Virus record (IMG/VR): IMGVR_UViG_2841770359_000005
Location: 804 to 64,803 of that record
Direction: 5' to 3' (one strand)
From: a virus
Taxonomy: Duplodnaviria > Caudoviricetes
DNA: 64,000 nucleotides
Position 1 is the stretch's first letter. Every line of letters begins with the position of its first letter. A program made the position numbers and the translations under genes. A model generated the notes under the pieces. That model was not told the DNA's origin, did not search any database, and saw nothing but the letters and a program-made list of their open reading frames with translations. Positions 1 through 64,000 of the stretch are shown piece after piece.

Positions 1-437
1 TTATCGGCAACAGCCAGTCCTTTAATCAAGATATTTGGTATTTTATATCCACACTCGACCAAATTTTCCAATATGCTCCGAACTTCATTGACCATCAGGC
101 AAGCCAATGTGAACCATCCCATCATGGTCAAAAATGACAGGTCTATATGTAGTAAATCATTTCCCATGTTCACAAACACAGCGGATACCAAAAACGCCAC
201 TGCAATAATGACCCAGTATCCCAGTTTTTTTATAATACCTTTCAGACCAATTGCGCTTGATTCCTGCTTCATTTTTCTGGATTTATACCACCCAGTCAGC
301 CAGTCCAAGATGTTCAGTACCAGATATCCCATAAAGATATACCAAAACGCCCCGAAAATCGCCGACAGTATTGTAACCGCAGCTCCCACACATACATTGT
401 ATAAATCAATCACTTTATTCACACTCATTCTCTTCAT
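1..437 (-). CDS. Phage holin (toxin-secretion/phage-lysis family), 3' end off window
   Basis: Own translation: MKRMSVNKV...LDWLTGWYKS...SSAIGLKGIIKKL...NEVRSILENL; hydrophobic segments; follows tail genes; absent from the ORF track because truncated. Confidence 0.9.
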   Translation of the reverse strand, partial: MKRMSVNKVIDLYNVCVGAAVTILSAIFGAFWYIFMGYLVLNILDWLTGWYKSRKMKQESSAIGLKGIIKKLGYWVIIAVAFLVSAVFVNMGNDLLHIDLSFLTMMGWFTLACLMVNEVRSILENLVECGYKIPNILIKGLAVAD

Positions 438-452
438 TTACCTCATCTCTTT

Positions 453-869
453 CTATTTTAATATTTCTTTCCAGAGGGATTCTGTGCCAGCCACTCCCGG
501 CTCCCAGACATTGTTATCCACCAAACTCTCCCAGGTCTTACCCCCATGCGTCACCCTGTCACCAGTCATATAGGGATTGGTGCTGTCCGGCTGCTCCCAG
601 GGTAAGATTGCCCCGCCTGGATCTGTCAGGACTTTTGCATACAAACTCGACGTCGAGTCAGGGCGCCAGTCTCCCTGGCTGATGTGGTCCTGCAGCACCT
701 TATAGAGGATACCGTTGTACCTCACCCGGTCACCGGCTTTGTAGGCCACACCATCCCCAGACCATGCCCCAAACAACTCTGTGTACTGCAAGGCCATATA
801 ATCACTCATGGGCGCCGCATTGTCCTCGATCTGGCTACGTAACTCTCTTGCTCTCTCTATTACTCCCAT
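453..869 (-). CDS. Small tail-associated protein with two CBM5/12-like carbohydrate-binding modules
   Basis: AWSGDGVAYKAGDRVRYNG..YKVLQ.H and W....Y.TGDRVTH.GKTW motifs. Confidence 0.7.
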   Translation of the reverse strand: MGVIERARELRSQIEDNAAPMSDYMALQYTELFGAWSGDGVAYKAGDRVRYNGILYKVLQDHISQGDWRPDSTSSLYAKVLTDPGGAILPWEQPDSTNPYMTGDRVTHGGKTWESLVDNNVWEPGVAGTESLWKEILK

Positions 870-871
870 GC

Positions 872-1204
872 TTATACCTCCTCTCCCAGTAAGATTTTTC
901 CAGCCAGAGCATACTCCGCATCTGTCGGCACATCTCCGGTAATGGTCTCGGACAGATAAAAATGGACCGTCAGCGTACCATCCGGATTAGTTACCACCTG
1001 CATACTGTCCATCACTGCTCCATGCAGGGTGTTGAGCGGGGTATCATCATCCCGGGTGATGCGTACCTCTGTGAGGTTGTCCGGAGTAAGCTGTGCCCAG
1101 GTGTCTATAAGGGCCTGCCGAGTGTCGCAAATTAAAACGACGGCCCCTGTGTAAGAGCCGTCTACGATTGGGATTGTGGTCCCGTCTTTCAGTATCATGT
1201 TCAT
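872..1204 (-). CDS. Hypothetical phage tail-region protein
   Basis: AAAGGAG RBS before ATG at 1204; position between fibre genes and lysis genes. Confidence 0.7.
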   Translation of the reverse strand: MNMILKDGTTIPIVDGSYTGAVVLICDTRQALIDTWAQLTPDNLTEVRITRDDDTPLNTLHGAVMDSMQVVTNPDGTLTVHFYLSETITGDVPTDAEYALAGKILLGEEV

Positions 1205-1221
1205 GTTGTTCTCCTTTCTTA

Positions 1222-4200
1222 TCAGGTGCAGAAGCAGAGCACAACGCCAAATTCGACATATGAAGTCCATCTATCTACACTTCCATTATCTGAAACTATA
1301 TCATAATACCCGGCGCTTCTCGCATTTCGTAACCACCAAATACTATTTTGAGAATACCCTACTTTTTTCTTGACTCTACTCGCATTGTTTGGGAACAATG
1401 ACTGATATAGACATGGAGAATTGCTAAGCTCTTTATTATTTGGAATCCACATGTCATCTACAGTATTTTGTACGAAGTATTTTCCTTCAACGTCGTAAGC
1501 CGAACTAGTTTTGTTCACCTCTACAATATTATTACGGACTATCTCAGGGACAAGAAGCTTGATGGTGTCTTTTAGATATCTGCGCAGCTCACATTTTTCC
1601 CAACCGCCAACAGCACCGGTTCCCTCTTGGTATGTGCCATCTTCATTAACTGTAAATTTTGGATTCATCCTATGGAAAGTTTTAGGCAGCTCTCTCCCAA
1701 TCCAGGTAATAGGCGCCTTCCCGGTACCATCGGCTTTGTCATCCGCGTCAAACGCTGCAATCTGCATATTGATAATACCTTCATCCCCTAGATCCAGCGG
1801 CTTATAATCAGATATCTGGTACTTTTCCTTATACGTTCCGTCTGCCTCGGCCGCAAAGATTTCTTCCCAGGTGTCGGTAATTTCTCGCGGGCCGCGGAGG
1901 CAGAATGATAGCGCTATACGAAAGGTATTTAAAGACAAGGAAACTTGAAATTCCCCGTCTGGTTGAACAGAATCAAATCTTTCTTTGAATGTAATTCTTG
2001 TATTTCTAAGTGACCAAGTGCTCGCTGAATCAGTTCCTACAATATATTTTATTTTGTCTGTTTTGTTTTTAAATAATTTATTATATTCTGAAATTTCTAA
2101 ATATCCCGGTATCCATATAATGTCATGTGTTGTCTGTTCATATATATTTCCATATATATCATTCGCTTCTTGTATCTTTGTAACTTCTGCTAAACGGTCT
2201 CTTATTACATCACAAATCAGGGGATCGACTGTTTCTTTCAAATAACTACGCATCTCGCTCTTTTCCCATCCCCCAATTGATCCAGTGCCCTCTTTATATG
2301 TACCATCTACATTTGTAACTAAGCTCGGGTTCATTCTATGTGGAGTTTTCAGCAGTTCCTTCCCAATAAAAGTAATTGGTGCCTTACCTGTTCCATCTGC
2401 AAGATCATCCACATCAAATTCAGCAATCTGCATGTTAATAATACCCTCTGCTCCAAGGTCAAGCGGCTTGTAATTACCTATTTTATATTTGGACTTATAG
2501 GTACCATTATCAATGTTTGCAATAATGGTCGCCCAGTCATCTGATATTTCTTTTACCTCCACTGGACTGCCAAACTGTGCATAACAGCTTGTGTTGCCAG
2601 TGATATTTTTGCCAGTCGGATTCCAGCTCTCAAAAGGATAGTCCTCCGCACTACCATCTGGACTTACCGGAGTATCCCCTGTATAAGTGGCACTACCACC
2701 ATAAGGTACATTATCCACCCTCTGCAGCAAGGTCGAGCCATTGTAAAAATACACTGTATACTTACGTACCGTGGCCGTAAACGCCGCATACACACTCCTG
2801 TCTGCTGTGACAGCCTGTAAAGCTGTGCTGTCCGCAGCCCCTCCCGGCTTTTTACTCCAGCCACTAAAGCTGTAGGTATACTGTGCTGTACTGGTCTTAG
2901 TCGGCGTGCTACCGCTGTAGGTGCCGTTACCACCATCCACGATAGCCTGAGTGTAGAGGAGCGTGCTGCCATCCTCATTGTAAAAATAGAGATTACTTGT
3001 GATATGCTCATAAGCCACCCGGATATCCGGATACTTGCCGGCAATCTCAGCAAGCTGTGCACCGGTCACGGTATCAACTGATATGGTACCGGATACCTGC
3101 GCCATGTCGGTGTTATTGCCGGACTCATCCAGTCCCCTCATGGTGTCAAGCAAGGCAATAATCGCCATCAATGTATCTGCATCACCTGCCGCCCAGTCTA
3201 TACCTATCAGACGTACCCTGCTGTTGGCCGGGATTGCCTCCAGGATGGCTTTACTGTCCACTGCCGTGCTTACGTTTTCCAGCCGGAGTGTTGATATACC
3301 GGCATAAGACGGTATGGACAGATCGGTGAGTGACGCCTGATTGCGGATTGTCAGGTTGGTTATGGTTGCTGGCAGATGCAGAGTTTTGAGGATACCGCCT
3401 ACCGGTAACAGTAACCCTGTGATACCGGTACCCTCAAAGTATACATGTTCCAGATTGGTACACCCAGATACGTCCACAGCCTGAACAAGATTCGGGCAGT
3501 TGCGCACGTCCAAAGTCCTCAACAGGACGTTATTGCCCAGGTGCAGGTCCGTCAGATTGGTATTGCTGTAGGTATCACTGGCGTCTCCCAGTTTGAGAGA
3601 CTGCAGCTTGGTGGCAAGCGCAAACTCTGCATAACCTACCATAAGCCCCGACAGGTCTCCCACATCTTTGAGCTGTGATGCACTGTAGATGTAGATCTCG
3701 GTATCATTTACGTTGTCGAGCGGGCAGATCAGGGTGTAGCTGTTACCCCGGAGCGCCCGCTGCTGAACCAGATAGGAACCGTACTTGACCGATGCGTAGA
3801 TGTCTGCGTAAGGTGTCACTGTTATGTCCGCCTTGGCGTAACCCCTGACTGTGATCACATCACTCAGGGCATCCCCGGCGTTGTATTTACTGTCCAGATA
3901 CCGGTACCGGTTATAGAGCCACCACTTACGCTGCTCTGCTTTGGATCCCTGGAGCATGGAGAGATAGGCAGCGCTGTTGTCATCTATGAGCGGCGCCAAA
4001 TATTTAAAATAGCTATCTTCATTAAATACCGCCTCGGGCCATTTTGCCTGGTGCTCCTCAAATCTGCGCTCCGTGTCCTCATAGGACAACTTGCCGGTTG
4101 ACCGGAGCGTCTGGTACATGGCCTTGATTTCATCCTGATAAGCCTGCCGGAGATTGGTCCAGAGCACACTATGCTGACCGTTGTAGACATCTGCACCGGC

Positions 4201-4305
4201 CACCTGGTCGATGTCCTCCAACTCATAGCCAAATACCAACGAGCCTTCATTATTGATACCCAGCCCAGTATCGAAGTCATACGGTAAAAAGCACCACTTA
4301 CCCAT
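1222..4305 (-). CDS. Tail/receptor-binding protein: C-terminal part of a CotH-like domain, LRR-like stretch, two B-repeat-like units, two tandem DUF6273-like (CLec-type) domains
   Basis: Starts MGKWCFLPYDFD after GGAGGTGA RBS; internal duplication (EISDDW...GGWEKSEMR / EITDTW...GGWEKCELR) ending W.LR...FC. Confidence 0.75.
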   Translation of the reverse strand: MGKWCFLPYDFDTGLGINNEGSLVFGYELEDIDQVAGADVYNGQHSVLWTNLRQAYQDEIKAMYQTLRSTGKLSYEDTERRFEEHQAKWPEAVFNEDSYFKYLAPLIDDNSAAYLSMLQGSKAEQRKWWLYNRYRYLDSKYNAGDALSDVITVRGYAKADITVTPYADIYASVKYGSYLVQQRALRGNSYTLICPLDNVNDTEIYIYSASQLKDVGDLSGLMVGYAEFALATKLQSLKLGDASDTYSNTNLTDLHLGNNVLLRTLDVRNCPNLVQAVDVSGCTNLEHVYFEGTGITGLLLPVGGILKTLHLPATITNLTIRNQASLTDLSIPSYAGISTLRLENVSTAVDSKAILEAIPANSRVRLIGIDWAAGDADTLMAIIALLDTMRGLDESGNNTDMAQVSGTISVDTVTGAQLAEIAGKYPDIRVAYEHITSNLYFYNEDGSTLLYTQAIVDGGNGTYSGSTPTKTSTAQYTYSFSGWSKKPGGAADSTALQAVTADRSVYAAFTATVRKYTVYFYNGSTLLQRVDNVPYGGSATYTGDTPVSPDGSAEDYPFESWNPTGKNITGNTSCYAQFGSPVEVKEISDDWATIIANIDNGTYKSKYKIGNYKPLDLGAEGIINMQIAEFDVDDLADGTGKAPITFIGKELLKTPHRMNPSLVTNVDGTYKEGTGSIGGWEKSEMRSYLKETVDPLICDVIRDRLAEVTKIQEANDIYGNIYEQTTHDIIWIPGYLEISEYNKLFKNKTDKIKYIVGTDSASTWSLRNTRITFKERFDSVQPDGEFQVSLSLNTFRIALSFCLRGPREITDTWEEIFAAEADGTYKEKYQISDYKPLDLGDEGIINMQIAAFDADDKADGTGKAPITWIGRELPKTFHRMNPKFTVNEDGTYQEGTGAVGGWEKCELRRYLKDTIKLLVPEIVRNNIVEVNKTSSAYDVEGKYFVQNTVDDMWIPNNKELSNSPCLYQSLFPNNASRVKKKVGYSQNSIWWLRNARSAGYYDIVSDNGSVDRWTSYVEFGVVLCFCT

Positions 4306-7300
4306 TGCTATCACCTCCTGCAAATATCGTTGGGAACATATTTTTTGCTCTGGAATCCACCATCAAAAACAACTCTGTAAATAGATAGTAAAAACAGGCG
4401 CTGTCCACCTCAATGTGATCTGGCAACTCCGCCTTAAACTTTGCTAACCGGTACTCCGCTGTGTCTGCAGTGTACTCCACGCCTCCATAAGTTACCGGTG
4501 TTTCCAATGTTGCGCCGGTTGCCGCCTCCTGATCGGTACTCACCAACCAGACTGATAAGGCACTAAGCTGCGCCGGATCCGTGTTGCCGTCCGGATATCG
4601 TCCCTCAAAGTCATTGAGCCATGCATCATTTACAAAATCAGCAGACTTCCAGAGGACACGGCTGCTGGTGTTGTTTAATATCTCCCAGGATTCATCACCG
4701 GCCTGAAATCCATATACCTCTTCCGTCCCCTTGTCATTATTAAAGTTATATTTGCCCATGAAGGCTGTGCTGTTTCCGTTACTCCAAAATACCACGATTG
4801 GAAACCCGTCAATACCCTGGCGGACCTTCGGATCTACTGCCTGTGGCGGCGTCTTATATGGACATGCATCGTTATAGAGCCTTACCAACTCAACGTTGTT
4901 GGCTCCCTCACTGGATGCAACGTCCGCCTTAAAAGTATAGGTGCTGGTCGGGATGGCATCTGCATTGATGGTATAATTGGGGGCCGCTGTACCATCTGCC
5001 AGCGTAAATCCACCCTTAAAGTCAATCTTATAATTTTTACGGGCATAATACTGGCTACTGGTACCCTGTACATTGGCCTGCGCTCCCGTAAAGGTAAAGT
5101 CCTTTGATGGATGCAGTGGGTCCACATAGTATCCGGATACCGTCTTTTTGTCCCCTTTGTACTGTGGGAGTTCTGTGGCCTCAAGTACCAGGTATGGCAG
5201 GTCCTTGGGTAACTGTGATATGACAATCTGACCGTACGCATCAAAGACATTATTATGCTGGTATCTCTCCAACATCTCATCCACGTCCTGGGTGTCGGCA
5301 ATCCAGTTGTTGAGCATCTGATATCGTGTCAGGTCATTGTTATATACCCGGACACAATATAGATCTATGGTGCAGTCATTGGAGCCAATGCTGATATCCA
5401 CCGGCGTTGTCTGCGCAAAGTCATCATCCTGCGGATACTGCACGGTCCCGGACATAACTCCGTTGATATAGCAGTAGATCAGACGATGCTCGGCGCGCTT
5501 TTCGACCGCAAAACTTATCCGGACATGCTCGTCCTCCTTATATTGAGTGCTGATTTCCGACTGCTCCGATTTAAGCACAGCTTTCTGGGCCGTCAACTGT
5601 ATACCTCTGTTGCCTGACATGCAGGACACTACCACAGCGTCATAATCCATGACATCACGGGTCGCAAATTCCAGCTCAATTGTCTTGCCGCTGGTCCTAA
5701 AATCCTGGGCAAAGGCCTTGTACGGTATTGCCAGCCTTGCATCACCAGCAACCCGCAGTACAGTGTTATTATCCTTGTCAAGTTGCCACCCATCTGAGCT
5801 GTAGTTAAATCCGGCAAACACTGCCTGGATGTCTCCATAACTCCATGTGCCAGGATCTGCCTCATTGTTGCTACGGCCATAACTACTTAAGTATAGGGAT
5901 AAGTCCTGTGTCTCTGCTCCGATATCCATACTGCTCTCAGTGATAGTCAGGGCAATGGTCTTACGCACTGCTCCGCAGACAATGTCCAGTGTCAGTGCTC
6001 CCACGCTGTCTGCCCGGTATGTCCAGATTTGCCGTGTTCGGTCCACGGTAAGGGCAGCTACTTGCTTGCCGTTGGCAGACAAGGTTATGGCAGACGTCAT
6101 GCTCACTGGGTTGTAGACCATGTACGGGATAACGATGGATGCATACTGCTCCGCTGTGCCTCCCCTGTAGGTGCTTGTTATGATTGGTGCATCCTCCCCG
6201 GCTACGGTGCAGATCAGCTCGTAATACAGCTCATTGGACTTAATCTCTACGCCATCCACAACTGCCGTAAAATACACCAACAGACTATGTGCTCCGTGGC
6301 TCTGGGCCGGGATGACATAGGACTGCTGGCGGCCGGATGCAGATACCTCTGCTGTGCCCAGCTCCGTACCGTCTACCACAAAGTGCATGGTTTTGACAAC
6401 ATTACCGACCGGAGTATAGGTGTAAGTGATAGGTCCGCTGTAAGGCACACTGGCATCAAAGGTAGATGATACGCTGACATCCACCACGGATACACTGTAG
6501 TTAATGGTCCGGCCATTGCCATATGCGTCGGTCACATTGACTTTGACCATGTTGGCGCCGGTGGACAGATATTTGCCAATATCCACGGTTACAGCGCCCT
6601 GGGCCACATCCTGGGTGGTCTTGACCAGACCATTGATTGTGACTTTGAGCGTGCCGTTGCCGGTCGGCAGGTCGTCCTCCAGAGACGTCCACGTAAGGCT
6701 GATAGCACACTCTGCCCCGGATGCGATAGACTTAGACAGCCAGCCGCTTGTATTTGATACGGTCAGCACGGCATTGTTACCGGTGCCGCCGCCTCCACCT
6801 CCGCCCGAAAACGGTCCCAATGGTCCCTCAATCACTTCATTGCCGCTGGTCAGAAATAGGTATCCATCCTCTAAATAAGCTCCGTCTATTTTGCCATCGA
6901 GCATCAGCTTTATAGCGTTCTGACTCTCATCCAGAGCACGGACGGAGTTGGTGACATCCGCGATATCCCCAGACAGGTTACTGGCGTTAGCCTCTAGCGT
7001 TTTTATGGACTGGGTATTGTCTGTGATGTTTTTGGTGTTGGTGGTGACTTTTCGTTCTACCGCCTCCAGATCCTGGTCAATCTGCGCAAGGACCTCATCT
7101 TTCATCTTGACAATATCCTGGTTGGCTGCCTGCAATCCCGCCTGCAGACCTGCAATATCACCCTGATTTTGCAATATGGCTTTCTCATCTGCTGTGATGT
7201 CGGCTGTATTTTTATCGATTGTCGCCTGGATCCGATCAATAATAATCTGCTGGGCCTCCTGATAGTTGTTGGATTCCTGCCGCAGGATCTCAATGTCTGC

Positions 7301-7441
7301 TGATGTTGCAATCAATATAACCTGTCCTGCAGCGTGACAATACCAGGCGTTGCCTGTATCCGTGGCAATCGCAAACTCACCGACCTGCAGTCTGGATGGG
7401 ATAAACTGCTCTTCCAGCCCCCGTCTATTTCTGATTGCCAT
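4298..7441 (-). CDS. Large tail-fibre/structural protein: N-terminal attachment domain, coiled coil, beta-rich domains, N-terminal part of a CotH-kinase-like domain
   Basis: QGTSSQYYARKNYK, G.YNFNNDK and DSRAKN motifs; N-terminus GEFAIATDTG shared with the DGR target of prophage 2. Confidence 0.7.
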   Translation of the reverse strand: MAIRNRRGLEEQFIPSRLQVGEFAIATDTGNAWYCHAAGQVILIATSADIEILRQESNNYQEAQQIIIDRIQATIDKNTADITADEKAILQNQGDIAGLQAGLQAANQDIVKMKDEVLAQIDQDLEAVERKVTTNTKNITDNTQSIKTLEANASNLSGDIADVTNSVRALDESQNAIKLMLDGKIDGAYLEDGYLFLTSGNEVIEGPLGPFSGGGGGGGTGNNAVLTVSNTSGWLSKSIASGAECAISLTWTSLEDDLPTGNGTLKVTINGLVKTTQDVAQGAVTVDIGKYLSTGANMVKVNVTDAYGNGRTINYSVSVVDVSVSSTFDASVPYSGPITYTYTPVGNVVKTMHFVVDGTELGTAEVSASGRQQSYVIPAQSHGAHSLLVYFTAVVDGVEIKSNELYYELICTVAGEDAPIITSTYRGGTAEQYASIVIPYMVYNPVSMTSAITLSANGKQVAALTVDRTRQIWTYRADSVGALTLDIVCGAVRKTIALTITESSMDIGAETQDLSLYLSSYGRSNNEADPGTWSYGDIQAVFAGFNYSSDGWQLDKDNNTVLRVAGDARLAIPYKAFAQDFRTSGKTIELEFATRDVMDYDAVVVSCMSGNRGIQLTAQKAVLKSEQSEISTQYKEDEHVRISFAVEKRAEHRLIYCYINGVMSGTVQYPQDDDFAQTTPVDISIGSNDCTIDLYCVRVYNNDLTRYQMLNNWIADTQDVDEMLERYQHNNVFDAYGQIVISQLPKDLPYLVLEATELPQYKGDKKTVSGYYVDPLHPSKDFTFTGAQANVQGTSSQYYARKNYKIDFKGGFTLADGTAAPNYTINADAIPTSTYTFKADVASSEGANNVELVRLYNDACPYKTPPQAVDPKVRQGIDGFPIVVFWSNGNSTAFMGKYNFNNDKGTEEVYGFQAGDESWEILNNTSSRVLWKSADFVNDAWLNDFEGRYPDGNTDPAQLSALSVWLVSTDQEAATGATLETPVTYGGVEYTADTAEYRLAKFKAELPDHIEVDSACFYYLFTELFLMVDSRAKNMFPTIFAGGDSNG

Positions 7442-7443
7442 GA

Positions 7444-7638
7444 TTAATCACCTGCCAGTCTATTCTGGTTGATATAGTCCTCAATTACTTTAATTGCTGC
7501 TTGCAGTTCCGGATCAACTGCATAAAAACTATCCCTTGCATTGCGGTCTGTTATATTTCCCTCTTCATTTGTTTCAACGTATGCACTGGATATTCTGCGT
7601 TCTCCGCTAATCACCTGAAACGACCTTAAAATTTTCAT
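7444..7638 (-). CDS. Small hypothetical tail protein
   Basis: 64-aa ORF coupled between two tail genes. Confidence 0.65.
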   Translation of the reverse strand: MKILRSFQVISGERRISSAYVETNEEGNITDRNARDSFYAVDPELQAAIKVIEDYINQNRLAGD

Positions 7639-10141
7639 TTATCAGTTCCTCCATTTCCTTGTCATGCACTTCCAGTTCATGTTCAAATATATCCTGCAAT
7701 TCCTTATCATAATTGTCTGGATCCATTTCGTCTTGTAACTCGCAATCCTCCAGTCGCAGATACTCATAATCCTTCTGCACTACTTTTATTTCCCAGGAAA
7801 ACGGAAGGTTGGAGGTTCCTTTTACAACAAAAAAGGCAGAGGTTTTTTCCTCTACCCAAATGTCTCCCGCTCCCTCTTTCTGTAAAAATACTGAATAACC
7901 CGCACCTATATTAACCGTCTCATGGAAAATATCGTCTATGGATACATAGCATATGCCACCTTCATCAGTCCGGCCAGTTCCAATATCCCCAAAATATGGC
8001 GTTGGTGTTTCATAACAGTATAAAAGCCGATTACCATAGTTCTTTGTCTCTGCTATTCTGGATTTTTCTCCCCAGACTTCTAATTGATACGCTTTAACCT
8101 TTCCTGAAAAATCCGCAGCCACTCCGCTTAGAGAGCTGCATCTTATATCTCCAGTGTTCAATTTCTCTTGAATATAAACCGTAGGATTACTGGAAGATAG
8201 CGCCTTGACTGTTACGCCATCAGCCTGTACATATATGCTACTTAATTTCTCATTTGTGTCACTGCTCCCCATGTAAAGCTGAGTGTCTGTATTCATTTTC
8301 ATGATAGGACGCCCTTTTTCTGCAGTTGCACTTGCCATGTCAATCCTGCCTTTGATAAAAGGATAACTCGTTATCATTTTTCCGTTGGCGACTGAAAATG
8401 CGTAGGTATAAATTTTCCCGCCTACATTTTCTGTCCCAACCAAGTTTATGGAGCCATCCTTTATAATTATCCCATCTTCATCCCAGCGGCCTATTACTGC
8501 ATTCATTATGTCGCCTGTTGACGTTGTGGTACTTCTCAGGATTTCCATTATTCCTACTGATTTGCCATCTTTCTTTCCGAGTGTCAGAGTGCCACCGCTG
8601 GCCCAGTCAAAACTTATCCCAATGGCCGCTATGACATTGGCTACAATATTGGCATCTTTATCCATACCTCCTACATAGGTCTTGCCACCGTCACGGGATA
8701 TAAAAAAACCGTCTATCGTCTTTTTGTACACAATTGTGCTATCAGACAACAGGGGTTTATCATGCATATAATTGATTGTGCTGCCATCAGATTGCATCTC
8801 TGATGTCTCATAGTACCCCATAGCATTGATTGCAAGGCTATTGAGCTGATTTACATAGTCGGCATACTCAGATAACTTTTGTTGGCTATCCTTCTTTATG
8901 TCCGACACGATTTTATTAATTTCGGCGTACCGGTCAGCACTGTGCCTGGCTGCCGGTTCCGCATCACAGGAGATGCTTGCATATCCACCCGTGCTGTATG
9001 TGATATTGGTCAGATAAGTATAATAACTATTGCCCTTGCGGTCCGTCACTACTGCAGCATCACCAGCTTCCCAGGACGGGTCCCCGATAGCCGACGCCTG
9101 AAATGGCCTGAACCGCATCCCCACAACACGCCCCGCCAGATACTCCGCTACATCTTTGGCCTTGCCAGCCTCGATCAGGGGATTGCCGGATACGTCCAAG
9201 ACATATCCTTCGGCTCCGCAGAGGTAGGTCTCACCCTCTATCTTTTTTCCGGCTGTGTCCTCACTGTCGGCTGCAGTCACCCGGATACCGGTGATCACTA
9301 CGTCCTCTGTGCTGACTGACAAGCTGCTGAAGCTATAGATATGGTGGTATAGCAGAGCATCCGTAAAGGTCCCGCCGTCTGCAGTATCGCCACTGGAGTA
9401 ATCCGTAAAGTTGCCGCCGTCCAGGTTAGCGCCGGTTTGGTAACTGCTCTCTGTGGTCTCATCAAACACACCGCCATCAATAATCCCGTCAAAGGCTGCC
9501 GTATCAAACCACTTAAATTCCAGGCGACCATCCACGTTACACCGGGCGTAGCATCCGGCCAGCAGAGCACAGTAGGCAATAATGGCACGATAGGTTATGT
9601 TGGTGGTGTCCGTAAATGGGTTCTTATTTATCTGATACCGGAAGTTTGGGAACTCCCCATTGACCAGCAATACACCGCACTGAGTACAGCAATACTGCAC
9701 TATGGATTGCAAAGTGGACGGGAAGCCTATGCCGCCGTCGTATGCCTGATCAAACTTGCTCATGTTGTCCAGGGCTTTGAGTGTGATCACGCCAGGGGTA
9801 GTCGTCGGGTCCGTGGCGTTAAACACGCCTTTTTTTAACCATTCTATTCTGTCATCCAAAGGCATCCCTACCCAGACGGTCAGCACAGCGTCGGTAAAAT
9901 CGTAGTCTGAAAACGCATCAGCCCCATTAAAGACCATGATTGTAAGCTGATTGATAATTGCAGTACCCACCTCAAACTTACTTGTGCCGCTCACGCCGTC
10001 AGCAATCTTGATACCTCCTGCCATGAGGTTTGTCTTGTCAAAGTCCAGTACAGTGCCATTTTTGAGCAGGCATGACGCCCTGGCAACAAAGCGTCTTTTT
10101 TCATTCAGTGCCTGTTTATACTCTGGGCTTGTGTTTATCAT
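7607..10141 (-). CDS. Tail tip/baseplate hub protein (Tal-like)
   Basis: Follows distal-tail gene; N-terminal half homologous to 46630-51336 (F.IG..I.N.LT, LDNMSK.D, RCN..G.LE.KWF). Confidence 0.8.
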   Translation of the reverse strand: MINTSPEYKQALNEKRRFVARASCLLKNGTVLDFDKTNLMAGGIKIADGVSGTSKFEVGTAIINQLTIMVFNGADAFSDYDFTDAVLTVWVGMPLDDRIEWLKKGVFNATDPTTTPGVITLKALDNMSKFDQAYDGGIGFPSTLQSIVQYCCTQCGVLLVNGEFPNFRYQINKNPFTDTTNITYRAIIAYCALLAGCYARCNVDGRLEFKWFDTAAFDGIIDGGVFDETTESSYQTGANLDGGNFTDYSSGDTADGGTFTDALLYHHIYSFSSLSVSTEDVVITGIRVTAADSEDTAGKKIEGETYLCGAEGYVLDVSGNPLIEAGKAKDVAEYLAGRVVGMRFRPFQASAIGDPSWEAGDAAVVTDRKGNSYYTYLTNITYSTGGYASISCDAEPAARHSADRYAEINKIVSDIKKDSQQKLSEYADYVNQLNSLAINAMGYYETSEMQSDGSTINYMHDKPLLSDSTIVYKKTIDGFFISRDGGKTYVGGMDKDANIVANVIAAIGISFDWASGGTLTLGKKDGKSVGIMEILRSTTTSTGDIMNAVIGRWDEDGIIIKDGSINLVGTENVGGKIYTYAFSVANGKMITSYPFIKGRIDMASATAEKGRPIMKMNTDTQLYMGSSDTNEKLSSIYVQADGVTVKALSSSNPTVYIQEKLNTGDIRCSSLSGVAADFSGKVKAYQLEVWGEKSRIAETKNYGNRLLYCYETPTPYFGDIGTGRTDEGGICYVSIDDIFHETVNIGAGYSVFLQKEGAGDIWVEEKTSAFFVVKGTSNLPFSWEIKVVQKDYEYLRLEDCELQDEMDPDNYDKELQDIFEHELEVHDKEMEELINENFKVVSGD

Positions 10142-10145
10142 GTCA

Positions 10146-10502
10146 TCACCTCTCAATCAGATCCACTGCGGCGCTTCGATACCAAAAGATACCGTCTCCC
10201 AGGCGGCCTATCTGCTCTTTGCTCATGGTGCCCCGATATGTTGTAATTGTCATGTCTATTCCGTCATCCCGAAAAGTGACGGGGAAAAATCCTATAATGA
10301 TCCCGGACTTAATTAGCACAATATCACTCTCTGGCATAATCCCCCATTTAATGGACACTGTCTTTTTTTGAGCTATGACCTCACCTGCCATTGTCCCATC
10401 CATGAGACGGCCTGTGTCAGATGACCAGATAATTTCATCATTTACAGATATGGATACAGGAGCCGGAAGAACTATGTCCCCGGCCCTTAAAATCTCTTTC
10501 AA
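10146..10502 (-). CDS. Distal tail protein (DUF6711-like)
   Basis: 118 aa after TMP; WSSDTGR...G.M...K..I.W motif. Confidence 0.75.
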   Translation of the reverse strand: MKEILRAGDIVLPAPVSISVNDEIIWSSDTGRLMDGTMAGEVIAQKKTVSIKWGIMPESDIVLIKSGIIIGFFPVTFRDDGIDMTITTYRGTMSKEQIGRLGDGIFWYRSAAVDLIER

Positions 10503-10515
10503 TATATACCACCTC

Positions 10516-13500
10516 TTATATCACCTTTACAGGATTATATCTCATATCAAGTCCATCCTGTATTGCCTGGACAGCCCTTGCCAGCAATTCTCCATCCAGA
10601 TAAAATCCCATCTGCCCCAATGCTGTAACAATCCGCATCACAGCATTATTGACAATAGATTCCAGTTCTGCTTTACTGACGCCTCCAGAACCAGCCACAG
10701 CCCTGACTGCGGCATTGACCATTTCCTGCATCTTGTCTTCTGGAGCTACGATCTCACCATACCGTTTATTGTCACCAATCATTGCAAGCTGCGGCGTGTT
10801 GGCTTTCACATATCCGCCTTGTGCCAGATATGGAATCTGTGGTGCTGACCAGTAGGGAAGGTCAAAACCTATTGAGGAGAAACCTGTAAGGTCTTCCAGC
10901 CATCCCGGCAAATCTATGCTTATACTGTTCAGGGCGCCTGCAACTCCATTTACCATCACTTCGACAGCATACAGCAGTCCATTGATTAGTCCTATGACAA
11001 TATTGATTGGGGATTTCACGATATCTACAAAGCCATTCCATACACCGGATAGTATGTTTTTTATACCATCCCATGCACGGCTCCAATCACCAGTAAACAC
11101 CCCTGCCACAAAGTCGATGACACCTTTAAATACTTGCTTGATATCACTAACTATGTTCGTTATGTTCTTCAGGAGTCCATTTATTACTTTCCCGATAATT
11201 CCAAATTCTGTTGTCCAGTCATGAGTAAATACATTTTTCAGGAAATCCATAAATTCCTGGAATTTTTTCTTCACGAACTCCCACACTTCTTTTGCTTTGG
11301 CTGATATCTCATCCCAATTCTTTATGATGAGGACACCTATTGCAATTGCCGCTCCTATAGCTAATACTACTGGATTGAAGCCTGTAGACAACTTCTTTAA
11401 AATACCAATGAGACCTCCTGCTTTTGATATGGCCTGCCCAATCCCCGAAACAAATGTCGTTAGTTTCCAGGCCGCAAAAAAACTCGCGACAATGATAGCT
11501 ATATTCTGTATAGTCTCCGGATTCTCCAGACACCAATCTGAAAACTTTTTAAGCAGATCAGTGATAATCTGCATTGCTGCGATAAACACATCACCTGCCC
11601 ACTCTCCTAATGGTTTTAAAAGATTATCAAATAACCATTGTCCCAGAGGCTGTAAAGCTGTCAAAATTGCATTTAACGCTCCCAATGCTGCTGACAACAT
11701 ATCCAAAAAAGTTGGGACTGCTGTCTGTATTGCCCACCCCGCTATTGGAAGTAGCACGTTGTCCCAAAACCAGGCAAGGCCATCACCAACAGTCTCGGCA
11801 AACGGAGCAATAGCTTCCAGTAACGTCTGCACAGATGTTAATAATGGGCTAAAATCGAGCTCTCCTGCCCACTCAGCCGTAGAACTAATGATCTGCTTTA
11901 TAGTGTCTAAAATTGTGTTGAATATATCAAATAGCGCCTGCACAATCGCGGTTCCTGTCTCGTTTTTATTCCATGCCTCATCCAACCCGGCTGCAATGTT
12001 TCCTACCAGATTAAAAATCCCCTGGAATATCTGTAAAATATTTGTAAGTACCAGCGTCCCAGAACCATTTGTCCACACATCAAGAAAACTTTTCCCAATG
12101 TCTTTTATCAACTGCCAAACATACCCCAGAGCCGTCTTCATGCTATTGATTGTGTTCTGTCCCTCTGCGGCCCATGCCTCTTTAAATGGGTCAAATATGC
12201 GTGCCAGAACGTTTTTAAATTTCTCTACCCAGGGTATCGTAGCCGCATCTAACAATGACGGGTCAATAGATGGCTGCACCAAAACAGGAGCGTTTGATAA
12301 AGTTTCATTACCAGTATCATCCCCTGTGTCCGTATTACTATTGTCATCAATCTTATTAATAGCGTCAAATCCCATAAGAGACCGCTGTAGTATCTCATTT
12401 GCTTTTGCAGCCCCTTTAACCGAATCTGCGGCCTTGTCAGATGCTGTGCCATATACCCCCATTGCATCCTTGGCATCAATTAGGCCTTGCGTAGCCTGAT
12501 AGCTTTGCTGATATGTTTTGCCAAAAAGTTGACTGATAAATGACGCTACATAAGCGGATGCCTTTGCCAGAGCAGCCATAAGCGTATTTATAGCTGGCAA
12601 TATTGCTTGATATATTGGAGTAAATGCGACCATCAAATTTGTCTTTATTTGCGCCAGAGAATTGCTGAACTGCTCATTTGTCATTAATGACTGAGAAAGA
12701 GATCGTGCCATTGCAGTGATGCCTTTGACGATCATTGGTAAGACAATCATCCATTTGAACATTTGCCGCATGGTACCGCCAAGTCCATTCTTGAAATAAT
12801 CATTGTTTTTCTTAGCAGATTTTGCAGCACTCCCAAACAGGTGAAAACCCTTTGTTGTTTTACTTGCAGCTTTTGTTGTGGCGTTCATCAATTTAGGGAG
12901 ACCTGCAAAACTTTTACTTGCGCTCCTGGCAGCGTCTTTAGAAATCGCACTTTCAGTTGGCATAACCTTCTTAAAAGCCGCATTTTCAGTTGGCATTCCC
13001 TTTATTTTCGTAGCGGACTGCATTTTGCTCTCCAGATTATTATATTTTAATCCAAGGGCATCCATTTTATTTATGAGCCGCACAATGCTGCTCTCTGTCT
13101 TTAAAATCTGCTCGTTGAGCTGATTCCTTTTCTTGTCGTTAAATGTAGCTTCATATTGTCTGCGCAGTTCTGCAAGCTTCTGTTTTTGTCCTCCGATTTT
13201 CGATTCAACAAGGTCCATCTCTTTTTCGATGGTTTCCATTTGGCTTTTTAGTACATCTGTATTTACCCCGACATTTGTTTTGGGTGCCATTGTTGGGGGA
13301 GCACGCGGAGTTTTTATACCTTTATCTGCCCTTTTAGGCATGACCACCTTCCTTGGTGCCCGTCCGGATGGCATTTTCACCTGTGTCATCTTTTTCAGCA
13401 GTGCGTCTATCTGTCTTGACAGATTATCCATTGTCTTTTTAAGATTTGAATTTAACAATTTCGTCATATCATTGACAAGTCTTGAAAGTTGTCCATCTAA

Positions 13501-13626
13501 ACCGGACTTATTTACGGCATTCGCAATCTGTTTACCGATGCTTTCCGCGGCTTCCTTTATTTGCTTATCCAGGTCACCTTGCACTTCCATATCAAGCGAT
13601 ATCTTACCAATGCTTTCATTGGACAT
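10516..13626 (-). CDS. Tape measure protein
   Basis: 1036 aa, helical, periodic W/F repeats, LMGFDAINK and IPYLAQGG motifs. Confidence 0.9.
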   Translation of the reverse strand: MSNESIGKISLDMEVQGDLDKQIKEAAESIGKQIANAVNKSGLDGQLSRLVNDMTKLLNSNLKKTMDNLSRQIDALLKKMTQVKMPSGRAPRKVVMPKRADKGIKTPRAPPTMAPKTNVGVNTDVLKSQMETIEKEMDLVESKIGGQKQKLAELRRQYEATFNDKKRNQLNEQILKTESSIVRLINKMDALGLKYNNLESKMQSATKIKGMPTENAAFKKVMPTESAISKDAARSASKSFAGLPKLMNATTKAASKTTKGFHLFGSAAKSAKKNNDYFKNGLGGTMRQMFKWMIVLPMIVKGITAMARSLSQSLMTNEQFSNSLAQIKTNLMVAFTPIYQAILPAINTLMAALAKASAYVASFISQLFGKTYQQSYQATQGLIDAKDAMGVYGTASDKAADSVKGAAKANEILQRSLMGFDAINKIDDNSNTDTGDDTGNETLSNAPVLVQPSIDPSLLDAATIPWVEKFKNVLARIFDPFKEAWAAEGQNTINSMKTALGYVWQLIKDIGKSFLDVWTNGSGTLVLTNILQIFQGIFNLVGNIAAGLDEAWNKNETGTAIVQALFDIFNTILDTIKQIISSTAEWAGELDFSPLLTSVQTLLEAIAPFAETVGDGLAWFWDNVLLPIAGWAIQTAVPTFLDMLSAALGALNAILTALQPLGQWLFDNLLKPLGEWAGDVFIAAMQIITDLLKKFSDWCLENPETIQNIAIIVASFFAAWKLTTFVSGIGQAISKAGGLIGILKKLSTGFNPVVLAIGAAIAIGVLIIKNWDEISAKAKEVWEFVKKKFQEFMDFLKNVFTHDWTTEFGIIGKVINGLLKNITNIVSDIKQVFKGVIDFVAGVFTGDWSRAWDGIKNILSGVWNGFVDIVKSPINIVIGLINGLLYAVEVMVNGVAGALNSISIDLPGWLEDLTGFSSIGFDLPYWSAPQIPYLAQGGYVKANTPQLAMIGDNKRYGEIVAPEDKMQEMVNAAVRAVAGSGGVSKAELESIVNNAVMRIVTALGQMGFYLDGELLARAVQAIQDGLDMRYNPVKVI

Positions 13627-13659
13627 TCCAGTCCCTCCTTCCTATTTTGATATAAAGCA

Positions 13660-13995
13660 TTAGCCAAATGCTCTTGCTAATGTTTCTTGAAGGCTTGATA
13701 CCGCTTTCTCCATCTCTGCCTCTGTCATTTCCTCTTTCAGGCTGTGTTTGCTCCTCCAGTCATTCCGGATTCGATTTTCTTCAGGGGAAAAATGTTTCAA
13801 GATCTCTTTATTTTCCTCGCATCGGGTTGCTACAATCTTTCCCAGGGGCGTCTCAGGCATTAATCCCGACAAGAGCACGGTAAACTCCTTCCAGTCCATT
13901 TCTGTTTCGATCAAGCGGATGCCATACTGAGTAAGGAAGGAAGCTTCTATCAGCTCCCAGTCCTCTTCCAGATCATACCAGTGATTTACTTTTTT
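13660..13995 (-). CDS. Tail assembly chaperone GT part (Gp15-like), reached by -1 frameshift
   Basis: -1 frame open from A_AAA_AAG (13995-13989): KVNHWYDLEEDWELIEASFLTQYGIRL... Confidence 0.75.
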   Translation of the reverse strand, partial: KKVNHWYDLEEDWELIEASFLTQYGIRLIETEMDWKEFTVLLSGLMPETPLGKIVATRCEENKEILKHFSPEENRIRNDWRSKHSLKEEMTEAEMEKAVSSLQETLARAFG

Positions 13996-14330
13996 CCTTT
14001 ATTCTTCGCCTCGTCTTTGGACATCTTCTCCACTTCCTCCAGTTCAACATCCCCGATCGCGGCCATTATCACATTTGCGATAGTAACAATCATCGGCATT
14101 GGAAGGTCCTGCTCATCAATGTAATCTGCGGCTTCTTTGCCAAGGGCGGTGGTGATGATTTTGTCCAGCTTCTCCACCTCATTCAGCTTCTTGTCATCAG
14201 AGATACCCTGAATATACAACACCGCACTCTTACCTGTGTTAATCTTATAGCTGTGTTCCTCATCAATCTTTACTGTCGGTTTTTCCTTCCCGCTCTTCAT
14301 TCTCTCTGCAATATCGTAAAAACGTGCCAT
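13986..14330 (-). CDS. Tail assembly chaperone G
   Basis: Between major tail protein and TMP; GGAGGAG RBS; ends in a slippery heptamer. Confidence 0.8.
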   Translation of the reverse strand: MARFYDIAERMKSGKEKPTVKIDEEHSYKINTGKSAVLYIQGISDDKKLNEVEKLDKIITTALGKEAADYIDEQDLPMPMIVTIANVIMAAIGDVELEEVEKMSKDEAKNKGKK

Positions 14331-14340
14331 ATTCTCCTCC

Positions 14341-14790
14341 TCATACTTCGGCTGCAGGGGTATATTCCGGTTTGCCATCCCCATGCATCGTAAATTCTAA
14401 AGGTGCAACATTAGTAGAATCACCACCACCAATATTTGTAACGTCAAGAACGCAGTCAAATTCCATTTTTGCGCCATCCGGAAATTCTATTGCTCCCTTC
14501 GTGGAGCAGTCAAGCCCATCCTTCATGGCTACTTCTGCGACATAGTCATTCCCGGGGTCACCTACACAACGCTTGCCTTTCATGTCAAAACTAAAGGATT
14601 TACCGGTCATTAAGTTACTGGCCCATCCACTCTTGTCCATAGACGTCCAATTCTCTACATTGCCCTCAATAGACAATCCGAAACTCTCCAGTTCCGCAAT
14701 TTCCGCCATATCGGCAGCTTCACTTACTTTTCCCTTTGTCCCAATCTTAAATTTTAATTTATAGACTGGGAATACTCCTAAAAATGCCAT
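14341..14790 (-). CDS. Major tail tube protein
   Basis: Size, synteny, GKR..GDPG.DY and GGG.S....LEF motifs. Confidence 0.85.
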   Translation of the reverse strand: MAFLGVFPVYKLKFKIGTKGKVSEAADMAEIAELESFGLSIEGNVENWTSMDKSGWASNLMTGKSFSFDMKGKRCVGDPGNDYVAEVAMKDGLDCSTKGAIEFPDGAKMEFDCVLDVTNIGGGDSTNVAPLEFTMHGDGKPEYTPAAEV

Positions 14791-14793
14791 ACT

Positions 14794-15183
14794 CTATCCT
14801 TTCTTGTAGTAAACTACAAAATTGATTACAAACTCATAGTAACCTTTGCTATCTGTCCCCACGCCGACTGGTTCACTGGTCCGCATGTCAAACATAATAA
14901 CTTCATTTCTGCCAATTGATCCATTCTGACCAAACAGGCAATCGTACACCTCCTGCGCCTTCTGCTCTGCCGGAGTGTAACTGGTCCCCCAGTGCACAAG
15001 GACCGATACAGCCTTTGTACCATACCTTGATTTCCCTAAACCTCCAATAGGTATACGAGGAGCTGGCCCCTGAGTAGGATATACGGTTATACTGTACTCT
15101 TCGTCCTCAAATCGTTTGCCAACGTACCATTGAGGGCAGTCAATCCTACTTTTCAAATAATCTTTTACTTCTTTCAGTATCAT
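14794..15183 (-). CDS. Tail terminator / minor capsid protein
   Basis: Synteny; GTD..G.YEFVINF C-terminus. Confidence 0.75.
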   Translation of the reverse strand: MILKEVKDYLKSRIDCPQWYVGKRFEDEEYSITVYPTQGPAPRIPIGGLGKSRYGTKAVSVLVHWGTSYTPAEQKAQEVYDCLFGQNGSIGRNEVIMFDMRTSEPVGVGTDSKGYYEFVINFVVYYKKG

Positions 15184-15560
15184 GTGACCAGCCCGCCTCC
15201 TAATTGTTTCAAGAATTTACCATATGTCTCCTTCACAAAGTGTCTCTTTTCGCCATCAATATAGGTCTGCATCCATAGGCCCCCTGCGTACTGGTTTTTA
15301 TCCTGGCGGAAGTCATATTCAGGATGCCAATACAGCCTGCGGGCGTATGGCTCGTCAAAGATGATCTTTGCCACCATCTTCTTTACATCAATCTCTACAA
15401 AACCGCTTCGCTCCAGTTCTCCAGTATTTTTTGGTACCGTTTGCGACATCCTGATATCCGACAGCACAGCCTCCACTGTAAGCTCAAAAGCTTTCTGGGC
15501 AATCTCTTGCAACTTCCTAATCTTGTTCGGATACAAGGCAACCTTTACTTTTGTTCCCAT
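15180..15560 (-). CDS. Neck/minor capsid protein (HK97 gp10-like)
   Basis: VPKNTGELERS...PYARRLY motif. Confidence 0.75.
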   Translation of the reverse strand: MGTKVKVALYPNKIRKLQEIAQKAFELTVEAVLSDIRMSQTVPKNTGELERSGFVEIDVKKMVAKIIFDEPYARRLYWHPEYDFRQDKNQYAGGLWMQTYIDGEKRHFVKETYGKFLKQLGGGLVT

Positions 15561-15898
15561 CAGATCAACCTCAATTCCGTAAAATTTACAGTACCATCGG
15601 GATTCCTGGCCTTGTTTGCCTGGAAAATACCCCTCTTAACACCAAATATTGTAACCTTACCGCCAGAGATGACCGGCAACTCCGGGCAGATATCCCCCGG
15701 TAACATAGCCACCCCAGAAAGTTGTATCTGCTTACCTTCCGCCGTCAGTACAGTCTTTGCAGTATCCTGATAATTACATTTCAAATCTGCCTCAAATGCA
15801 GGGATAGGACCGCCGTCTTCGGTCAGCCCTTCCCGTACAATATAAATATGGATATCTGTATTGCAAAATCGTTTTGGTACCAAACATGGATATTTCAT
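15560..15898 (-). CDS. Head closure protein
   Basis: Synteny; RNPDGTV motif. Confidence 0.7.
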   Translation of the reverse strand: MKYPCLVPKRFCNTDIHIYIVREGLTEDGGPIPAFEADLKCNYQDTAKTVLTAEGKQIQLSGVAMLPGDICPELPVISGGKVTIFGVKRGIFQANKARNPDGTVNFTELRLI

Positions 15899-15902
15899 GG
15901 TA

Positions 15903-16295
15903 TCACCTCGCTAACCGGCAGCATAGGCCCGTTTGGGATAAGAGTGCATAAATATCTTTTCGCATAGCCACGCCTTTATCTGTGTAAACATTCCATGACT
16001 GCGTAAACTGCATTGCGGTCCCATTAATGCTGTAGCTGCTCAAAACAGTCTCTATGACTTCCGCATTCTCATACTCAAAGTCAGCTTGTTCACAGATCAC
16101 TTCCCGAATGACATCCTGTTGGAAGGCTGTCAGATTTGAAAATCCCTGGCCCACAATCCTATTGTAAGTCAGGGAATCTATATGCCGGCTTGCCTGTTTG
16201 AGGTACCGTTGGCACTCATCACTTTTTAACACGGTGCCTTGATACGTCTCAAAATAATATGTTTCATCCGCATAGGGCTTGTACATATCACTCAC
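15903..16295 (-). CDS. Head-tail connector protein
   Basis: ASRHID..T.NRI and L..TGL motifs. Confidence 0.75.
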   Translation of the reverse strand: MSDMYKPYADETYYFETYQGTVLKSDECQRYLKQASRHIDSLTYNRIVGQGFSNLTAFQQDVIREVICEQADFEYENAEVIETVLSSYSINGTAMQFTQSWNVYTDKGVAMRKDIYALLSQTGLCCRLAR

Positions 16296-16566
16296 CGGCT
16301 CTCTTACTTGCTGGCTTCTTCTCCGCTTTGATTGTTTCCAGTTCCTTCTGGAGACCTGTCTTTTCCTCCTGCAGGTCCGTACATAACCTCTGCAGGCGTT
16401 CCACTTCTTTCACGGCCTGCATATGTTCATCATAGGGCACAGTTTTTCCTGCCCCGTAAGCAATCACCTCTCCATTATCATCTCTGATATCATAGCCGTC
16501 ATTCTGGTACTGTGCTTTCATGCTCTCATCAATGGTGTATACCTTATTTCCTCTTTCTGCTGTCAT
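16288..16566 (-). CDS. Hypothetical head-associated protein
   Basis: ORF directly after the capsid gene, C-terminal coiled coil. Confidence 0.65.
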   Translation of the reverse strand: MTAERGNKVYTIDESMKAQYQNDGYDIRDDNGEVIAYGAGKTVPYDEHMQAVKEVERLQRLCTDLQEEKTGLQKELETIKAEKKPASKRAGE

Positions 16567-16567
16567 A

Positions 16568-17479
16568 TCATGCACCTGCCCCTTCTGCTTCTGCGTTGAT
16601 GGCAATACCACAGGCCTTGCGCTCAATCAGGAAGGTATCTGTGTAGTAGCGGTTCTGGTATACATATTTGTCAGCCGTCCTGGAATCAGAACCCGGGGTA
16701 AACAGCTTCATGTAGGCATATTTATCACGGCTGATCACACAGGAAGGATGTACCAGAATCATATTAATCTGTTTACCGTCTGCAGCCGGTACGCATCCAG
16801 TAGTGAAGTCATACTTTGTCTTAAACCTTGCGGAAGGCACTGTTTTGATCGCCACATCATCCAGGCCATGTACACGGCGGTCAATCACCCCGGCAGCCCC
16901 GGCATTAATTGCCCTGGTAATTCCATCCGCACTTTTCAGGATTTTATTGATTGCAGACGTCACATACAGCACACGGCCTTCCTGCGGTACGGATTTGTCA
17001 TCCATAATCGCCATCTGCTCGTCAAACCACTCCAGGATATTGGCTGCCGTCAATACCGTATTGTCAATAACCGCTCCCTGCCCTGCGTATGTTTTGGCTT
17101 CTGCATACAGCTTTGAGAATCTATAGCTATCCTTTTCCGGAATAGCCTGCTCCTCCTCAAATACATTCTGGATATTTGCCATCTCAGTGACAAGGTTAGT
17201 CTCGTCAATGTCCATCGGGTCAATCGGGATCTCAATATCCCTGTCATGGGTAAGTTTCTTCGGCTCCCAATCGTTGCTTACTGTTCCGGCATTGAACCCC
17301 ATTGTATTACGATTGTGGTCTTTATACCCCGATACGGTCAATCTTGGGATTTTAATCGTCTGGGCATTCAAAAACTTGATGCCCTGGTTAGAGAGTGTAA
17401 GATCGTTAGATACCAGTTCTCTCGTGTACTTCTGCGCAAGCTCGCGCATGAATAATTCTGCATAATCATATACTGCCAT
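16568..17479 (-). CDS. Major capsid protein
   Basis: 303 aa after scaffold; TIKIP, HDR....DPMD.DET and PE.D.YRFSKL motifs. Confidence 0.9.
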   Translation of the reverse strand: MAVYDYAELFMRELAQKYTRELVSNDLTLSNQGIKFLNAQTIKIPRLTVSGYKDHNRNTMGFNAGTVSNDWEPKKLTHDRDIEIPIDPMDIDETNLVTEMANIQNVFEEEQAIPEKDSYRFSKLYAEAKTYAGQGAVIDNTVLTAANILEWFDEQMAIMDDKSVPQEGRVLYVTSAINKILKSADGITRAINAGAAGVIDRRVHGLDDVAIKTVPSARFKTKYDFTTGCVPAADGKQINMILVHPSCVISRDKYAYMKLFTPGSDSRTADKYVYQNRYYTDTFLIERKACGIAINAEAEGAGA

Positions 17480-17493
17480 AATTCTTTATCTCC

Positions 17494-18141
17494 TTATTTT
17501 TTATTGCCAAAAATAGCCGATAACTGGTCATTCTGGCTCGTCTGCTGTTGCTGTCCGGAAGCCCCTACCTGTACAAAACCCGTCTGCCCTGCCGGTGCAG
17601 GTTTTAAAGCCGGAACATCCTCCAGGACCTTATTTAAGGCCGTTTTCATAGCTTCATCGTTGATTTTCCCATCCTGTCCCATAGCCTGGCTTAAATCGGC
17701 CATTTTGAGGACATATGGGATAGTTTTTGCGTCAATCCCCAAGCCGACTGCCGCCATAGTGGCCGCTGCCTGTACCTGTGCCTGCTGTGCTGCTGCCTGG
17801 GCCTGCGCCGCCTGTGTCTGCAGTGCATTCACATCTGGCTGCTGTGCTGCCTTTTGCTCTTTAAACGTTGCAATGGCCTGTTCAACTTCCTGTTGGCTAA
17901 GTCCCTGCTGTTTAAAGTATGCCTTCAGGGCCGTGTCTTCTTTTGCGGACAAAGTGCCCTCCAGCATTGTCTGGATCTTATTGTAATCGATCTGCGGCGC
18001 TGTGGGTGGCTGTGCCCCTGCCTGCTGGGTCTGCTGGCCGTCTCCTGTTCCTCCGCCTCCTGCGGCCCCACCGTCTCCGGTCCCAGGCTCTGCAAAAAAC
18101 TGTAAATCCATAGGTAATATACATCTAAATTTTTTAAACAT
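17494..18141 (-). CDS. Capsid scaffolding protein with N-terminal Prp-type cleavage motif (DLQFF/A)
   Basis: Helical Q/A-rich protein before capsid; MDLQFFAE. Confidence 0.85.
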   Translation of the reverse strand: MFKKFRCILPMDLQFFAEPGTGDGGAAGGGGTGDGQQTQQAGAQPPTAPQIDYNKIQTMLEGTLSAKEDTALKAYFKQQGLSQQEVEQAIATFKEQKAAQQPDVNALQTQAAQAQAAAQQAQVQAAATMAAVGLGIDAKTIPYVLKMADLSQAMGQDGKINDEAMKTALNKVLEDVPALKPAPAGQTGFVQVGASGQQQQTSQNDQLSAIFGNKK

Positions 18142-18248
18142 GTAATTTCTCCTTTCCATTTTGAGGGTGTCACCCTACAATCCATTGTCATCGGTGTCAC
18201 CGGCCACGCATCTTTTTCAGCCATATCGTGTTTGGGCATAAAAATAAG

Positions 18249-18298
18249 GCAGCTTCACCCCGCCGCCCAGAGGGAGATTCAGGATCACCGCCTTTCTA
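18249..18298 (-). promoter_or_regulatory. Conserved 50-bp cis element (extended SD-like tract plus GC-rich structure), copy 1
   Basis: 49/50 identical to 60005-60054; contains GGATCACCGCCTTTCTA on +. Confidence 0.75.
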
Positions 18299-18334
18299 TC
18301 TGCCCTTGCCTTTCTTACCACCTTTACATGCCAT
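18296..18334 (-). CDS. 12-aa K/G-rich micro-ORF MACKGGKKGKGR
   Basis: AGGAGGTGA RBS; homologous micro-ORF at 60052-60096. Confidence 0.6.
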   Translation of the reverse strand: MACKGGKKGKGR

Positions 18335-18378
18335 ATCGCTCACCTCCTTTATTGCGCCGGCGCAAATAATTGGATACA

Positions 18379-18410
18379 AAAATACCACCTGCCATTTCTG
18401 ACTGGTGGTA
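18379..18410 (-). terminator. Hairpin plus U-tract after the immunity gene
   Basis: TACCACCAG...CAGGTGGTATTTT on minus strand; near-identical copy at 60847-60877. Confidence 0.6.
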
Positions 18411-18656
18411 TCATGATGCCCTGCATACTTTTTCTGGTATTTCTCCTTGTTCAATTACCCTGGCAAGTTTACTGTGTGCCAGAAGAGTATCCGCGCTGCC
18501 TATTGCTGATTCTTTTATGATTTCATATTCATGCCTGGGGTATTGTAATGACAACTTTATCTTACCATCCAGGTTGTCCATGCTGTCCCCGTATCCATAT
18601 ACCACATACTTATCAGTCTTTTCCAATAAGCTCATGCAGATTATCGGTCTCGCCAT
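18411..18656 (-). CDS. Putative immunity protein for the MuF C-terminal toxin
   Basis: 81 aa, GGAGG RBS, overlaps the 3' end of the minor capsid gene. Confidence 0.55.
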   Translation of the reverse strand: MARPIICMSLLEKTDKYVVYGYGDSMDNLDGKIKLSLQYPRHEYEIIKESAIGSADTLLAHSKLARVIEQGEIPEKVCRAS

Positions 18657-20499
18657 ATTCCCCCGCCTCCTTTTCCAGTAATCCATTCCAATCATGCTTT
18701 AGTGTCGTTCTATCATGTGCTTCCCTATATGTTAAATTATACTTCATTTCAACTACGCTTTCAAGGTATTCGTGCTTCAAAAGCATAATATCCCTATCCA
18801 GATAATCCCCGTTTATAAGACGCTGCCACGCTACAGCCATATTATAATCCGCATCAAAGCGCCTTATGCCGTCATCCAAAATGTGTTTATTGAGAAAAAC
18901 ATGCTGTTTGATGCGTGCTATACTGTACTCTGTCCATCCAATACTCTTGGCAATGGCCCTAACATCATCATTTGTTGACCGCATAGCATCATAATAGCTT
19001 TCGGCTTCGTCATCACGGCGCAGTGTCCATTCTACAGTTCCCCTGTCATATTTTCCACCTGTGGACTTAAATAATTTTGGATTATCCGGAATACCTCTAG
19101 TCTTCTCTCTGCTGTAATCCCGTCTTAATTCCGGGTGTCTATCAAGATGTACCCTGAGTTCTTCCTGATATCTTCCAACCTTCTCATTCGCATAACTGAC
19201 ATTTTCCGGACTGAGGCTGCCCTCTGCCTTCCGTTTCCACTTTCTGATCTTGCGCTCAAGCGCCCTTTGCTGTTGCTCTGCATTATAAGTGCCTATGGCC
19301 TTATCCTTGTCTGGGATCTCTGGTGGTTTTGTGATGCCAGGAAAATATGTTGCAATCGTATGTCGGCAGTTTGGATGGAGCAGACCTGCTTTCATAGCAT
19401 CGGACAAAAGCGGTATGCCCAGCTCCTTAGCCTCTTCAGGCGTCCCGTGACAAAATACATCATCTACAAGCACTTTTCCCTGCCAGGGCGCGCATAGGAG
19501 GCAGGTGTTGGCATGAGCGGATACGACTACTGTATGTATCCCCCACTCATCTCTCTTTTTTCCTTCCCCTAACAGTACCGCCCGCTGCGATGCGGTCCGT
19601 AAAGCCATTTCTGCGTAGCTGGCTATATTTACCCGACGGCCATTCCGATACTCTATACAATCAATACCAGCCGCCAGAAACTCTTTGGTCGCCATATCAA
19701 CAGCCTGGTCAAGTGTCTTGGCCCCTGCAGCCATGTTCATTCCGGCCCGGTAAATGGTACGCCTATAAATATCGTCCATTCGACGCCACACAGCCTTTTG
19801 GGCCTCTCTCATATCATTTACGACTTGCCCTGACATATTATCTAGCTTCTTATCCTGCATAGCCTCAGGAAGAGGTTTTTCTTTTCCATCAGGGTGGAAT
19901 GGCTCGCTGATTTCTTGGGGTTCCTGTCCTTCCACTTTCTTGTCAGGCGGTTCTGCCTTCTGCTCTTTCGGTGGTTCCAGCCGCTCCTCTGACTTTTCCA
20001 CTGCCGGGACCTCTTTCTGGGGCTCTTGCTTTTCCTCTTTCTGTGGTTTTGCCTTTTCTGCTTCCTCCTGCATAACTTCTATCTTATTTCTATTTACACC
20101 GAAAAAATCCTGTTCAGCAGGTGGAGGTGTTGACAGCTTGTGGTGTGCAATACTTTTAGGGAATTTAACCCTCTTTCGCTTAGAAAATGTAGATTCTATC
20201 CTGTCCCAAATTCGGTTAAATAAATTCTGTCCACGATGGTAGTTATCTTCCAAGGCCTCATTTACAATCCGCTCCACTTCAGGACTTATCTCATCTACAA
20301 TCTTCTTACTCTCTCTGCGGTATTTTTGTAAGTTTCGTAGCTTTGCCCTCTGCCACATTTCCCACCGAAACCCCTCTTCTTCCTCTTCCCGCTCATGGCG
20401 TTTCAGGTTACGGCGCAGGCTTCGTGCCAGATCAAGCTCCATCTCCTCAAATATACGCCGGAGATTATATGCATCATCCTCCCGCTTTTTATCAGACAT
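18613..20499 (-). CDS. Minor capsid (MuF-like) protein with C-terminal toxin-like extension
   Basis: C..C.PWQGKV and GLLHPNCRH motifs; extension with RFDADY..A.AWQRL..G...LLKHE..E...AH. Confidence 0.8.
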   Translation of the reverse strand: MSDKKREDDAYNLRRIFEEMELDLARSLRRNLKRHEREEEEEGFRWEMWQRAKLRNLQKYRRESKKIVDEISPEVERIVNEALEDNYHRGQNLFNRIWDRIESTFSKRKRVKFPKSIAHHKLSTPPPAEQDFFGVNRNKIEVMQEEAEKAKPQKEEKQEPQKEVPAVEKSEERLEPPKEQKAEPPDKKVEGQEPQEISEPFHPDGKEKPLPEAMQDKKLDNMSGQVVNDMREAQKAVWRRMDDIYRRTIYRAGMNMAAGAKTLDQAVDMATKEFLAAGIDCIEYRNGRRVNIASYAEMALRTASQRAVLLGEGKKRDEWGIHTVVVSAHANTCLLCAPWQGKVLVDDVFCHGTPEEAKELGIPLLSDAMKAGLLHPNCRHTIATYFPGITKPPEIPDKDKAIGTYNAEQQQRALERKIRKWKRKAEGSLSPENVSYANEKVGRYQEELRVHLDRHPELRRDYSREKTRGIPDNPKLFKSTGGKYDRGTVEWTLRRDDEAESYYDAMRSTNDDVRAIAKSIGWTEYSIARIKQHVFLNKHILDDGIRRFDADYNMAVAWQRLINGDYLDRDIMLLKHEYLESVVEMKYNLTYREAHDRTTLKHDWNGLLEKEAGEYGETDNLHELIGKD

Positions 20500-20501
20500 T
20501 T

Positions 20502-22052
20502 TTACTCACCTGCTTTCGGTGGTTCTTCTTCCTTCTTTGAATCCTGAGGTGGCTCTTGTAGTGGTTCCTGTATTAATCCATCCAGTCCCGCAACACTGGG
20601 TTCATCTGTCTCCATAAGGCCCTGCTCTTTTTTCAGGCGGTCAATCTCTTCTTGTTTACAGTGTTCATCCAAAGAATCACCATAAAGCTCTTCTACGCAC
20701 CTTTCAATGCTCATGATTCCCTGGGTCTTTGCCTTGCCTATGGTCTCTACCTGGCTTTCAAAGCTCGGGTTGGCGTATTCCCCAAATGGGATCTCCACCT
20801 TCACCTCCTCAAGCTGCTCCCGCATCAGGATATGGTAAGCGTTGATACAGGCAGACACCAGCTCCGGCAACGTCTCCTGCAGGGCCTCTATAATCGCATC
20901 ACGGGTATATAGAGTGGCCTTCTCTTTTTCGCGCTGTGCCTCTGCGTTATCCAGCTTTTTGACATCAATCCCCAAAGTACTGGGAGAAATGACACCCTGT
21001 AGGCAGAGATCCAAGGCTGTCACGTAAGTCGCCAGATAGCTGTCATGGGGGATTACTGGCTGTACCGTCTCGATAATGTTTTTCTGCCCCTCCCTCATGT
21101 CCCCGTCCGCGGCATAATAACGACAGTCAAATGGGTTTGGCTTGATGAGCTGGCCCGTCGAGGGGTCATGCGGTACCAGGCACTCCGGGATGTATGTCTT
21201 TGCCCGGCCCGCCCGGAGCGCATCCATCCATTGGCTCCATGCCTCATCAAAGGCGTCGAAGCTATCTAACTTACCATCAAAAATAGAGCCTCCGCGGCCC
21301 TCATATTTTGTATTCTCGTATATCTGCAGCGGCACCGCCAGAATGACAGTTTTATCAAACACCACATCCTTGATGTTTTTTGTCGCATCAATAGCAGTAA
21401 GCGGAACCTCATTCTCACCCCGGTATAGATGATTGTTGATATATCCATATCCATAATGCTCGTGGAGCACGTACTGCTGGGTGCCCACTGTATAGGGCGT
21501 TTTAAACACAACTTCTTTGAGCCGTCCATGCTGCCACATGATTTCTATTTTTTCTCCCGGATACCACTCTAGGAGAGGATACTGGCTGACTTCTGTGTCA
21601 ATCGTAATCTTGTATGCCCCATCACCAATGTACAGCACCTCTTTCAGGGACTTTTCAAATTTCTTACGGAATTTGTTGTCCTTTTCTATTTCCTCCCAGA
21701 GTTGCTTGTGTGTGTCCTTCTCAAACTCAAAATCATTCATGTCGGCCACGACAATGCTATTGAGTGTCCGTACGATCAGGCCGGGAAGGCCGGTATGAAT
21801 CTTGCGCATATCCATTCCCGGGCTGCATCGGCTAGCCCAGAATTTTGTTTTATCCACATACTCTGGATTCTGCTGATACATTTGTTCTAGCTCATTTCCG
21901 TCACCACGGTACCAGATCCGGTTTCGGATTGCGGACAGTTCAAAGTCCATCACCTCATTGATCTGTATGGCATAAGGCTGTGCTGGCTGTACTTGTAACC
22001 AACTTCGCAATCCTTTCTTGATATTGTCACTCAATTTCTGTGTCCACCTCAT
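20502..22052 (-). CDS. Portal protein
   Basis: 516 aa between TerL and minor capsid; G.ISPSTLG motif. Confidence 0.85.
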   Translation of the reverse strand: MRWTQKLSDNIKKGLRSWLQVQPAQPYAIQINEVMDFELSAIRNRIWYRGDGNELEQMYQQNPEYVDKTKFWASRCSPGMDMRKIHTGLPGLIVRTLNSIVVADMNDFEFEKDTHKQLWEEIEKDNKFRKKFEKSLKEVLYIGDGAYKITIDTEVSQYPLLEWYPGEKIEIMWQHGRLKEVVFKTPYTVGTQQYVLHEHYGYGYINNHLYRGENEVPLTAIDATKNIKDVVFDKTVILAVPLQIYENTKYEGRGGSIFDGKLDSFDAFDEAWSQWMDALRAGRAKTYIPECLVPHDPSTGQLIKPNPFDCRYYAADGDMREGQKNIIETVQPVIPHDSYLATYVTALDLCLQGVISPSTLGIDVKKLDNAEAQREKEKATLYTRDAIIEALQETLPELVSACINAYHILMREQLEEVKVEIPFGEYANPSFESQVETIGKAKTQGIMSIERCVEELYGDSLDEHCKQEEIDRLKKEQGLMETDEPSVAGLDGLIQEPLQEPPQDSKKEEEPPKAGE

Positions 22053-23413
22053 TTCTCGTCCTCCTCAAAGCCGATCATCTGCCGATACGGGATCCATGCG
22101 TACTGATTGGCGTTAATCGTATGGTCATTGCGATCCTCCGGGATGTCCTTGTCCTCATCCCATGAGTACCGGTCAAGCTCCCCCAGATGCTCCGTGCAGA
22201 TATCCGCTACCAGATAGCAGCCCTGCTGAATCCATCCAAGCTGCAGCTTGATACGGTCGATGATTTCCACTTTTTTGTATGCGTCTATAAAATTATGCAG
22301 GCTGCCGTGGATCCGCTTATATTTCCGCAGTTCTGTGATCGTTGCCTGGTCAGCGGAATCGACGAATACATCTTTCGCAAAGCCCCAGTCCTTCTGACAA
22401 CGCTCCAGAAATTGTATAAATTTGACTGTCGTATCAGATGGGGCAAGCGGCTGATCCAGATCTGCATTGCTATATACCTTCTCATCCAGGGTTATCAGCT
22501 TTCTGTCTTCTGTGATGCCTTGAAAGATCATGGCGATCGTATCCGGTGACTTACTGGAGTAGGACGTATCCAAACCAACCGTAAACTTTTTGAACTTAAT
22601 CTTCCCGGCTTTAACCTGTTGTTTTACCCATGCGGCCGTTACCACATGCTTTTTCCGATCGAAGTTCGGGAAGATCAGACCCGTTGCTTTACCGCGCAGG
22701 CCCTGAATTTTATTCTTCCAGATCTTTGTGCCCGGGGGTGTGTTCTGGATGATCCGATCCAGTTTTTCTTTGGGCAATCCTAAATTATGTGCAAAAGAAA
22801 AGAACCAATGTACCCATCCGGGTTTTGGTCCTTCTTTTAGTTCGTCTTTGATTTCCTGCGGCGTCTCGTTTTCCCATTCAGGGAGCGGCCGGGAACAGTT
22901 GATATACTCCTTGTACACATCCAGATTGGGGTCATCGGGATTTAGCGTGGCCATAAGATAGTCCGATCGCATAGCAGCCTCTCGGACAAACTCAATGTCA
23001 GCCGTGTTAATCTCATCAATATACAGGCAGCCATACTGCCCGCCCAGGGCGTCCTTCCACTTACTCTTATTTCCATAACCAACGACAAACACTATCTTGT
23101 CCCCAATAGAGGTGTGGAACAGGAGATGCGGCATCTTATATTCGCCAGAGCCATTGCCCTTGTACTCAACCAACACTCCAAAATCATCCAATATCCCAAG
23201 GTCTTTCTGGATGATATTCTTCTCTGCGGCTCCTGTGTCATCTGCGGCCAGTATATGCAGTTTCTTGGGGCTCTCGGCCACTTTCAGCATAAACTTAAAC
23301 AGCCCAACCGTTGTCTTTCCTGCAGCCGTTGTTCCCTCCAAAAATTCCACGGGAGCGTTGCATTTCAGGAATGCCTTATACTTTTCTGATAGCATTAGCC
23401 TCTCATTGCTCAT
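22049..23413 (-). CDS. terL: Terminase large subunit
   Basis: Walker A GTTAAGKT, Walker B LYIDE, nuclease VGLD and NDH..NA..Y. Confidence 0.92.
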   Translation of the reverse strand: MSNERLMLSEKYKAFLKCNAPVEFLEGTTAAGKTTVGLFKFMLKVAESPKKLHILAADDTGAAEKNIIQKDLGILDDFGVLVEYKGNGSGEYKMPHLLFHTSIGDKIVFVVGYGNKSKWKDALGGQYGCLYIDEINTADIEFVREAAMRSDYLMATLNPDDPNLDVYKEYINCSRPLPEWENETPQEIKDELKEGPKPGWVHWFFSFAHNLGLPKEKLDRIIQNTPPGTKIWKNKIQGLRGKATGLIFPNFDRKKHVVTAAWVKQQVKAGKIKFKKFTVGLDTSYSSKSPDTIAMIFQGITEDRKLITLDEKVYSNADLDQPLAPSDTTVKFIQFLERCQKDWGFAKDVFVDSADQATITELRKYKRIHGSLHNFIDAYKKVEIIDRIKLQLGWIQQGCYLVADICTEHLGELDRYSWDEDKDIPEDRNDHTINANQYAWIPYRQMIGFEEDEK

Positions 23414-23856
23414 TATCCATCACCACCACGCATCTGCCGGATCAGGTCGTCCAGCTTTGTCTTCTCTGTGTCTAAGCTGCCGGAGATGTTGGTATCCTGC
23501 TTAGTGGTATATCCATACTTGCTCATCCACAGACCCGCAAGCTGTGAGGGAATCACCTGCAGCTCAAATTTCTTGCGGGCATCCACTTCGCATTCTTCCT
23601 TCATGCGCGTAACGATGTCCGAATACCCTTTCTTTTTCTCATAAGTATCATAAAACGCTGACCTCGGAATCTTTGCAAACACGCAAAATCCCTCAATTGT
23701 ATATGTGATACTTCTTTTGAGTTTCTTACTAACAAACTCACTATTCTTTGAAGAGAAGTCATGGGTAAGAACCATCTGATTGTCGCAATCCTTTTTGTAC
23801 GCCTCCCATGTCTCCGCCAGCTCTTCTGGTGCCTTAAACCTCAATCTCTTTCCCAT
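23413..23856 (-). CDS. terS: Terminase small subunit
   Basis: Directly upstream of TerL; TIEGFCVF HTH-like segment. Confidence 0.8.
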   Translation of the reverse strand: MGKRLRFKAPEELAETWEAYKKDCDNQMVLTHDFSSKNSEFVSKKLKRSITYTIEGFCVFAKIPRSAFYDTYEKKKGYSDIVTRMKEECEVDARKKFELQVIPSQLAGLWMSKYGYTTKQDTNISGSLDTEKTKLDDLIRQMRGGDG

Positions 23857-23938
23857 GACTTCACCTCACTTTCCTGAACGCAAAAACACCCAGCCAGCAT
23901 ATCGCTAACCAGGTGTTTCTATATTTCTCGTCAGTATA

Positions 23939-23982
23939 ACTATATCACACTTTGCCACTGACATCTTGGACATTTTGGACAT
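23939..23982 (-). promoter_or_regulatory. Candidate late (terS) promoter with activator direct repeats
   Basis: ATGTCCAA x2 plus ATGTCA, then TGATATAGT (-10-like), at the 3' end of the ArpU/RinA-like gene. Confidence 0.5.
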
Positions 23983-24364
23983 CTTTTTTCAAGTAGTTCC
24001 AAAACTTCCTTGAAACCTGCCTTCCACTGTACCCAGTATATGCCCCGATTTCCTCCCAACTCAAATTATTGATAACTCTGAAGCGGATAATGTCACATTC
24101 CGGGCGGGGTGCACTGTTAATGTAATCATTTACTTTTTTCTCATCTTCAATCAATTTATTTTCATATAGAGCTATTTCTCTCCGTATCCTGTCACCTCTT
24201 TCGGCGTACCACTCTGAAAAGTTCTTCCCGCCGCTTCCTTTTGGCATATCGGAAATGATATTGCTCTTGTAGGGATTGAAGTCTTCGTGCCTGGCAAGCT
24301 CTATGTGCAGAGACCTAAGTTTATTTTCATCGTGCTGAACGCTGAATAATTCTTTTACTGTCAT
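23945..24364 (-). CDS. Late transcriptional activator (ArpU/RinA-like)
   Basis: C-terminal HTH (LSWEEIG..TGYS.RQV); last gene before terS. Confidence 0.8.
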   Translation of the reverse strand: MTVKELFSVQHDENKLRSLHIELARHEDFNPYKSNIISDMPKGSGGKNFSEWYAERGDRIRREIALYENKLIEDEKKVNDYINSAPRPECDIIRFRVINNLSWEEIGAYTGYSGRQVSRKFWNYLKKDVQNVQDVSGKV

Positions 24365-24639
24365 CCTGGCAACCTCATAATAATTCCATTGTTATTAAGT
24401 GACTTTTCAATATCTCCACGGACTTTTGAGATTATCCTTTCTCCATCAATTTTACAGTATGCAGATAACTCTTCTCGGAAAAATCTCTCACATTCTTGTA
24501 TCTCATATCCGGCCCTGGACTTTTTCTCCTTATCCCTCTCTTTGTTATATCTTTTTAAAGCAGCTTTATAATCTTTGACAGCCTGCAATACAATCGAACT
24601 TACAAGATTTCCCACTCCTGTATCATCTATGGTGATCAC
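24361..24639 (-). CDS. Hypothetical phage protein
   Basis: IVLQAVKDY...ECERFF motif typical of this position. Confidence 0.7.
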   Translation of the reverse strand: MITIDDTGVGNLVSSIVLQAVKDYKAALKRYNKERDKEKKSRAGYEIQECERFFREELSAYCKIDGERIISKVRGDIEKSLNNNGIIMRLPG

Positions 24640-24824
24640 CTCCCGTTAATCGCATCAGATATAATATCTTTCAGCATATCGTTCTGTTCCCTAAGGGCTT
24701 CATTCTGCAGCTTATATACATCCTGCAATTCATCGGTGGATTTTTTTAGTTTTATGTCAGCTATAATGCTGATAATCATAACAACGATAAAAACAATATA
24801 CACACCCGTTAAAAATTTCTCCAT
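24636..24824 (-). CDS. Small membrane protein with coiled coil
   Basis: N-terminal hydrophobic helix; GAAGGAG RBS. Confidence 0.6.
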   Translation of the reverse strand: MEKFLTGVYIVFIVVMIISIIADIKLKKSTDELQDVYKLQNEALREQNDMLKDIISDAINGR

Positions 24825-24985
24825 TATTTTCGCTCCTTCCAGCTCCGGCACTCTTCACACCGCTGCTTACTGCTGACCAGTGTTCCCTTAATCATAGTTG
24901 CCTTTTGGCAGCCCGGATCCACGTACACGGCAATCTGTCCCACCTTCTGGCTATGTATACAGGTTTTATATTTTGGTTCATTCAT
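24824..24985 (-). CDS. Small Cys-rich hypothetical protein
   Basis: GGAGGAG RBS; C..H...C...C..C. Confidence 0.55.
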   Translation of the reverse strand: MNEPKYKTCIHSQKVGQIAVYVDPGCQKATMIKGTLVSSKQRCEECRSWKERK

Positions 24986-25002
24986 GGCTTCTCCTCCTGT
25001 TA

Positions 25003-25212
25003 TCAATTATCTAAATACACCTGTCTGGTAACAATATTTGCATCAAAGACCTGCTTACAAACCACCGCCCAAGGTGATCCGGGAAAGTTATGCTCTAAAA
25101 AGCTTTTTGCCTTGGTGATATTTTGGGCCTCAATAAATATCATGCTTGCAATTGTCCCTGCATCTTGCTGGTTTTTATGAAAATCATCTAAGTTAATTGC
25201 TATAAATTCCAT
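25003..25212 (-). CDS. Hypothetical phage protein
   Basis: GAGGAG RBS before MEFIAINL. Confidence 0.55.
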   Translation of the reverse strand: MEFIAINLDDFHKNQQDAGTIASMIFIEAQNITKAKSFLEHNFPGSPWAVVCKQVFDANIVTRQVYLDN

Positions 25213-25322
25213 CCTTTTTTCTCCTCTTTCTGGCTTTTGCCTCCTGTTTTTTATGCTGCCTATGCCAGCCCCGGCGCCACCGATCCAGGCGGCGCTGCAA
25301 GGCCAGTATGGCAACCAGTCTC

Positions 25323-25883
25323 TCATCCATTGTTTGCACCCTTTGCAGGCACGAATAAGTATCTAGTATCAACCTCAACCGCCAGAGCTGTACACTCCTC
25401 TTTCTCGGATATCTTGGAGACATCAAAGCCCAGGCTCTCCAAATATTCACAGGCCAGCTTCGCAGATTTCAGGCTTTTGACATTAATTATCAGGTTTTCA
25501 TAATTACGCTTGATTTCATCATAGATCCTGTCTTTTTCATCCAACAGGCGCTCTTGCTCTGGCATAATGTCTTCTATGTCTCCATCTATCATCCTCTTGG
25601 AGACTCCTCCATTGTAATTCAATATCATTTCAATCATTCCGCCGACCGAGTAGCTGGAATGTCTCACTCTGATGTAATCCTCGTTATGATTGGCCCATTT
25701 GGTGTATACCTCGTATGCAGCACTTAAGTGTCCTTCAATAGATCGTGATACTTCCTCCAATCCAATTGTTTTATAAAGTGCTGCATCATGAGCCTTCACG
25801 GCCTCCTGGTACTGGTCGTAAATATTGCGTAAGGCTTCCTTTCTCTTACCTTCTAACCATCTCACAATTTCTCTCTTTGTCAT
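25323..25883 (-). CDS. Hypothetical phage protein
   Basis: 186-aa coupled ORF. Confidence 0.7.
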   Translation of the reverse strand: MTKREIVRWLEGKRKEALRNIYDQYQEAVKAHDAALYKTIGLEEVSRSIEGHLSAAYEVYTKWANHNEDYIRVRHSSYSVGGMIEMILNYNGGVSKRMIDGDIEDIMPEQERLLDEKDRIYDEIKRNYENLIINVKSLKSAKLACEYLESLGFDVSKISEKEECTALAVEVDTRYLFVPAKGANNG

Positions 25884-26104
25884 TTGTTTATGCCCTCCTT
25901 TTCAATCCTCAGCAGTTCCTTTGTTACAGCCCTGGCTAAATCTTGATAAAACTCTGACTGCTGATATTTTTCATTGAGCCTATCCGATTCTGCCGTGTAA
26001 GCAGCCCAGAACTCATTACTGCCATCCGGTGAGCTGTACTGCTTAAACAGGTACCAAATATCCACGATAATCTGCCAGTAGTATCTTAACCTTTTCCGAC
26101 TCAT
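25880..26104 (-). CDS. Hypothetical phage protein
   Basis: 74-aa coupled ORF. Confidence 0.6.
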   Translation of the reverse strand: MSRKRLRYYWQIIVDIWYLFKQYSSPDGSNEFWAAYTAESDRLNEKYQQSEFYQDLARAVTKELLRIEKEGINK

Positions 26105-26496
26105 GGCAGCTCCTCAATCCGGATATAGATTCCCGGCACCTCTGCCCAAAATTTTTCCGCGACCTCAGAAGCTACCAGGGCATCATCCGCCCAAAATCCC
26201 ACCAGGGTCATGCAGTCTTTAAGGAGCTTCTGCAAATTGTCCGTATCAGGCTTTGTGATACGATAGCTGCCGTCTTTGTGCCGTCCCCTGGGGAAGCACC
26301 ACTTTGTGATCAACCGGACACCTTCTCTATACGGTCCCATGATCCTGTGTTTATACAGATGGCCTATCAGCTTTTCTTTGGCCGCCTTGACTTCTGGCGG
26401 ATCATAGAACACCGGCTTGCCATTGATGACTGTCACTTTATGTTCCTGTGCCGTAACTGTCGGCGGTTCCATTGCCATAAAAAATTCAATTGTCAT
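26101..26496 (-). CDS. rusA: RusA-family Holliday junction resolvase
   Basis: KPDTDNL.K...D...W.DD motif. Confidence 0.9.
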   Translation of the reverse strand: MTIEFFMAMEPPTVTAQEHKVTVINGKPVFYDPPEVKAAKEKLIGHLYKHRIMGPYREGVRLITKWCFPRGRHKDGSYRITKPDTDNLQKLLKDCMTLVGFWADDALVASEVAEKFWAEVPGIYIRIEELP

Positions 26497-26627
26497 ATTT
26501 ATTTCACCTCTTTAAAGTGTTAAATCATCTTGTTTTTTGAATCTCGGCCTTGTCATCGGGGAGGGGGAAGGGAACGGGCGGGCTGTGCTTTAAGCCCGTC
26601 CATTCCTACCCCCGTGACCACGCGACT

Positions 26628-26840
26628 GCGGGGGAAATATTTACCCTTTAGGGTATAGGTTTCCCCGCCGCCAGCGGAAACCTTAATTTTCAGGTTTCCC
26701 CGCCACCACACATCACTTCGGCGGAAATCTGTTTTTAAGGTTTCCCCGCTAAATTTATCAATACGGCGGAATCCTTGATTTTAGATTTCCCCGCCATATA
26801 TGCTATAATGGCGGAAACCTTAATTTTCAGGTTTCCCCGC
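26628..26840. repeat. Iteron-like array (candidate phage replication origin)
   Basis: Four 29-30 bp GCGGAAACC..GGTTTCCCCGC units at 26674, 26721, 26766, 26811 plus a degenerate fifth; follows the primase-helicase gene. Confidence 0.75.
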
Positions 26841-29057
26841 GCATTGATCAGCGGGCTTTTTTTCTACCTTTCCATTTTCACAAGTGTATCCTCCATGCTC
26901 TTTTATCCGGTCACGAGCTGTTCTTTCAGAAATTCCAAGGTATTCAGCCACCTCCTTTACTGTTGGCGCCTCCCCAAAATTACTATCATTCACAGCCTCT
27001 TCTAACGCTTTTCTACGTTCTTGTTTTCGGTCTTTAGCATTCTTTTTTATCTTATCTGCACCCTTCTGCCATGCCGGTTTGTCATCGTCCGGCTGGATGT
27101 CTTTCAGGCTGCCTACATCGTCCAGCCTGTGCACCGGGTAATCAAACCATAGGTTTACCGGGTCAAACTTGGCAAACTCTCGCAGTGTCCCTTCTATCCT
27201 CCAGGCAGTCCGGTTTTTTACGTCCGTCTTAGCGGAATCTATCTGTCTCTGCAGCGTCTCCATCTGCCACTTATCCAGGTGTCCTTTACAGTAATCCATC
27301 ATCTGCGTACTGCTCAACATATCATCCTGCGACAGATCATTTCCGTAGCTGCAGTGTGCATCCAGATACTGCTTACAGGCGGCACATATGGCCTTGTTTT
27401 CTTCCTGTTTCATAAGTGCTTCCGTAGGTTCCAATTCGATCAGATCCAGGAGCGCATCCGGATCACGTGCAAACACGCCTGATCCGCTGGCACGGTCCAT
27501 GGATTTCTTGCCGCCCTGGCTGCCCTTACTGTGATGATGGCAGTAGATCGCTGCGCATCCCAGCTCCGTACAGACCTTATCAAACTGGTTACAAAAGTTC
27601 GCCATCTGGTCAGCGCTGTTCTCATCACCGGTTATGACCTTATAGATGGGGTCGATCACAATGGCTATGTAGTCCTTTTTCGCGGCTCTGCGGATAAGCT
27701 TTGGTGCCAGCTTGTCCATCGGCACAGACTTTCCTCTCAGGTTCCAGATATCAATATTGGACAGATTCGCTGGCTGGATGCCCATAGCCTCATATACATC
27801 CCGGAACCTGTGCAGGCAGCTTGCCCGGTCAAGTTCCAGGTTCACATACATGACACGTCCCTTTGTACACTGCCAATTCAGCCACTTACGGCCCTCGGCT
27901 ATAGCGATACACATTTCTATCTGCAGAAAGGATTTCCCGGCCTTTGAGGGGCCTGCAATCAACATCTTATGGCCCTGCCGCAGTATCCCACTGATCAGGC
28001 ACGGTGACAGCTCTGGAAGGTTATCCCAGACACCCTCCAGTCCTTCAGGTTCCGGCAGATCGTCATTAACACTTTCTATCCACTCATACCATTCGTTCCA
28101 GGATTCCTTTCCAATGTTCGTATCCACCAAAAACTGCTTCTTGCCGTCCCTTTCCACTCCCGGCATCCTGGACAGTCTGGAAGGGTTCCGGTTCTGGGTA
28201 TCTACCTTAATGCCGTTCTTCTGGCATACATCATATAAGTAATCCACCCGTTTCCGGTACTCTGCATAGTCAGCGGCTTCCACCCGTACAATGGCGTGCA
28301 GGCTCTTTCTGCCGGAATGAACCAGGCAGGCGATCGGCAGCTCCAGCTCCCTGAATATGGCATTCTGCTTCTCTATCTCCATTCCATCTGATTCCACCAG
28401 AGCATACCGGAAGTCTGCAACGTTATCATTCTTAACCCCTTTGCCATCCAAAGGATTAAAGCGTATCCAGGCCCCACCGACAGGATCATAATCACCTATA
28501 ACACTCCCTATATCTCCGTTACACTTAGACAGGGCCTCTATGAGCTGACCGGCTGTGCGGTCCCAGTTACCTTTGTCCTGCGGCACATATTTTCCCTTCT
28601 CATTCTGCCAGCTCCGTGTTACATACCCTACATTCTCCCCGGCTTCAAATAAAGTCTCCAGATATTTGATAAGCTGGCTGACCGGTTCCCAGTGCTTTGG
28701 TTCTCTGACCTCTTTTCCTTCGATCCAGTTTTTATCTACCACAACATGGCTGTCAAGCTGTATGGTATCGTTCCAGTCAAGTTCATGCCCCCGATCCGGT
28801 TCCCAACCATGTTCCATTGCCATCTGGACAATCGTGCCACCTGTTACAGGAGAGGCAGAGCCGTTAAAGCTGTTCCACTTACGCTCACACTCTCCTGCAT
28901 GGTACCGGCTGATATCACGGCGGCTCCAGGCGTCCCAGTCACTGACAGAGTGCCCTTCATGTTTGAGCGCCATGCCAATGTTGACCCATTCCTGGTAGTC
29001 CAGGTCAGCAGGATTGATGTATTCAATTAATTCTAACAGGCTCGTCCTCTGCTCCAT
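26820..29057 (-). CDS. Primase-helicase (PriCT-2 plus RepA/AAA_25 helicase)
   Basis: W...GMALK...W..WS N-terminal domain; SGRKSLHA; Walker A GPSKAGKS; HHHSKG. Confidence 0.88.
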   Translation of the reverse strand: MEQRTSLLELIEYINPADLDYQEWVNIGMALKHEGHSVSDWDAWSRRDISRYHAGECERKWNSFNGSASPVTGGTIVQMAMEHGWEPDRGHELDWNDTIQLDSHVVVDKNWIEGKEVREPKHWEPVSQLIKYLETLFEAGENVGYVTRSWQNEKGKYVPQDKGNWDRTAGQLIEALSKCNGDIGSVIGDYDPVGGAWIRFNPLDGKGVKNDNVADFRYALVESDGMEIEKQNAIFRELELPIACLVHSGRKSLHAIVRVEAADYAEYRKRVDYLYDVCQKNGIKVDTQNRNPSRLSRMPGVERDGKKQFLVDTNIGKESWNEWYEWIESVNDDLPEPEGLEGVWDNLPELSPCLISGILRQGHKMLIAGPSKAGKSFLQIEMCIAIAEGRKWLNWQCTKGRVMYVNLELDRASCLHRFRDVYEAMGIQPANLSNIDIWNLRGKSVPMDKLAPKLIRRAAKKDYIAIVIDPIYKVITGDENSADQMANFCNQFDKVCTELGCAAIYCHHHSKGSQGGKKSMDRASGSGVFARDPDALLDLIELEPTEALMKQEENKAICAACKQYLDAHCSYGNDLSQDDMLSSTQMMDYCKGHLDKWQMETLQRQIDSAKTDVKNRTAWRIEGTLREFAKFDPVNLWFDYPVHRLDDVGSLKDIQPDDDKPAWQKGADKIKKNAKDRKQERRKALEEAVNDSNFGEAPTVKEVAEYLGISERTARDRIKEHGGYTCENGKVEKKPADQCAGKPEN

Positions 29058-29059
29058 GA

Positions 29060-30643
29060 TCAGTCTCCTTTATAGTCCTGTGGGTTGATATCTGCTGGTA
29101 CTCTCCAACCGTTGGCTGCGATTCGGTCAATCATTTTCCGTGCTGTCTCAAATTGCCAGGTACCCACATGCTGGAACCCACGTCCTTCTAAAAAGCGTAT
29201 CTGTTTCGGTGTTGTAAGCCCCTCTGTACGGCGCTTATCAAGACGTTCTAAAAGCTTCGTGGCTTTCCCGGCATTGTCTATCTCATCCGGAAGGATTCCC
29301 AGCTTCTCCAGGGTTGCTTTCTGTTTCTCAGATGGTGGGGCGCATTCCCACCCAAACGCCGGTACATATCCGGATAGATCTTCTGCCTGGATGGACATTT
29401 CAAACTGCAGCGGATCTACAAGCTTCTTTTTCCGTCGTTTCATCTCTGCAAGCTGTTTTGCCAGGGCTTCCTCACGCTGTGCCACAACATCACTTGCAGC
29501 TTTTTCCTCTGCTTCTTCGATATCTATAGGGCACCCCGCAGCTTCTTCTAAGTTCTCCGTCATCTTCTGGGCCACCTCTTCGTTGTCGCAGATCAGGCTG
29601 GCCGGATGGCATAACTCATGGCGTTCAGTGTGCCAGAGGAAGTCCAATAAAAGCAGGTGGTCCTTGCCTGGATGCAGCCTGGTACCCCTTCCTACCATCT
29701 GGCAGTACAGGCTCCTTACTTTTGTCGGTCTCAATACCACGATGCAACCCACACTGGGACAGTCCCATCCTTCTGTCAGCAGCATACTGTTGCACAATAC
29801 GTTATAATGTCCCGCTTCAAAGTCTGACAGCACCTGTGCCCTGTCCTGGCTCTCCCCGTTCACTTCGGCAGCCTGGAATCCGTTTTCGTTCAGGATATCT
29901 CGGAACTTTTGGCTGGTCTTCACCAGCGGCAGGAAGACCACGGTTTTCTTGTCCATGCAGTATTTCTTCATTTCCTCGGCAATGCCATATAAGTATGGGT
30001 CTAATGCTGTACCCACGTCACTTGCCTTGAAGTCCCCGGCCTGGACGCCTACGCCGCTCATGTCAATTTTAAGCGGCAGTGTCAGCGCCTTGATAGGTGA
30101 CAGGAATCCTTCCTTGATTGCTTTCGGGAGCGTATACTCATAAGCCAGGCTTTCAAATACCTGGCCCAGATCCCGCATGTCCCCGCGGTCTGGTGTAGCA
30201 GTCACCCCTAACACTCTCGCATCCGGAAAATGCTGCAGCACCCTCTGGTAACTGTCGGAAATGCAATGGTGAGCCTCATCAATGATGATGGTATTAAAGT
30301 AATCGGCCGGGAACTGTCCCAGCCGTTTCTCTCTCATTAATGTCTGCACAGAGCCGACCACGATACGGAACCAGCTCCCCTGACAGGATTCTTCCGCTTT
30401 TTCTACAGCGCATCCCAAACCAGTTGATTTATGTATCTTATCGGCAGCCTGCTCCAACAGCTCCCCGCGGTGTGCCAGGATAAGTACCCTGTCACCATGC
30501 CGCACGCAGTCCTCTGTCACTTTCGCAAACACGATAGTCTTACCACATCCTGTAGGAAGGACAAGCAGCGTCTTTTTCACGCCGCTGTCCCACTGTTCAA
30601 AGATAGATTCCCGCGCTTCCTGTTGATATGGTCTTAGATCCAT
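29060..30643 (-). CDS. SF2 DEAH-box helicase
   Basis: PTGCGKT, DEAH, TATP, QMVGRGTR. Confidence 0.92.
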   Translation of the reverse strand: MDLRPYQQEARESIFEQWDSGVKKTLLVLPTGCGKTIVFAKVTEDCVRHGDRVLILAHRGELLEQAADKIHKSTGLGCAVEKAEESCQGSWFRIVVGSVQTLMREKRLGQFPADYFNTIIIDEAHHCISDSYQRVLQHFPDARVLGVTATPDRGDMRDLGQVFESLAYEYTLPKAIKEGFLSPIKALTLPLKIDMSGVGVQAGDFKASDVGTALDPYLYGIAEEMKKYCMDKKTVVFLPLVKTSQKFRDILNENGFQAAEVNGESQDRAQVLSDFEAGHYNVLCNSMLLTEGWDCPSVGCIVVLRPTKVRSLYCQMVGRGTRLHPGKDHLLLLDFLWHTERHELCHPASLICDNEEVAQKMTENLEEAAGCPIDIEEAEEKAASDVVAQREEALAKQLAEMKRRKKKLVDPLQFEMSIQAEDLSGYVPAFGWECAPPSEKQKATLEKLGILPDEIDNAGKATKLLERLDKRRTEGLTTPKQIRFLEGRGFQHVGTWQFETARKMIDRIAANGWRVPADINPQDYKGD

Positions 30644-30654
30644 TCCGCGCCTCC

Positions 30655-31095
30655 TTAGAATTTACCTGGTTCAAATTTCTTTGCTTCTTTGGGGTAAAGT
30701 TTTTCAATCTGGTTAAACTTTTTTGATGGGTCTTTTGTTCCAGGAACAATAGTGACTTTTGCACGTCCAGTCAGCCCCGGAAGAGCAGGCCAGTTCATTC
30801 TGAGCGGTTCCCCTTCCTTCTTCAGTCCCACACTGCGGAATAACTCAGATAACTTCCATTCCATTTTTGAGTGCAGTATGAAATTTTCGCGAATCGTTAC
30901 CTCCCTGTCCCGGTCATGGATGATAAAAAATACTGTTGCCATGTTGCAAGGGGGAAGTTTCCCCTCTCCCTTTGACCTGCCACGTTCAAACTTTTCTATT
31001 GTAAAATTGTAATCCCCTTCAGGGACAGGCTCAAAGTCCTGCCCATCATCTGTAATTGTGTCATCCCATCCCAGTTCTTTTCCTTCTATTCCCAT
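30655..31095 (-). CDS. Putative single-stranded DNA-binding protein (DUF669-like)
   Basis: P.G.Y.F.I motif; position after the Sak4-like ATPase. Confidence 0.65.
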   Translation of the reverse strand: MGIEGKELGWDDTITDDGQDFEPVPEGDYNFTIEKFERGRSKGEGKLPPCNMATVFFIIHDRDREVTIRENFILHSKMEWKLSELFRSVGLKKEGEPLRMNWPALPGLTGRAKVTIVPGTKDPSKKFNQIEKLYPKEAKKFEPGKF

Positions 31096-31106
31096 AGTTA
31101 TCCTCC

Positions 31107-32258
31107 TTAAATTTCAAATGGAATTTCTTGTTTCTCTCTCATTTCTTTGATCATGTTAAAAACCTGTTCCCAGGCTGCCACCAGTACACCGGATATAAAA
31201 TCTGGTGGATAGTCCCGTATCGGCATATCATTGGGGAAATACCCCCTTGCTGCCACAACATTCTGAATGTCCCACTCATCCACATGGTTTGTTTCCATAA
31301 GGTCGCGTAGTTCTTTAGGTATCTGTGGGTCTTGCGGTGGGAACAGTTTTTCTTTTGGCGGATCCGGTTCGTTCAACGGAAGGTTCATCTGCTGAGCTGT
31401 CTGTGCCGGAACACCTTCAGCAGTATTACTTTCAACATCCCTGAATTGTTCGTTGTACCTGGCGTTTGCCTGTGGTTCCGGCTGGCTTACTGGTGGTCCT
31501 GGCTGTGATGTCTGCTTTTGCACTGGCGCGGCCTCTCCAATGATATGGGCAATGGATTCATACTCAAACGGCACTTCTTCCGGCAAGCCATAACGGTTTT
31601 TTGCATCCCAACAGGGGTGATGTGCCGTATACATGACACGCCTGCCTCCCTGGGCCTTGTGCTTCTTGCCTTTATCATCAACGGCCACAGAAATGGTTTT
31701 GTAATTGGCAAACAGCAGCATGTCCGCCCACTCCTTGACCAATGGCGAGGTCTGGGAGGATGTTTTCTTGCCCAGTTTCAGCTCCCACCGGTCATACGCA
31801 CCAAGTTCATCAGGCTGTTCAAACTTTCGGATTTGGGCATGGGCCGTAAGCACTACATGTATGCCCGCTTCTACAATCTCTGAGAGTTTATTTAAAAAAC
31901 GTCCAAACTCTTCTTTGGTATAAACATATCCGTTGCCATAACCAAAATCTTCAATGCCTGATTTTTGATGTTTATTACAGATGGATTCCACACACATCTG
32001 TTCCGCCCAGTCAATCGTGTCAATAACCAGTGTCTTGCAGGTTTCAGGATGTGTCCTGACGTAATCAATCTGGTCAAGCAGCATCTGCCAGCTTGTGGCC
32101 TTGGGGAACCTGGCGACATCCATAGAACTGGTACTTCCCTCCGTGTCAATGAACACGGGGTCTGGGAACCGACTGGCAAAAGTAGATTTACCTATTCCTT
32201 CTGGACCGTACACCACCACTTTTTTTGCACACGGTATTTTCCCTTTGATAATCTCCAT
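31107..32258 (-). CDS. AAA_24/Sak4-like recombination ATPase
   Basis: YGPEGIGKS, LVIDTIDW, AKNR. Confidence 0.85.
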   Translation of the reverse strand: MEIIKGKIPCAKKVVVYGPEGIGKSTFASRFPDPVFIDTEGSTSSMDVARFPKATSWQMLLDQIDYVRTHPETCKTLVIDTIDWAEQMCVESICNKHQKSGIEDFGYGNGYVYTKEEFGRFLNKLSEIVEAGIHVVLTAHAQIRKFEQPDELGAYDRWELKLGKKTSSQTSPLVKEWADMLLFANYKTISVAVDDKGKKHKAQGGRRVMYTAHHPCWDAKNRYGLPEEVPFEYESIAHIIGEAAPVQKQTSQPGPPVSQPEPQANARYNEQFRDVESNTAEGVPAQTAQQMNLPLNEPDPPKEKLFPPQDPQIPKELRDLMETNHVDEWDIQNVVAARGYFPNDMPIRDYPPDFISGVLVAAWEQVFNMIKEMREKQEIPFEI

Positions 32259-32259
32259 T

Positions 32260-33549
32260 TTAAAATGCACCTGCCTTCCATGATTTCTTTGGTTCGGGCG
32301 GTACCTCCTGCCCTACTACATACCCATCTTCAATGATTATGCTACACTCATCTCCTGTGCTGACTCTGGTAGCAATAGCCTGTAATCCCTCTGCTTCCAG
32401 CCACTGTCCAAACTCCTGCAGAGTATCCATGTCCATCTGCTCCAGTTTGTCCAGGAGCACAAATCCGCAGTTCGGATTCAGCTTCCTGACAATAGCCGTG
32501 GATACTTTCAGGCGGTCAGAACCAGACATGTTATCCCACTCCTGCTCCTTATATACCAGTTCTCCATCCCTGACGGATAATTCCGGAAGAGGCAGTTCCG
32601 CAGTGTCTAAAAGCTTCTTTTTCTTGTCCCTGGTCTCATCAATCTTTTTCGTAAGTTCGTTGTACTGGTTTCTGTAATGCAGAGCATCTTCCTCGGCCTT
32701 ATCTTTGTCCAGGTTAGCCCGCACCTTGCGGTTGATCTCTTCAATATTAGATATGCTCTCTTCCAGTTCCGCTGTAGACTGGTCCTGCAGGTCTGCTACG
32801 GACATTTTGGCGATCTCAATGTCATTCTTGACCAATTCCAACGCCTGACGCTTTTCTTTCAGTGCTTCTTCCAGATCTGCAATGTCAGTATTTAAGCGCA
32901 CACACTGATACTGGAGCGTTTCCAGATTATCCCGCTTTCTCTGGTTTTCACCATTCCGGGCAAGTATCTCCTGTTGCTGCTTGATCAGCTCTGTGGGTGA
33001 TACCAGTTCCTTCGGGACGTCCGGATAAAAAGGCTGCTCTTTGGCATACTTCTCTTTCTGATCAGCAGTATGCCCAATATATAGACGCTCATTATAAAGC
33101 TCCTTTTCTTCCTTCTCCAAAGTATCTAATGTCCCCCCTACGCCAATGATCTGCAGGAGGGTCTGTGCTTTTTCTCGGCCAGAGGACTCCATAAACTTCG
33201 GCAGGTTCAAGGCCAGCTCCTCCACGAACTCATTTAAGAGCTGCTGTCCAGCCTTCTGCCCACTGGGATCCGTAACCTTTAAAGTACTGTTCTTGCCTTT
33301 ACGCTCTACCACTAATCCATTGTTCATAACAATATGTAACGTTGGCGGTATCACGGAACCCTCGCGTGTTGCCTGTGACGGTTTGAACCGCTCCCCGCCC
33401 AGTGCCCAGGCAATGGAATCCAGCACAGAGGTCTTTCCCTGATTGTTTTTGCCGCCGATGATTGTCAGGCCATTCTGACTTGGTTCCACTTTTACAGCTC
33501 TGATACGCTTTACGTTCTCAATCTCCAGCTTATTTATCTTTAACGGCAT
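32260..33549 (-). CDS. SMC/RecF-like AAA ATPase with coiled coil
   Basis: GKNNQGKTS, MSGSD signature, LLDKLE. Confidence 0.85.
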   Translation of the reverse strand: MPLKINKLEIENVKRIRAVKVEPSQNGLTIIGGKNNQGKTSVLDSIAWALGGERFKPSQATREGSVIPPTLHIVMNNGLVVERKGKNSTLKVTDPSGQKAGQQLLNEFVEELALNLPKFMESSGREKAQTLLQIIGVGGTLDTLEKEEKELYNERLYIGHTADQKEKYAKEQPFYPDVPKELVSPTELIKQQQEILARNGENQRKRDNLETLQYQCVRLNTDIADLEEALKEKRQALELVKNDIEIAKMSVADLQDQSTAELEESISNIEEINRKVRANLDKDKAEEDALHYRNQYNELTKKIDETRDKKKKLLDTAELPLPELSVRDGELVYKEQEWDNMSGSDRLKVSTAIVRKLNPNCGFVLLDKLEQMDMDTLQEFGQWLEAEGLQAIATRVSTGDECSIIIEDGYVVGQEVPPEPKKSWKAGAF

Positions 33550-34163
33550 TTTTTTGTCTCCTTTCTCACAACACAAATGGTGCTTTTAACGCGGTACACC
33601 TCCAGCATATCTCTCAGTTTTTTATAACTGAGGTAGGAATGTATCGTCTTTATCCGCTTTTTAAATTCCTCTTCCGTGTCGTATTCAAAAACCATGTTCT
33701 TCATGGTAGTTCCGATAAAAGCATTGATCGCGATAGTCTCGTCACTACCTTTATTGCCCGGCTTTTCCGGTAGATTTTTTACATTATATTTAATTTGCAT
33801 CTCGTCTCCTCCGATATAGAGATAATCAAGGTTTTCGTAAGTTACTGTATCCATGAGGGTAAAACCATCCTCTCCCGGAAGCTCTGCATCCAGGCTGACC
33901 GTCTTGATCTGGCGTGATTGCTTTCTCATTTCGTTGCTGATCGCTGACCTCATGGCCTGACAGGCGATGGTATTAAACTTCCAATTTTGAAGCTGTGGCT
34001 CCCGGAACCATCTCTGTACTGACAGCAGGTACCGAAAGATCACTACGTCATACCATTCCGCCAGATCAAGGCCACGCTTCGCCAGATACAGTTCCACAAT
34101 ATAATGGTTAGCCTCGGCAAATGCCTGCTCCATCTGCGTAAGTGGTTGATTCTGGGCTCTCAC
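33540..34163 (-). CDS. Sigma-70 region-2-like protein fused to a small C-terminal domain
   Basis: F.TIA...MR..I.NE.RK...SLD pattern. Confidence 0.6.
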   Translation of the reverse strand: MRAQNQPLTQMEQAFAEANHYIVELYLAKRGLDLAEWYDVVIFRYLLSVQRWFREPQLQNWKFNTIACQAMRSAISNEMRKQSRQIKTVSLDAELPGEDGFTLMDTVTYENLDYLYIGGDEMQIKYNVKNLPEKPGNKGSDETIAINAFIGTTMKNMVFEYDTEEEFKKRIKTIHSYLSYKKLRDMLEVYRVKSTICVVRKETKKCR

Positions 34164-34169
34164 ATCCCA

Positions 34170-34463
34170 TCACCTCACTTCATCGGGGGGGGCATCCTTC
34201 GGTAGTAACATTTCCAGTTCTGCTTCGGCATCTTCCAACCGATTCCTAAGTATGCCAATCAATAACTGTTGCATAAGCGCTTCTTGGCCATCATCCAGGT
34301 GACAATCATTTAAGTTGATATCAGGGCGGATACTACCTATAACCTTGATGTCAGCGCCGTGACCGATTTCCTCGATAGCGCTGCTGCATTTCCCTATAAT
34401 CTTTCCCATACGCTCGATATCATGCATACACTTTGTGGCTCTGGTGATTAATTCTCTGTTCAT
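34170..34463 (-). CDS. Hypothetical phage protein
   Basis: GGAGGA RBS, 97 aa. Confidence 0.65.
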   Translation of the reverse strand: MNRELITRATKCMHDIERMGKIIGKCSSAIEEIGHGADIKVIGSIRPDINLNDCHLDDGQEALMQQLLIGILRNRLEDAEAELEMLLPKDAPPDEVR

Positions 34464-34508
34464 CTTGACTTTCCTCCTGTCTTCCCTCTATAATGAGGGT
34501 GTGATAAT

Positions 34509-34700
34509 TTATTGAGTCCCTGATTGCTTGCCGGCCTCAGGGGCTTTTCCAGTTTTTATAAGTTCGTACAATTCTTTGATGTCTTCATCTCCTGTCAGAT
34601 ATGCAAGGGCATATTTCAAGCGGCTGTCAGCATCCTCTAAATCGTTGTCCCACGTGTTTATTAGCATACTGTCTATGCATTCTCTTGTTTTATCTTTCAT
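34509..34700 (-). CDS. Hypothetical phage protein
   Basis: GGAGGA RBS, 63 aa. Confidence 0.6.
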   Translation of the reverse strand: MKDKTRECIDSMLINTWDNDLEDADSRLKYALAYLTGDEDIKELYELIKTGKAPEAGKQSGTQ

Positions 34701-34873
34701 GGCTCATCCTCCTCCGGTATCTCCCGGCCCCAGCAGTCTCTGCAGTCCAGATTATTCGGACAATCAAAATAATTTTCGTATCCAAAATCATCTGGGCATA
34801 TGCTACTGTAGGTTTTAAGAGTTTTCTCAAGCATTTCAGGGTGTTCTTCCATTAGTTTTTCTCTAAACGTCAT
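34697..34873 (-). CDS. Small Cys-rich protein
   Basis: CP...CP...C..CW; GAGGAG RBS. Confidence 0.6.
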   Translation of the reverse strand: MTFREKLMEEHPEMLEKTLKTYSSICPDDFGYENYFDCPNNLDCRDCWGREIPEEDEP

Positions 34874-35048
34874 AGTGTTTCCGTCTCCTCTCTTCCCAAT
34901 CTCGTGCAACCTCGAAAGCCACCACCAGCAGTACAAAGATAAATATGTAGCACATAACCGCCTCCGGTGCATCCCGTGGCTGCCACCATCCTGTTAGGGT
35001 CGCCAGCGCTGTGCATAGGGCGGCATCTTTTATTGTGGTGTAGTGCAT
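34863..35048 (-). CDS. Small membrane protein
   Basis: Hydrophobic stretches; GGAGGG RBS. Confidence 0.55.
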   Translation of the reverse strand: MHYTTIKDAALCTALATLTGWWQPRDAPEAVMCYIFIFVLLVVAFEVARDWEERRRKHYDV

Positions 35049-35380
35049 GAGCTTGTCCCTCCTTCCTCCATAACAGTTCTGTTACTCCATCCTATAATCT
35101 GTACAAGGTTCTCCGGGTGAAAATCCGGCGTGTACTTCCTCGCGTGACTGTCCTGTAACATTTTTCTATATTTGAGAAAATCCAAAAACACCAATACATT
35201 CACCAAAACAAGTTTTCCATCACGGATCACAGCATAGTCGTTATATCTTCCATTCTTAATTTCCTCCTCGATTTCACGGAGCCTATTATGCACAGTACCT
35301 TCACTTATATGAAATTCTTCGGCTAACTGCTTTTTATGCATGTATGGATATCCGCGGATTGATTCTGTATACATCTGCAT
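35030..35380 (-). CDS. HTH DNA-binding protein, excisionase-like
   Basis: QLAEEFHISEGTVHNR HTH; early-lytic position. Confidence 0.65.
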   Translation of the reverse strand: MQMYTESIRGYPYMHKKQLAEEFHISEGTVHNRLREIEEEIKNGRYNDYAVIRDGKLVLVNVLVFLDFLKYRKMLQDSHARKYTPDFHPENLVQIIGWSNRTVMEEGGTSSCTTPQ

Positions 35381-35471
35381 GCAATCACCTCCTCTTGTTT
35401 TCTTTTGACACTCCCTTTATAATGTACTTACAGGCCCCGCCAGGCCGAGTAAAACAGAAGGAGAATCATAA

Positions 35472-35819
35472 TTGAAGTTTGACGTTCATCCTCCAAAGAT
35501 TAACATTGAGATTCCAAAATATGATGTTACAATGCCTAAATTTGATGTTCCTAAAATTGAACCTCCGGAACTATTATTTATGAAAACTAAATCAAGACTT
35601 CCGGGGTATGAAGATTCAGTTTTAGCAAAAATGGCTGATGATATAAAGTCATCTTACGAAAAACAATTAAATGAAATCTCAGCGACACTTAACGAACAGC
35701 TTGATATGGCAAAAGCAGAAACGGTTGCTGCTAAAAAAGAAGCTCTTATTTCAAAGACAATTGCCATCGTTTCTCTTATAGTTTCTATTGCTATTGGAAT
35801 AGTCCAAATATTCTTATAA
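35472..35819 (+). CDS. Counter-oriented accessory (moron) membrane-anchored protein
   Basis: AAGGAG RBS, upstream TATAAT, PK repeats, C-terminal TM helix, AT-rich. Confidence 0.65.
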   Translation: MKFDVHPPKINIEIPKYDVTMPKFDVPKIEPPELLFMKTKSRLPGYEDSVLAKMADDIKSSYEKQLNEISATLNEQLDMAKAETVAAKKEALISKTIAIVSLIVSIAIGIVQIFL

Positions 35820-35925
35820 ACAAAGATGTAACACTTATCAGCAAAGCACATATAGATATAACCTTTGCTTGTTTGCTCCACTTATGTGCTTTGCTCAAGT
35901 TGTCATCCCACGGCAAACCTTTCAT
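35791..35925 (-). CDS. 44-aa membrane peptide
   Basis: AGGAGGTGG RBS; MKGLPWDDNLSKAHKWSKQAKVISICALLISVTSLFIRIFGLFQ. Confidence 0.55.
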   Translation of the reverse strand: MKGLPWDDNLSKAHKWSKQAKVISICALLISVTSLFIRIFGLFQ

Positions 35926-35948
35926 CTTCCCACCTCCTCTATTTTCCA

Positions 35949-35999
35949 TTGACACAACCATACGTTCGTTTTATAATAACTTTATCGAACATAAGTTTG
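35949..35999 (+). promoter_or_regulatory. Consensus sigma-A promoter with LexA (Cheo) boxes
   Basis: TTGACA-17-TATAAT (35949-35977); CGAACATAAGTTTG at 35986-35999; degenerate box in the spacer. Confidence 0.7.
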
Positions 36000-36001
36000 T
36001 A

Positions 36002-36220
36002 TTATTGACACTTAAACAGATAAGATAACTCCATCTTTGGAAACCACGAATCTCGAATAATAACACATTCTGTATACAACCATTGAGATTCTCCTTTAAA
36101 TCGGGAACACACTGTGCTATATGACACATTAATTAATTTAGCCACATCACTCCTTGTTTTTCCGATTCTTTTCATTTCTGCTTCAAGGTTATTGCATTTT
36201 ATCGCAAGCAACTTTATCAT
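36002..36220 (-). CDS. Cro-like HTH regulator
   Basis: NLEAEMKR...DVAKLINVSYSTV; divergent from the repressor gene. Confidence 0.8.
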   Translation of the reverse strand: MIKLLAIKCNNLEAEMKRIGKTRSDVAKLINVSYSTVCSRFKGESQWLYTECVIIRDSWFPKMELSYLFKCQ

Positions 36221-36312
36221 CTCCTTTACTTTATTGCGGTACGCCGCAATTTCTAGCTATATATTATTGCATCGCATCGCAATTGTCAATAGTTTTTTGC
36301 AATATTTCGCAA
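36192..36312. promoter_or_regulatory. cI/cro operator region: four TTGC-N8-GCAA palindromes
   Basis: 36192-36207, 36234-36249, 36267-36282, 36297-36312. Confidence 0.75.
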
Positions 36313-36378
36313 CTAATTATTTACATTCTGCGAAAATTGCGGTATTATTTAGCTAAAGATATAAAAAGGAGTGGTGAT

Positions 36379-36708
36379 ATGGAACGTGCGAAAATTTTAA
36401 GAAGATTAATGGAAGAACAAGGATTAAAAGTTTCTGATATAGTTAAACGCTCGGGTATTGCTTATTCTACTGTAAAATCGATATTAGAAAATGGCATAGA
36501 AAAAACGAGCTACGTCAATGTCTGCAAGATTTGCGAAGCGCTCGGAATTACCACAGACCAGCTAGAGCAAATGGCTAGAAGCGAAAGGGAAACCAAAAAA
36601 GAACCATCTTATAATGATGTAGAACGCCTCATAGCAAGAAATGGAAAGCAAATGTCCAAAGAACAGAAATTACGCCTAATACAACTTTTGTCCGAAATAG
36701 TAGAATAA
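36379..36708 (+). CDS. XRE-family prophage repressor (ImmR/cI-like, no autoprotease domain)
   Basis: AAGGAG RBS; HTH SDIVKRSGIAYSTVKSIL...ICEALGIT; 109 aa. Confidence 0.85.
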   Translation: MERAKILRRLMEEQGLKVSDIVKRSGIAYSTVKSILENGIEKTSYVNVCKICEALGITTDQLEQMARSERETKKEPSYNDVERLIARNGKQMSKEQKLRLIQLLSEIVE

Positions 36709-36723
36709 TACTGGAGGACAAGA

Positions 36724-37317
36724 ATGAACCCCGAAAAATTACATCAAAAAGTCTGGGAGGTTTGTAGAGACTGTAATATTAAGAATTTTCCGTTTGATTG
36801 TATCTCCGTATTGGAACATTACGGATTTCGAGTTTTCACATATGAGAAAGCTAAATGTATACACCCTGAGTTGTATTCTCTCTGTCGTGAAATGTCAGAT
36901 GATGCCTTTTCGGAAAAGGCATTAAAGATTATATTGTATAACGATAAAATATGTAGGCAGAGAATACGTTTCTCTTTAATGCATGAATTGGGTCATTTTG
37001 TTTTGGAGCATGACACGGATTCAGAAGATGCCGAACAAGAGGCTAATGCCTTTGCTGCCAATCTATTGGCCCCTGAAGCCATCATAAAATATCAGGGACT
37101 CTATAACGCTCCGATTCTGAGCAATTATTTTGGCATTTCTATTGCTGCCGCTAATCACACTATAATGAGAACAAGATGTTGGTCGTATTGGAATATTGAT
37201 AGGTATGAAGCAAATCTTTTAGCTTATTTATACCCTAAATCTTCCAGGCTTCAATTCGATGAAGAGGGCAATGTATCCTGTGTCAGATTAGGCGCTACAC
37301 ATTATTTAGTTTCTTGA
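36724..37317 (+). CDS. ImmA/IrrE-family metallopeptidase (anti-repressor)
   Basis: RFSLMHELGH and E.EANAFAANLLAP. Confidence 0.9.
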   Translation: MNPEKLHQKVWEVCRDCNIKNFPFDCISVLEHYGFRVFTYEKAKCIHPELYSLCREMSDDAFSEKALKIILYNDKICRQRIRFSLMHELGHFVLEHDTDSEDAEQEANAFAANLLAPEAIIKYQGLYNAPILSNYFGISIAAANHTIMRTRCWSYWNIDRYEANLLAYLYPKSSRLQFDEEGNVSCVRLGATHYLVS

Positions 37318-37367
37318 TTAATTTGCTTCGGCGTTTTAATAAATAAATTCTAAAAGGGGGAATTAAT

Positions 37368-37895
37368 ATGGCGTTAATTAAATGTCCTGAATGCGGGAAA
37401 GAGTTCTCTGACAAGGCACCTGCATGTCCAAATTGTGGATATCCAATCGAATACGTGGTTCCGGAAAGTAAAAACATCAAAAACGATGATGAACCTCTCC
37501 CCAAAAAACAAAGTACATTAAATAGGCTTTTGTATGGCGACGGTCCAACTAATAAGAGTCTTAGTGAGGCTCTTAAAGAGGAATACCCCACCGGACAAAC
37601 GCCATCCACAAAAAATTCTGGATTCAAATGCCCTAAATGCAAAGGACACAATATTGATTTATGGTCTAATGATGCTAACATGAAAGAATTTCAACGCACT
37701 GGGCTGAATCTTAATCCATTACATCCTCTTACACCATTAAAAACAAAAACTATAAAAAAAGAGAAAAAATCAGCAGCAAAAATCGGTTTAGGCTTAATGA
37801 CAGGAGGAATGTCTTTATTGGCAACTGGAGTTAATAAAAAAGCTCACAATGAGTATTATTGTAGGGACTGCGGTCATAAATGGATTGGAAAATAA
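37368..37895 (+). CDS. Zinc-ribbon membrane protein (lysogeny accessory)
   Basis: CPECG..CPNCG, CPKC, C..CG; G-rich hydrophobic segment. Confidence 0.7.
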   Translation: MALIKCPECGKEFSDKAPACPNCGYPIEYVVPESKNIKNDDEPLPKKQSTLNRLLYGDGPTNKSLSEALKEEYPTGQTPSTKNSGFKCPKCKGHNIDLWSNDANMKEFQRTGLNLNPLHPLTPLKTKTIKKEKKSAAKIGLGLMTGGMSLLATGVNKKAHNEYYCRDCGHKWIGK

Positions 37896-38044
37896 AGAAA
37901 CCGGCCCCTGGCGGCAACCAGGAACCGGTAAAATATCTCCGGAGAGATACTACAAAATCTAGCAACTATATTGTACCATCTCCGGTGACAGTCTGCAAGA
38001 GACAGGCTGTCTTTTTTGCACCCAAATTTAAGGAGGTATACAAT

Positions 38045-39154
38045 ATGTGGGTAGAAGAAATAAAAAATGGGAAATTTAGAATGGTTGAACGATACACTGA
38101 TTATATGACTGGAAAAACAAAAAAAGTCTCTGTCACTATGGAAAAGAATACTGCACAGGCTCGAAAGATAGCAGCCAAAGCACTCAGCCAAAAAATTGAT
38201 AAAGCATTGTGCACACAACAACATAATACAACCACACTATCAGTGCTGGTTCAAAAATATAGAGAAGACCAGATGAAGACAGTAAAGGTTTCCACTTACA
38301 AACGGAATTATCATGCCTGCAATACACTTATGGGAATATTAGGGGAAAATACTATCGTTGAAAGGATGACCGCTAAGTACATCCATGACAAGTTTCTGGA
38401 AACTGGCAAGGATCCGGGCACATTAAATGAGCACCTTACCAGATTAAAAGCGCTGATCAGATGGGGTTACAAGAATGAATTGCTCTCTGATATAACATTT
38501 CTTGACAAGATTGAACCGTTTAAGGATATCCCTCATAAAGTAAAGATACAAGACAAATATCTTGAAAACGATGAATTAAAGATATTATTAGACGGCATGG
38601 ATGATACAGTCTGGAGGCTTCTAACGGAATTACTGGTATTATCAGGATTACGTTTCGGCGAAGCTGCAGCCTTAAAAAAAAGTGATGTCGATTTTGAACA
38701 TCATGTAATCCGTATTACTAAAACATTTGATTCTGTCAACGAGCTTGTTACAGCCCCTAAAAGCACATGTTCGATCCGGGATGTGTATATTCAAGAAGAG
38801 TTAAACACGGTATGCAAAGAACTGAATACTGAAATGTTAAAACGCCGATTAATGAACGGTATTAAGAACTCACCATTGTTTCTCTTTGATGCTCAGGGGG
38901 GTCACATTCATTATTATGCATATAACAAATATTTAAAAGAAAATTCTTTACGTCTGATCGGTAGGAAGATTACGCCACATGCACTCAGACACACGCACGC
39001 TTCCCTGCTCCTTGAAAACGGTGTAAGCATAGATACTATATCAAGGCGCCTTGGACATGAGAACAGTAAGGTAACAAAGGAAATATATCTGCATGTTACA
39101 GAGAAATTAAAAGAGAAAGATAATGAGAAGATAGCTCATATAAATATTTTGTAA
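38045..39154 (+). CDS. int: Tyrosine integrase
   Basis: SGLRFGEA, H.LRHTHAS, RLGH, Y; AAGGAGG RBS before ATG 38045. Confidence 0.95.
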   Translation: MWVEEIKNGKFRMVERYTDYMTGKTKKVSVTMEKNTAQARKIAAKALSQKIDKALCTQQHNTTTLSVLVQKYREDQMKTVKVSTYKRNYHACNTLMGILGENTIVERMTAKYIHDKFLETGKDPGTLNEHLTRLKALIRWGYKNELLSDITFLDKIEPFKDIPHKVKIQDKYLENDELKILLDGMDDTVWRLLTELLVLSGLRFGEAAALKKSDVDFEHHVIRITKTFDSVNELVTAPKSTCSIRDVYIQEELNTVCKELNTEMLKRRLMNGIKNSPLFLFDAQGGHIHYYAYNKYLKENSLRLIGRKITPHALRHTHASLLLENGVSIDTISRRLGHENSKVTKEIYLHVTEKLKEKDNEKIAHINIL

Positions 39155-39173
39155 TTTGCCCCTTTTTTGCCCC
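39155..39173. repeat. Integrase arm-type-like direct repeat (prophage 1)
   Basis: TTTGCCCC x2, 11-bp period, between the int stop and the tRNA. Confidence 0.5.
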
Positions 39174-39245
39174 ATTTTCATTTTTTCATAAACAAAAAAG
39201 TGCCAGAACCCATTGTAAAATAAGGATTCCAACACTTTGGTGTAC

Positions 39246-39326
39246 TGCGGATAACAGGACTTGAACCTGCACGTCGTAGACACCAGAACCTAAATCTGGC
39301 GCGTCTGCCAATTCCGCCATATCCGC
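39246..39326 (-). tRNA. tRNA-Leu(TAG), intact; probable attachment site of prophage 1
   Basis: GCGGATA/TATCCGC acceptor stem, TGG D-loop, CCAGA-TTTAGGT-TCTGG anticodon arm, long variable arm, GTTCAAGTC. Confidence 0.95.
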
Positions 39327-39368
39327 ATATATTGAAAAAAAATAGGAACAAGCCCTTGCTTGTTCCAG

Positions 39369-39413
39369 TGAAGCATCGGGGATTCGAACCCCGGACAACT
39401 TGATTAAAAGTCA
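39369..39413 (-). pseudogene. 3' half of tRNA-Lys(TTT) = att duplication of prophage 2
   Basis: TGACTTTTAATCA anticodon loop plus GGTTCGAATCC T arm; no 5' half upstream. Confidence 0.85.
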
Positions 39414-39488
39414 TGTTACCTAACTGCCCTGGAACCGCATAAATGCTGGATTTTTTTAATGTATCTGAGTCAAAATTGAGACATTATG

Positions 39489-39517
39489 ATTTTATATTAT
39501 TTTCCAAACTTTGTCAA
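39489..39517 (-). promoter_or_regulatory. Outward-facing sigma-A promoter toward att/tRNA-Leu
   Basis: TTGACA-17-TAAAAT on the minus strand. Confidence 0.65.
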
Positions 39518-39533
39518 TGGTGAATTTATCCAG

Positions 39534-39588
39534 TTGACAAACAGAATGTATGTTCGTATAATTAAAGCATACAGCAAACAAATGTTCT
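39534..39588 (+). promoter_or_regulatory. Sigma-A promoter with two LexA-box-like sites
   Basis: TTGACA-17-TATAAT; AGAATGTATGTTCG (39543-39556) and CAAACAAATGTTCT (39575-39588). Confidence 0.7.
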
Positions 39589-39606
39589 GTTTTTATCAGA
39601 AAGAAG

Positions 39607-39798
39607 GTGGCTCGCATGAAAGATATAATCTTTGAGAATCACGATGCCTACTTATTATATAATGCGGCATTGGAGAAGAACCCTGAGTTACCCGCACACG
39701 GCAGCATATCCGTACAGTATGCCCTGTACCTATATTACAAGGCATATCCAGAAGAACGCCCCATAGGATATAGATACAAACGACATATGTTGGCGTAA
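39607..39798 (+). CDS. Small putatively SOS-regulated hypothetical protein
   Basis: AGAAGG RBS directly after the LexA-boxed promoter; exact start uncertain. Confidence 0.6.
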   Translation: MARMKDIIFENHDAYLLYNAALEKNPELPAHGSISVQYALYLYYKAYPEERPIGYRYKRHMLA

Positions 39799-39824
39799 TG
39801 TCGAAAACTGTCCACAATTATCTA

Positions 39825-40188
39825 TTGCTCTAATCCCAATTATGTTGTATCATTTATTTGCAACCAGAGGTATGAATATTCTTTTTCGTCGTGGAACGGC
39901 CGGCACTGTAATGGTGTTGGTCGTTTTGCGTATCAGCTTGCTTCCTGCTCCGCATTAAATTTCTTATCATTTATTGACCTTATCGGTATTTTATAGCAGG
40001 CTTATCTCATATTATAAATAGAACTTAATGGTTCGCTCTTCTCTTTTTTATGGCCGGCATTATAATGGTGTCGGCCGTTTTGTACTTGACATCAGAGCTT
40101 CCAAGCGTTATTATTGAAAAACTGGTAATACTTCCACCATTTCCTTCTTTGTCTGAGAGGCTATACTTTATGTATAGTCTCTTTATTT
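39825..40188 (+). ncRNA. Putative array of three short RNAs (promoter, unique segment, terminator hairpin)
   Basis: Three 17-bp-spaced promoters and three hairpins; hairpins 1 and 2 are 28/33 identical with only GC/GU stem changes. Confidence 0.5.
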
Positions 40189-40197
40189 ATGGCCACT

Positions 40198-40228
40198 AAA
40201 AAGGCCCCGGCGGGAGACCCGGAGCCTT
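40198..40228 (-). terminator. Rho-independent terminator after the endolysin
   Basis: AAGGCTCCGG..CCGGGGCCTTTTT on minus strand. Confidence 0.7.
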
Positions 40229-40263
40229 ACAGCGTTTTACAGTGGCACTCTGTGCGTTGATAG

Positions 40264-41301
40264 TTACAGTAGTGCTCCTGTTTTATCAGTATAGCACATC
40301 TTACCAGACTTGTCCACGTAGTAGACATTGCCGCCTGTCCTTACCAGCTCATCCGCCGTCATCGCTCCATTGGCTTTCAGATAGTACCAGTTATTCTTCC
40401 ACTCAATCCAACCGGTTTTCATCCAGCCTGTGGCGTCAAAAAAGAACCACACGCCCCCGATTTTCTCCCAGTCATTTTTCACATATCCGCCGTCTGCATG
40501 GCGGTACCACCAGCGGCCATCCCTTACCTGTATCCAATTGTTCTGCTTCAGGAATACTTTCACAGCAGCTTTTGTCTTTTCCCCGACACATCCATCTGGA
40601 TCAGCACCCACAAGGCGCTGTACGCGGATAGTCTGTGCCTCTGTATCTGGGCCAAAGTCACCATCTTCATTCACATTGCTGCCAAATACATTTAATGTTT
40701 TCTGCCATTCACTGACTGCGTTCCCTGTGTCTCCTTTTGACAGCCATCCTTTTGTATTAACTGCAGGAGTGCTGCCAGACAGAGCGTTACCGGTAATACC
40801 GGCAACAATGGCATTTGCCATTTTATCCGCTGTATACTTTGAGGCATCGTCTGCATTATCACAAAAACAGCACTCAACCAACAGGGCCGGGCTTGATGTG
40901 CGCCGCAGCACATAGAGACTGGAATTAGTCTTCACCCCGCCGCCTCTCTTGATATACCCTAATTCACCAATCCTGTCAGCAATCCTCTGGGCGTATGGTT
41001 CTGCCGCTGTGCCCCAGTTGTAAACAAATACTTCTGTTCCCTGTGCCTGTCCATTGAAGCAATTAAAGTGGATGGATACGTCCAGATCCACGGCGTGAGC
41101 ATTGCATTTTGCCACGATTGCGGCCAGGTTTCCGCTTACACTGCCAGAATCCTCGTCAGTACAGTCATATACTGTGTGACCTGCCGAGCGGAGCTTACTG
41201 ATTACTAGGTCTTTTACCTTCCGGTCCTCAACGGTTTCAGAAAATATACCGGAAGCTCCAGGGGCTTTAAAGTTATGTCCTGCATGTACATTAATTTTCA
41301 T
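40264..41301 (-). CDS. Endolysin: Amidase_3, peptidoglycan-binding domain, cell-wall-binding repeats
   Basis: HAGH, SIHFN, LVECCFCD; DGDFGP.T; GW....WYY repeats. Confidence 0.93.
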   Translation of the reverse strand: MKINVHAGHNFKAPGASGIFSETVEDRKVKDLVISKLRSAGHTVYDCTDEDSGSVSGNLAAIVAKCNAHAVDLDVSIHFNCFNGQAQGTEVFVYNWGTAAEPYAQRIADRIGELGYIKRGGGVKTNSSLYVLRRTSSPALLVECCFCDNADDASKYTADKMANAIVAGITGNALSGSTPAVNTKGWLSKGDTGNAVSEWQKTLNVFGSNVNEDGDFGPDTEAQTIRVQRLVGADPDGCVGEKTKAAVKVFLKQNNWIQVRDGRWWYRHADGGYVKNDWEKIGGVWFFFDATGWMKTGWIEWKNNWYYLKANGAMTADELVRTGGNVYYVDKSGKMCYTDKTGALL

Positions 41302-41348
41302 AGATTACTCCTTCCTGCCAGCGTTGCGCCGGCGCAAAAAGAGGACGA

Positions 41349-41762
41349 TCACTCGCCCTCTGTCCCCTTATCTCTCAACTGCAGTAACACTTCTTTTAAC
41401 TTATCCGGTACCGGTATAAACTCCGCTGCGTTTTCCAACAGGCTTAATGCTTCGTTAGCAATATAAAACATAATGACTACTTCCCGGAGCGGCACCTTGC
41501 CCCCCATAAGTCCCTGAATCGCATAGGACACGGCAATCACGATAAACATAACTATCTTTTTCAGCAGCCCCTTAAACCCGATTTCAGATGACAGCAGCTT
41601 GTTGTAAATAGCTTTGATGCAGCCAGTTATGTAGTCCAAAACTGCCAGGAATACGATTGTTTTCAGCAGCACGTCCCATCCGCCCAGCCAGTAAGCCAGG
41701 AATCCACCAATCACGCCACCGGCTACACTGATCCAGTTAAATAATCTCTCCATTCTCTTCAT
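41349..41762 (-). CDS. Phage holin
   Basis: DYITG...SSEIGFKGLLKK...NEALSLLEN; dual start MKRM. Confidence 0.9.
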   Translation of the reverse strand: MKRMERLFNWISVAGGVIGGFLAYWLGGWDVLLKTIVFLAVLDYITGCIKAIYNKLLSSEIGFKGLLKKIVMFIVIAVSYAIQGLMGGKVPLREVVIMFYIANEALSLLENAAEFIPVPDKLKEVLLQLRDKGTEGE

Positions 41763-41846
41763 TTACCTCATCTCTTTCTTTGACTTTTCGCATAATAAAG
41801 AACCGTCTCCGGTCCTGCTCTGATCTCGTTGTGTTTATCCACGTCA

Positions 41847-42035
41847 TCATTCCTCAGCCAGATCCTCCATGCCCGAGTCCACAAGGATCTCTTTCACCTT
41901 CACCTTCAGCAGACGCGGAACCTGCTCATAAGTTTTCTTTCCCAGCATGATCTGCTGCGCCCATAACATTGCCATCATTTCTTTACCGTCCTTTCCTGTT
42001 ATCATAATCATGAGATTGGTTAATAAGTTACACAT
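41847..42035 (-). CDS. Small XkdX/CD1375-like protein
   Basis: GKKTYEQVP.LLK..V..IL motif before the holin. Confidence 0.65.
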   Translation of the reverse strand: MCNLLTNLMIMITGKDGKEMMAMLWAQQIMLGKKTYEQVPRLLKVKVKEILVDSGMEDLAEE

Positions 42036-42384
42036 AGACCGCCTCCGACATTTCCAGCAGGCATTCTGTCAGAATCTGGATTGTTTCTGCCTGTTCCTGC
42101 ACCTGTTCCTCAAGGCTTTTGGGTTGTGATGGCGTGTAGTCCAGATATCTTTCCGGATTGCTCTCTACGCCCTCTCTGGTTATGTTATCCGTGGAATCAC
42201 GGAACTGGTTGAAATCATATTCCCAGTAGGCGTCCTTGGTTGTGTGTGTCTCTCCAAACTCGTCCACCTGGGAGCTTTCATCAGTTACCTCCTGACCGTT
42301 AAGACAGATCGTCACATCTACCATGCCCTGATCAAGCGGCTGCCAGCGTACTGCCGGCTGCTCTGTTGTGAATCTTGCTTTCAA
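42028..42384 (-). CDS. Acidic tail-fibre assembly-type protein (XkdW-like)
   Basis: C-terminal short coiled coil ...LTECLLEMSE; GGAGGG RBS with TTG start. Confidence 0.55.
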   Translation of the reverse strand: MKARFTTEQPAVRWQPLDQGMVDVTICLNGQEVTDESSQVDEFGETHTTKDAYWEYDFNQFRDSTDNITREGVESNPERYLDYTPSQPKSLEEQVQEQAETIQILTECLLEMSEAVYV

Positions 42385-43552
42385 TGCTTACCCTCCTTTT
42401 CGCGTATTTCATCAGTTGCTCTATTCCATACTTCTTTTTGAAGTGATCGGAATCTGAATTTTTGAACCAGCCGAAATATGAAATGCAGCGGTACGCCAGA
42501 TCTAGTGCTATCTCCATGCGCCGCTGCACCTGTTTCCTCAATCTCAGATATGCCCGTCTTGCCCGGAGGAATATGCTCCGGCGGACTTCTGTGTGGTCCC
42601 TATAAATTTTGTAGCCCATCATATCAATGCAATCACCGTGATGCTTTCCGTCTTTGCCGATATAATCAACCTGGAACAGTTTCCAGTTCGGTTTTATCTC
42701 CAGTTCCAACTCCTCTTTGAAAAATTGGATCAGCATGAGCATGGCCTTTTTGACGTCTGCCTTTCGCGGTCCCAGAATCAGGATATCATCCATATAAAAG
42801 ATGATTTTATAGAACAGTCTTGTCCGTTTCTCCTGTCCGCGCCGTTTCTGCACCTTAAAGAGTTTCTGTTGTGCGTAGTGATAGGCAAAACTGAGGTAAT
42901 AATTGCATAGCCACTGGCTCAGGTATGAACCAATGGACAGCCCTTGCTTGTATGAGCCGATCAGCGTCTCCACTAAATAAAGCAGGTCATCATTTTTGAC
43001 CTGCTTTCTCAGAAACCTCATGAGTTTTCTTGTGTTAATGGACGGATAACAGTGCCGCACATCAGCCTTGGCTCCTGCCCTCGTTTTGTCCGGATTCTTC
43101 CGGATCCATCTCTCTATTGCATTCTTGCCGTATACCTGGCCGCGGCCTGGTACGCTGGCACATTGATATTTTCCTATCTTTCTTTCAAATAATTCTTTCA
43201 GAGCATTGACCGCTACATAGTTGTATATCTGCTGTTTGATGCTCTCCACGCCTATCTCCCTGAGCTTTCCGGAATTTCCGTCATATCTCATGGAGTAGGA
43301 TATTGCAGAAAATGACACGTTTCTTGTGTCTATCTCCTGCGCCATCTCCGCTGCAGCTTTCTCTATCAGCGGAGTTGCGACGCTCCTGTCTGCTTTGATC
43401 TGTCTGTGCAACTCACGTTTTGTCGTGTTTGCTGTGTAGCCTGCCAGGAACCCGGCTACATCCAACCGGCTCCATTTATCTGACAGGCACTCCCGTATAG
43501 CTGCCTTTATCCATTCGGCATCCAGGCGTATATTTTTACAGTATCTTTTCAA
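42332..43552 (-). CDS. DGR reverse transcriptase
   Basis: KLREI, ASVPGRG, KADVRHCYPSI, GLSIGSYLSQ (DGR-type), FYMDD; TTG start after GAGGA. Confidence 0.95.
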   Translation of the reverse strand: MKRYCKNIRLDAEWIKAAIRECLSDKWSRLDVAGFLAGYTANTTKRELHRQIKADRSVATPLIEKAAAEMAQEIDTRNVSFSAISYSMRYDGNSGKLREIGVESIKQQIYNYVAVNALKELFERKIGKYQCASVPGRGQVYGKNAIERWIRKNPDKTRAGAKADVRHCYPSINTRKLMRFLRKQVKNDDLLYLVETLIGSYKQGLSIGSYLSQWLCNYYLSFAYHYAQQKLFKVQKRRGQEKRTRLFYKIIFYMDDILILGPRKADVKKAMLMLIQFFKEELELEIKPNWKLFQVDYIGKDGKHHGDCIDMMGYKIYRDHTEVRRSIFLRARRAYLRLRKQVQRRMEIALDLAYRCISYFGWFKNSDSDHFKKKYGIEQLMKYAKRRVSIESKIHNRAAGSTLAAA

Positions 43553-43773
43553 GACTGTTTGTCCTCGTTTCTTGATAAAGTGGTTTTCGGTTTTTCTACT
43601 CACCCCACCCATGACCTACTGCATCATGAGTCCGTGTGCCAGGCTCCTGTGCTCCCAGTCACACGGTTTGGCTACAATCAAATTTCGGGATATGCCCCAC
43701 GCACCCGCTTTCCGGTGGCTCCGTTCCTACAGAGCGAAATGTAACGCTGAATTTCAAATATTTTCAAGAAAAT

Positions 43774-43874
43774 CCGGAGACGATATTCCAGTTCGTGTTC
43801 GACCAGCCATTGTTCGCATTTAGAATCCAGAGGCCAGCATTCGCGCCATTGTTCAAATTGCCCAGCGCAAGCCA
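43774..43874 (-). ncRNA. DGR template repeat (TR)
   Basis: 101-bp copy of the VR; 10 AAY codons in the target frame; 24 adenines. Confidence 0.95.
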
Positions 43875-43920
43875 ACAGGAAAACCGCTCAGAAAGCGTAA
43901 CAAGTCCGTTATATTGTTAT

Positions 43921-43936
43921 GAGGGGAAGCCCCCTC
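43921..43936. promoter_or_regulatory. DGR target-recognition hairpin/cruciform candidate
   Basis: GAGGGG-AAGC-CCCCTC just after the target stop codon. Confidence 0.7.
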
Positions 43937-43938
43937 TG

Positions 43939-45891
43939 TCAGGCTGCCGCCTGCCATTCACCCCTGGTGCCATTTGGCGAAACGCCGGAGACGATATACC
44001 AGTTCGTGCTCGACCAGCCATAGTACGCACGAAGAATCCAGAGGCCAGCAACCGCGCCAAGGTTCAAACTGCCCAGCGCAAGCCACTCCCTCTGGCCGGA
44101 TGTTCCCGTATCTGTATAAAGCCCGTCAGCAAAGCCTGTGGTAGATCCAGCCCCCGTTCCTGTCGGAATCATAATCCCCAGATCCGTGTCTGTGGTTTCT
44201 TCGGTTATATATCTCCAACTTGCCTCGGTATATGGCACCTGTGCTATTGCTTTCTTGTAGCTTGCGCGTACCGTTGCAATGGTACTGGACAGCGTGCTGG
44301 CATCCTGGCACACATACACATCTCTGGCCGGGTTTCCATCCTCGCCTGTTACAATATCCGTTACCACATTGCCCAGCACCTCATAAGCTCCCACGCCGGT
44401 CTCAATACCCTGAATTTTAAAGGCGTATTTCCCATTGGTATTGTTGCCCAGGGAGCCATCCGATCCGGCCACCTCATCTGTGGATCCGGAACGCCAGGGC
44501 ATGGTAGAGATACAGGTTGTAAGTGTCGTATCAAAAGCCTCCGGAGCATCTACATAAATGGCAGCATTTACATCATCCACATCCTCAATTTTCAGTATCT
44601 TCACACTGTATGCCAGATTGTGCATATATGCATAATATCTATCATTGTTTGTGGCTTCGCCCATTTCTCCAATGGAAACATATGATCCGACCACATAGGA
44701 TGCCGCCTGTGACTTTGTGAGGATCACTCTGGTCACGCCGGTTCCTTCCACCAGGTTCATGTACTGCGCGGTGTAGCTTGTACATCCGGCCATGATACTC
44801 TGGCTGTGTGTGGTGCCGTATTTAATAATCATCATCAGCTGCCTATAGAATAAATCCCAGCTCGTTGTACCGCAGTAATGTCCGCCCAGTTTGTGCATGT
44901 AGACGATCATGCCGGTGTAGCTGACCGGGTTCTTTGCTTCCTCAGCCTGGCACCCGTTAGCCGGAGCCAGTCCCTTTGATGAGTATGGTGCACCCTCAAT
45001 GTCTCCTGCTACATACTTCGCGTGGATCATGAACGGGCTGAGTGTTCCATCCGGGTTAATGGACTCTTTCATAGGGTGCGGCGTTAGTTCCGTCTGGCTG
45101 TCAGAATAGTGGTACAGGACTGCCTCCGCCGTGTCCTCGATGCCGAACCATGCGCTCATTGTAACCTCTCCGACCTGTACCTTGCCGTACTTGGTAAATC
45201 CAATCTGGCCCTCCAGAGCATCTATATGGTTGAAACCATTCTCGTCTACAGAAAAATTACAAGTGAAGTGATGGAACAGGCCGTACCGTTCGTAATCATC
45301 CCGGCCTTTTTGTCTGCCCACAGATGGCTCACAGACCATTCCCTCATTGGCGTTCATCTTCACGCCCACCGGACTGGTTGATGTTGCGTATTTATAGATT
45401 TTCGTGGTAAATACCAGCCCATTTCTGCGGAGGGCAAAATAATTGGAAAGAGCCTGCTCCACTCCGCCACCCGCCTCTTTGATGGCATCAATCTGGGCTC
45501 TCCCAATCGTCTCTATATTTTTGATTGACTCTGCGGCGGTTGCCTGGACATTCTGTACCTGCGCGGTGCCCTCTGCCTGTACTCTGGATACCTGGGTGTC
45601 TCCGGCTGTGTTTACACGCTGAGTCTGGGTATTTCCAGCCGTATTTACGCGCTCTGTTTGTGACTGACCAAGATTACCAATATCTGCAAGGGCCTGCTGT
45701 ACTGTAAGGTCAAAATCATTTACCATCTTCCTCATTTCAGCAATGTCTTCATCTGTCGCGATTAGTTTGATTTTATTCGGCCCATGACAGTACCGCATCA
45801 AACCTGTATCCGTAGATATAGCCAGCTCACCGACACTCATTCTTTCAGGGATAAAGTCCTTTTCAAGCCCTATCCTCATTGTAATTGCCAT
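43939..45891 (-). CDS. DGR target: tail fibre / receptor-binding protein with C-terminal variable (CLec-like) region
   Basis: VR at C-terminus; N-terminal GELAISTDTG domain; 11-aa stalk repeats. Confidence 0.88.
   Translation of the reverse strand: MAITMRIGLEKDFIPERMSVGELAISTDTGLMRYCHGPNKIKLIATDEDIAEMRKMVNDFDLTVQQALADIGNLGQSQTERVNTAGNTQTQRVNTAGDTQVSRVQAEGTAQVQNVQATAAESIKNIETIGRAQIDAIKEAGGGVEQALSNYFALRRNGLVFTTKIYKYATSTSPVGVKMNANEGMVCEPSVGRQKGRDDYERYGLFHHFTCNFSVDENGFNHIDALEGQIGFTKYGKVQVGEVTMSAWFGIEDTAEAVLYHYSDSQTELTPHPMKESINPDGTLSPFMIHAKYVAGDIEGAPYSSKGLAPANGCQAEEAKNPVSYTGMIVYMHKLGGHYCGTTSWDLFYRQLMMIIKYGTTHSQSIMAGCTSYTAQYMNLVEGTGVTRVILTKSQAASYVVGSYVSIGEMGEATNNDRYYAYMHNLAYSVKILKIEDVDDVNAAIYVDAPEAFDTTLTTCISTMPWRSGSTDEVAGSDGSLGNNTNGKYAFKIQGIETGVGAYEVLGNVVTDIVTGEDGNPARDVYVCQDASTLSSTIATVRASYKKAIAQVPYTEASWRYITEETTDTDLGIMIPTGTGAGSTTGFADGLYTDTGTSGQREWLALGSLNLGAVAGLWILRAYYGWSSTNWYIVSGVSPNGTRGEWQAAA
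43985..44085 (-). repeat. DGR variable repeat (VR)
   Basis: 89/101 identical to TR; all 12 differences at TR adenines. Confidence 0.95.
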
Positions 45892-46389
45892 TTACCGTGC
45901 CTCCTTCCATTCTTCAAAATTCCCGCCGTTTATATCAAATTCAGTTTCATAAATGATATTGCTACCGGAAAACAGTCGGATTTTATTTCCTGCAATAGCG
46001 ATGCCGTCAGCCTTTCCATCAAGCTTTGTTATAACCTGCTCATACACACCCGGGGTAGGAACCTGTGTTTCGTATCCCTCTCCATAACCAGATGGGCTGA
46101 TTTCCATCGGTGCCTCATTTGCTGTTACTAATTTGCCACAACATACTGATACATAACCAATCCCCTTCCTATCTAAAAATTCCCACGGAACATAACATTC
46201 ATCATGATCCATGAGGATGAGTTTTCTTTTATCAGCTCTGCGGAATATAGCTGTCTTCGAGCCGGACCATTCATCTGTCATGAATTCAAAACGTGCCCTG
46301 AGATAATCATGGCTATTTGCAACTACCGTAAATTTATCCGTTCTGCTTATTTTCTGGTTTTCCACTCGGAATGTTATTACCGGTTCCAT
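45892..46389 (-). CDS. Baseplate upper (BppU-like) / fibre adaptor protein
   Basis: F.F...W....TAIF, C.VPWE and PTPGVYEQ motifs. Confidence 0.6.
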   Translation of the reverse strand: MEPVITFRVENQKISRTDKFTVVANSHDYLRARFEFMTDEWSGSKTAIFRRADKRKLILMDHDECYVPWEFLDRKGIGYVSVCCGKLVTANEAPMEISPSGYGEGYETQVPTPGVYEQVITKLDGKADGIAIAGNKIRLFSGSNIIYETEFDINGGNFEEWKEAR

Positions 46390-46630
46390 CCTTCACCACC
46401 TCATTTCCCAATAATCCATTTGCTTCCATATATTTAATTGCATAGTCCTTATTGTTATTCTTCAATAGTTTATTTTCAACGCTATCCAATATGTACGGTA
46501 ACAATTCCATCGGTACATTATTGCTCCTCATAAGGGAAATGGCATGACTGGATATTTCGTTTTGGATAATATCCATCATCATTCCAATAGGTACCACTAC
46601 CGGCTTTTTATTCAGTTCTTTTTCTTCCAT
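46334..46630 (-). CDS. Hypothetical tail-region protein
   Basis: 98-aa coupled ORF. Confidence 0.6.
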   Translation of the reverse strand: MEEKELNKKPVVVPIGMMMDIIQNEISSHAISLMRSNNVPMELLPYILDSVENKLLKNNNKDYAIKYMEANGLLGNEVVKDGTGNNIPSGKPENKQNG

Positions 46631-49600
46631 TACATATCCTTCCTGATAATCATTTCTTCTGGTTCCACATCTTCATAAATCGGAGGTTTTGCCAGTTCTA
46701 CGGCAGCCATTTTTTCTTCTGTTGTATATTCATATACGGCAACATCTTCCTCTAGCCTCATAAGATTTACTGGCATTACTACTGCATACAGCTCCTGTAT
46801 CGCTTTGATCAAGTACGGTATTAGTCCGACATAATTAACTCCAAGCAATCCGTTGTCGTCTTCACTGACCAATTCTGGAATAATTTGTCGGAGTTGCTGT
46901 GCAATAATTCCAGCACCAACATGTTTTCCATTGGTCAGCCAATCGAAAGATTTAATCTCAATGCTGTTAATTACGCTTAACATGTCTTCCGTGTCTGTTA
47001 TATTGTCTTTTAACCTGGCATCAGACTGGTTCGTAATACTGTTACCGTGCATGTTCAGGTCGGTGTAAAGATGTGAGCCAGATGGTGTAGCGCTAAGATA
47101 GGTGGCGTTATTGTCACGTTTGGTCACCGAAAAATTATCAGTCATGAATCCAGATGCGATTGACCACGACTTTAGGATCCCGCCACTACCCAACATGATA
47201 TTATAACCACGAGTATCTAACTTTGTTCCCAAATTCAGATAACCGGCAGCATAGTTATCAAGGTCTTTATTTGAATATAAGAGTTTGGCTGTATACGCCG
47301 TAGCCCCTTCGTTCATGGAAGCCCATGCCATATAAGTACCCCCGGGTTCCAAGTCAAATACAAGACCGGTATACTCTTCGCTTATCACATGTCTGTTTGC
47401 GCCTATGGAGCCTACTTCCGTACCCCTGTAAAAGACGTGTATTTTCCCACCATTGATTTTGGCGGTGGCTGTATCTGTTCTTGTTGTGAAGGAGCCGTTT
47501 TCTATGACAATTCCGTCGCTCCCGAATCGTCCTATTTCCTGATCTGATTTATCTCTTACCTGTAAAAGCCCATTAGTATCATTGAGTCCGCCAAGGACCA
47601 ATGTTCCCCCTCTTGCATAGGTCATATTTATATAGACTTTACCGTCTTTCAGGTATATTCCCTGATCCTCTCCGTTATTTGTCAGAGTATCAAAGATTAT
47701 CTCCTGTGTAAGATTTGATACATCAACCACTATGGATACTGTTTGCTGGTCCATTTCAGTTTGTGTGCCACCCGCCGCATATAAAACACACTTCAAAGCA
47801 GTAGCTGTAGCTGTAGGCACATATCCCTTGCTAGTTTCGTCTGTTTCAGATGTATATCTGGTTTCCCATGTTTCTCCGTCTATACTTTCGGAAACTACGA
47901 ATCGGCCATAATACGGCGTTCTTTCAGAGCTATCCCCATCACGATAATATGCGCTGAAAGTAACGGATGTAGGTGATATACGTCCATCTTGGCCTCTTTT
48001 AATAATCACGGTTGATGCATTAATAAAATATGTTCTTCCGGCAACTCCCGGTTCGCCTTTGTCGCCCTCAATCTTTTTCCATGTATAAGTAGAAAATACA
48101 GAAGAATCAGCTTCAGTAAAATCCACATAAGTGCCCATCCAGGCTCCAGGTGTCTCTCCATTGTTCGCTGTAAATGTTTTTCCATCATTGGAGTATTTGA
48201 TATGCAAGTACGGTGTCAGCCCATCTTCACCTTTCGTCCCCGGCGTTCCTTTTTCTCCCTGCGGCCCTTGTGCGCCGTCATCTCCAAGTATCTTTGCCCA
48301 TACATAGCTCGTATAAGAGCTGGGGGCTGTATTGGTTTCTGTGATCGCTGTGCCCATGTAAACAGCTCCATTAGGACTTGTGGTCATTGGATTCCCATTT
48401 GCATTTTTAGAAAATCTCACAAAAAAATAAGACGATTTCCCAGAAGGACCAACAGGCCCTTGAATGCCCTGTTCTCCTTTATCGCCCTTATCGCCTTTTA
48501 TCAGAGACCACATATAATCTGCCGGATTATTACTTTCTGCCGCTGTAGCTTTGTTGTATGCAAGCCCGATATATGCTTTCCCTTCTGGGCTATCACTCAT
48601 TCCGCTGCCTGAACTGTTATCAGCATATTTCACCCATGTGTAATATGTCTTCCCATCTGCCCCTTTAGGGCCAGATATCCCCGTGTCTCCTTTCTCGCCT
48701 TTAACAAGGGACCATGTGTAATCAGCATAATTATTACTCTCTGTTGCGGTCTCCTTATTATAAGCCAGTCCAATGTAAGCTTTACCTGTAGGCGAATCAC
48801 TCATGCCGCTTGAAGGAGTGTCTGCGTACTTCAGCCAGGTATAATACTGTTTTCCGTCTGTTCCTTTCGGCCCCTGTACACCCTGCGGCCCTTGAACTTT
48901 GACCCAGGCGTAATCTGAAAACACCAAACTATCGGCCTGAGTAAAGTCTACATATTGCCCCATCCATTTGCCCGGAGTTTCACCGGCATTGCCAGTAAAT
49001 GTGCTACCGTCATCAGAATACTTGATATGCAGATAGGAAGTCTTTCCGTCTATACCATTTTTACCGGGGATTCCGTTCGCCCCGTCTTTTCCATCGGCGC
49101 CTTCTATTTTCACCCAGTTATATACCGCCGGTTCCCTTGAATCTGTTGCTGAAAAATCAACGTAAGTTCCGATATAGGCATCCGGTTCCTTTGTCATCTG
49201 GGATGCTGTAGGATTATCAATCGGAGCATACATGACATGGAAATAGCTTGTTCTTCCGTCTGTACCGTCCCCGCCATCTTTCCCCGGGATTCCCTGGGGG
49301 CCTTGCTCCCCTTGTCTACCCTGTTTATTCTTTGAGATACTAAACCGCTTTGTGGCGGTTATTTCCATGTATTTAACTGTAAAATCGACATATCCGGTGT
49401 CCGTTGTCATGTTTGTTACGCTATACTTTCTGGTATCAACGTTCCATGTACCAACAACACCAGCACTCTTTGATACAGTAATAGGTATATCGGCAGATAT
49501 ATCCGTCTGCCCCCATAACACATATACCGTAGTGTCACACCCTGTATACTTCCCGTTATTACCGTCGGAGTCCGTAGGAACTACATGAGCATCGTTTTCA

Positions 49601-51336
49601 AGCTGGATATTTAATGCCCTCATTTTCTCTGCTTCCTGCAGAGCTTTGTTTGCTGCGATATTTGCTTCCTCGATTGCCTTTGTTACCGACTTGCCGCCGA
49701 TACGGACAGAGTCGCCAGATATTACAACCTCCTTTGTGTCCATATCTACCAGGAAAATCACATTCCCATCTTTATCTTTCACGGATATGCGGCCGGTATC
49801 AATCCATGAGGCATTTACTCCTATAGTAGTCAATATCCTTACAATCACGTCACCGTCAACCGTCATCCCACCATTCCATGTTTTACCACCATCCGTAGAT
49901 ACGCCCCAAGCCTCTGCATTCATTTTCCAGACAATATTTGAATCTGCAAGCTTTGGCCTGTCATGCATGTAAAAGATTTTGCCACCAGACTCCGCTGTCT
50001 CTACCGTTGTATAAAGCCCAGAGGACGAAGCCAATCGGTTGCTTAACTCTTCCAGGGCCTTCTCTCGTTCTGTCCTCTCCTTGCGGATCTGTTTCCTTAA
50101 TTCTACATATGCCTGTGTTGCCGCCGAATATCTTGTGGCTTTATTTCTGGCCGGTGTCTGCGCGTCGCAAGTTACTGTCTGATAATTTCCGGAAGAGAAA
50201 ACCGTATTTGTTACCAGAAACTTATATGTCTTACATTTCCGGTCAGTGAAGAAACCCACGTCACCCGCTTCTACTGTCGGATCACTCAGACATGAAAAAG
50301 AAAGAGGCCTGAAGCGCAGCCCAATCAATCGACTTCTTAAGTACGACGCAACCTCCTGGCCTCTCCCCGGCGGTATAAACCTGTTTTCTTCTATTGACAG
50401 CACATATCCTTCTGTCCCCGTGAGATATGGTATGATCTCATCCTTATCAGCATCCGGTGAATACTCTTTTACTGCAACGCCTGTAATAATAACATCGTCT
50501 GTGGATATCTCAGGGTTTGTATAAGATATAAAGTGATGGGTTGAAAGGAAATCTTGGAATGTCCCGCCATTGTACGAATCTCCTTGGCTCCACGGATTGA
50601 ATTTACCGCCATCCGCAGCGTCTCCCGTTTCGTATTTAGGCGTGCCGGGATCAAAGGTACCTCCTTCAAGATTGTCTTCCAGGATGCTTGTCTGGAACCA
50701 TTTAATTTCCAGTTTCCCCTCAGCATTACACCGGGCGAAACAACCGGAAATCTGTGCGCACCAATTAAGCACCTGCCGGAAAGTCAGGGCTTCGTCGGAT
50801 GGCCTTTCCTGGACGGTATATGTGTGGTTTGGAAACTCGAATGTGTTCAGTGCTACCCCGCATACTGTACACACATCTCTGACTATGGTCCCTATGGTGG
50901 CCGGGTACACTAATTTACTTTCTTTGTACGACTTATCAAGCTTTGACATGTTGTCCAGACATTCAAGCGTGATCAGAGAACCGTTATATGATGTTTCGTC
51001 TACAGTATATTCTCCCTTTTTCACATACTCTTCTGTTTCATCCGGCAGGATGAGGCCAACGCGGACATTTTTTACTACGGCGTCTGTGAAATCATACTCC
51101 GTATACTCATCATATATATTATTTAAGGTAAATGTTAATTTATTTGTGATAACCGCACCGATATCAAATTTTCCCGGATTAGAAACAGCATCATCTATTT
51201 TAAAACTATCCGACCATAGATTTGTATTGTCTACATATAATTCTGTATTATCAGATAGAAGAATTTTACACTCTATAATATAATCTCTATTATCATTATT
51301 AAGCTCTTTGATAAAATCCACTGATACTTTCTGCAT
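46630..51336 (-). CDS. Tail tip/host-specificity protein with collagen-like repeats and C-terminal S74 intramolecular chaperone
   Basis: GxxGxxG runs alternating with Y.H.KY.D units; SDARLKDNI...GIIAQ. Confidence 0.85.
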   Translation of the reverse strand: MQKVSVDFIKELNNDNRDYIIECKILLSDNTELYVDNTNLWSDSFKIDDAVSNPGKFDIGAVITNKLTFTLNNIYDEYTEYDFTDAVVKNVRVGLILPDETEEYVKKGEYTVDETSYNGSLITLECLDNMSKLDKSYKESKLVYPATIGTIVRDVCTVCGVALNTFEFPNHTYTVQERPSDEALTFRQVLNWCAQISGCFARCNAEGKLEIKWFQTSILEDNLEGGTFDPGTPKYETGDAADGGKFNPWSQGDSYNGGTFQDFLSTHHFISYTNPEISTDDVIITGVAVKEYSPDADKDEIIPYLTGTEGYVLSIEENRFIPPGRGQEVASYLRSRLIGLRFRPLSFSCLSDPTVEAGDVGFFTDRKCKTYKFLVTNTVFSSGNYQTVTCDAQTPARNKATRYSAATQAYVELRKQIRKERTEREKALEELSNRLASSSGLYTTVETAESGGKIFYMHDRPKLADSNIVWKMNAEAWGVSTDGGKTWNGGMTVDGDVIVRILTTIGVNASWIDTGRISVKDKDGNVIFLVDMDTKEVVISGDSVRIGGKSVTKAIEEANIAANKALQEAEKMRALNIQLENDAHVVPTDSDGNNGKYTGCDTTVYVLWGQTDISADIPITVSKSAGVVGTWNVDTRKYSVTNMTTDTGYVDFTVKYMEITATKRFSISKNKQGRQGEQGPQGIPGKDGGDGTDGRTSYFHVMYAPIDNPTASQMTKEPDAYIGTYVDFSATDSREPAVYNWVKIEGADGKDGANGIPGKNGIDGKTSYLHIKYSDDGSTFTGNAGETPGKWMGQYVDFTQADSLVFSDYAWVKVQGPQGVQGPKGTDGKQYYTWLKYADTPSSGMSDSPTGKAYIGLAYNKETATESNNYADYTWSLVKGEKGDTGISGPKGADGKTYYTWVKYADNSSGSGMSDSPEGKAYIGLAYNKATAAESNNPADYMWSLIKGDKGDKGEQGIQGPVGPSGKSSYFFVRFSKNANGNPMTTSPNGAVYMGTAITETNTAPSSYTSYVWAKILGDDGAQGPQGEKGTPGTKGEDGLTPYLHIKYSNDGKTFTANNGETPGAWMGTYVDFTEADSSVFSTYTWKKIEGDKGEPGVAGRTYFINASTVIIKRGQDGRISPTSVTFSAYYRDGDSSERTPYYGRFVVSESIDGETWETRYTSETDETSKGYVPTATATALKCVLYAAGGTQTEMDQQTVSIVVDVSNLTQEIIFDTLTNNGEDQGIYLKDGKVYINMTYARGGTLVLGGLNDTNGLLQVRDKSDQEIGRFGSDGIVIENGSFTTRTDTATAKINGGKIHVFYRGTEVGSIGANRHVISEEYTGLVFDLEPGGTYMAWASMNEGATAYTAKLLYSNKDLDNYAAGYLNLGTKLDTRGYNIMLGSGGILKSWSIASGFMTDNFSVTKRDNNATYLSATPSGSHLYTDLNMHGNSITNQSDARLKDNITDTEDMLSVINSIEIKSFDWLTNGKHVGAGIIAQQLRQIIPELVSEDDNGLLGVNYVGLIPYLIKAIQELYAVVMPVNLMRLEEDVAVYEYTTEEKMAAVELAKPPIYEDVEPEEMIIRKDM

Positions 51337-51340
51337 TTTT

Positions 51341-51700
51341 TTACCTCTCTATTATGTCGAAGCTCAAAGTAGAATATCTTTCTCTACCTTTTGCCCACCA
51401 TTTTACATCAGCTTGCATATCTCCTGTGTAGAATGTTTTTGTAACATCTCCACCATCGAGCGGGTCCCAATACGTCACGTTGACATATTCGGGGTCAAAT
51501 GCCACAAGTATTTCATGTATTTCTATTTTAGTAAGACAGGACCATGTAAGCGATAACGCTCTTTTCTTTGCTACTCTATTTTTATGCATGACAGCATCGT
51601 CTGTTCTCCCTGCCTGGCTTGAACTTACATCTTGCTTCTTCCATTTAAAACCGGAAGGGCATTTGAATGCCCGTCCGTCAACTAAAATCAGCTCATCCAT
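51341..51700 (-). CDS. Distal tail protein (DUF6711-like)
   Basis: AGRTDD..M...KR.L.L.W and FYTGD motifs. Confidence 0.75.
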   Translation of the reverse strand: MDELILVDGRAFKCPSGFKWKKQDVSSSQAGRTDDAVMHKNRVAKKRALSLTWSCLTKIEIHEILVAFDPEYVNVTYWDPLDGGDVTKTFYTGDMQADVKWWAKGRERYSTLSFDIIER

Positions 51701-51709
51701 ATGCCCCTC

Positions 51710-54700
51710 CTATACTGTATCAAGTACCATAAATCTTCCATTATATTTCTCTTCACCTTTTTTCAGTGAACGATATAGAGTTTCTTCCCCGCATTTCATC
51801 GTAAATTCAATATATACAGGGTTATCAGTATCAGATTTCCCCAAGAATCCAGATGCGTTAAAAGCATCCATTACAGCCTTAAACACTCCCGATTCAATAC
51901 CTTCAACAATCTGTCCATTATTCGCTACTGCTGACCGGCTTCCCATTTTACCAACTAACTCTGGTCCGTTTTCCCTTGCAATAAACATCTCTCCCATACC
52001 AGGGAATCCACCATTGGCATACCAACTGAGATTAAACTTCGGTGTAGAAAAACTCATACCACCAATGGAGTGTTTCCTCCATGTAGTGCTAATATGTGGC
52101 ATTGGTATATGGATAGACGAAAACCCATTTGCAAATGATGATATAGCGTTTTTGCCTATGTCATACAGGCCACCAAGCCCAGAAGAAATAAGCTGAGGGA
52201 TGCTGGACACAGAACGCTGAAGTAAATTTTTACTTGATTCAAATCCGCTATTTATTCCGGTTATTACGTCTGAGCCTTTACTTTTAACCCTGGACGCCAC
52301 GTTGCCAATAGACGAAAATACATTGTCTTTGAGTGTCGCTACTTTTGATAGCAGCCCGCTCTGTTTGCTATTCTCATATCCATTTTTAACACCCTCTATG
52401 ATGTCCTTACCTTTGTTCGTGACAGCGGATTTGATATTGCCTATTTTGGTATTCACATATCCACCAATCTTTGACACTACATTACCAAGTGACATATCCT
52501 TGACGGATTCCCACCCGTTCTTGATGCCCTCTATTGCTGCAGAACCTTTCTCTTTGACCCATGCCTTAGCATCTCCTGCTTTGTCTTTCACATACTTGCC
52601 AACAGCACTCACCGTCTTACCAAGCTTTGATTCCTTCACAGACTCCCAGCCATTCTTTAATCCCTCGATTGCGTCTTTACCTTTCTGCTTCAGCCACTCT
52701 TTCGCATTGCCAAGAGCTTCCTTGATCTTGCCTGGAAGGTCCTTAAACCATGCTATAACGCTCGTAACACTATCTGCAAGACCGCCGAGCATACCTGCCA
52801 TCAATTGTGACCCGATATCTGCAAACACTTTACTCGGGCTATGGATACCAAATAACTCCTTCACCTTGTTGACGATAGGGTCAACCAAATTTTCCTTCAG
52901 CCACTTGCCTATCTCTTTTACTCCACTCAGTATACCTTCCAGGAGTCCCTGTACAATCGCTAGTCCTAACTCGCCTATCTTCTCGAGTATGCTTCCCCAG
53001 TCTGTCTTTGTAAAGAAGTCCAAAACAGCCTTTATAATCGTCTTGCCGAGTTCCTTCCAGTTAATACCCTGTACAAGCCCGATTAGGAAGTCTAAAATGC
53101 CCTTTACGGCATCTGAAAGGGTCTTCCATACGTCCTCCCACTTGATTCCAGTGATTGCATTGCTTACACCTGTTGCGATCTCTTTACCGAGTGTCTTCCA
53201 GTCGAATGTCTTGATGAACTTCTTGAGCATTGACAGTGCAGAGTTTACAACCTCAGCCAAGCCATCACCGATGGATGGTAGGTCTATTTCCTTCACTGCT
53301 GTGTTCAGTCCATTAGCCAGGTCTTTTGCAAGCTTATTCAATTTAGTCTTCTTAACTGTCTCTCTTATCGTGGACACTACGCCTGATACTGCCCTTCCAA
53401 GTGATGTACCAGCTTTCTTGAAGTCTGCGGCTTTGATAGCTCCATTCAGCATATCACCTATGGACTGACCTAGCTCTTTCCACTTGAACTCCGTTACTGC
53501 TGTGTAGAAGAACTCAAGCTTCGCATTGAAATACTCTGTGATGGTCTTACCTATTTTCTCCCACTCTGCATTAGCAATGAATTTGTTGAGTGCATCTATC
53601 AATCCGGATGCCACGTTGTGTACCGTTTCTTTGATAAGGCCCCAATCAAGCTTATTAATTGCACCATTTATACCATTGCTTACAGCGATACCAAGAGATC
53701 CCCAGTGGAAGTTTTTAGCGAATGTGTTTGCCGCTTCAAATACTGTGTTCACACCTTTTGATAATGCGGCACCTACCAGCTTCCAATCTACTGCCTCTAT
53801 GAAGCCGTTTAAGAACGTTGCAACGCTTTTAGCGACCTTATTCAGCGTGTTCCTTATATTGTCCCACGGTATGCTTTCTAATGCCTTATTCAGCTTGTTC
53901 CCAACGATTTTGCCTATCTCCGTGAAGTCCGCGTTACGCCATGCCTCTTTAACCTTATTGGCAAAATCACTAATGCTATTGAGGATAGGAACTTCCTCGA
54001 ACATATCAGCGGGTGTAAGCCCTGCCAGATCCTCTGCCTCCGTATCATTTGAACCTGACTGGTCATCGAGCTTATTAATCTGATCAAATCCAAGTAGTGT
54101 CTTCTGTAGCTTCTGGTTCTCTTTGTTTGCCTTCTTAGCCTGGTCTGCATTATTATTCAGACTTGCGGTGTAATCCTGGTTGACTTTCTTCGCTGCTGTG
54201 AATGTCTTTTGCCCTGTTAATGATGCAAATAACATTCCAAGGGCAGAAACGGCCTGTATGACCTTCTGGATCAGCGCATTCAGCAGTGGTGCGACCGCAT
54301 TTAAGATAGGGGCAAATGCCGTTGCAAGAGCATTCTTGAGCTGTGTAAGAGATGACATTAGCAAAGACAGACTTGCATTTGTCTGACTACTGTACTGTGC
54401 CAGGTTCTGCATCCCTTCTTTAGCTCCATTCAAAGCTCCACGGATTATAAAAGACGCAAACATGAATCTTGCTGTCATGCCCAGTGTCCTGAATATACCA
54501 CCCATACGCCGGCCGGTCTGACCAGTTCTCTTCATGGAATTGTTCAGTCGGTTAATATGAGGTACGCCTGTTGCAAATTTTTGTATGAGAGCAGCAAAAG
54601 CGCCACCCGTCTTTTTTATTACAGGTGTTATCTTTGATAGCACAGAACGAAAACCGCTGAAAATCTTTGCCATTCCACCCCAGCCTTTAGAGCCAATAGC

Positions 54701-55240
54701 TTTGAATAAATTTCCGAACTGCTTTGGAATAGAAACGGTTCTCTCAATATCTCCGCCTGAACTTATCATGCTATCACGCCGCTTTTGGTATCTCGACAAA
54801 GTTCCAAGTGCTTTCTCTATGTCATACTCGACAGATTTCCATGCACGGCTCTCTTTATCTGTACCGAGGCTCTCCATTTTGGCTAATTTTGCATAATACT
54901 TTTCCAACGCGACTTCTGTCTTTTCTATACTGTTTTCAACTTCTTGGAACTCATCAGTATATTTCTTAATGTTTGAATTTAACTGGAATTCTTTTGTTTT
55001 CCCTTTAATACCGCTGGTCATAGCAGACGTAGCTTTTTTGATGCCTGCCTGCATTTCCTTAATCTTTTTCATCGCCCCAGAGCCACCAAATCCTGCCAAT
55101 GGATTCTTAAACTTTTTCAAATCCTTGTCCATTGATTCAGTCGCATTCTTTGTCACAGACTTGGCTTCATTCAAAACTTTCTTATAAGGTTCTGCCGTTC
55201 CTCTGATTTCAACTTTTAATGTTTCCAGCACATCTCCCAC
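51710..55240 (-). CDS. Tape measure protein
   Basis: 1176 aa, periodic DW..LG repeats, IHSPS, WYANGG. Confidence 0.9.
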   Translation of the reverse strand: MGDVLETLKVEIRGTAEPYKKVLNEAKSVTKNATESMDKDLKKFKNPLAGFGGSGAMKKIKEMQAGIKKATSAMTSGIKGKTKEFQLNSNIKKYTDEFQEVENSIEKTEVALEKYYAKLAKMESLGTDKESRAWKSVEYDIEKALGTLSRYQKRRDSMISSGGDIERTVSIPKQFGNLFKAIGSKGWGGMAKIFSGFRSVLSKITPVIKKTGGAFAALIQKFATGVPHINRLNNSMKRTGQTGRRMGGIFRTLGMTARFMFASFIIRGALNGAKEGMQNLAQYSSQTNASLSLLMSSLTQLKNALATAFAPILNAVAPLLNALIQKVIQAVSALGMLFASLTGQKTFTAAKKVNQDYTASLNNNADQAKKANKENQKLQKTLLGFDQINKLDDQSGSNDTEAEDLAGLTPADMFEEVPILNSISDFANKVKEAWRNADFTEIGKIVGNKLNKALESIPWDNIRNTLNKVAKSVATFLNGFIEAVDWKLVGAALSKGVNTVFEAANTFAKNFHWGSLGIAVSNGINGAINKLDWGLIKETVHNVASGLIDALNKFIANAEWEKIGKTITEYFNAKLEFFYTAVTEFKWKELGQSIGDMLNGAIKAADFKKAGTSLGRAVSGVVSTIRETVKKTKLNKLAKDLANGLNTAVKEIDLPSIGDGLAEVVNSALSMLKKFIKTFDWKTLGKEIATGVSNAITGIKWEDVWKTLSDAVKGILDFLIGLVQGINWKELGKTIIKAVLDFFTKTDWGSILEKIGELGLAIVQGLLEGILSGVKEIGKWLKENLVDPIVNKVKELFGIHSPSKVFADIGSQLMAGMLGGLADSVTSVIAWFKDLPGKIKEALGNAKEWLKQKGKDAIEGLKNGWESVKESKLGKTVSAVGKYVKDKAGDAKAWVKEKGSAAIEGIKNGWESVKDMSLGNVVSKIGGYVNTKIGNIKSAVTNKGKDIIEGVKNGYENSKQSGLLSKVATLKDNVFSSIGNVASRVKSKGSDVITGINSGFESSKNLLQRSVSSIPQLISSGLGGLYDIGKNAISSFANGFSSIHIPMPHISTTWRKHSIGGMSFSTPKFNLSWYANGGFPGMGEMFIARENGPELVGKMGSRSAVANNGQIVEGIESGVFKAVMDAFNASGFLGKSDTDNPVYIEFTMKCGEETLYRSLKKGEEKYNGRFMVLDTV

Positions 55241-55275
55241 ACTCTCACCTCCTTCCTGAAAAATAAAAAGCAGAG

Positions 55276-55713
55276 CTATCTACCCTGCCGCCTACGTCTG
55301 TTAAATTCTGCTACATATTGCCTACGCTTTTCTTTGTAATCTTCAAGCGCTTTCTGTTCCTTCTGCTTCTCATACCAGTTTTTCTCATCGGCAAACAGGC
55401 CAGGGTAATACTCCCACGGATGCGGGATATCCTGCTTTTCTTCCCTAAATATATATCTGGAATTGACTTCCGTCATAATGAAATCATGCTGTATCTTCCA
55501 TTTAATGTCATTCTTTTCTTTCCGATAATATTTTTCCATAAGATCATGAATTTCATATGGCGAATACTCCCAGAATTCTCTCGGTAGTATCTCGCAGTCA
55601 AGTGCTCGTTCATATAATTCCTGCAGGCCGTCAGTAATTGTTATTACAGCAGCTCGTCCACATCTTGCAGGCTCTTCATCATTGATTCCGCCTGCTTTTC
55701 GGTGAAAAAACCC
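55276..55713 (-). CDS. Tail assembly chaperone GT part (-1 frameshift product)
   Basis: -1 frame open from GGGTTTTTTC (55713-55704); P.EFW..S..EI motif. Confidence 0.65.
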   Translation of the reverse strand, partial: GFFHRKAGGINDEEPARCGRAAVITITDGLQELYERALDCEILPREFWEYSPYEIHDLMEKYYRKEKNDIKWKIQHDFIMTEVNSRYIFREEKQDIPHPWEYYPGLFADEKNWYEKQKEQKALEDYKEKRRQYVAEFNRRRRQGR

Positions 55714-56105
55714 GACACTGCCAGCGTAGGCATTACAACGCCTGTGTAAAATTCCATCTGATTGCCACCCTCTTCTGTCCAGCAATCATATAGACTCTTT
55801 ACGTCATCATAATCAATGCCGTGTTCCCACGGCGACATTGCCGCCTGAATCACTGTCAGCATAACAGACAATGGGGGGATTCCATCTCCTGCCACCAGGT
55901 TCAGAATATTCTGCCGATATTTGTTCTCCAACTTCTCAATCAATCTGGTAATAAGTTTCAGCTTATACTCTCTTTCTCCTACCTTCCAGTAGTGAAAAGG
56001 CCGTCTTTTGGGCTTTCTTTCCACAATGGCAACAACATTTTCTCCACGCTCTTCGTCTCTGATCTCCTGGTCCATATCTTCATCAATTCCGCCTAAATTT
56101 CCCAT
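55644..56105 (-). CDS. Tail assembly chaperone G
   Basis: Between MTP and TMP; SGFF slippery site. Confidence 0.8.
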   Translation of the reverse strand: MGNLGGIDEDMDQEIRDEERGENVVAIVERKPKRRPFHYWKVGEREYKLKLITRLIEKLENKYRQNILNLVAGDGIPPLSVMLTVIQAAMSPWEHGIDYDDVKSLYDCWTEEGGNQMEFYTGVVMPTLAVSGFFTEKQAESMMKSLQDVDELL

Positions 56106-56119
56106 GTTTTTCTACCTCC

Positions 56120-56545
56120 TTATGCTCCTGGCGTCACACCAGGGTCTGTATATTTCAAATCGCTCTGTACTATCATTGTCAAATCAAATTCAATGGCACC
56201 ATTTACTCCACCACCGGTGCGCTTCACTGTTACCTGGGCGTCATACTCTATGGTAGTGCCATCTATTGCCTTATCTTGGAACGTTAAGACTTCATGTGTC
56301 TCCTGGGCTTTCCGCATTACCCTATACGGTGAATCCGGTTTTGTGTTATTATATACGAATTTGTACGTCATTTCTGGAAGGTCACCAATGCCCATTTCGT
56401 ATACTTTATGCGCATCAGTCAGACAGGTGTTATCAACCTTCTCAGGCTCGACACCGATTTCAGGGATTTCCTTCAATCCGGGAAGGTCCGTAAACGTAGA
56501 GCCGTCTTTTTCCTTAAATCCAAGTTTTGCACCATTCGCTAACAT
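56120..56545 (-). CDS. Major tail tube protein
   Basis: MLANG.KL, PE.G.EPEKVD.T.L, GGGVN. Confidence 0.85.
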   Translation of the reverse strand: MLANGAKLGFKEKDGSTFTDLPGLKEIPEIGVEPEKVDNTCLTDAHKVYEMGIGDLPEMTYKFVYNNTKPDSPYRVMRKAQETHEVLTFQDKAIDGTTIEYDAQVTVKRTGGGVNGAIEFDLTMIVQSDLKYTDPGVTPGA

Positions 56546-56561
56546 CTTTCACTCTCCTTTT

Positions 56562-56921
56562 CTAATTCGGCCAATAGACATAGTCAGATTCTATGTCGAT
56601 GATAGCCTCATACCTCATAACTTTATGTTTCAATCCGGACGGATCCGGGGCATCCTGGCAGGCGGTACGGACAAGACCAAGAGCTGATAATGATTTGTCA
56701 GTATCCAACGCCGCCTGTGACGTGGACCGATTATGCCAGATATCTACCCGGTATCTTACATATGACTTGCACTCTCCTTCATTTGTGTGCTCATACACTT
56801 TGTTATCTTCCTCCGTGTACTGCACAGCGGGGAGTTCTGCCCAGTCTTTCGGGTACTGGTCGGTCACATTTTCAAATACAGCATCCAAAGCCGCAAACAC
56901 CTGGTCTTTTACATTTTTCAT
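56562..56921 (-). CDS. Tail terminator protein
   Basis: YP..W..LP..QY.E; synteny. Confidence 0.75.
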   Translation of the reverse strand: MKNVKDQVFAALDAVFENVTDQYPKDWAELPAVQYTEEDNKVYEHTNEGECKSYVRYRVDIWHNRSTSQAALDTDKSLSALGLVRTACQDAPDPSGLKHKVMRYEAIIDIESDYVYWPN

Positions 56922-57457
56922 AGCTGTTTTTTTATCTCCTCTCCAATCAACCTTACAATCTCTTTTTCATTGTCTTTCAGGGCCGGATACATGAAGGGCA
57001 TCGCTGGCTGCCCTTCTGTGTAGCGAAATGTCTTCTCATACTCAAGATATCCGTCAAGGTGATGCGTATACCGTGGCATATGATAAAAGTCTGCGGTTTC
57101 CTTGTCAATCTCATTTCCGCCGCTTCCTTCTGGTATCCACCAAGGTGACTGTGTATAGGCCACTGCGATATCAGGCGATATACCCTCATGATGTGCTTGG
57201 CCTTTTGGACCTGTTCCAAATTCTACGTAAGGGGCATACTTTTTATTGGTGTAGCATATCCCTACTACATCGTCTGTACTGCTTTTTAACGATGTATAAA
57301 CGCTTTCTTTTAATTCTCCGCTGGACAATTTGAAACCATTACAATTTGCTTTCGCTGCCTCCTGTACCAGGGAAATCCCTTTTTCTATTCCAGCCCTAAG
57401 TTCTACTTTTGATAATTTATCAAAATGCTTATTCAGGTCAGCAACGCCTATAATCAT
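56918..57457 (-). CDS. HK97 gp10-like neck protein
   Basis: YAPYVEFGT...GQPA.PFM.PA. Confidence 0.85.
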   Translation of the reverse strand: MIIGVADLNKHFDKLSKVELRAGIEKGISLVQEAAKANCNGFKLSSGELKESVYTSLKSSTDDVVGICYTNKKYAPYVEFGTGPKGQAHHEGISPDIAVAYTQSPWWIPEGSGGNEIDKETADFYHMPRYTHHLDGYLEYEKTFRYTEGQPAMPFMYPALKDNEKEIVRLIGEEIKKQL

Positions 57458-57828
57458 CTTTTTTCCACCTCCAATGTTAGATATGTGTAAGGATAGATAG
57501 AAACTATCTGATAGTCCGGCTCCTGATCCACTGCAGCATAGATACAGATTCCGTCTCCCGCCGCAATCTCAGGCCCGTTGTCGAGCTGATAACTGACTTT
57601 TCCATTCATCCCTGGCACTTCCTTGTATTTTCCCTGGAGCCGCAGGTTGCGGATATTTGGCAGACGGTTCCCATACATTTCAGCCTGCATTTTCCCTCCG
57701 CCTGTCCACATTTCCGCTGTGATAGTCTCAGCAGGGCCGTATTCTGTATAACTGCCGCCCTCCGAGTCTCTCGCAAGGATAGCCTTCCGGTGCTGATACT
57801 CAGTCAGTCTGTTCTGTTTTAATCTCAT
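57454..57828 (-). CDS. Head closure protein
   Basis: AEMYG.RL motif; synteny. Confidence 0.7.
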   Translation of the reverse strand: MRLKQNRLTEYQHRKAILARDSEGGSYTEYGPAETITAEMWTGGGKMQAEMYGNRLPNIRNLRLQGKYKEVPGMNGKVSYQLDNGPEIAAGDGICIYAAVDQEPDYQIVSIYPYTYLTLEVEKR

Positions 57829-58123
57829 GAGCCTTTCCTCCTATCCGGGCAAGCCTGTAACGATTCATGAGGTCATAGACTTGCTTCGGGGCATTATCGA
57901 AGCTATATGTCTCTCCTGCCCCACTACGGCTGTTTTCGCCCTCTGTTCCTCTACGGTTCAGGGCAATGACAGCCAGGTCCCTAACCGCCTTATCCAGGCC
58001 AGATACAAGCCTTGTTCGGTTCGTATATGACAGAACAAAAGCCTCCGCCTCCTCCAACAGAAGAAAGAGCAACGCTTCGTCACTCTCTCCTGTCAGCATT
58101 TTTAATTTTTCTATGTCTGTCAA
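57800..58123 (-). CDS. Head-tail connector protein
   Basis: NRRGTEG..S.S.G...SF motif. Confidence 0.8.
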   Translation of the reverse strand: MTDIEKLKMLTGESDEALLFLLLEEAEAFVLSYTNRTRLVSGLDKAVRDLAVIALNRRGTEGENSRSGAGETYSFDNAPKQVYDLMNRYRLARIGGKAHEIKTEQTD

Positions 58124-58136
58124 TCAGATCACATCC

Positions 58137-59174
58137 TTAACCATTTGTAATTAGGCGTGCCATCGGAATTGTTTTCGGATCAAATTTAATATCCCAATTT
58201 GCCTTTGCAAAAAGCTGGGCATCCGTCGGGGACTGGGTCCAACCAGAAGACGGGACCTTAAAGCTAAATCCGTTTGGATGTAAAGTCTCCCGCATCCTGG
58301 TGATGAGTTCATCCTGGCCGCCGTTCTTTTTAGCTTCACGGTTAGTCTCCACGGGCACGTCCACACGCCCCTTGGCCGTCCTTATGACACCAGCCCCGAA
58401 CAGATAGGTAGTGTACTTTTTAAGGTCTTTGTTCGCCCCCTCTCCTCCAACAGCTTCGCATGGTACACCATCATCAATGATCACCGTATATCCGTTGGCA
58501 GAGCCCATGTTCATGGGACGCTGGATGCCATTCGCATCCGTATACTTCCAATATTCCAGAAGCTGCTTATTTTCTAATGTTTTTGCCACATTGGAATGCA
58601 TAATAGCAAGACCGAACTGGTCTTTGTGATCTCCACACGCCAATGTAGCAAGGTCATTTAAGTCCGTCTCCTCAATAACCCTGGCGTTTGCTGTGTCAGA
58701 GCCGAGGTTCAAGCTGTGGGTCTCTGTCCATTTCTTTGCATGTCCGCTGGACCCAGTGATGTCAAACACCGCATTTGTGATCCCGATCATGCGCATCTGG
58801 CGGCGTTTCTGCCAATATCTTGCGATAGTAGCAACAATATGACCCATAGGGTCAGCCCCTGAAAGTTCTGCTGTAAAGTTCCGGGCAAAGAATCCTTTTG
58901 CACGCCCGTATACAACACCGGTCTGGGAACCGCCTCCTACCTCTGTCACGGTAATATCGGTCTGTCCGTCATAGTTCTGGTCGTCGCCATCCAGCGTATC
59001 GTAAAATGGGATGGTGTAAATGTTTCCGCTTGTCTGAATCATGCCTGATATTGTCGGGTCCTCAACTACAGCTCCGGATTCAATCATAGCTGTGAGATAC
59101 GGGTCTGGAGCCTCATTCCACATCTGTAAAAATAATTCCTCGTCAAACGGAATTCCAAAAATCGTTCCTGGCAT
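58137..59174 (-). CDS. Major capsid protein
   Basis: 345 aa after scaffold; G.DPM, MHS.V, HP.GFSF. Confidence 0.88.
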   Translation of the reverse strand: MPGTIFGIPFDEELFLQMWNEAPDPYLTAMIESGAVVEDPTISGMIQTSGNIYTIPFYDTLDGDDQNYDGQTDITVTEVGGGSQTGVVYGRAKGFFARNFTAELSGADPMGHIVATIARYWQKRRQMRMIGITNAVFDITGSSGHAKKWTETHSLNLGSDTANARVIEETDLNDLATLACGDHKDQFGLAIMHSNVAKTLENKQLLEYWKYTDANGIQRPMNMGSANGYTVIIDDGVPCEAVGGEGANKDLKKYTTYLFGAGVIRTAKGRVDVPVETNREAKKNGGQDELITRMRETLHPNGFSFKVPSSGWTQSPTDAQLFAKANWDIKFDPKTIPMARLITNG

Positions 59175-59191
59175 ATTTTATTTCTCCTTTC

Positions 59192-59881
59192 TTATTTCCC
59201 GGATAACTGCCTGTACAGCTCCGGATCATCTGTTTTAAGTTTAAGTCTTTCTGCATACCCCATCTTTGAGTATTCATCCTTAGTTACTGCTTTTGTTTCC
59301 GGCGCTTTAGTTGGAGGCGTACTTCCTTTCAATCTTTCATATACAGCCGTCTCTAATATCTCATGAAAGGCTTTCTCGACTGTAGCAATAGATTTATTAC
59401 AAGAATCTTCATCTGTGTAATCAAGCACCTCCGCAAGTCCCACTGGCAATTTCTTTTCTGCCAAAGTATTCTTTGCATCCGCCATAAGTTCCCGACGCGT
59501 AATGCCTGCTTCACGTTCTGCCAGCTCTTCCTCGCGCTTCTTCACAAGATACTGTGCTTTTTCTTCCTTAGTCATCCGGTTCAGTTTATCAGCCTCAGAC
59601 AACTTATCATCTGTGAGCGCCTGCCACTTTTCCTGTGCTTTTCCTACCGCTGTATCAATAGCCTTCTGCACGCGCCTGTCAAATTCTGCTTGATGACCGC
59701 CTTTCAGTAAATCATCAAAAGATGGCGGCTCTGTGCCATCGTCTCCTCCAGTTCCGCCTTCTCCTCCTTCAGCTCCGCCGCCATTGCCACCATCGGCCCC
59801 GGCACCGTCTCCTGGTTCTGCAAAAAACTGTAAATCCATCGGTAAGGCACAACATGCAAATCTAAAATACTTATTTCTCAT
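59192..59881 (-). CDS. Scaffolding protein (DUF4355-like) with Prp-type DLQFF/A motif
   Basis: EFDRRV.KA, coiled coil; MDLQFFAE. Confidence 0.85.
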   Translation of the reverse strand: MRNKYFRFACCALPMDLQFFAEPGDGAGADGGNGGGAEGGEGGTGGDDGTEPPSFDDLLKGGHQAEFDRRVQKAIDTAVGKAQEKWQALTDDKLSEADKLNRMTKEEKAQYLVKKREEELAEREAGITRRELMADAKNTLAEKKLPVGLAEVLDYTDEDSCNKSIATVEKAFHEILETAVYERLKGSTPPTKAPETKAVTKDEYSKMGYAERLKLKTDDPELYRQLSGK

Positions 59882-60004
59882 CTTTCTATCCTTTCCGCCC
59901 CAGCCCATTCATAAGCCCAGGCCATTGCTATAGTTTTAGGCCATTCCGGGCGCAAAAATAACGCCCAGGATAACCTGCGCGTCTCTCAGTTATATCTTTT
60001 ACAA

Positions 60005-60054
60005 GCAGCTTCACCCCGCCGCCCAGAGGGAGATTCAGGACCACCGCCTTTCTA
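60005..60054 (-). promoter_or_regulatory. Conserved 50-bp cis element, copy 2
   Basis: 49/50 identical to 18249-18298. Confidence 0.75.
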
Positions 60055-60096
60055 CTTTCCTTTGCCTTTTTTGCCGCCTTTTCCTTTACAAGCCAT
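60052..60096 (-). CDS. 14-aa K/G-rich micro-ORF MACKGKGGKKGKGK
   Basis: AGGAGGTGA RBS; homologue at 18296-18334. Confidence 0.6.
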   Translation of the reverse strand: MACKGKGGKKGKGK

Positions 60097-60109
60097 TCTG
60101 CTCACCTCC

Positions 60110-60502
60110 TTACTCTTTTTCTGTTACAGTAAATGGTACGATAGATTCTGGTATGTAATTCACTTCGTATTTATATTTATTTACTTTTGCGCCGCCCAGA
60201 TCTTCAATGACATACATTGTATTCTCATTCAGTCCAATGATATGTTTCTTATAAGTGCCATCTTCCATTTCACAGATAATACTTATTTTTTCCTTGTCCG
60301 TTGCATCAAGTGAAAATGCACCGATTACTTCAAATTCAACTTTATCCGTCCTGGAATTAATCACTGCAAATCTCCTAAGGACATTAAAATTGTCTGCTTC
60401 CTGTGACACATTATTGGATACTTTATTGGCTTCCGTACATCCGACCACTGTCATGCACACGATGATAAACATTGCAACAGCAACTCCCAGTTTTTTTCTC
60501 AT
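60110..60502 (-). CDS. Phage lipoprotein
   Basis: Signal peptide with lipobox VVG-C. Confidence 0.75.
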   Translation of the reverse strand: MRKKLGVAVAMFIIVCMTVVGCTEANKVSNNVSQEADNFNVLRRFAVINSRTDKVEFEVIGAFSLDATDKEKISIICEMEDGTYKKHIIGLNENTMYVIEDLGGAKVNKYKYEVNYIPESIVPFTVTEKE

Positions 60503-60518
60503 GCCTGCTCTTTCTCCT

Positions 60519-60800
60519 TCATCCCACTTTCTCATGGGTCATGCAAAAAATCCGCGGATCACATGGGTACAGTTCCCCATAAATACCGCGTATGATGTAA
60601 TCACCCACTTTCGCATGTACCCGGCCTCCCGGTGTCATGATGGTACAACCGTAAACATGCATATGTCCGTCTAACAGACTTCGATCAATACAGACTTTTC
60701 CGTCTTCCACAGCCCGGGTAAACCATTCAGGTGCAATTCTGTCTGGATCATCTGTAAGCCTGAAGGCTTCAATCTCTACGTGCTTCTTCCTATATCTCAT
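60519..60800 (-). CDS. PGDYG-like phage protein
   Basis: YRKK.V.IEA...GDYIIRG..GE.YPC.P.IF. Confidence 0.75.
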   Translation of the reverse strand: MRYRKKHVEIEAFRLTDDPDRIAPEWFTRAVEDGKVCIDRSLLDGHMHVYGCTIMTPGGRVHAKVGDYIIRGIYGELYPCDPRIFCMTHEKVG

Positions 60801-60876
60801 CTTTCTCACCTCCTTCGTTGCGCCGGCGCAAATAAAAATGAGTATAAAAATACCACCTGCCATTTCTGACTGGTGG

Positions 60877-61053
60877 TTATTCTTCCGATGTACGCAAAAC
60901 TTTTTCAATGTCGTCAATCGTAATACTGATTGTCTCCCAATCTTTAGGGGAGCTTCCAACATCAGCAATGAATGCTTTGTTCTCAAAGACCTCCATGATA
61001 GACGCTGTCCTGCCATCCTTTAAAAGCACCGTATCAAATTCTTTAATCCCCAT
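60877..61053 (-). CDS. Putative immunity protein (DUF4926-like), 58 aa
   Basis: Own translation MGIKEFDTVLLKDGRTASIMEVF...; GGAGG RBS, starts right at the MuF stop. Confidence 0.7.
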   Translation of the reverse strand: MGIKEFDTVLLKDGRTASIMEVFENKAFIADVGSSPKDWETISITIDDIEKVLRTSEE

Positions 61054-62628
61054 TTATACCTCCTTGATATATGCACTTGACATTGATATAGACCCATCAG
61101 GCTTATGCATCCATCCAACAATAACATTTGCAGGCATTCCATTTTTACCATATATGACCATCTTCTGTTCATACCGGTCTCCATACCCATTATTGTCCTT
61201 AAAAGCGGCTGGATATTTTAAAGCCCTATATTTTATCTCATTCTGCAGTTCCTGCCAATTGTTTATATCATACCCTAACCTGGATGAAAATGCTTGTCCC
61301 TTTGCCAGCCCTTCCGGATATACGCCATCGAAAATATATTTTGTGAATTTTGCATCTGGAACAATAGCGTTCTCTGCATTCGGAAGTTTTTGTTCTGGAT
61401 GCCCCGCCAGCTCATTCCGTCTCTTATAATCCAACTTCGCGTATTTCCATTTCTCAGTTTCATTATACTTCATATTTTGGAAATCATCCAGTGTTTCCGG
61501 GATATCTGTACCGAGAATTTTCTTGTACTTATGGTACTGCGCCCTATCGGAAGAACGATTCTGAATCTTCTTTTCTTCCAGCTCCACCTCCGGCTTGCCC
61601 TTGACATACTTGTCATACCACTGCTGATATGTCATGCTCCTGGGCACCTTGATACGCTTACCCGTGGCAGGGTCAATGGCAGAACGCTGCATTTTCTCAA
61701 TCAGTGCCCTGTCTACTACGGATATTGTGGTTGACCGGCACCAGGGATGCATCGGAGGACAGTTTTTCCCGATCTGGCGTTCCTTCACCAGGAATATCTT
61801 CCCATCTAGTACTCGGCAGATTTTTGAGGTTCTGAGGTCCAGGGTTGCAAGATATTGATATTCTTTAATCCCACATTCTTGATAAGCCCTAAAGTTCATC
61901 TCCGTTGACACATAATTACTTTCCGTTCGCACAAGCCTCCTGGCATTGCTTGCTCCCTGTCCAAACTTATTGGCAATGATAGCAGCAGCTTCCCGGTTTG
62001 TACGGCCTGTCACCAGGTTGATAAGCAGTTCCTCTTTCAGGTCCTGGGCCAACATTTGCGTATTACCCCAGATACGTTCTGAGTAGTTTTTTCCGGACCA
62101 CCTGCTATTAATCACCTGATCTATGACTCTGGCTGATACGTGTCCGAAGGAAAAAGCTGCATCTGCGCGCTGCTGGATATTATATATACTCCGGTAGTAG
62201 GAATCGCTGGCAAGACCAGTATAGAAGTCGGCGCTTATGAGTTTTTCCTGCTGGTATACATTCGCCATAATCACATCAAGCTGTGACTGTATCTGTCTAA
62301 GTCGTTCCAGCCTTGCCTGATACGCCGGTGCCTCCAGTTTTGACAAAAGCTGACGTTTTGATTCGTCCTTATCACCACTTCGCAGCTTCTGCAGGAGTTC
62401 ATCCAGTGACGTCCTATCCTGCATGGTGCTAATCAGTTGTCTGGCCTCTGTCTCTGATAACTCATGCTTTGTTTTATATCTCTCAAAGACATCATCAGCC
62501 TGCGAAGAAAGATATCGTGATGATTTTAAATATAGGTTTGCTATCTGGTCAGCGGCGCCCTCCGCTTTCTGGAAGATGTTAAAGGCATCCTGTACCTGCC
62601 TCTGCTCCCAATAAGCACTACTCTTCAT
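61054..62628 (-). CDS. MuF minor head protein with C-terminal toxin-like domain (DUF6883-like)
   Basis: RLVRTE, ATLD.RTS.IC, PPMHPWCRS; extension LPNAENA.VP..K..Y...KG..F...LGY. Confidence 0.85.
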   Translation of the reverse strand: MKSSAYWEQRQVQDAFNIFQKAEGAADQIANLYLKSSRYLSSQADDVFERYKTKHELSETEARQLISTMQDRTSLDELLQKLRSGDKDESKRQLLSKLEAPAYQARLERLRQIQSQLDVIMANVYQQEKLISADFYTGLASDSYYRSIYNIQQRADAAFSFGHVSARVIDQVINSRWSGKNYSERIWGNTQMLAQDLKEELLINLVTGRTNREAAAIIANKFGQGASNARRLVRTESNYVSTEMNFRAYQECGIKEYQYLATLDLRTSKICRVLDGKIFLVKERQIGKNCPPMHPWCRSTTISVVDRALIEKMQRSAIDPATGKRIKVPRSMTYQQWYDKYVKGKPEVELEEKKIQNRSSDRAQYHKYKKILGTDIPETLDDFQNMKYNETEKWKYAKLDYKRRNELAGHPEQKLPNAENAIVPDAKFTKYIFDGVYPEGLAKGQAFSSRLGYDINNWQELQNEIKYRALKYPAAFKDNNGYGDRYEQKMVIYGKNGMPANVIVGWMHKPDGSISMSSAYIKEV

Positions 62629-64000
62629 CGTCTATCTCACCGTCCTTTGGCGGTTCATTTGGCTGGTTTCCAAAAAGCTCCTTCTGCTTTTTCAGATTCT
62701 CCTCTTCTTCTTTTTCTACAGCTTTCAGTTCCTCTTCCGGATCTTCCACGAAAGGGATCTGTGATAATAAGGTCTTTCGGCTGACTTTACCCCAGAGGTT
62801 GGCCACATACTGGCTGATCTCCAATAGGTTTTTAGGCATGGCACGAGTAAATGTTGGGGTAATCCCGGAGATGTCAACATGGACTCCCGACCGCGTATTT
62901 AAATAGTTGGTAAAGATCCGCAACCTCTTACGTAACCCCTTTTTGTAATACCGGGTCTTGATTTTTGTTATATTCTCCATACCCAGCAGCTTAAATTCCA
63001 TTGCAACGCCGGAGACGTTGCCACCAAAGCTCTCGTCTGTCAGGCAGGGGATGTGGGAGAACTTATGGATATCCTGCTCAATGGCTTTTTTCAGAATCTC
63101 CACTCCCGCTTCATCGAATGTACGAGTCAGATATTCCGCTTTCGCATCAACTGGAAGCTCTACCATCTTCTCTTTTTTAAGCCTTTCCATTGCCCGCTGA
63201 CTGCCTTCCCCATCTCCCTCATCTTCTGCATCTTCATCAGATAGCAACGCCCCGTACAGGGCAAGGATAGAATCTATAAACTGCTCCTTGTCCGTGATAC
63301 GGTCGCTCATCAGAGCATTGTACGCATCAATCAGCGGGATCTGCAGCTCATAATCGCCGATAGCAAGTTTATTATTCAAATATTCGATTACAGGCACCTC
63401 GCCCTTGAAATGTGGGTCTGGCCCTTCAAGGAGCCCCTGCGGCCCTTCCATGTCTTCAATAACCGCTATATACTTATAATTCTGTGTCAGGATAGTAGCC
63501 ACATAAACTGTTTTTTTCTCATCTCTTGAGTCTACTTGAGCATAATAATAGACAGCGAAGAGCTCATTCTGCTCTATACTGTCATCGTAAACTATGAAGG
63601 TGTTCTCCGGAGGGAGATTTTTAATGATTAAGTCAGTACCATCCTGCTTAGTATAAATATACTCATAAGCCCGTCCATAGATACTCAGATCCAGCCCGTT
63701 ATCCCCATCAGCTTCATCCGCCCCCGCCAGTTCCAGATCATCCGTCAGTGGCCTTATATCAGCATCGCTTTTATAGCTCACGGGATTACCTATAAAATAG
63801 GACGTAGCTGTGTCTGCTATGTCTTTGGCGTGGTTGCACACCAGCTTATTCTCCCGGCCCTCGTCAGACAATATCTTGTGCTTGCCTTTATAATAGGCTT
63901 TGAGCTGTGCTAAGTCTTTTACACATGCCCTATGTTTCAGGATCAGGTGCCTGACCGCTTGTTTGTCTATATTGAGTTCATCCCACTCTGCCGCAGGCAT
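62618..64000 (-). CDS. SPP1-type portal protein (5' end off window)
   Basis: YY.G.H.I, GNPVSY, IDAYN...SD, SGVAM.FKL. Confidence 0.9.
   Translation of the reverse strand: MPAAEWDELNIDKQAVRHLILKHRACVKDLAQLKAYYKGKHKILSDEGRENKLVCNHAKDIADTATSYFIGNPVSYKSDADIRPLTDDLELAGADEADGDNGLDLSIYGRAYEYIYTKQDGTDLIIKNLPPENTFIVYDDSIEQNELFAVYYYAQVDSRDEKKTVYVATILTQNYKYIAVIEDMEGPQGLLEGPDPHFKGEVPVIEYLNNKLAIGDYELQIPLIDAYNALMSDRITDKEQFIDSILALYGALLSDEDAEDEGDGEGSQRAMERLKKEKMVELPVDAKAEYLTRTFDEAGVEILKKAIEQDIHKFSHIPCLTDESFGGNVSGVAMEFKLLGMENITKIKTRYYKKGLRKRLRIFTNYLNTRSGVHVDISGITPTFTRAMPKNLLEISQYVANLWGKVSRKTLLSQIPFVEDPEEELKAVEKEEEENLKKQKELFGNQPNEPPKDGEIDDEE

Follow-up and report, generated by a model that had tools for sequence, protein, structure and literature searches.

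A candidate pseudoknotted terminator RNA with complementarity to the 16S rRNA tail, upstream of scaffold genes in phages of gut Clostridia

The window analysed here, a 64,000-nucleotide stretch of a tailed-phage record (IMGVR_UViG_2841770359_000005, positions 804 to 64,803), carries two phage head modules, and all features of the motif described below lie on the minus strand in both (Table 1). In each module a K/G-rich micro-ORF of 12–14 codons, preceded by AAGGAGGTGA, leads into a short block upstream of a head scaffolding gene. The two blocks (18249–18298 and 60005–60054) are identical at 49 of 50 positions, the single difference being GGTGATCC versus GGTGGTCC, and a blastn comparison of the window halves, which returned four matches in total with this pair as one of them, extends the likeness to 18249–18325 against 60005–60081 (89.6% over 77 nt). 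The block holding the upstream hairpin and palindrome recurs as well (18339–18409 against 60805–60877, 89% over 73 nt by blastn). The proteins on either side are a different matter: by BLASTP of phage 1 against phage 2 the capsids match at E 0.19 and the portals at E 0.031, and the scaffolds are alike only at the N-terminus, over 15 of 20 residues (...LPMDLQFFAEP in phage 2). Cassette exchange best accounts for how nearly identical the two window copies are. Between the motif and the scaffold start, no sigma-70-like promoter was found in either copy. The sequence-only reading that preceded this analysis had described the same micro-ORF and block in both head modules and had judged the portal and capsid proteins unrelated, and on both points the coordinates and comparisons agree with it.

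Table 1. Positions in the window of the two motif copies and their neighbouring features
Feature	Positions	Strand	Details
Head scaffolding gene, phage 1	17494..18141	-	phrog_2303, E 9.6e-52; 148 nt downstream of box
Motif copy 1, whole (tract, AUCUCCC box, putative pseudoknotted terminator hairpin, U tract)	18228..18299	-	R1 match
U tract TTATTTTTAT after copy 1 hairpin	18238..18247	-	sequence
Hairpin, copy 1	18248..18267	-	GGCGGC 18262-18267; loop GGGGTGAA 18254-18261; GCTGCC 18248-18253
AUCUCCC box, copy 1	18272..18278	-	CCC 18272-18274, predicted pseudoknot 5' strand
Tract TAGAAAGGCGGTGATCC complementary to 16S 3' tail, copy 1	18282..18298	-	
Micro-ORF MACKGGKKGKGR, phage 1	18296..18334	-	ATG 18334-18332; TAG 18298-18296; SD AAAGGAGGTGA 18340-18350
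Palindrome TTGCGCCGGCGCAA, after upstream hairpin and T run	18352-18365	-	
Upstream terminator-like hairpin and T run after 94-aa gene	18378..18410	-	fold -17.6 kcal/mol, z -4.5
Head scaffolding gene, phage 2	59192..59881	-	member of alignment A2; 164 nt downstream of box
Separate terminator hairpin ACGCGCAGG/CCTGGGCGT and TTATTTTT, copy 2	59954..59982	-	fold -15.5 kcal/mol, z -2.05
Motif copy 2, whole	59982..60055	-	R1 47.5 bits, E 1e-09
Copy 2 parts	tract 60038-60054; box GGTGGTCC 60038-60045; AUCUCCC 60028-60034; hairpin 60004-60023	-	
Micro-ORF MACKGKGGKKGKGK, phage 2	60052..60096	-	ATG 60096-60094; TAG 60054-60052

Both blocks belong to an RNA motif that is encoded in cis, on the same strand as the late head genes; it is about 60 nt in length and has the layout [GAAAGG]-linker-GGUGAUCC, 3–6 nt, AUCUC-x-y, a hairpin whose loop pairs with x-y, and a U tract. 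Its first part is the 8-nt box GGUGAUCC, complementary to the 3' tail of 16S rRNA and usually extended by GAAAGG or GGAGG; the second is a near-invariant AUCUC box that follows after 3–6 nt; and the third is an H-type pseudoknot, formed by pairing of the hairpin loop with the last C of AUCUC and the two bases that follow it.

The first window copy is a complete representative, matching the covariance model R1 over model positions 1–72 with 72.9 bits (E 3.6e-16). Its tract contains both the TAG stop of the micro-ORF (18296–18298) and the invariant box GGTGATCC (18282–18289), and is complementary at 16 of 17 positions to the 16S gene end GGATCACCTCCTTTCTA, a sequence taken from two motif-bearing host genomes other than the window's own host. 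The predicted duplex with the 16S tail is worth −25.2 kcal/mol for the whole tract against −13.9 for the box alone, which makes this the strongest 16S-tail site within ±2.5 kb, and no ATG, GTG or TTG occurs 1–14 nt past the box. Loop bases GGG (18258–18260) are predicted to pair with the CCC of the AUCUCCC box. The hairpin was scored as terminator-like (site 18268–18247; 7 pairs, 5 of them G–C; tail TATTTTTATG) and, being G+C-rich and followed by a U tract, has the makings of an intrinsic terminator. Its terminator character is absent from the sequence-only account.

Copy 2 is arranged differently. Its pseudoknot hairpin has no U tract directly after it and drew no terminator-like call, and a separate predicted terminator lies about 20 nt past it, a layout also found at the loci L002, L088, L100, L104 and L031. 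A search of the 64 kb with R1 on both strands returned exactly two sites, the two copies themselves.

Beyond the window, the motif was found in 52 of 154 loci retrieved by capsid homology alone. These are full-length R1 matches, 19 of them among the 80 loci fetched with capsid 1 and 33 among the 74 fetched with capsid 2, and all share the strand of the capsid gene and stand just ahead of the scaffold gene. Pattern scans matched at least 114 stretches of viral sequence and at least 120 of genome sequence, and 50 of 80 genome loci tested with R1 reached 29 bits or more, all but one titled Clostridia or Bacillota. Each phage has a single copy, on the coding strand and directly ahead of the scaffold gene's leader; the distance to the scaffold gene is 73–181 nt in nearly every context. 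Among 119 unique downstream proteins the nine most-matched PHROG families are all annotated as scaffold, with 64 members for 2303, 58 for 172 and 30 for 194, families being counted by alignment members with no assignment specific to the phage 2 scaffold. The motif precedes the scaffold gene in many phages of gut Clostridia; its carriers include a Blautia producta DSM 2950 locus (L296) and phage AC844P1 of Anaerostipes caccae DA844, with the motif at 2393–2464 of locus L004.

Single-sequence folds of the window copies are not distinctive (z −0.40 and +0.16), and it is the comparison of variants that argues for a folded RNA. All six stem pairs of the hairpin (6–8 bp, with a loop of 6–8 nt) show compensatory double changes, 98.2% of alignment cells are paired, the covariation score was reached by none of 500 shuffles, and RNAalifold gives the same stem. 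The loop likewise pairs with its outside strand through compensatory changes, as an H-type pseudoknot demands: 139 of 141 parsed rows can form the pseudoknot, a count reached by none of 10,000 shuffles, and they do so in six classes (CC/GG 111, GU/AC 12, GC/GC 7, GG/CC 4, GU/GC 3 and CU/AG 1), while only 1 of 29 non-CC rows could pair with the majority loop. In alignment A3 the pseudoknot is 92.5% paired, with double changes at two of its three pairs. The pairing of the loop with ATCTCCC that had been suggested from the window alone is therefore supported by covariation in relatives.

With 142 unique variants, compensatory changes in two helices and variable spacers, selection on RNA structure is indicated beyond shared descent. 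The same evidence disfavours the idea that the block has no function of its own and is a module-linker junction spread by recent phage recombination, the window copies being a swapped cassette. Their 49/50 identity beside unrelated flanking proteins would suit such a history, as would the occurrence of the micro-ORF cassette with both capsid types and the RNA-run contigs of a relative in which this stretch is exchanged for another version of the motif; given the covariation, however, a functionless junction is very unlikely. The sequence-only reading had named simple recent recombination between the two phages, with neither conservation nor covariation elsewhere, as the result that would undo it, and since a homologue collection and covariance model reveal both in many other phages, recombination between these two alone does not explain the motif.

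The motif is also absent from existing collections, so far as these were covered. The Rfam comparison that the sequence-only reading had proposed (Rfam 15, the whole window) gave no family at its gathering threshold except a tRNA elsewhere in the window, and at E values up to 10 on 18100–18450 the best relevant match, RF01867, scored 10.8 bits where the threshold is 75. A search of full-text literature found no description of the motif; the words 'scaffold' and 'capsid' do not occur in the article text of the 224-motif paper (PMC5737381), the supplement of which may list unnamed motifs. Taken as a comparative prediction, the motif is a well-supported structured RNA class, with two covarying helices among 142 variants, and apparently a new one, absent from Rfam.

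The unbiased sample for conservation of the boxes is only 30 unique capsid-derived sequences, the box and ATCTC being invariant by construction in pattern-fetched loci. The box is GGTGATCC in 24 of the 30, four of the other six are GGTGGTCC (three) or GGTGATTC (one), which retain wobble pairs with the tail, and ATCTC is present in 29. GAAAGG stands 1, 3 or 4 nt upstream of the box in 112 of 141 variants. Pairing with the host 16S tail is predicted at −25.9 kcal/mol on average, compared with −10.9 for the scaffold gene's own ribosome binding site, and in 100 of 100 contexts no other site within ±2.5 kb equals the tract in predicted pairing with the tail. At the centre of the SD core 71 of 141 variants have C and 59 have A; the commonest tract carries C instead of A, which is unexpected if the tract is a ribosome dock and nothing more.

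Several riboswitch classes combine a small pseudoknot with a terminator, and the invariant boxes (GGUGAUCC, AUCUC and the loop G-U-N-A) might be supposed to build a pocket that binds a small molecule or a conserved protein of host or phage, which would stabilise the pseudoknot and control the terminator, the 16S match being a by-product of an SD/anti-SD-like cis helix. Invariant, unpaired-looking bases do adjoin covarying helices, and in L031 and window copy 2 the pseudoknot hairpin and terminator stand apart in the manner of an aptamer and its expression platform. However, all eight box bases, the flanking GAAAGG or GGAGG and both wobble-type variants fit pairing with the 16S tail, whereas the cis pairing of the box with AUCUCCC reaches −3.2 to −7.6 kcal/mol only; the helix GGUGAU/AUCUCC covers at most five of the eight box bases and was rejected as the sole cause of the invariant boxes. 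Nor are the genes downstream those of ligand metabolism or transport, as for a metabolite riboswitch, but head scaffolding proteins of several unrelated families, and no Rfam aptamer matches. Such a riboswitch-like or protein-binding aptamer is unlikely.

Two further readings of the sequence were set aside. An antiterminator helix between AAAGGCG and the hairpin 3' strand appears in the minimum-energy folds of the window copy and of L032 and is lost with other linkers. The strings GGCGGTG and CUCCCUUU were considered as elements of the ops/RfaH and boxA kinds, which we take them to resemble, and many variants have no GGC before the box.

The micro-ORF has fared less well than the RNA. It is present in 5 of the 142 unique variants; the others are preceded by genes of several unrelated kinds, whose stop codons fall in the tract in three different frames, or by no ORF of any size. 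In 57 of 105 contexts the upstream stop falls within the tract or next to it, and no upstream ORF of at least 30 aa exists in 30 of 105. The conserved short leader ORF of a leader-peptide attenuator is not seen among these variants, and the micro-ORF is an accessory upstream ORF, incidental to the conserved motif. The earlier proposal of a conserved module of leader peptide and 16S tract consequently survives in its structured, 16S-complementary, pseudoknotted part upstream of scaffold and capsid genes and loses its peptide, and the accompanying suggestion of a DNA-condensing micro-protein is left without comparative support, since the micro-ORF falls outside the conserved module and the upstream genes are unrelated.

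Translation of the block itself was rejected on similar grounds. Read-through of the TAG, a shifted (+1) frame or a mini-ORF from the AUC would all have to contend with variable spacers, three stop frames and an unconserved mini-ORF stop. L032-type loci do have CAG in place of TAG, so that the upstream ORF continues through the block (…QKGGDPKSPVEA), and a NUG triplet lies 12–14 nt after the box in about half of the variants (76/142; 72/145), a frequency that makes the label 'start-less', accurate for copy 1 as first claimed, less than strict for the motif at large. The U and G of this triplet are, though, the bases required at the base of the stem (U–A and G·U pairs), and the ORFs that it would open run for 3–112 codons and are not conserved; it was left aside as a start codon and not taken as evidence. 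Spacer lengths that differ by 1–3 nt break any frame, and a coding role for the block or a functional micro-ORF peptide is extremely unlikely.

In every one of the 142 variants the 16S-complementary tract is separated from the scaffold gene by a terminator-like hairpin with a U tract. The putative terminator is merged with the pseudoknot hairpin, the U tract following directly, in 137, and each of the five exceptions was checked and has a separate terminator 20–25 nt downstream. This arrangement is a poor fit to a simple 5' stabiliser of the downstream message, in which a 30S subunit parked on a start-less SD tract, together with the pseudoknot, would block 5'–3' exonucleolytic decay of a processed scaffold–capsid mRNA with no part in termination. 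There is reason to entertain such a stabiliser: the tract is predicted to pair far more strongly than real ribosome binding sites and stands 73–181 nt ahead of the head genes needed in greatest amount, and among the assembled contigs of four metatranscriptome runs a contig reaches from the scaffold gene across the motif to the gene beyond, although this may represent DNA or read-through. The principle is moreover established in Bacillus, where strong SD sequences with no start codon are described as stabilising downstream RNA (PMC3997798). Even so, with a predicted terminator between the tract and the genes to be protected, stabilisation could benefit read-through RNA only, and known stabilisers do not need a pseudoknot with a covarying loop; a pure stabiliser has a modest chance of being correct.

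It may also be asked whether the motif is an elaborated terminator or 3' end and nothing else, the pseudoknot and purine tract boosting a weak hairpin or protecting the 3' end of the upstream transcript, or the terminated 3' fragment titrating anti-SD tails as a trans-acting small RNA. The hairpin is short, the U tract is conserved, and many relatives carry a plain terminator alone at the motif position (partial R1 matches and sequences), which also indicates that the 16S tract and pseudoknot are a dispensable addition. What such an account leaves unexplained is the exact match of the tract to the 16S tail and the persistence of the pseudoknot module beside a separate strong terminator, and it is quite unlikely.

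The reading tentatively preferred here, with confidence just under even, is that docking of the 16S tail on the motif is coupled to the terminator and sets read-through into the scaffold–capsid message, protects that message, or both. The tract would dock a 30S subunit or ribosome through its anti-Shine–Dalgarno tail, the ribosome often being supplied by an upstream ORF whose stop codon lies within the tract. AUCUCC resembles the 16S sequence AUCACC and could act as a weak cis competitor for the box, while its 3' end doubles as the pseudoknot strand, and we infer from this double role that ribosome occupancy, box sequestration and folding of the pseudoknot and terminator are coupled. The element would in this way set, up or down, transcription past the terminator that closes the accessory or minor-head unit and into the scaffold–capsid message, and a docked ribosome with the pseudoknot may shield read-through RNA against 5'–3' decay. 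Further considerations tell against docking. A ribosome dock upstream of a terminator is unlike the layout of known stabilisers, and the coupling of transcription to translation is considered poor in Firmicutes, which weakens any model of translation-coupled antitermination.

A bolder version treats the motif as a ribosome-sensing riboregulator, in which the free 16S 3' tail of a 30S subunit or a just-terminated ribosome would be the 'ligand' of the pseudoknotted terminator; phages of Clostridia might then gate scaffold and capsid transcription by the free translational capacity of the host, with the cis anti-SD mimic AUCUCC as the switch arm. We regard this version as speculative and rather doubtful.

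To our knowledge almost nothing is known of late regulation in gut Lachnospiraceae phages. If the docking model is true, the motif would be a widespread phage RNA device that takes the ribosome as input to a terminator or stabiliser gating the most heavily expressed late genes, a compact, sequence-defined handle of about 60 nt on late-gene stoichiometry in these phages, and a portable part with which to tune expression in Clostridia. As a mark of the start of the scaffold–capsid unit it is useful in any case for annotating prophage head modules.

Several known systems share parts of this design. In SPP1, ORFs 8–10 lie between the minor head and scaffold genes and late clusters are described as bounded by stem-loop terminators (PMC6316719). 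Terminators of moron or accessory genes occupy the same genomic position with a hairpin and U tract, and relatives of both window phages have the plain version, which lacks the motif's 16S-complementary tract, AUCUC box and loop pseudoknot. Titles on the STAB-SD of cryIIIA and on the SP82 polypurine 5' stabiliser appear among the references of PMC3997798. The motif, which is known from sequence, differs from STAB-SD in that its tract is centred on GGUGAUCC, on the 5' side of the anti-SD tail and often with C for the central A, and in that it adds a covarying pseudoknot and sits upstream of an intrinsic terminator. What the motif has in common with these stabilisers is an SD-like tract matching the 16S 3' end with no gene start, placed about 100–180 nt ahead of a strongly expressed gene of a Firmicute or phage, and copy 1 has just such a tract with no associated start codon.

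The preQ1-I riboswitch is a small H-type pseudoknot of about 35–45 nt with invariant loop bases and a terminator platform. The motif has a similarly compact H-type fold and invariant loop bases, and its predicted intrinsic terminator is likewise attached to the pseudoknot or fused with it; the motif differs in that the strand pairing with the loop lies upstream instead of in a 3' tail, in having no Rfam match, and in preceding phage scaffold genes, its likely partner being 16S rRNA and not a metabolite. Entrapment of the ribosome is known from the E. coli rpsO mRNA, where a pseudoknot that spans the start codon acts with protein S15, the gene's own product. The SD tract closely before the pseudoknot could similarly hold a 30S subunit without productive initiation, although rpsO spans a real start with S15 as effector and the motif has neither a conserved start codon nor a known protein. 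Finally, the TURBS of caliciviruses tethers post-termination ribosomes through an rRNA-complementary motif upstream of a stop/start overlap for reinitiation nearby. In the phage motif too a stop codon beside an rRNA-complementary tract could retain the terminating ribosome, whereas the next gene starts 73–181 nt away, past a terminator.

The two phages of the window share a conserved RNA structure and an exceptionally strong complement of the 16S tail, in fixed association with a terminator and the scaffold leader. The coordinates and peptides of the sequence-only reading are correct, as is the 49/50 identity of its 50-nt block, and the capsids and portals of the two phages, which it took to be unrelated, have no significant BLASTP similarity. 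The likeness of the scaffolds is confined to their first ~20 residues, and the two halves of the window give four blastn matches with each other in all. Two of these matches cover the block plus the micro-ORF (89.6 per cent over 77 nt) and a stretch composed of a terminator-like hairpin, the palindrome TTGCGCCGGCGCAA and a strong SD (89 per cent over 73 nt), which lies ~700 nt further upstream in phage 2 because two genes are inserted there, and whose SD is duplicated in that phage.

Features of the IMG/VR provirus record, which carries two head modules
Feature	Position	Strand	Annotation
Phage 1 portal	20502-22052	-	phrog_533
Phage 1 minor head protein	18613-20499	-	
Sigma-70-like promoter	18736-18764	-	TTGAAA, 17 nt, TATAAT (11/12); within minor head gene end, upstream of 94-aa gene
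Phage 1 94-aa gene	18411-18695	-	
Phage 1 hairpin and T run	18378-18410	-	after 94-aa gene; -17.6 kcal/mol, z -4.5
Phage 1 hairpin/palindrome/SD stretch	18339-18409	-	palindrome and SD lie downstream of the T-run hairpin, then micro-ORF
Phage 1 micro-ORF	18296-18334	-	50-nt block next
RF01867 alignment	18100-18302	-	10.8 bits, far under threshold
Phage 1 leader hairpins	18192-18202, 18164-18176	-	NNN-(A/U)GACA-NNN
Phage 1 scaffold	17494-18141	-	phrog_2303; N-terminal motif 18085-18141
Phage 1 capsid	16568-17479	-	phrog_422
tRNA gene	39246-39326	-	56.8 bits; between the head modules
Phage 2 minor head protein	61054-62628	-	then three small genes
Phage 2 hairpin/palindrome/SD stretch	60805-60877	-	
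Phage 2 inserted gene 1	60519-60800	-	phrog_419-like protein
Phage 2 inserted gene 2	60110-60535	-	Pfam Phage_VG64
Phage 2 micro-ORF	60052-60096	-	block next, then scaffold gene
Phage 2 scaffold	59192-59881	-	N-terminal motif 59825-59881
Phage 2 capsid	58137-59174	-	phrog_247

Several features of the modules stand beside the motif itself. The 94-aa gene, with a promoter upstream and a strong terminator hairpin after it, has a moron-like layout, and the tRNA gene may be where two prophages meet inside the single provirus record. Both scaffold proteins start ...LPMDLQFFAEPG, and many relatives start (M/L)N(L/I)Q(L/F)FA; this is the F|A site of Prp-cleaved proteins, described as occurring in ribosomal protein L27 as well as in the scaffold and capsid proteins of phage 80alpha and as cut by the host protease Prp (PMC5744158).

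Conservation and covariation in other phages, the test set by the sequence-only reading, are both found. Capsid homology was the sole criterion for fetching loci (80 with capsid 1, 74 with capsid 2); the DNA upstream of their scaffold genes was read, and many of the loci bear the same elements, with the micro-ORF present or absent. The motif runs (U/C)AGAAAGG(C/A)-GGUGAUCC, 3–6 nt, AUCUC plus two bases and 2–5 nt, and continues with a 6–8 bp hairpin of loop (N)NNG-U-N-A(N) and then UUAUUUUUAU. Full-length copies of R1, a covariance model of the motif built from 100 unique sequences (the hairpin is its sole structure and its E-values are rough), occur in 19 of the 80 capsid-1 and 33 of the 74 capsid-2 loci, in every case on the same strand as the capsid gene and a short distance before the scaffold gene; other relatives have at the same spot only the 3' half of R1, a plain terminator. 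The window holds exactly two copies, and in 100 sources (922,684 bases, both strands) R1 has 101 matches, one in each plus the second window copy.

A gapped pattern scan gave at least 114 stretches in viral contigs and at least 120 in genome contigs, and R1 scored 29 bits or more in 50 of 80 genome loci tested; the titles of those 50 are Clostridia or Bacillota (Dorea, Blautia, Lacrimispora, Anaerocolumna, Anaerosporobacter, Eubacterium callanderi and Anaerotignum among them) bar one contig labelled Prevotella. Pattern matches from other phyla score below 28 bits or have no R1 score. Matches of at least 69 bits were found in 5/150 other genomes evenly sampled from the family of one host, Blautia producta, and in 0/150 sampled from its phylum; the only cultured phages with a match are Anaerostipes phages AC844P1–P3. 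The next gene, which in nearly all contexts starts 73–181 nt downstream, encodes a head scaffolding protein, and the nine PHROG families most matched by 119 unique downstream proteins are all annotated as scaffold. In metatranscriptome contigs from one study (runs X2–X4), a phage closely related to phage 1 has 125 other letters instead of 18249-18337, and they hold another version of the motif (…TATCTCCCTTTGAGACGCGGGGTGATGCGT…); the element is thus swapped as a cassette.

The hairpin and the pseudoknot are both borne out by covariation. In A3, the model-guided alignment of 101 rows, all six hairpin pairs have two-sided changes and pairing holds in 98.2 per cent of cells; 500 shuffles gave no score as high, slid controls collapse, and RNAalifold on a MAFFT alignment independently predicts the same stem. 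For the pseudoknot, the tool count on A3 gives double changes in 2/3 pairs with 92.5 per cent paired, short-loop rows being scored as unpaired because they are shifted by one column. A parse anchored on the loop G followed by U or C, which by rule ignores the upstream strand, was applicable to 141 of 148 unique rows, and both variable pairs are formed in 139 of them (0/10,000 shuffles as high), upholding the pseudoknot first proposed from sequence alone. The pair classes are CC/GG (111), GU/AC (12), GC/GC (7), GG/CC (4), GU/GC (3) and CU/AG (1). Among the 29 rows with an upstream strand other than CC, 28 pair with their own loop and one would pair with the majority loop; without L294 and L304, both chance-level matches, 27/27 pair. 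The geometry (S1 3 bp, L1 2–3 nt, S2 6–8 bp, L2 0–1 nt, L3 3–4 nt) suggests a classical H-type pseudoknot.

In two hosts that carry the motif, the 16S genes end ...GGATCACCTCCTTT|CTA, and this tail served for comparisons (the window's own host may differ); against it the 16/17 match reported for the tract is correct. Box invariance in pattern-fetched loci is by construction, and in the capsid-derived sample of 30 unique sequences, not selected for the box, this 8-nt core of the tract reads GGTGATCC in 24, GGTGGTCC in three and GGTGATTC in one, the latter two retaining G.U wobbles with the 16S tail, with GGTGATCA and a deletion once each; ATCTC is present in 29/30. Of 141 variants, 73 have GAAAGG (at least 5/6 bases) 1 nt upstream of the box, 16 have it at 3 nt and 23 at 4 nt; variants lacking it mostly have GGAGG abutting the box, and either flank lengthens the 16S match. 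Across from the middle U of the anti-SD, 71 of the 141 have C and 59 have A.

The predicted duplex between tract and 16S tail averages -25.9 kcal/mol, compared with -10.9 for the RBS of the scaffold gene itself; the next-best 22-nt window within ±2.5 kb reaches -19.3 kcal/mol, and the tract is the strongest predicted site in 100/100 contexts over that range. Given that the box alone is predicted at -13.9 kcal/mol, the flanks supply about half of the duplex energy. AUCUCC is one base off the 16S sequence AUCACC, its predicted cis pairing with the box is weak (-3.2 to -7.6 kcal/mol), and a cis helix explains at most 5/8 box bases versus 8/8 for 16S pairing. The only Rfam model aligning to the tract is RF01867 (Caulobacter sRNA CC2171), the consensus of which begins GAAAGGAGGUGAUCCAG, likewise complementary to the 16S 3' end over its full length.

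The copy 1 hairpin is terminator-like, and 137 of 142 unique variants have a U tract after the hairpin, the exceptions being window copy 2 and loci L002, L088, L100 and L104. A separate canonical terminator lies 20–25 nt downstream in three that were folded (window copy 2, L031 and L100), and the downstream tails of L002, L088 and L104 show the start of one. The terminator can therefore be separate from the pseudoknot module; among the 142 variants the module was never met without any terminator.

The micro-ORF, proposed in the sequence-only reading as part of the conserved module, does not share in this conservation. A MACK... micro-ORF is present in 5/142 variants, with both capsid types, and the stop codon of an upstream ORF falls at -14 to +2 of the box in 57 of 105 unique contexts, in three frames (the TAG of UAGAAAGG at -9, TAA or TAG abutting the box, and the UGA within GGUGAUCC). 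The upstream ORF crosses the block to stop in the hairpin in 18 contexts, 30 contexts lack any upstream ORF of at least 30 aa, and the genes upstream come from several families unrelated to one another. It is thus the nucleotide sequence that is conserved and not any peptide, and the micro-ORF is one option among several for ending translation in the tract. The commonest gene just upstream encodes a protein of ~58–75 aa (…KVKCIKRYSD…ERA.HL…GVAE… or MKIRVIHDFYDKENDL…; L028, L032, L118, L162–L225 and other loci), and a second recurrent family ends …GDTVQFNGRRLSVERR*, its stop being the TGA inside GGTGATCC. In viral contigs L002 (800-980) and L003 (4040-4220) a shortened minor head gene reads in frame into the micro-ORF (…YVKGKPEVAGATKEVSSMACKGKGGKKGKGK*); the fusion apparently arose from a deletion ending in the palindrome.

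Scaffold leaders after the motif (L008–L275, as well as the window) carry small hairpins, NNN-(A/U)GACA-NNN, with covarying stems of 3–5 bp (GTG/CAC, CGG/CCG, TGC/GCA, GGG/CCC and others). At least three flanking pairs are present at 79 of 106 WGACA sites in 103 unique leaders versus 35 of 827 in a downstream coding control, and 28 leaders have two or more. An RNA-binding protein may use these hairpins as its operator.

As to function, we infer docking, read-through and shielding alike. The tract would dock a ribosome, and the AUCUC(xy) strand could either weakly mask the box or form the pseudoknot, so that docking would alter the fold of the terminator region. The changed fold would set read-through into the scaffold–capsid message, and/or the docked ribosome and pseudoknot would shield the read-through RNA, as strong start-less SD tracts are described as doing in Bacillus (PMC3997798). 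The Rfam search suggested in the sequence-only reading matched the motif to no family of Rfam 15, and the motif's description was found neither in a literature search nor by terms in the main text of the 224-motif paper. In how it would work, the element is closest to a STAB-SD stabiliser or to a small pseudoknot riboswitch whose platform is a terminator. It belongs to neither class, because it differs in where the terminator lies, in which part of the anti-SD tail the box matches, in the pseudoknot and in gene context.
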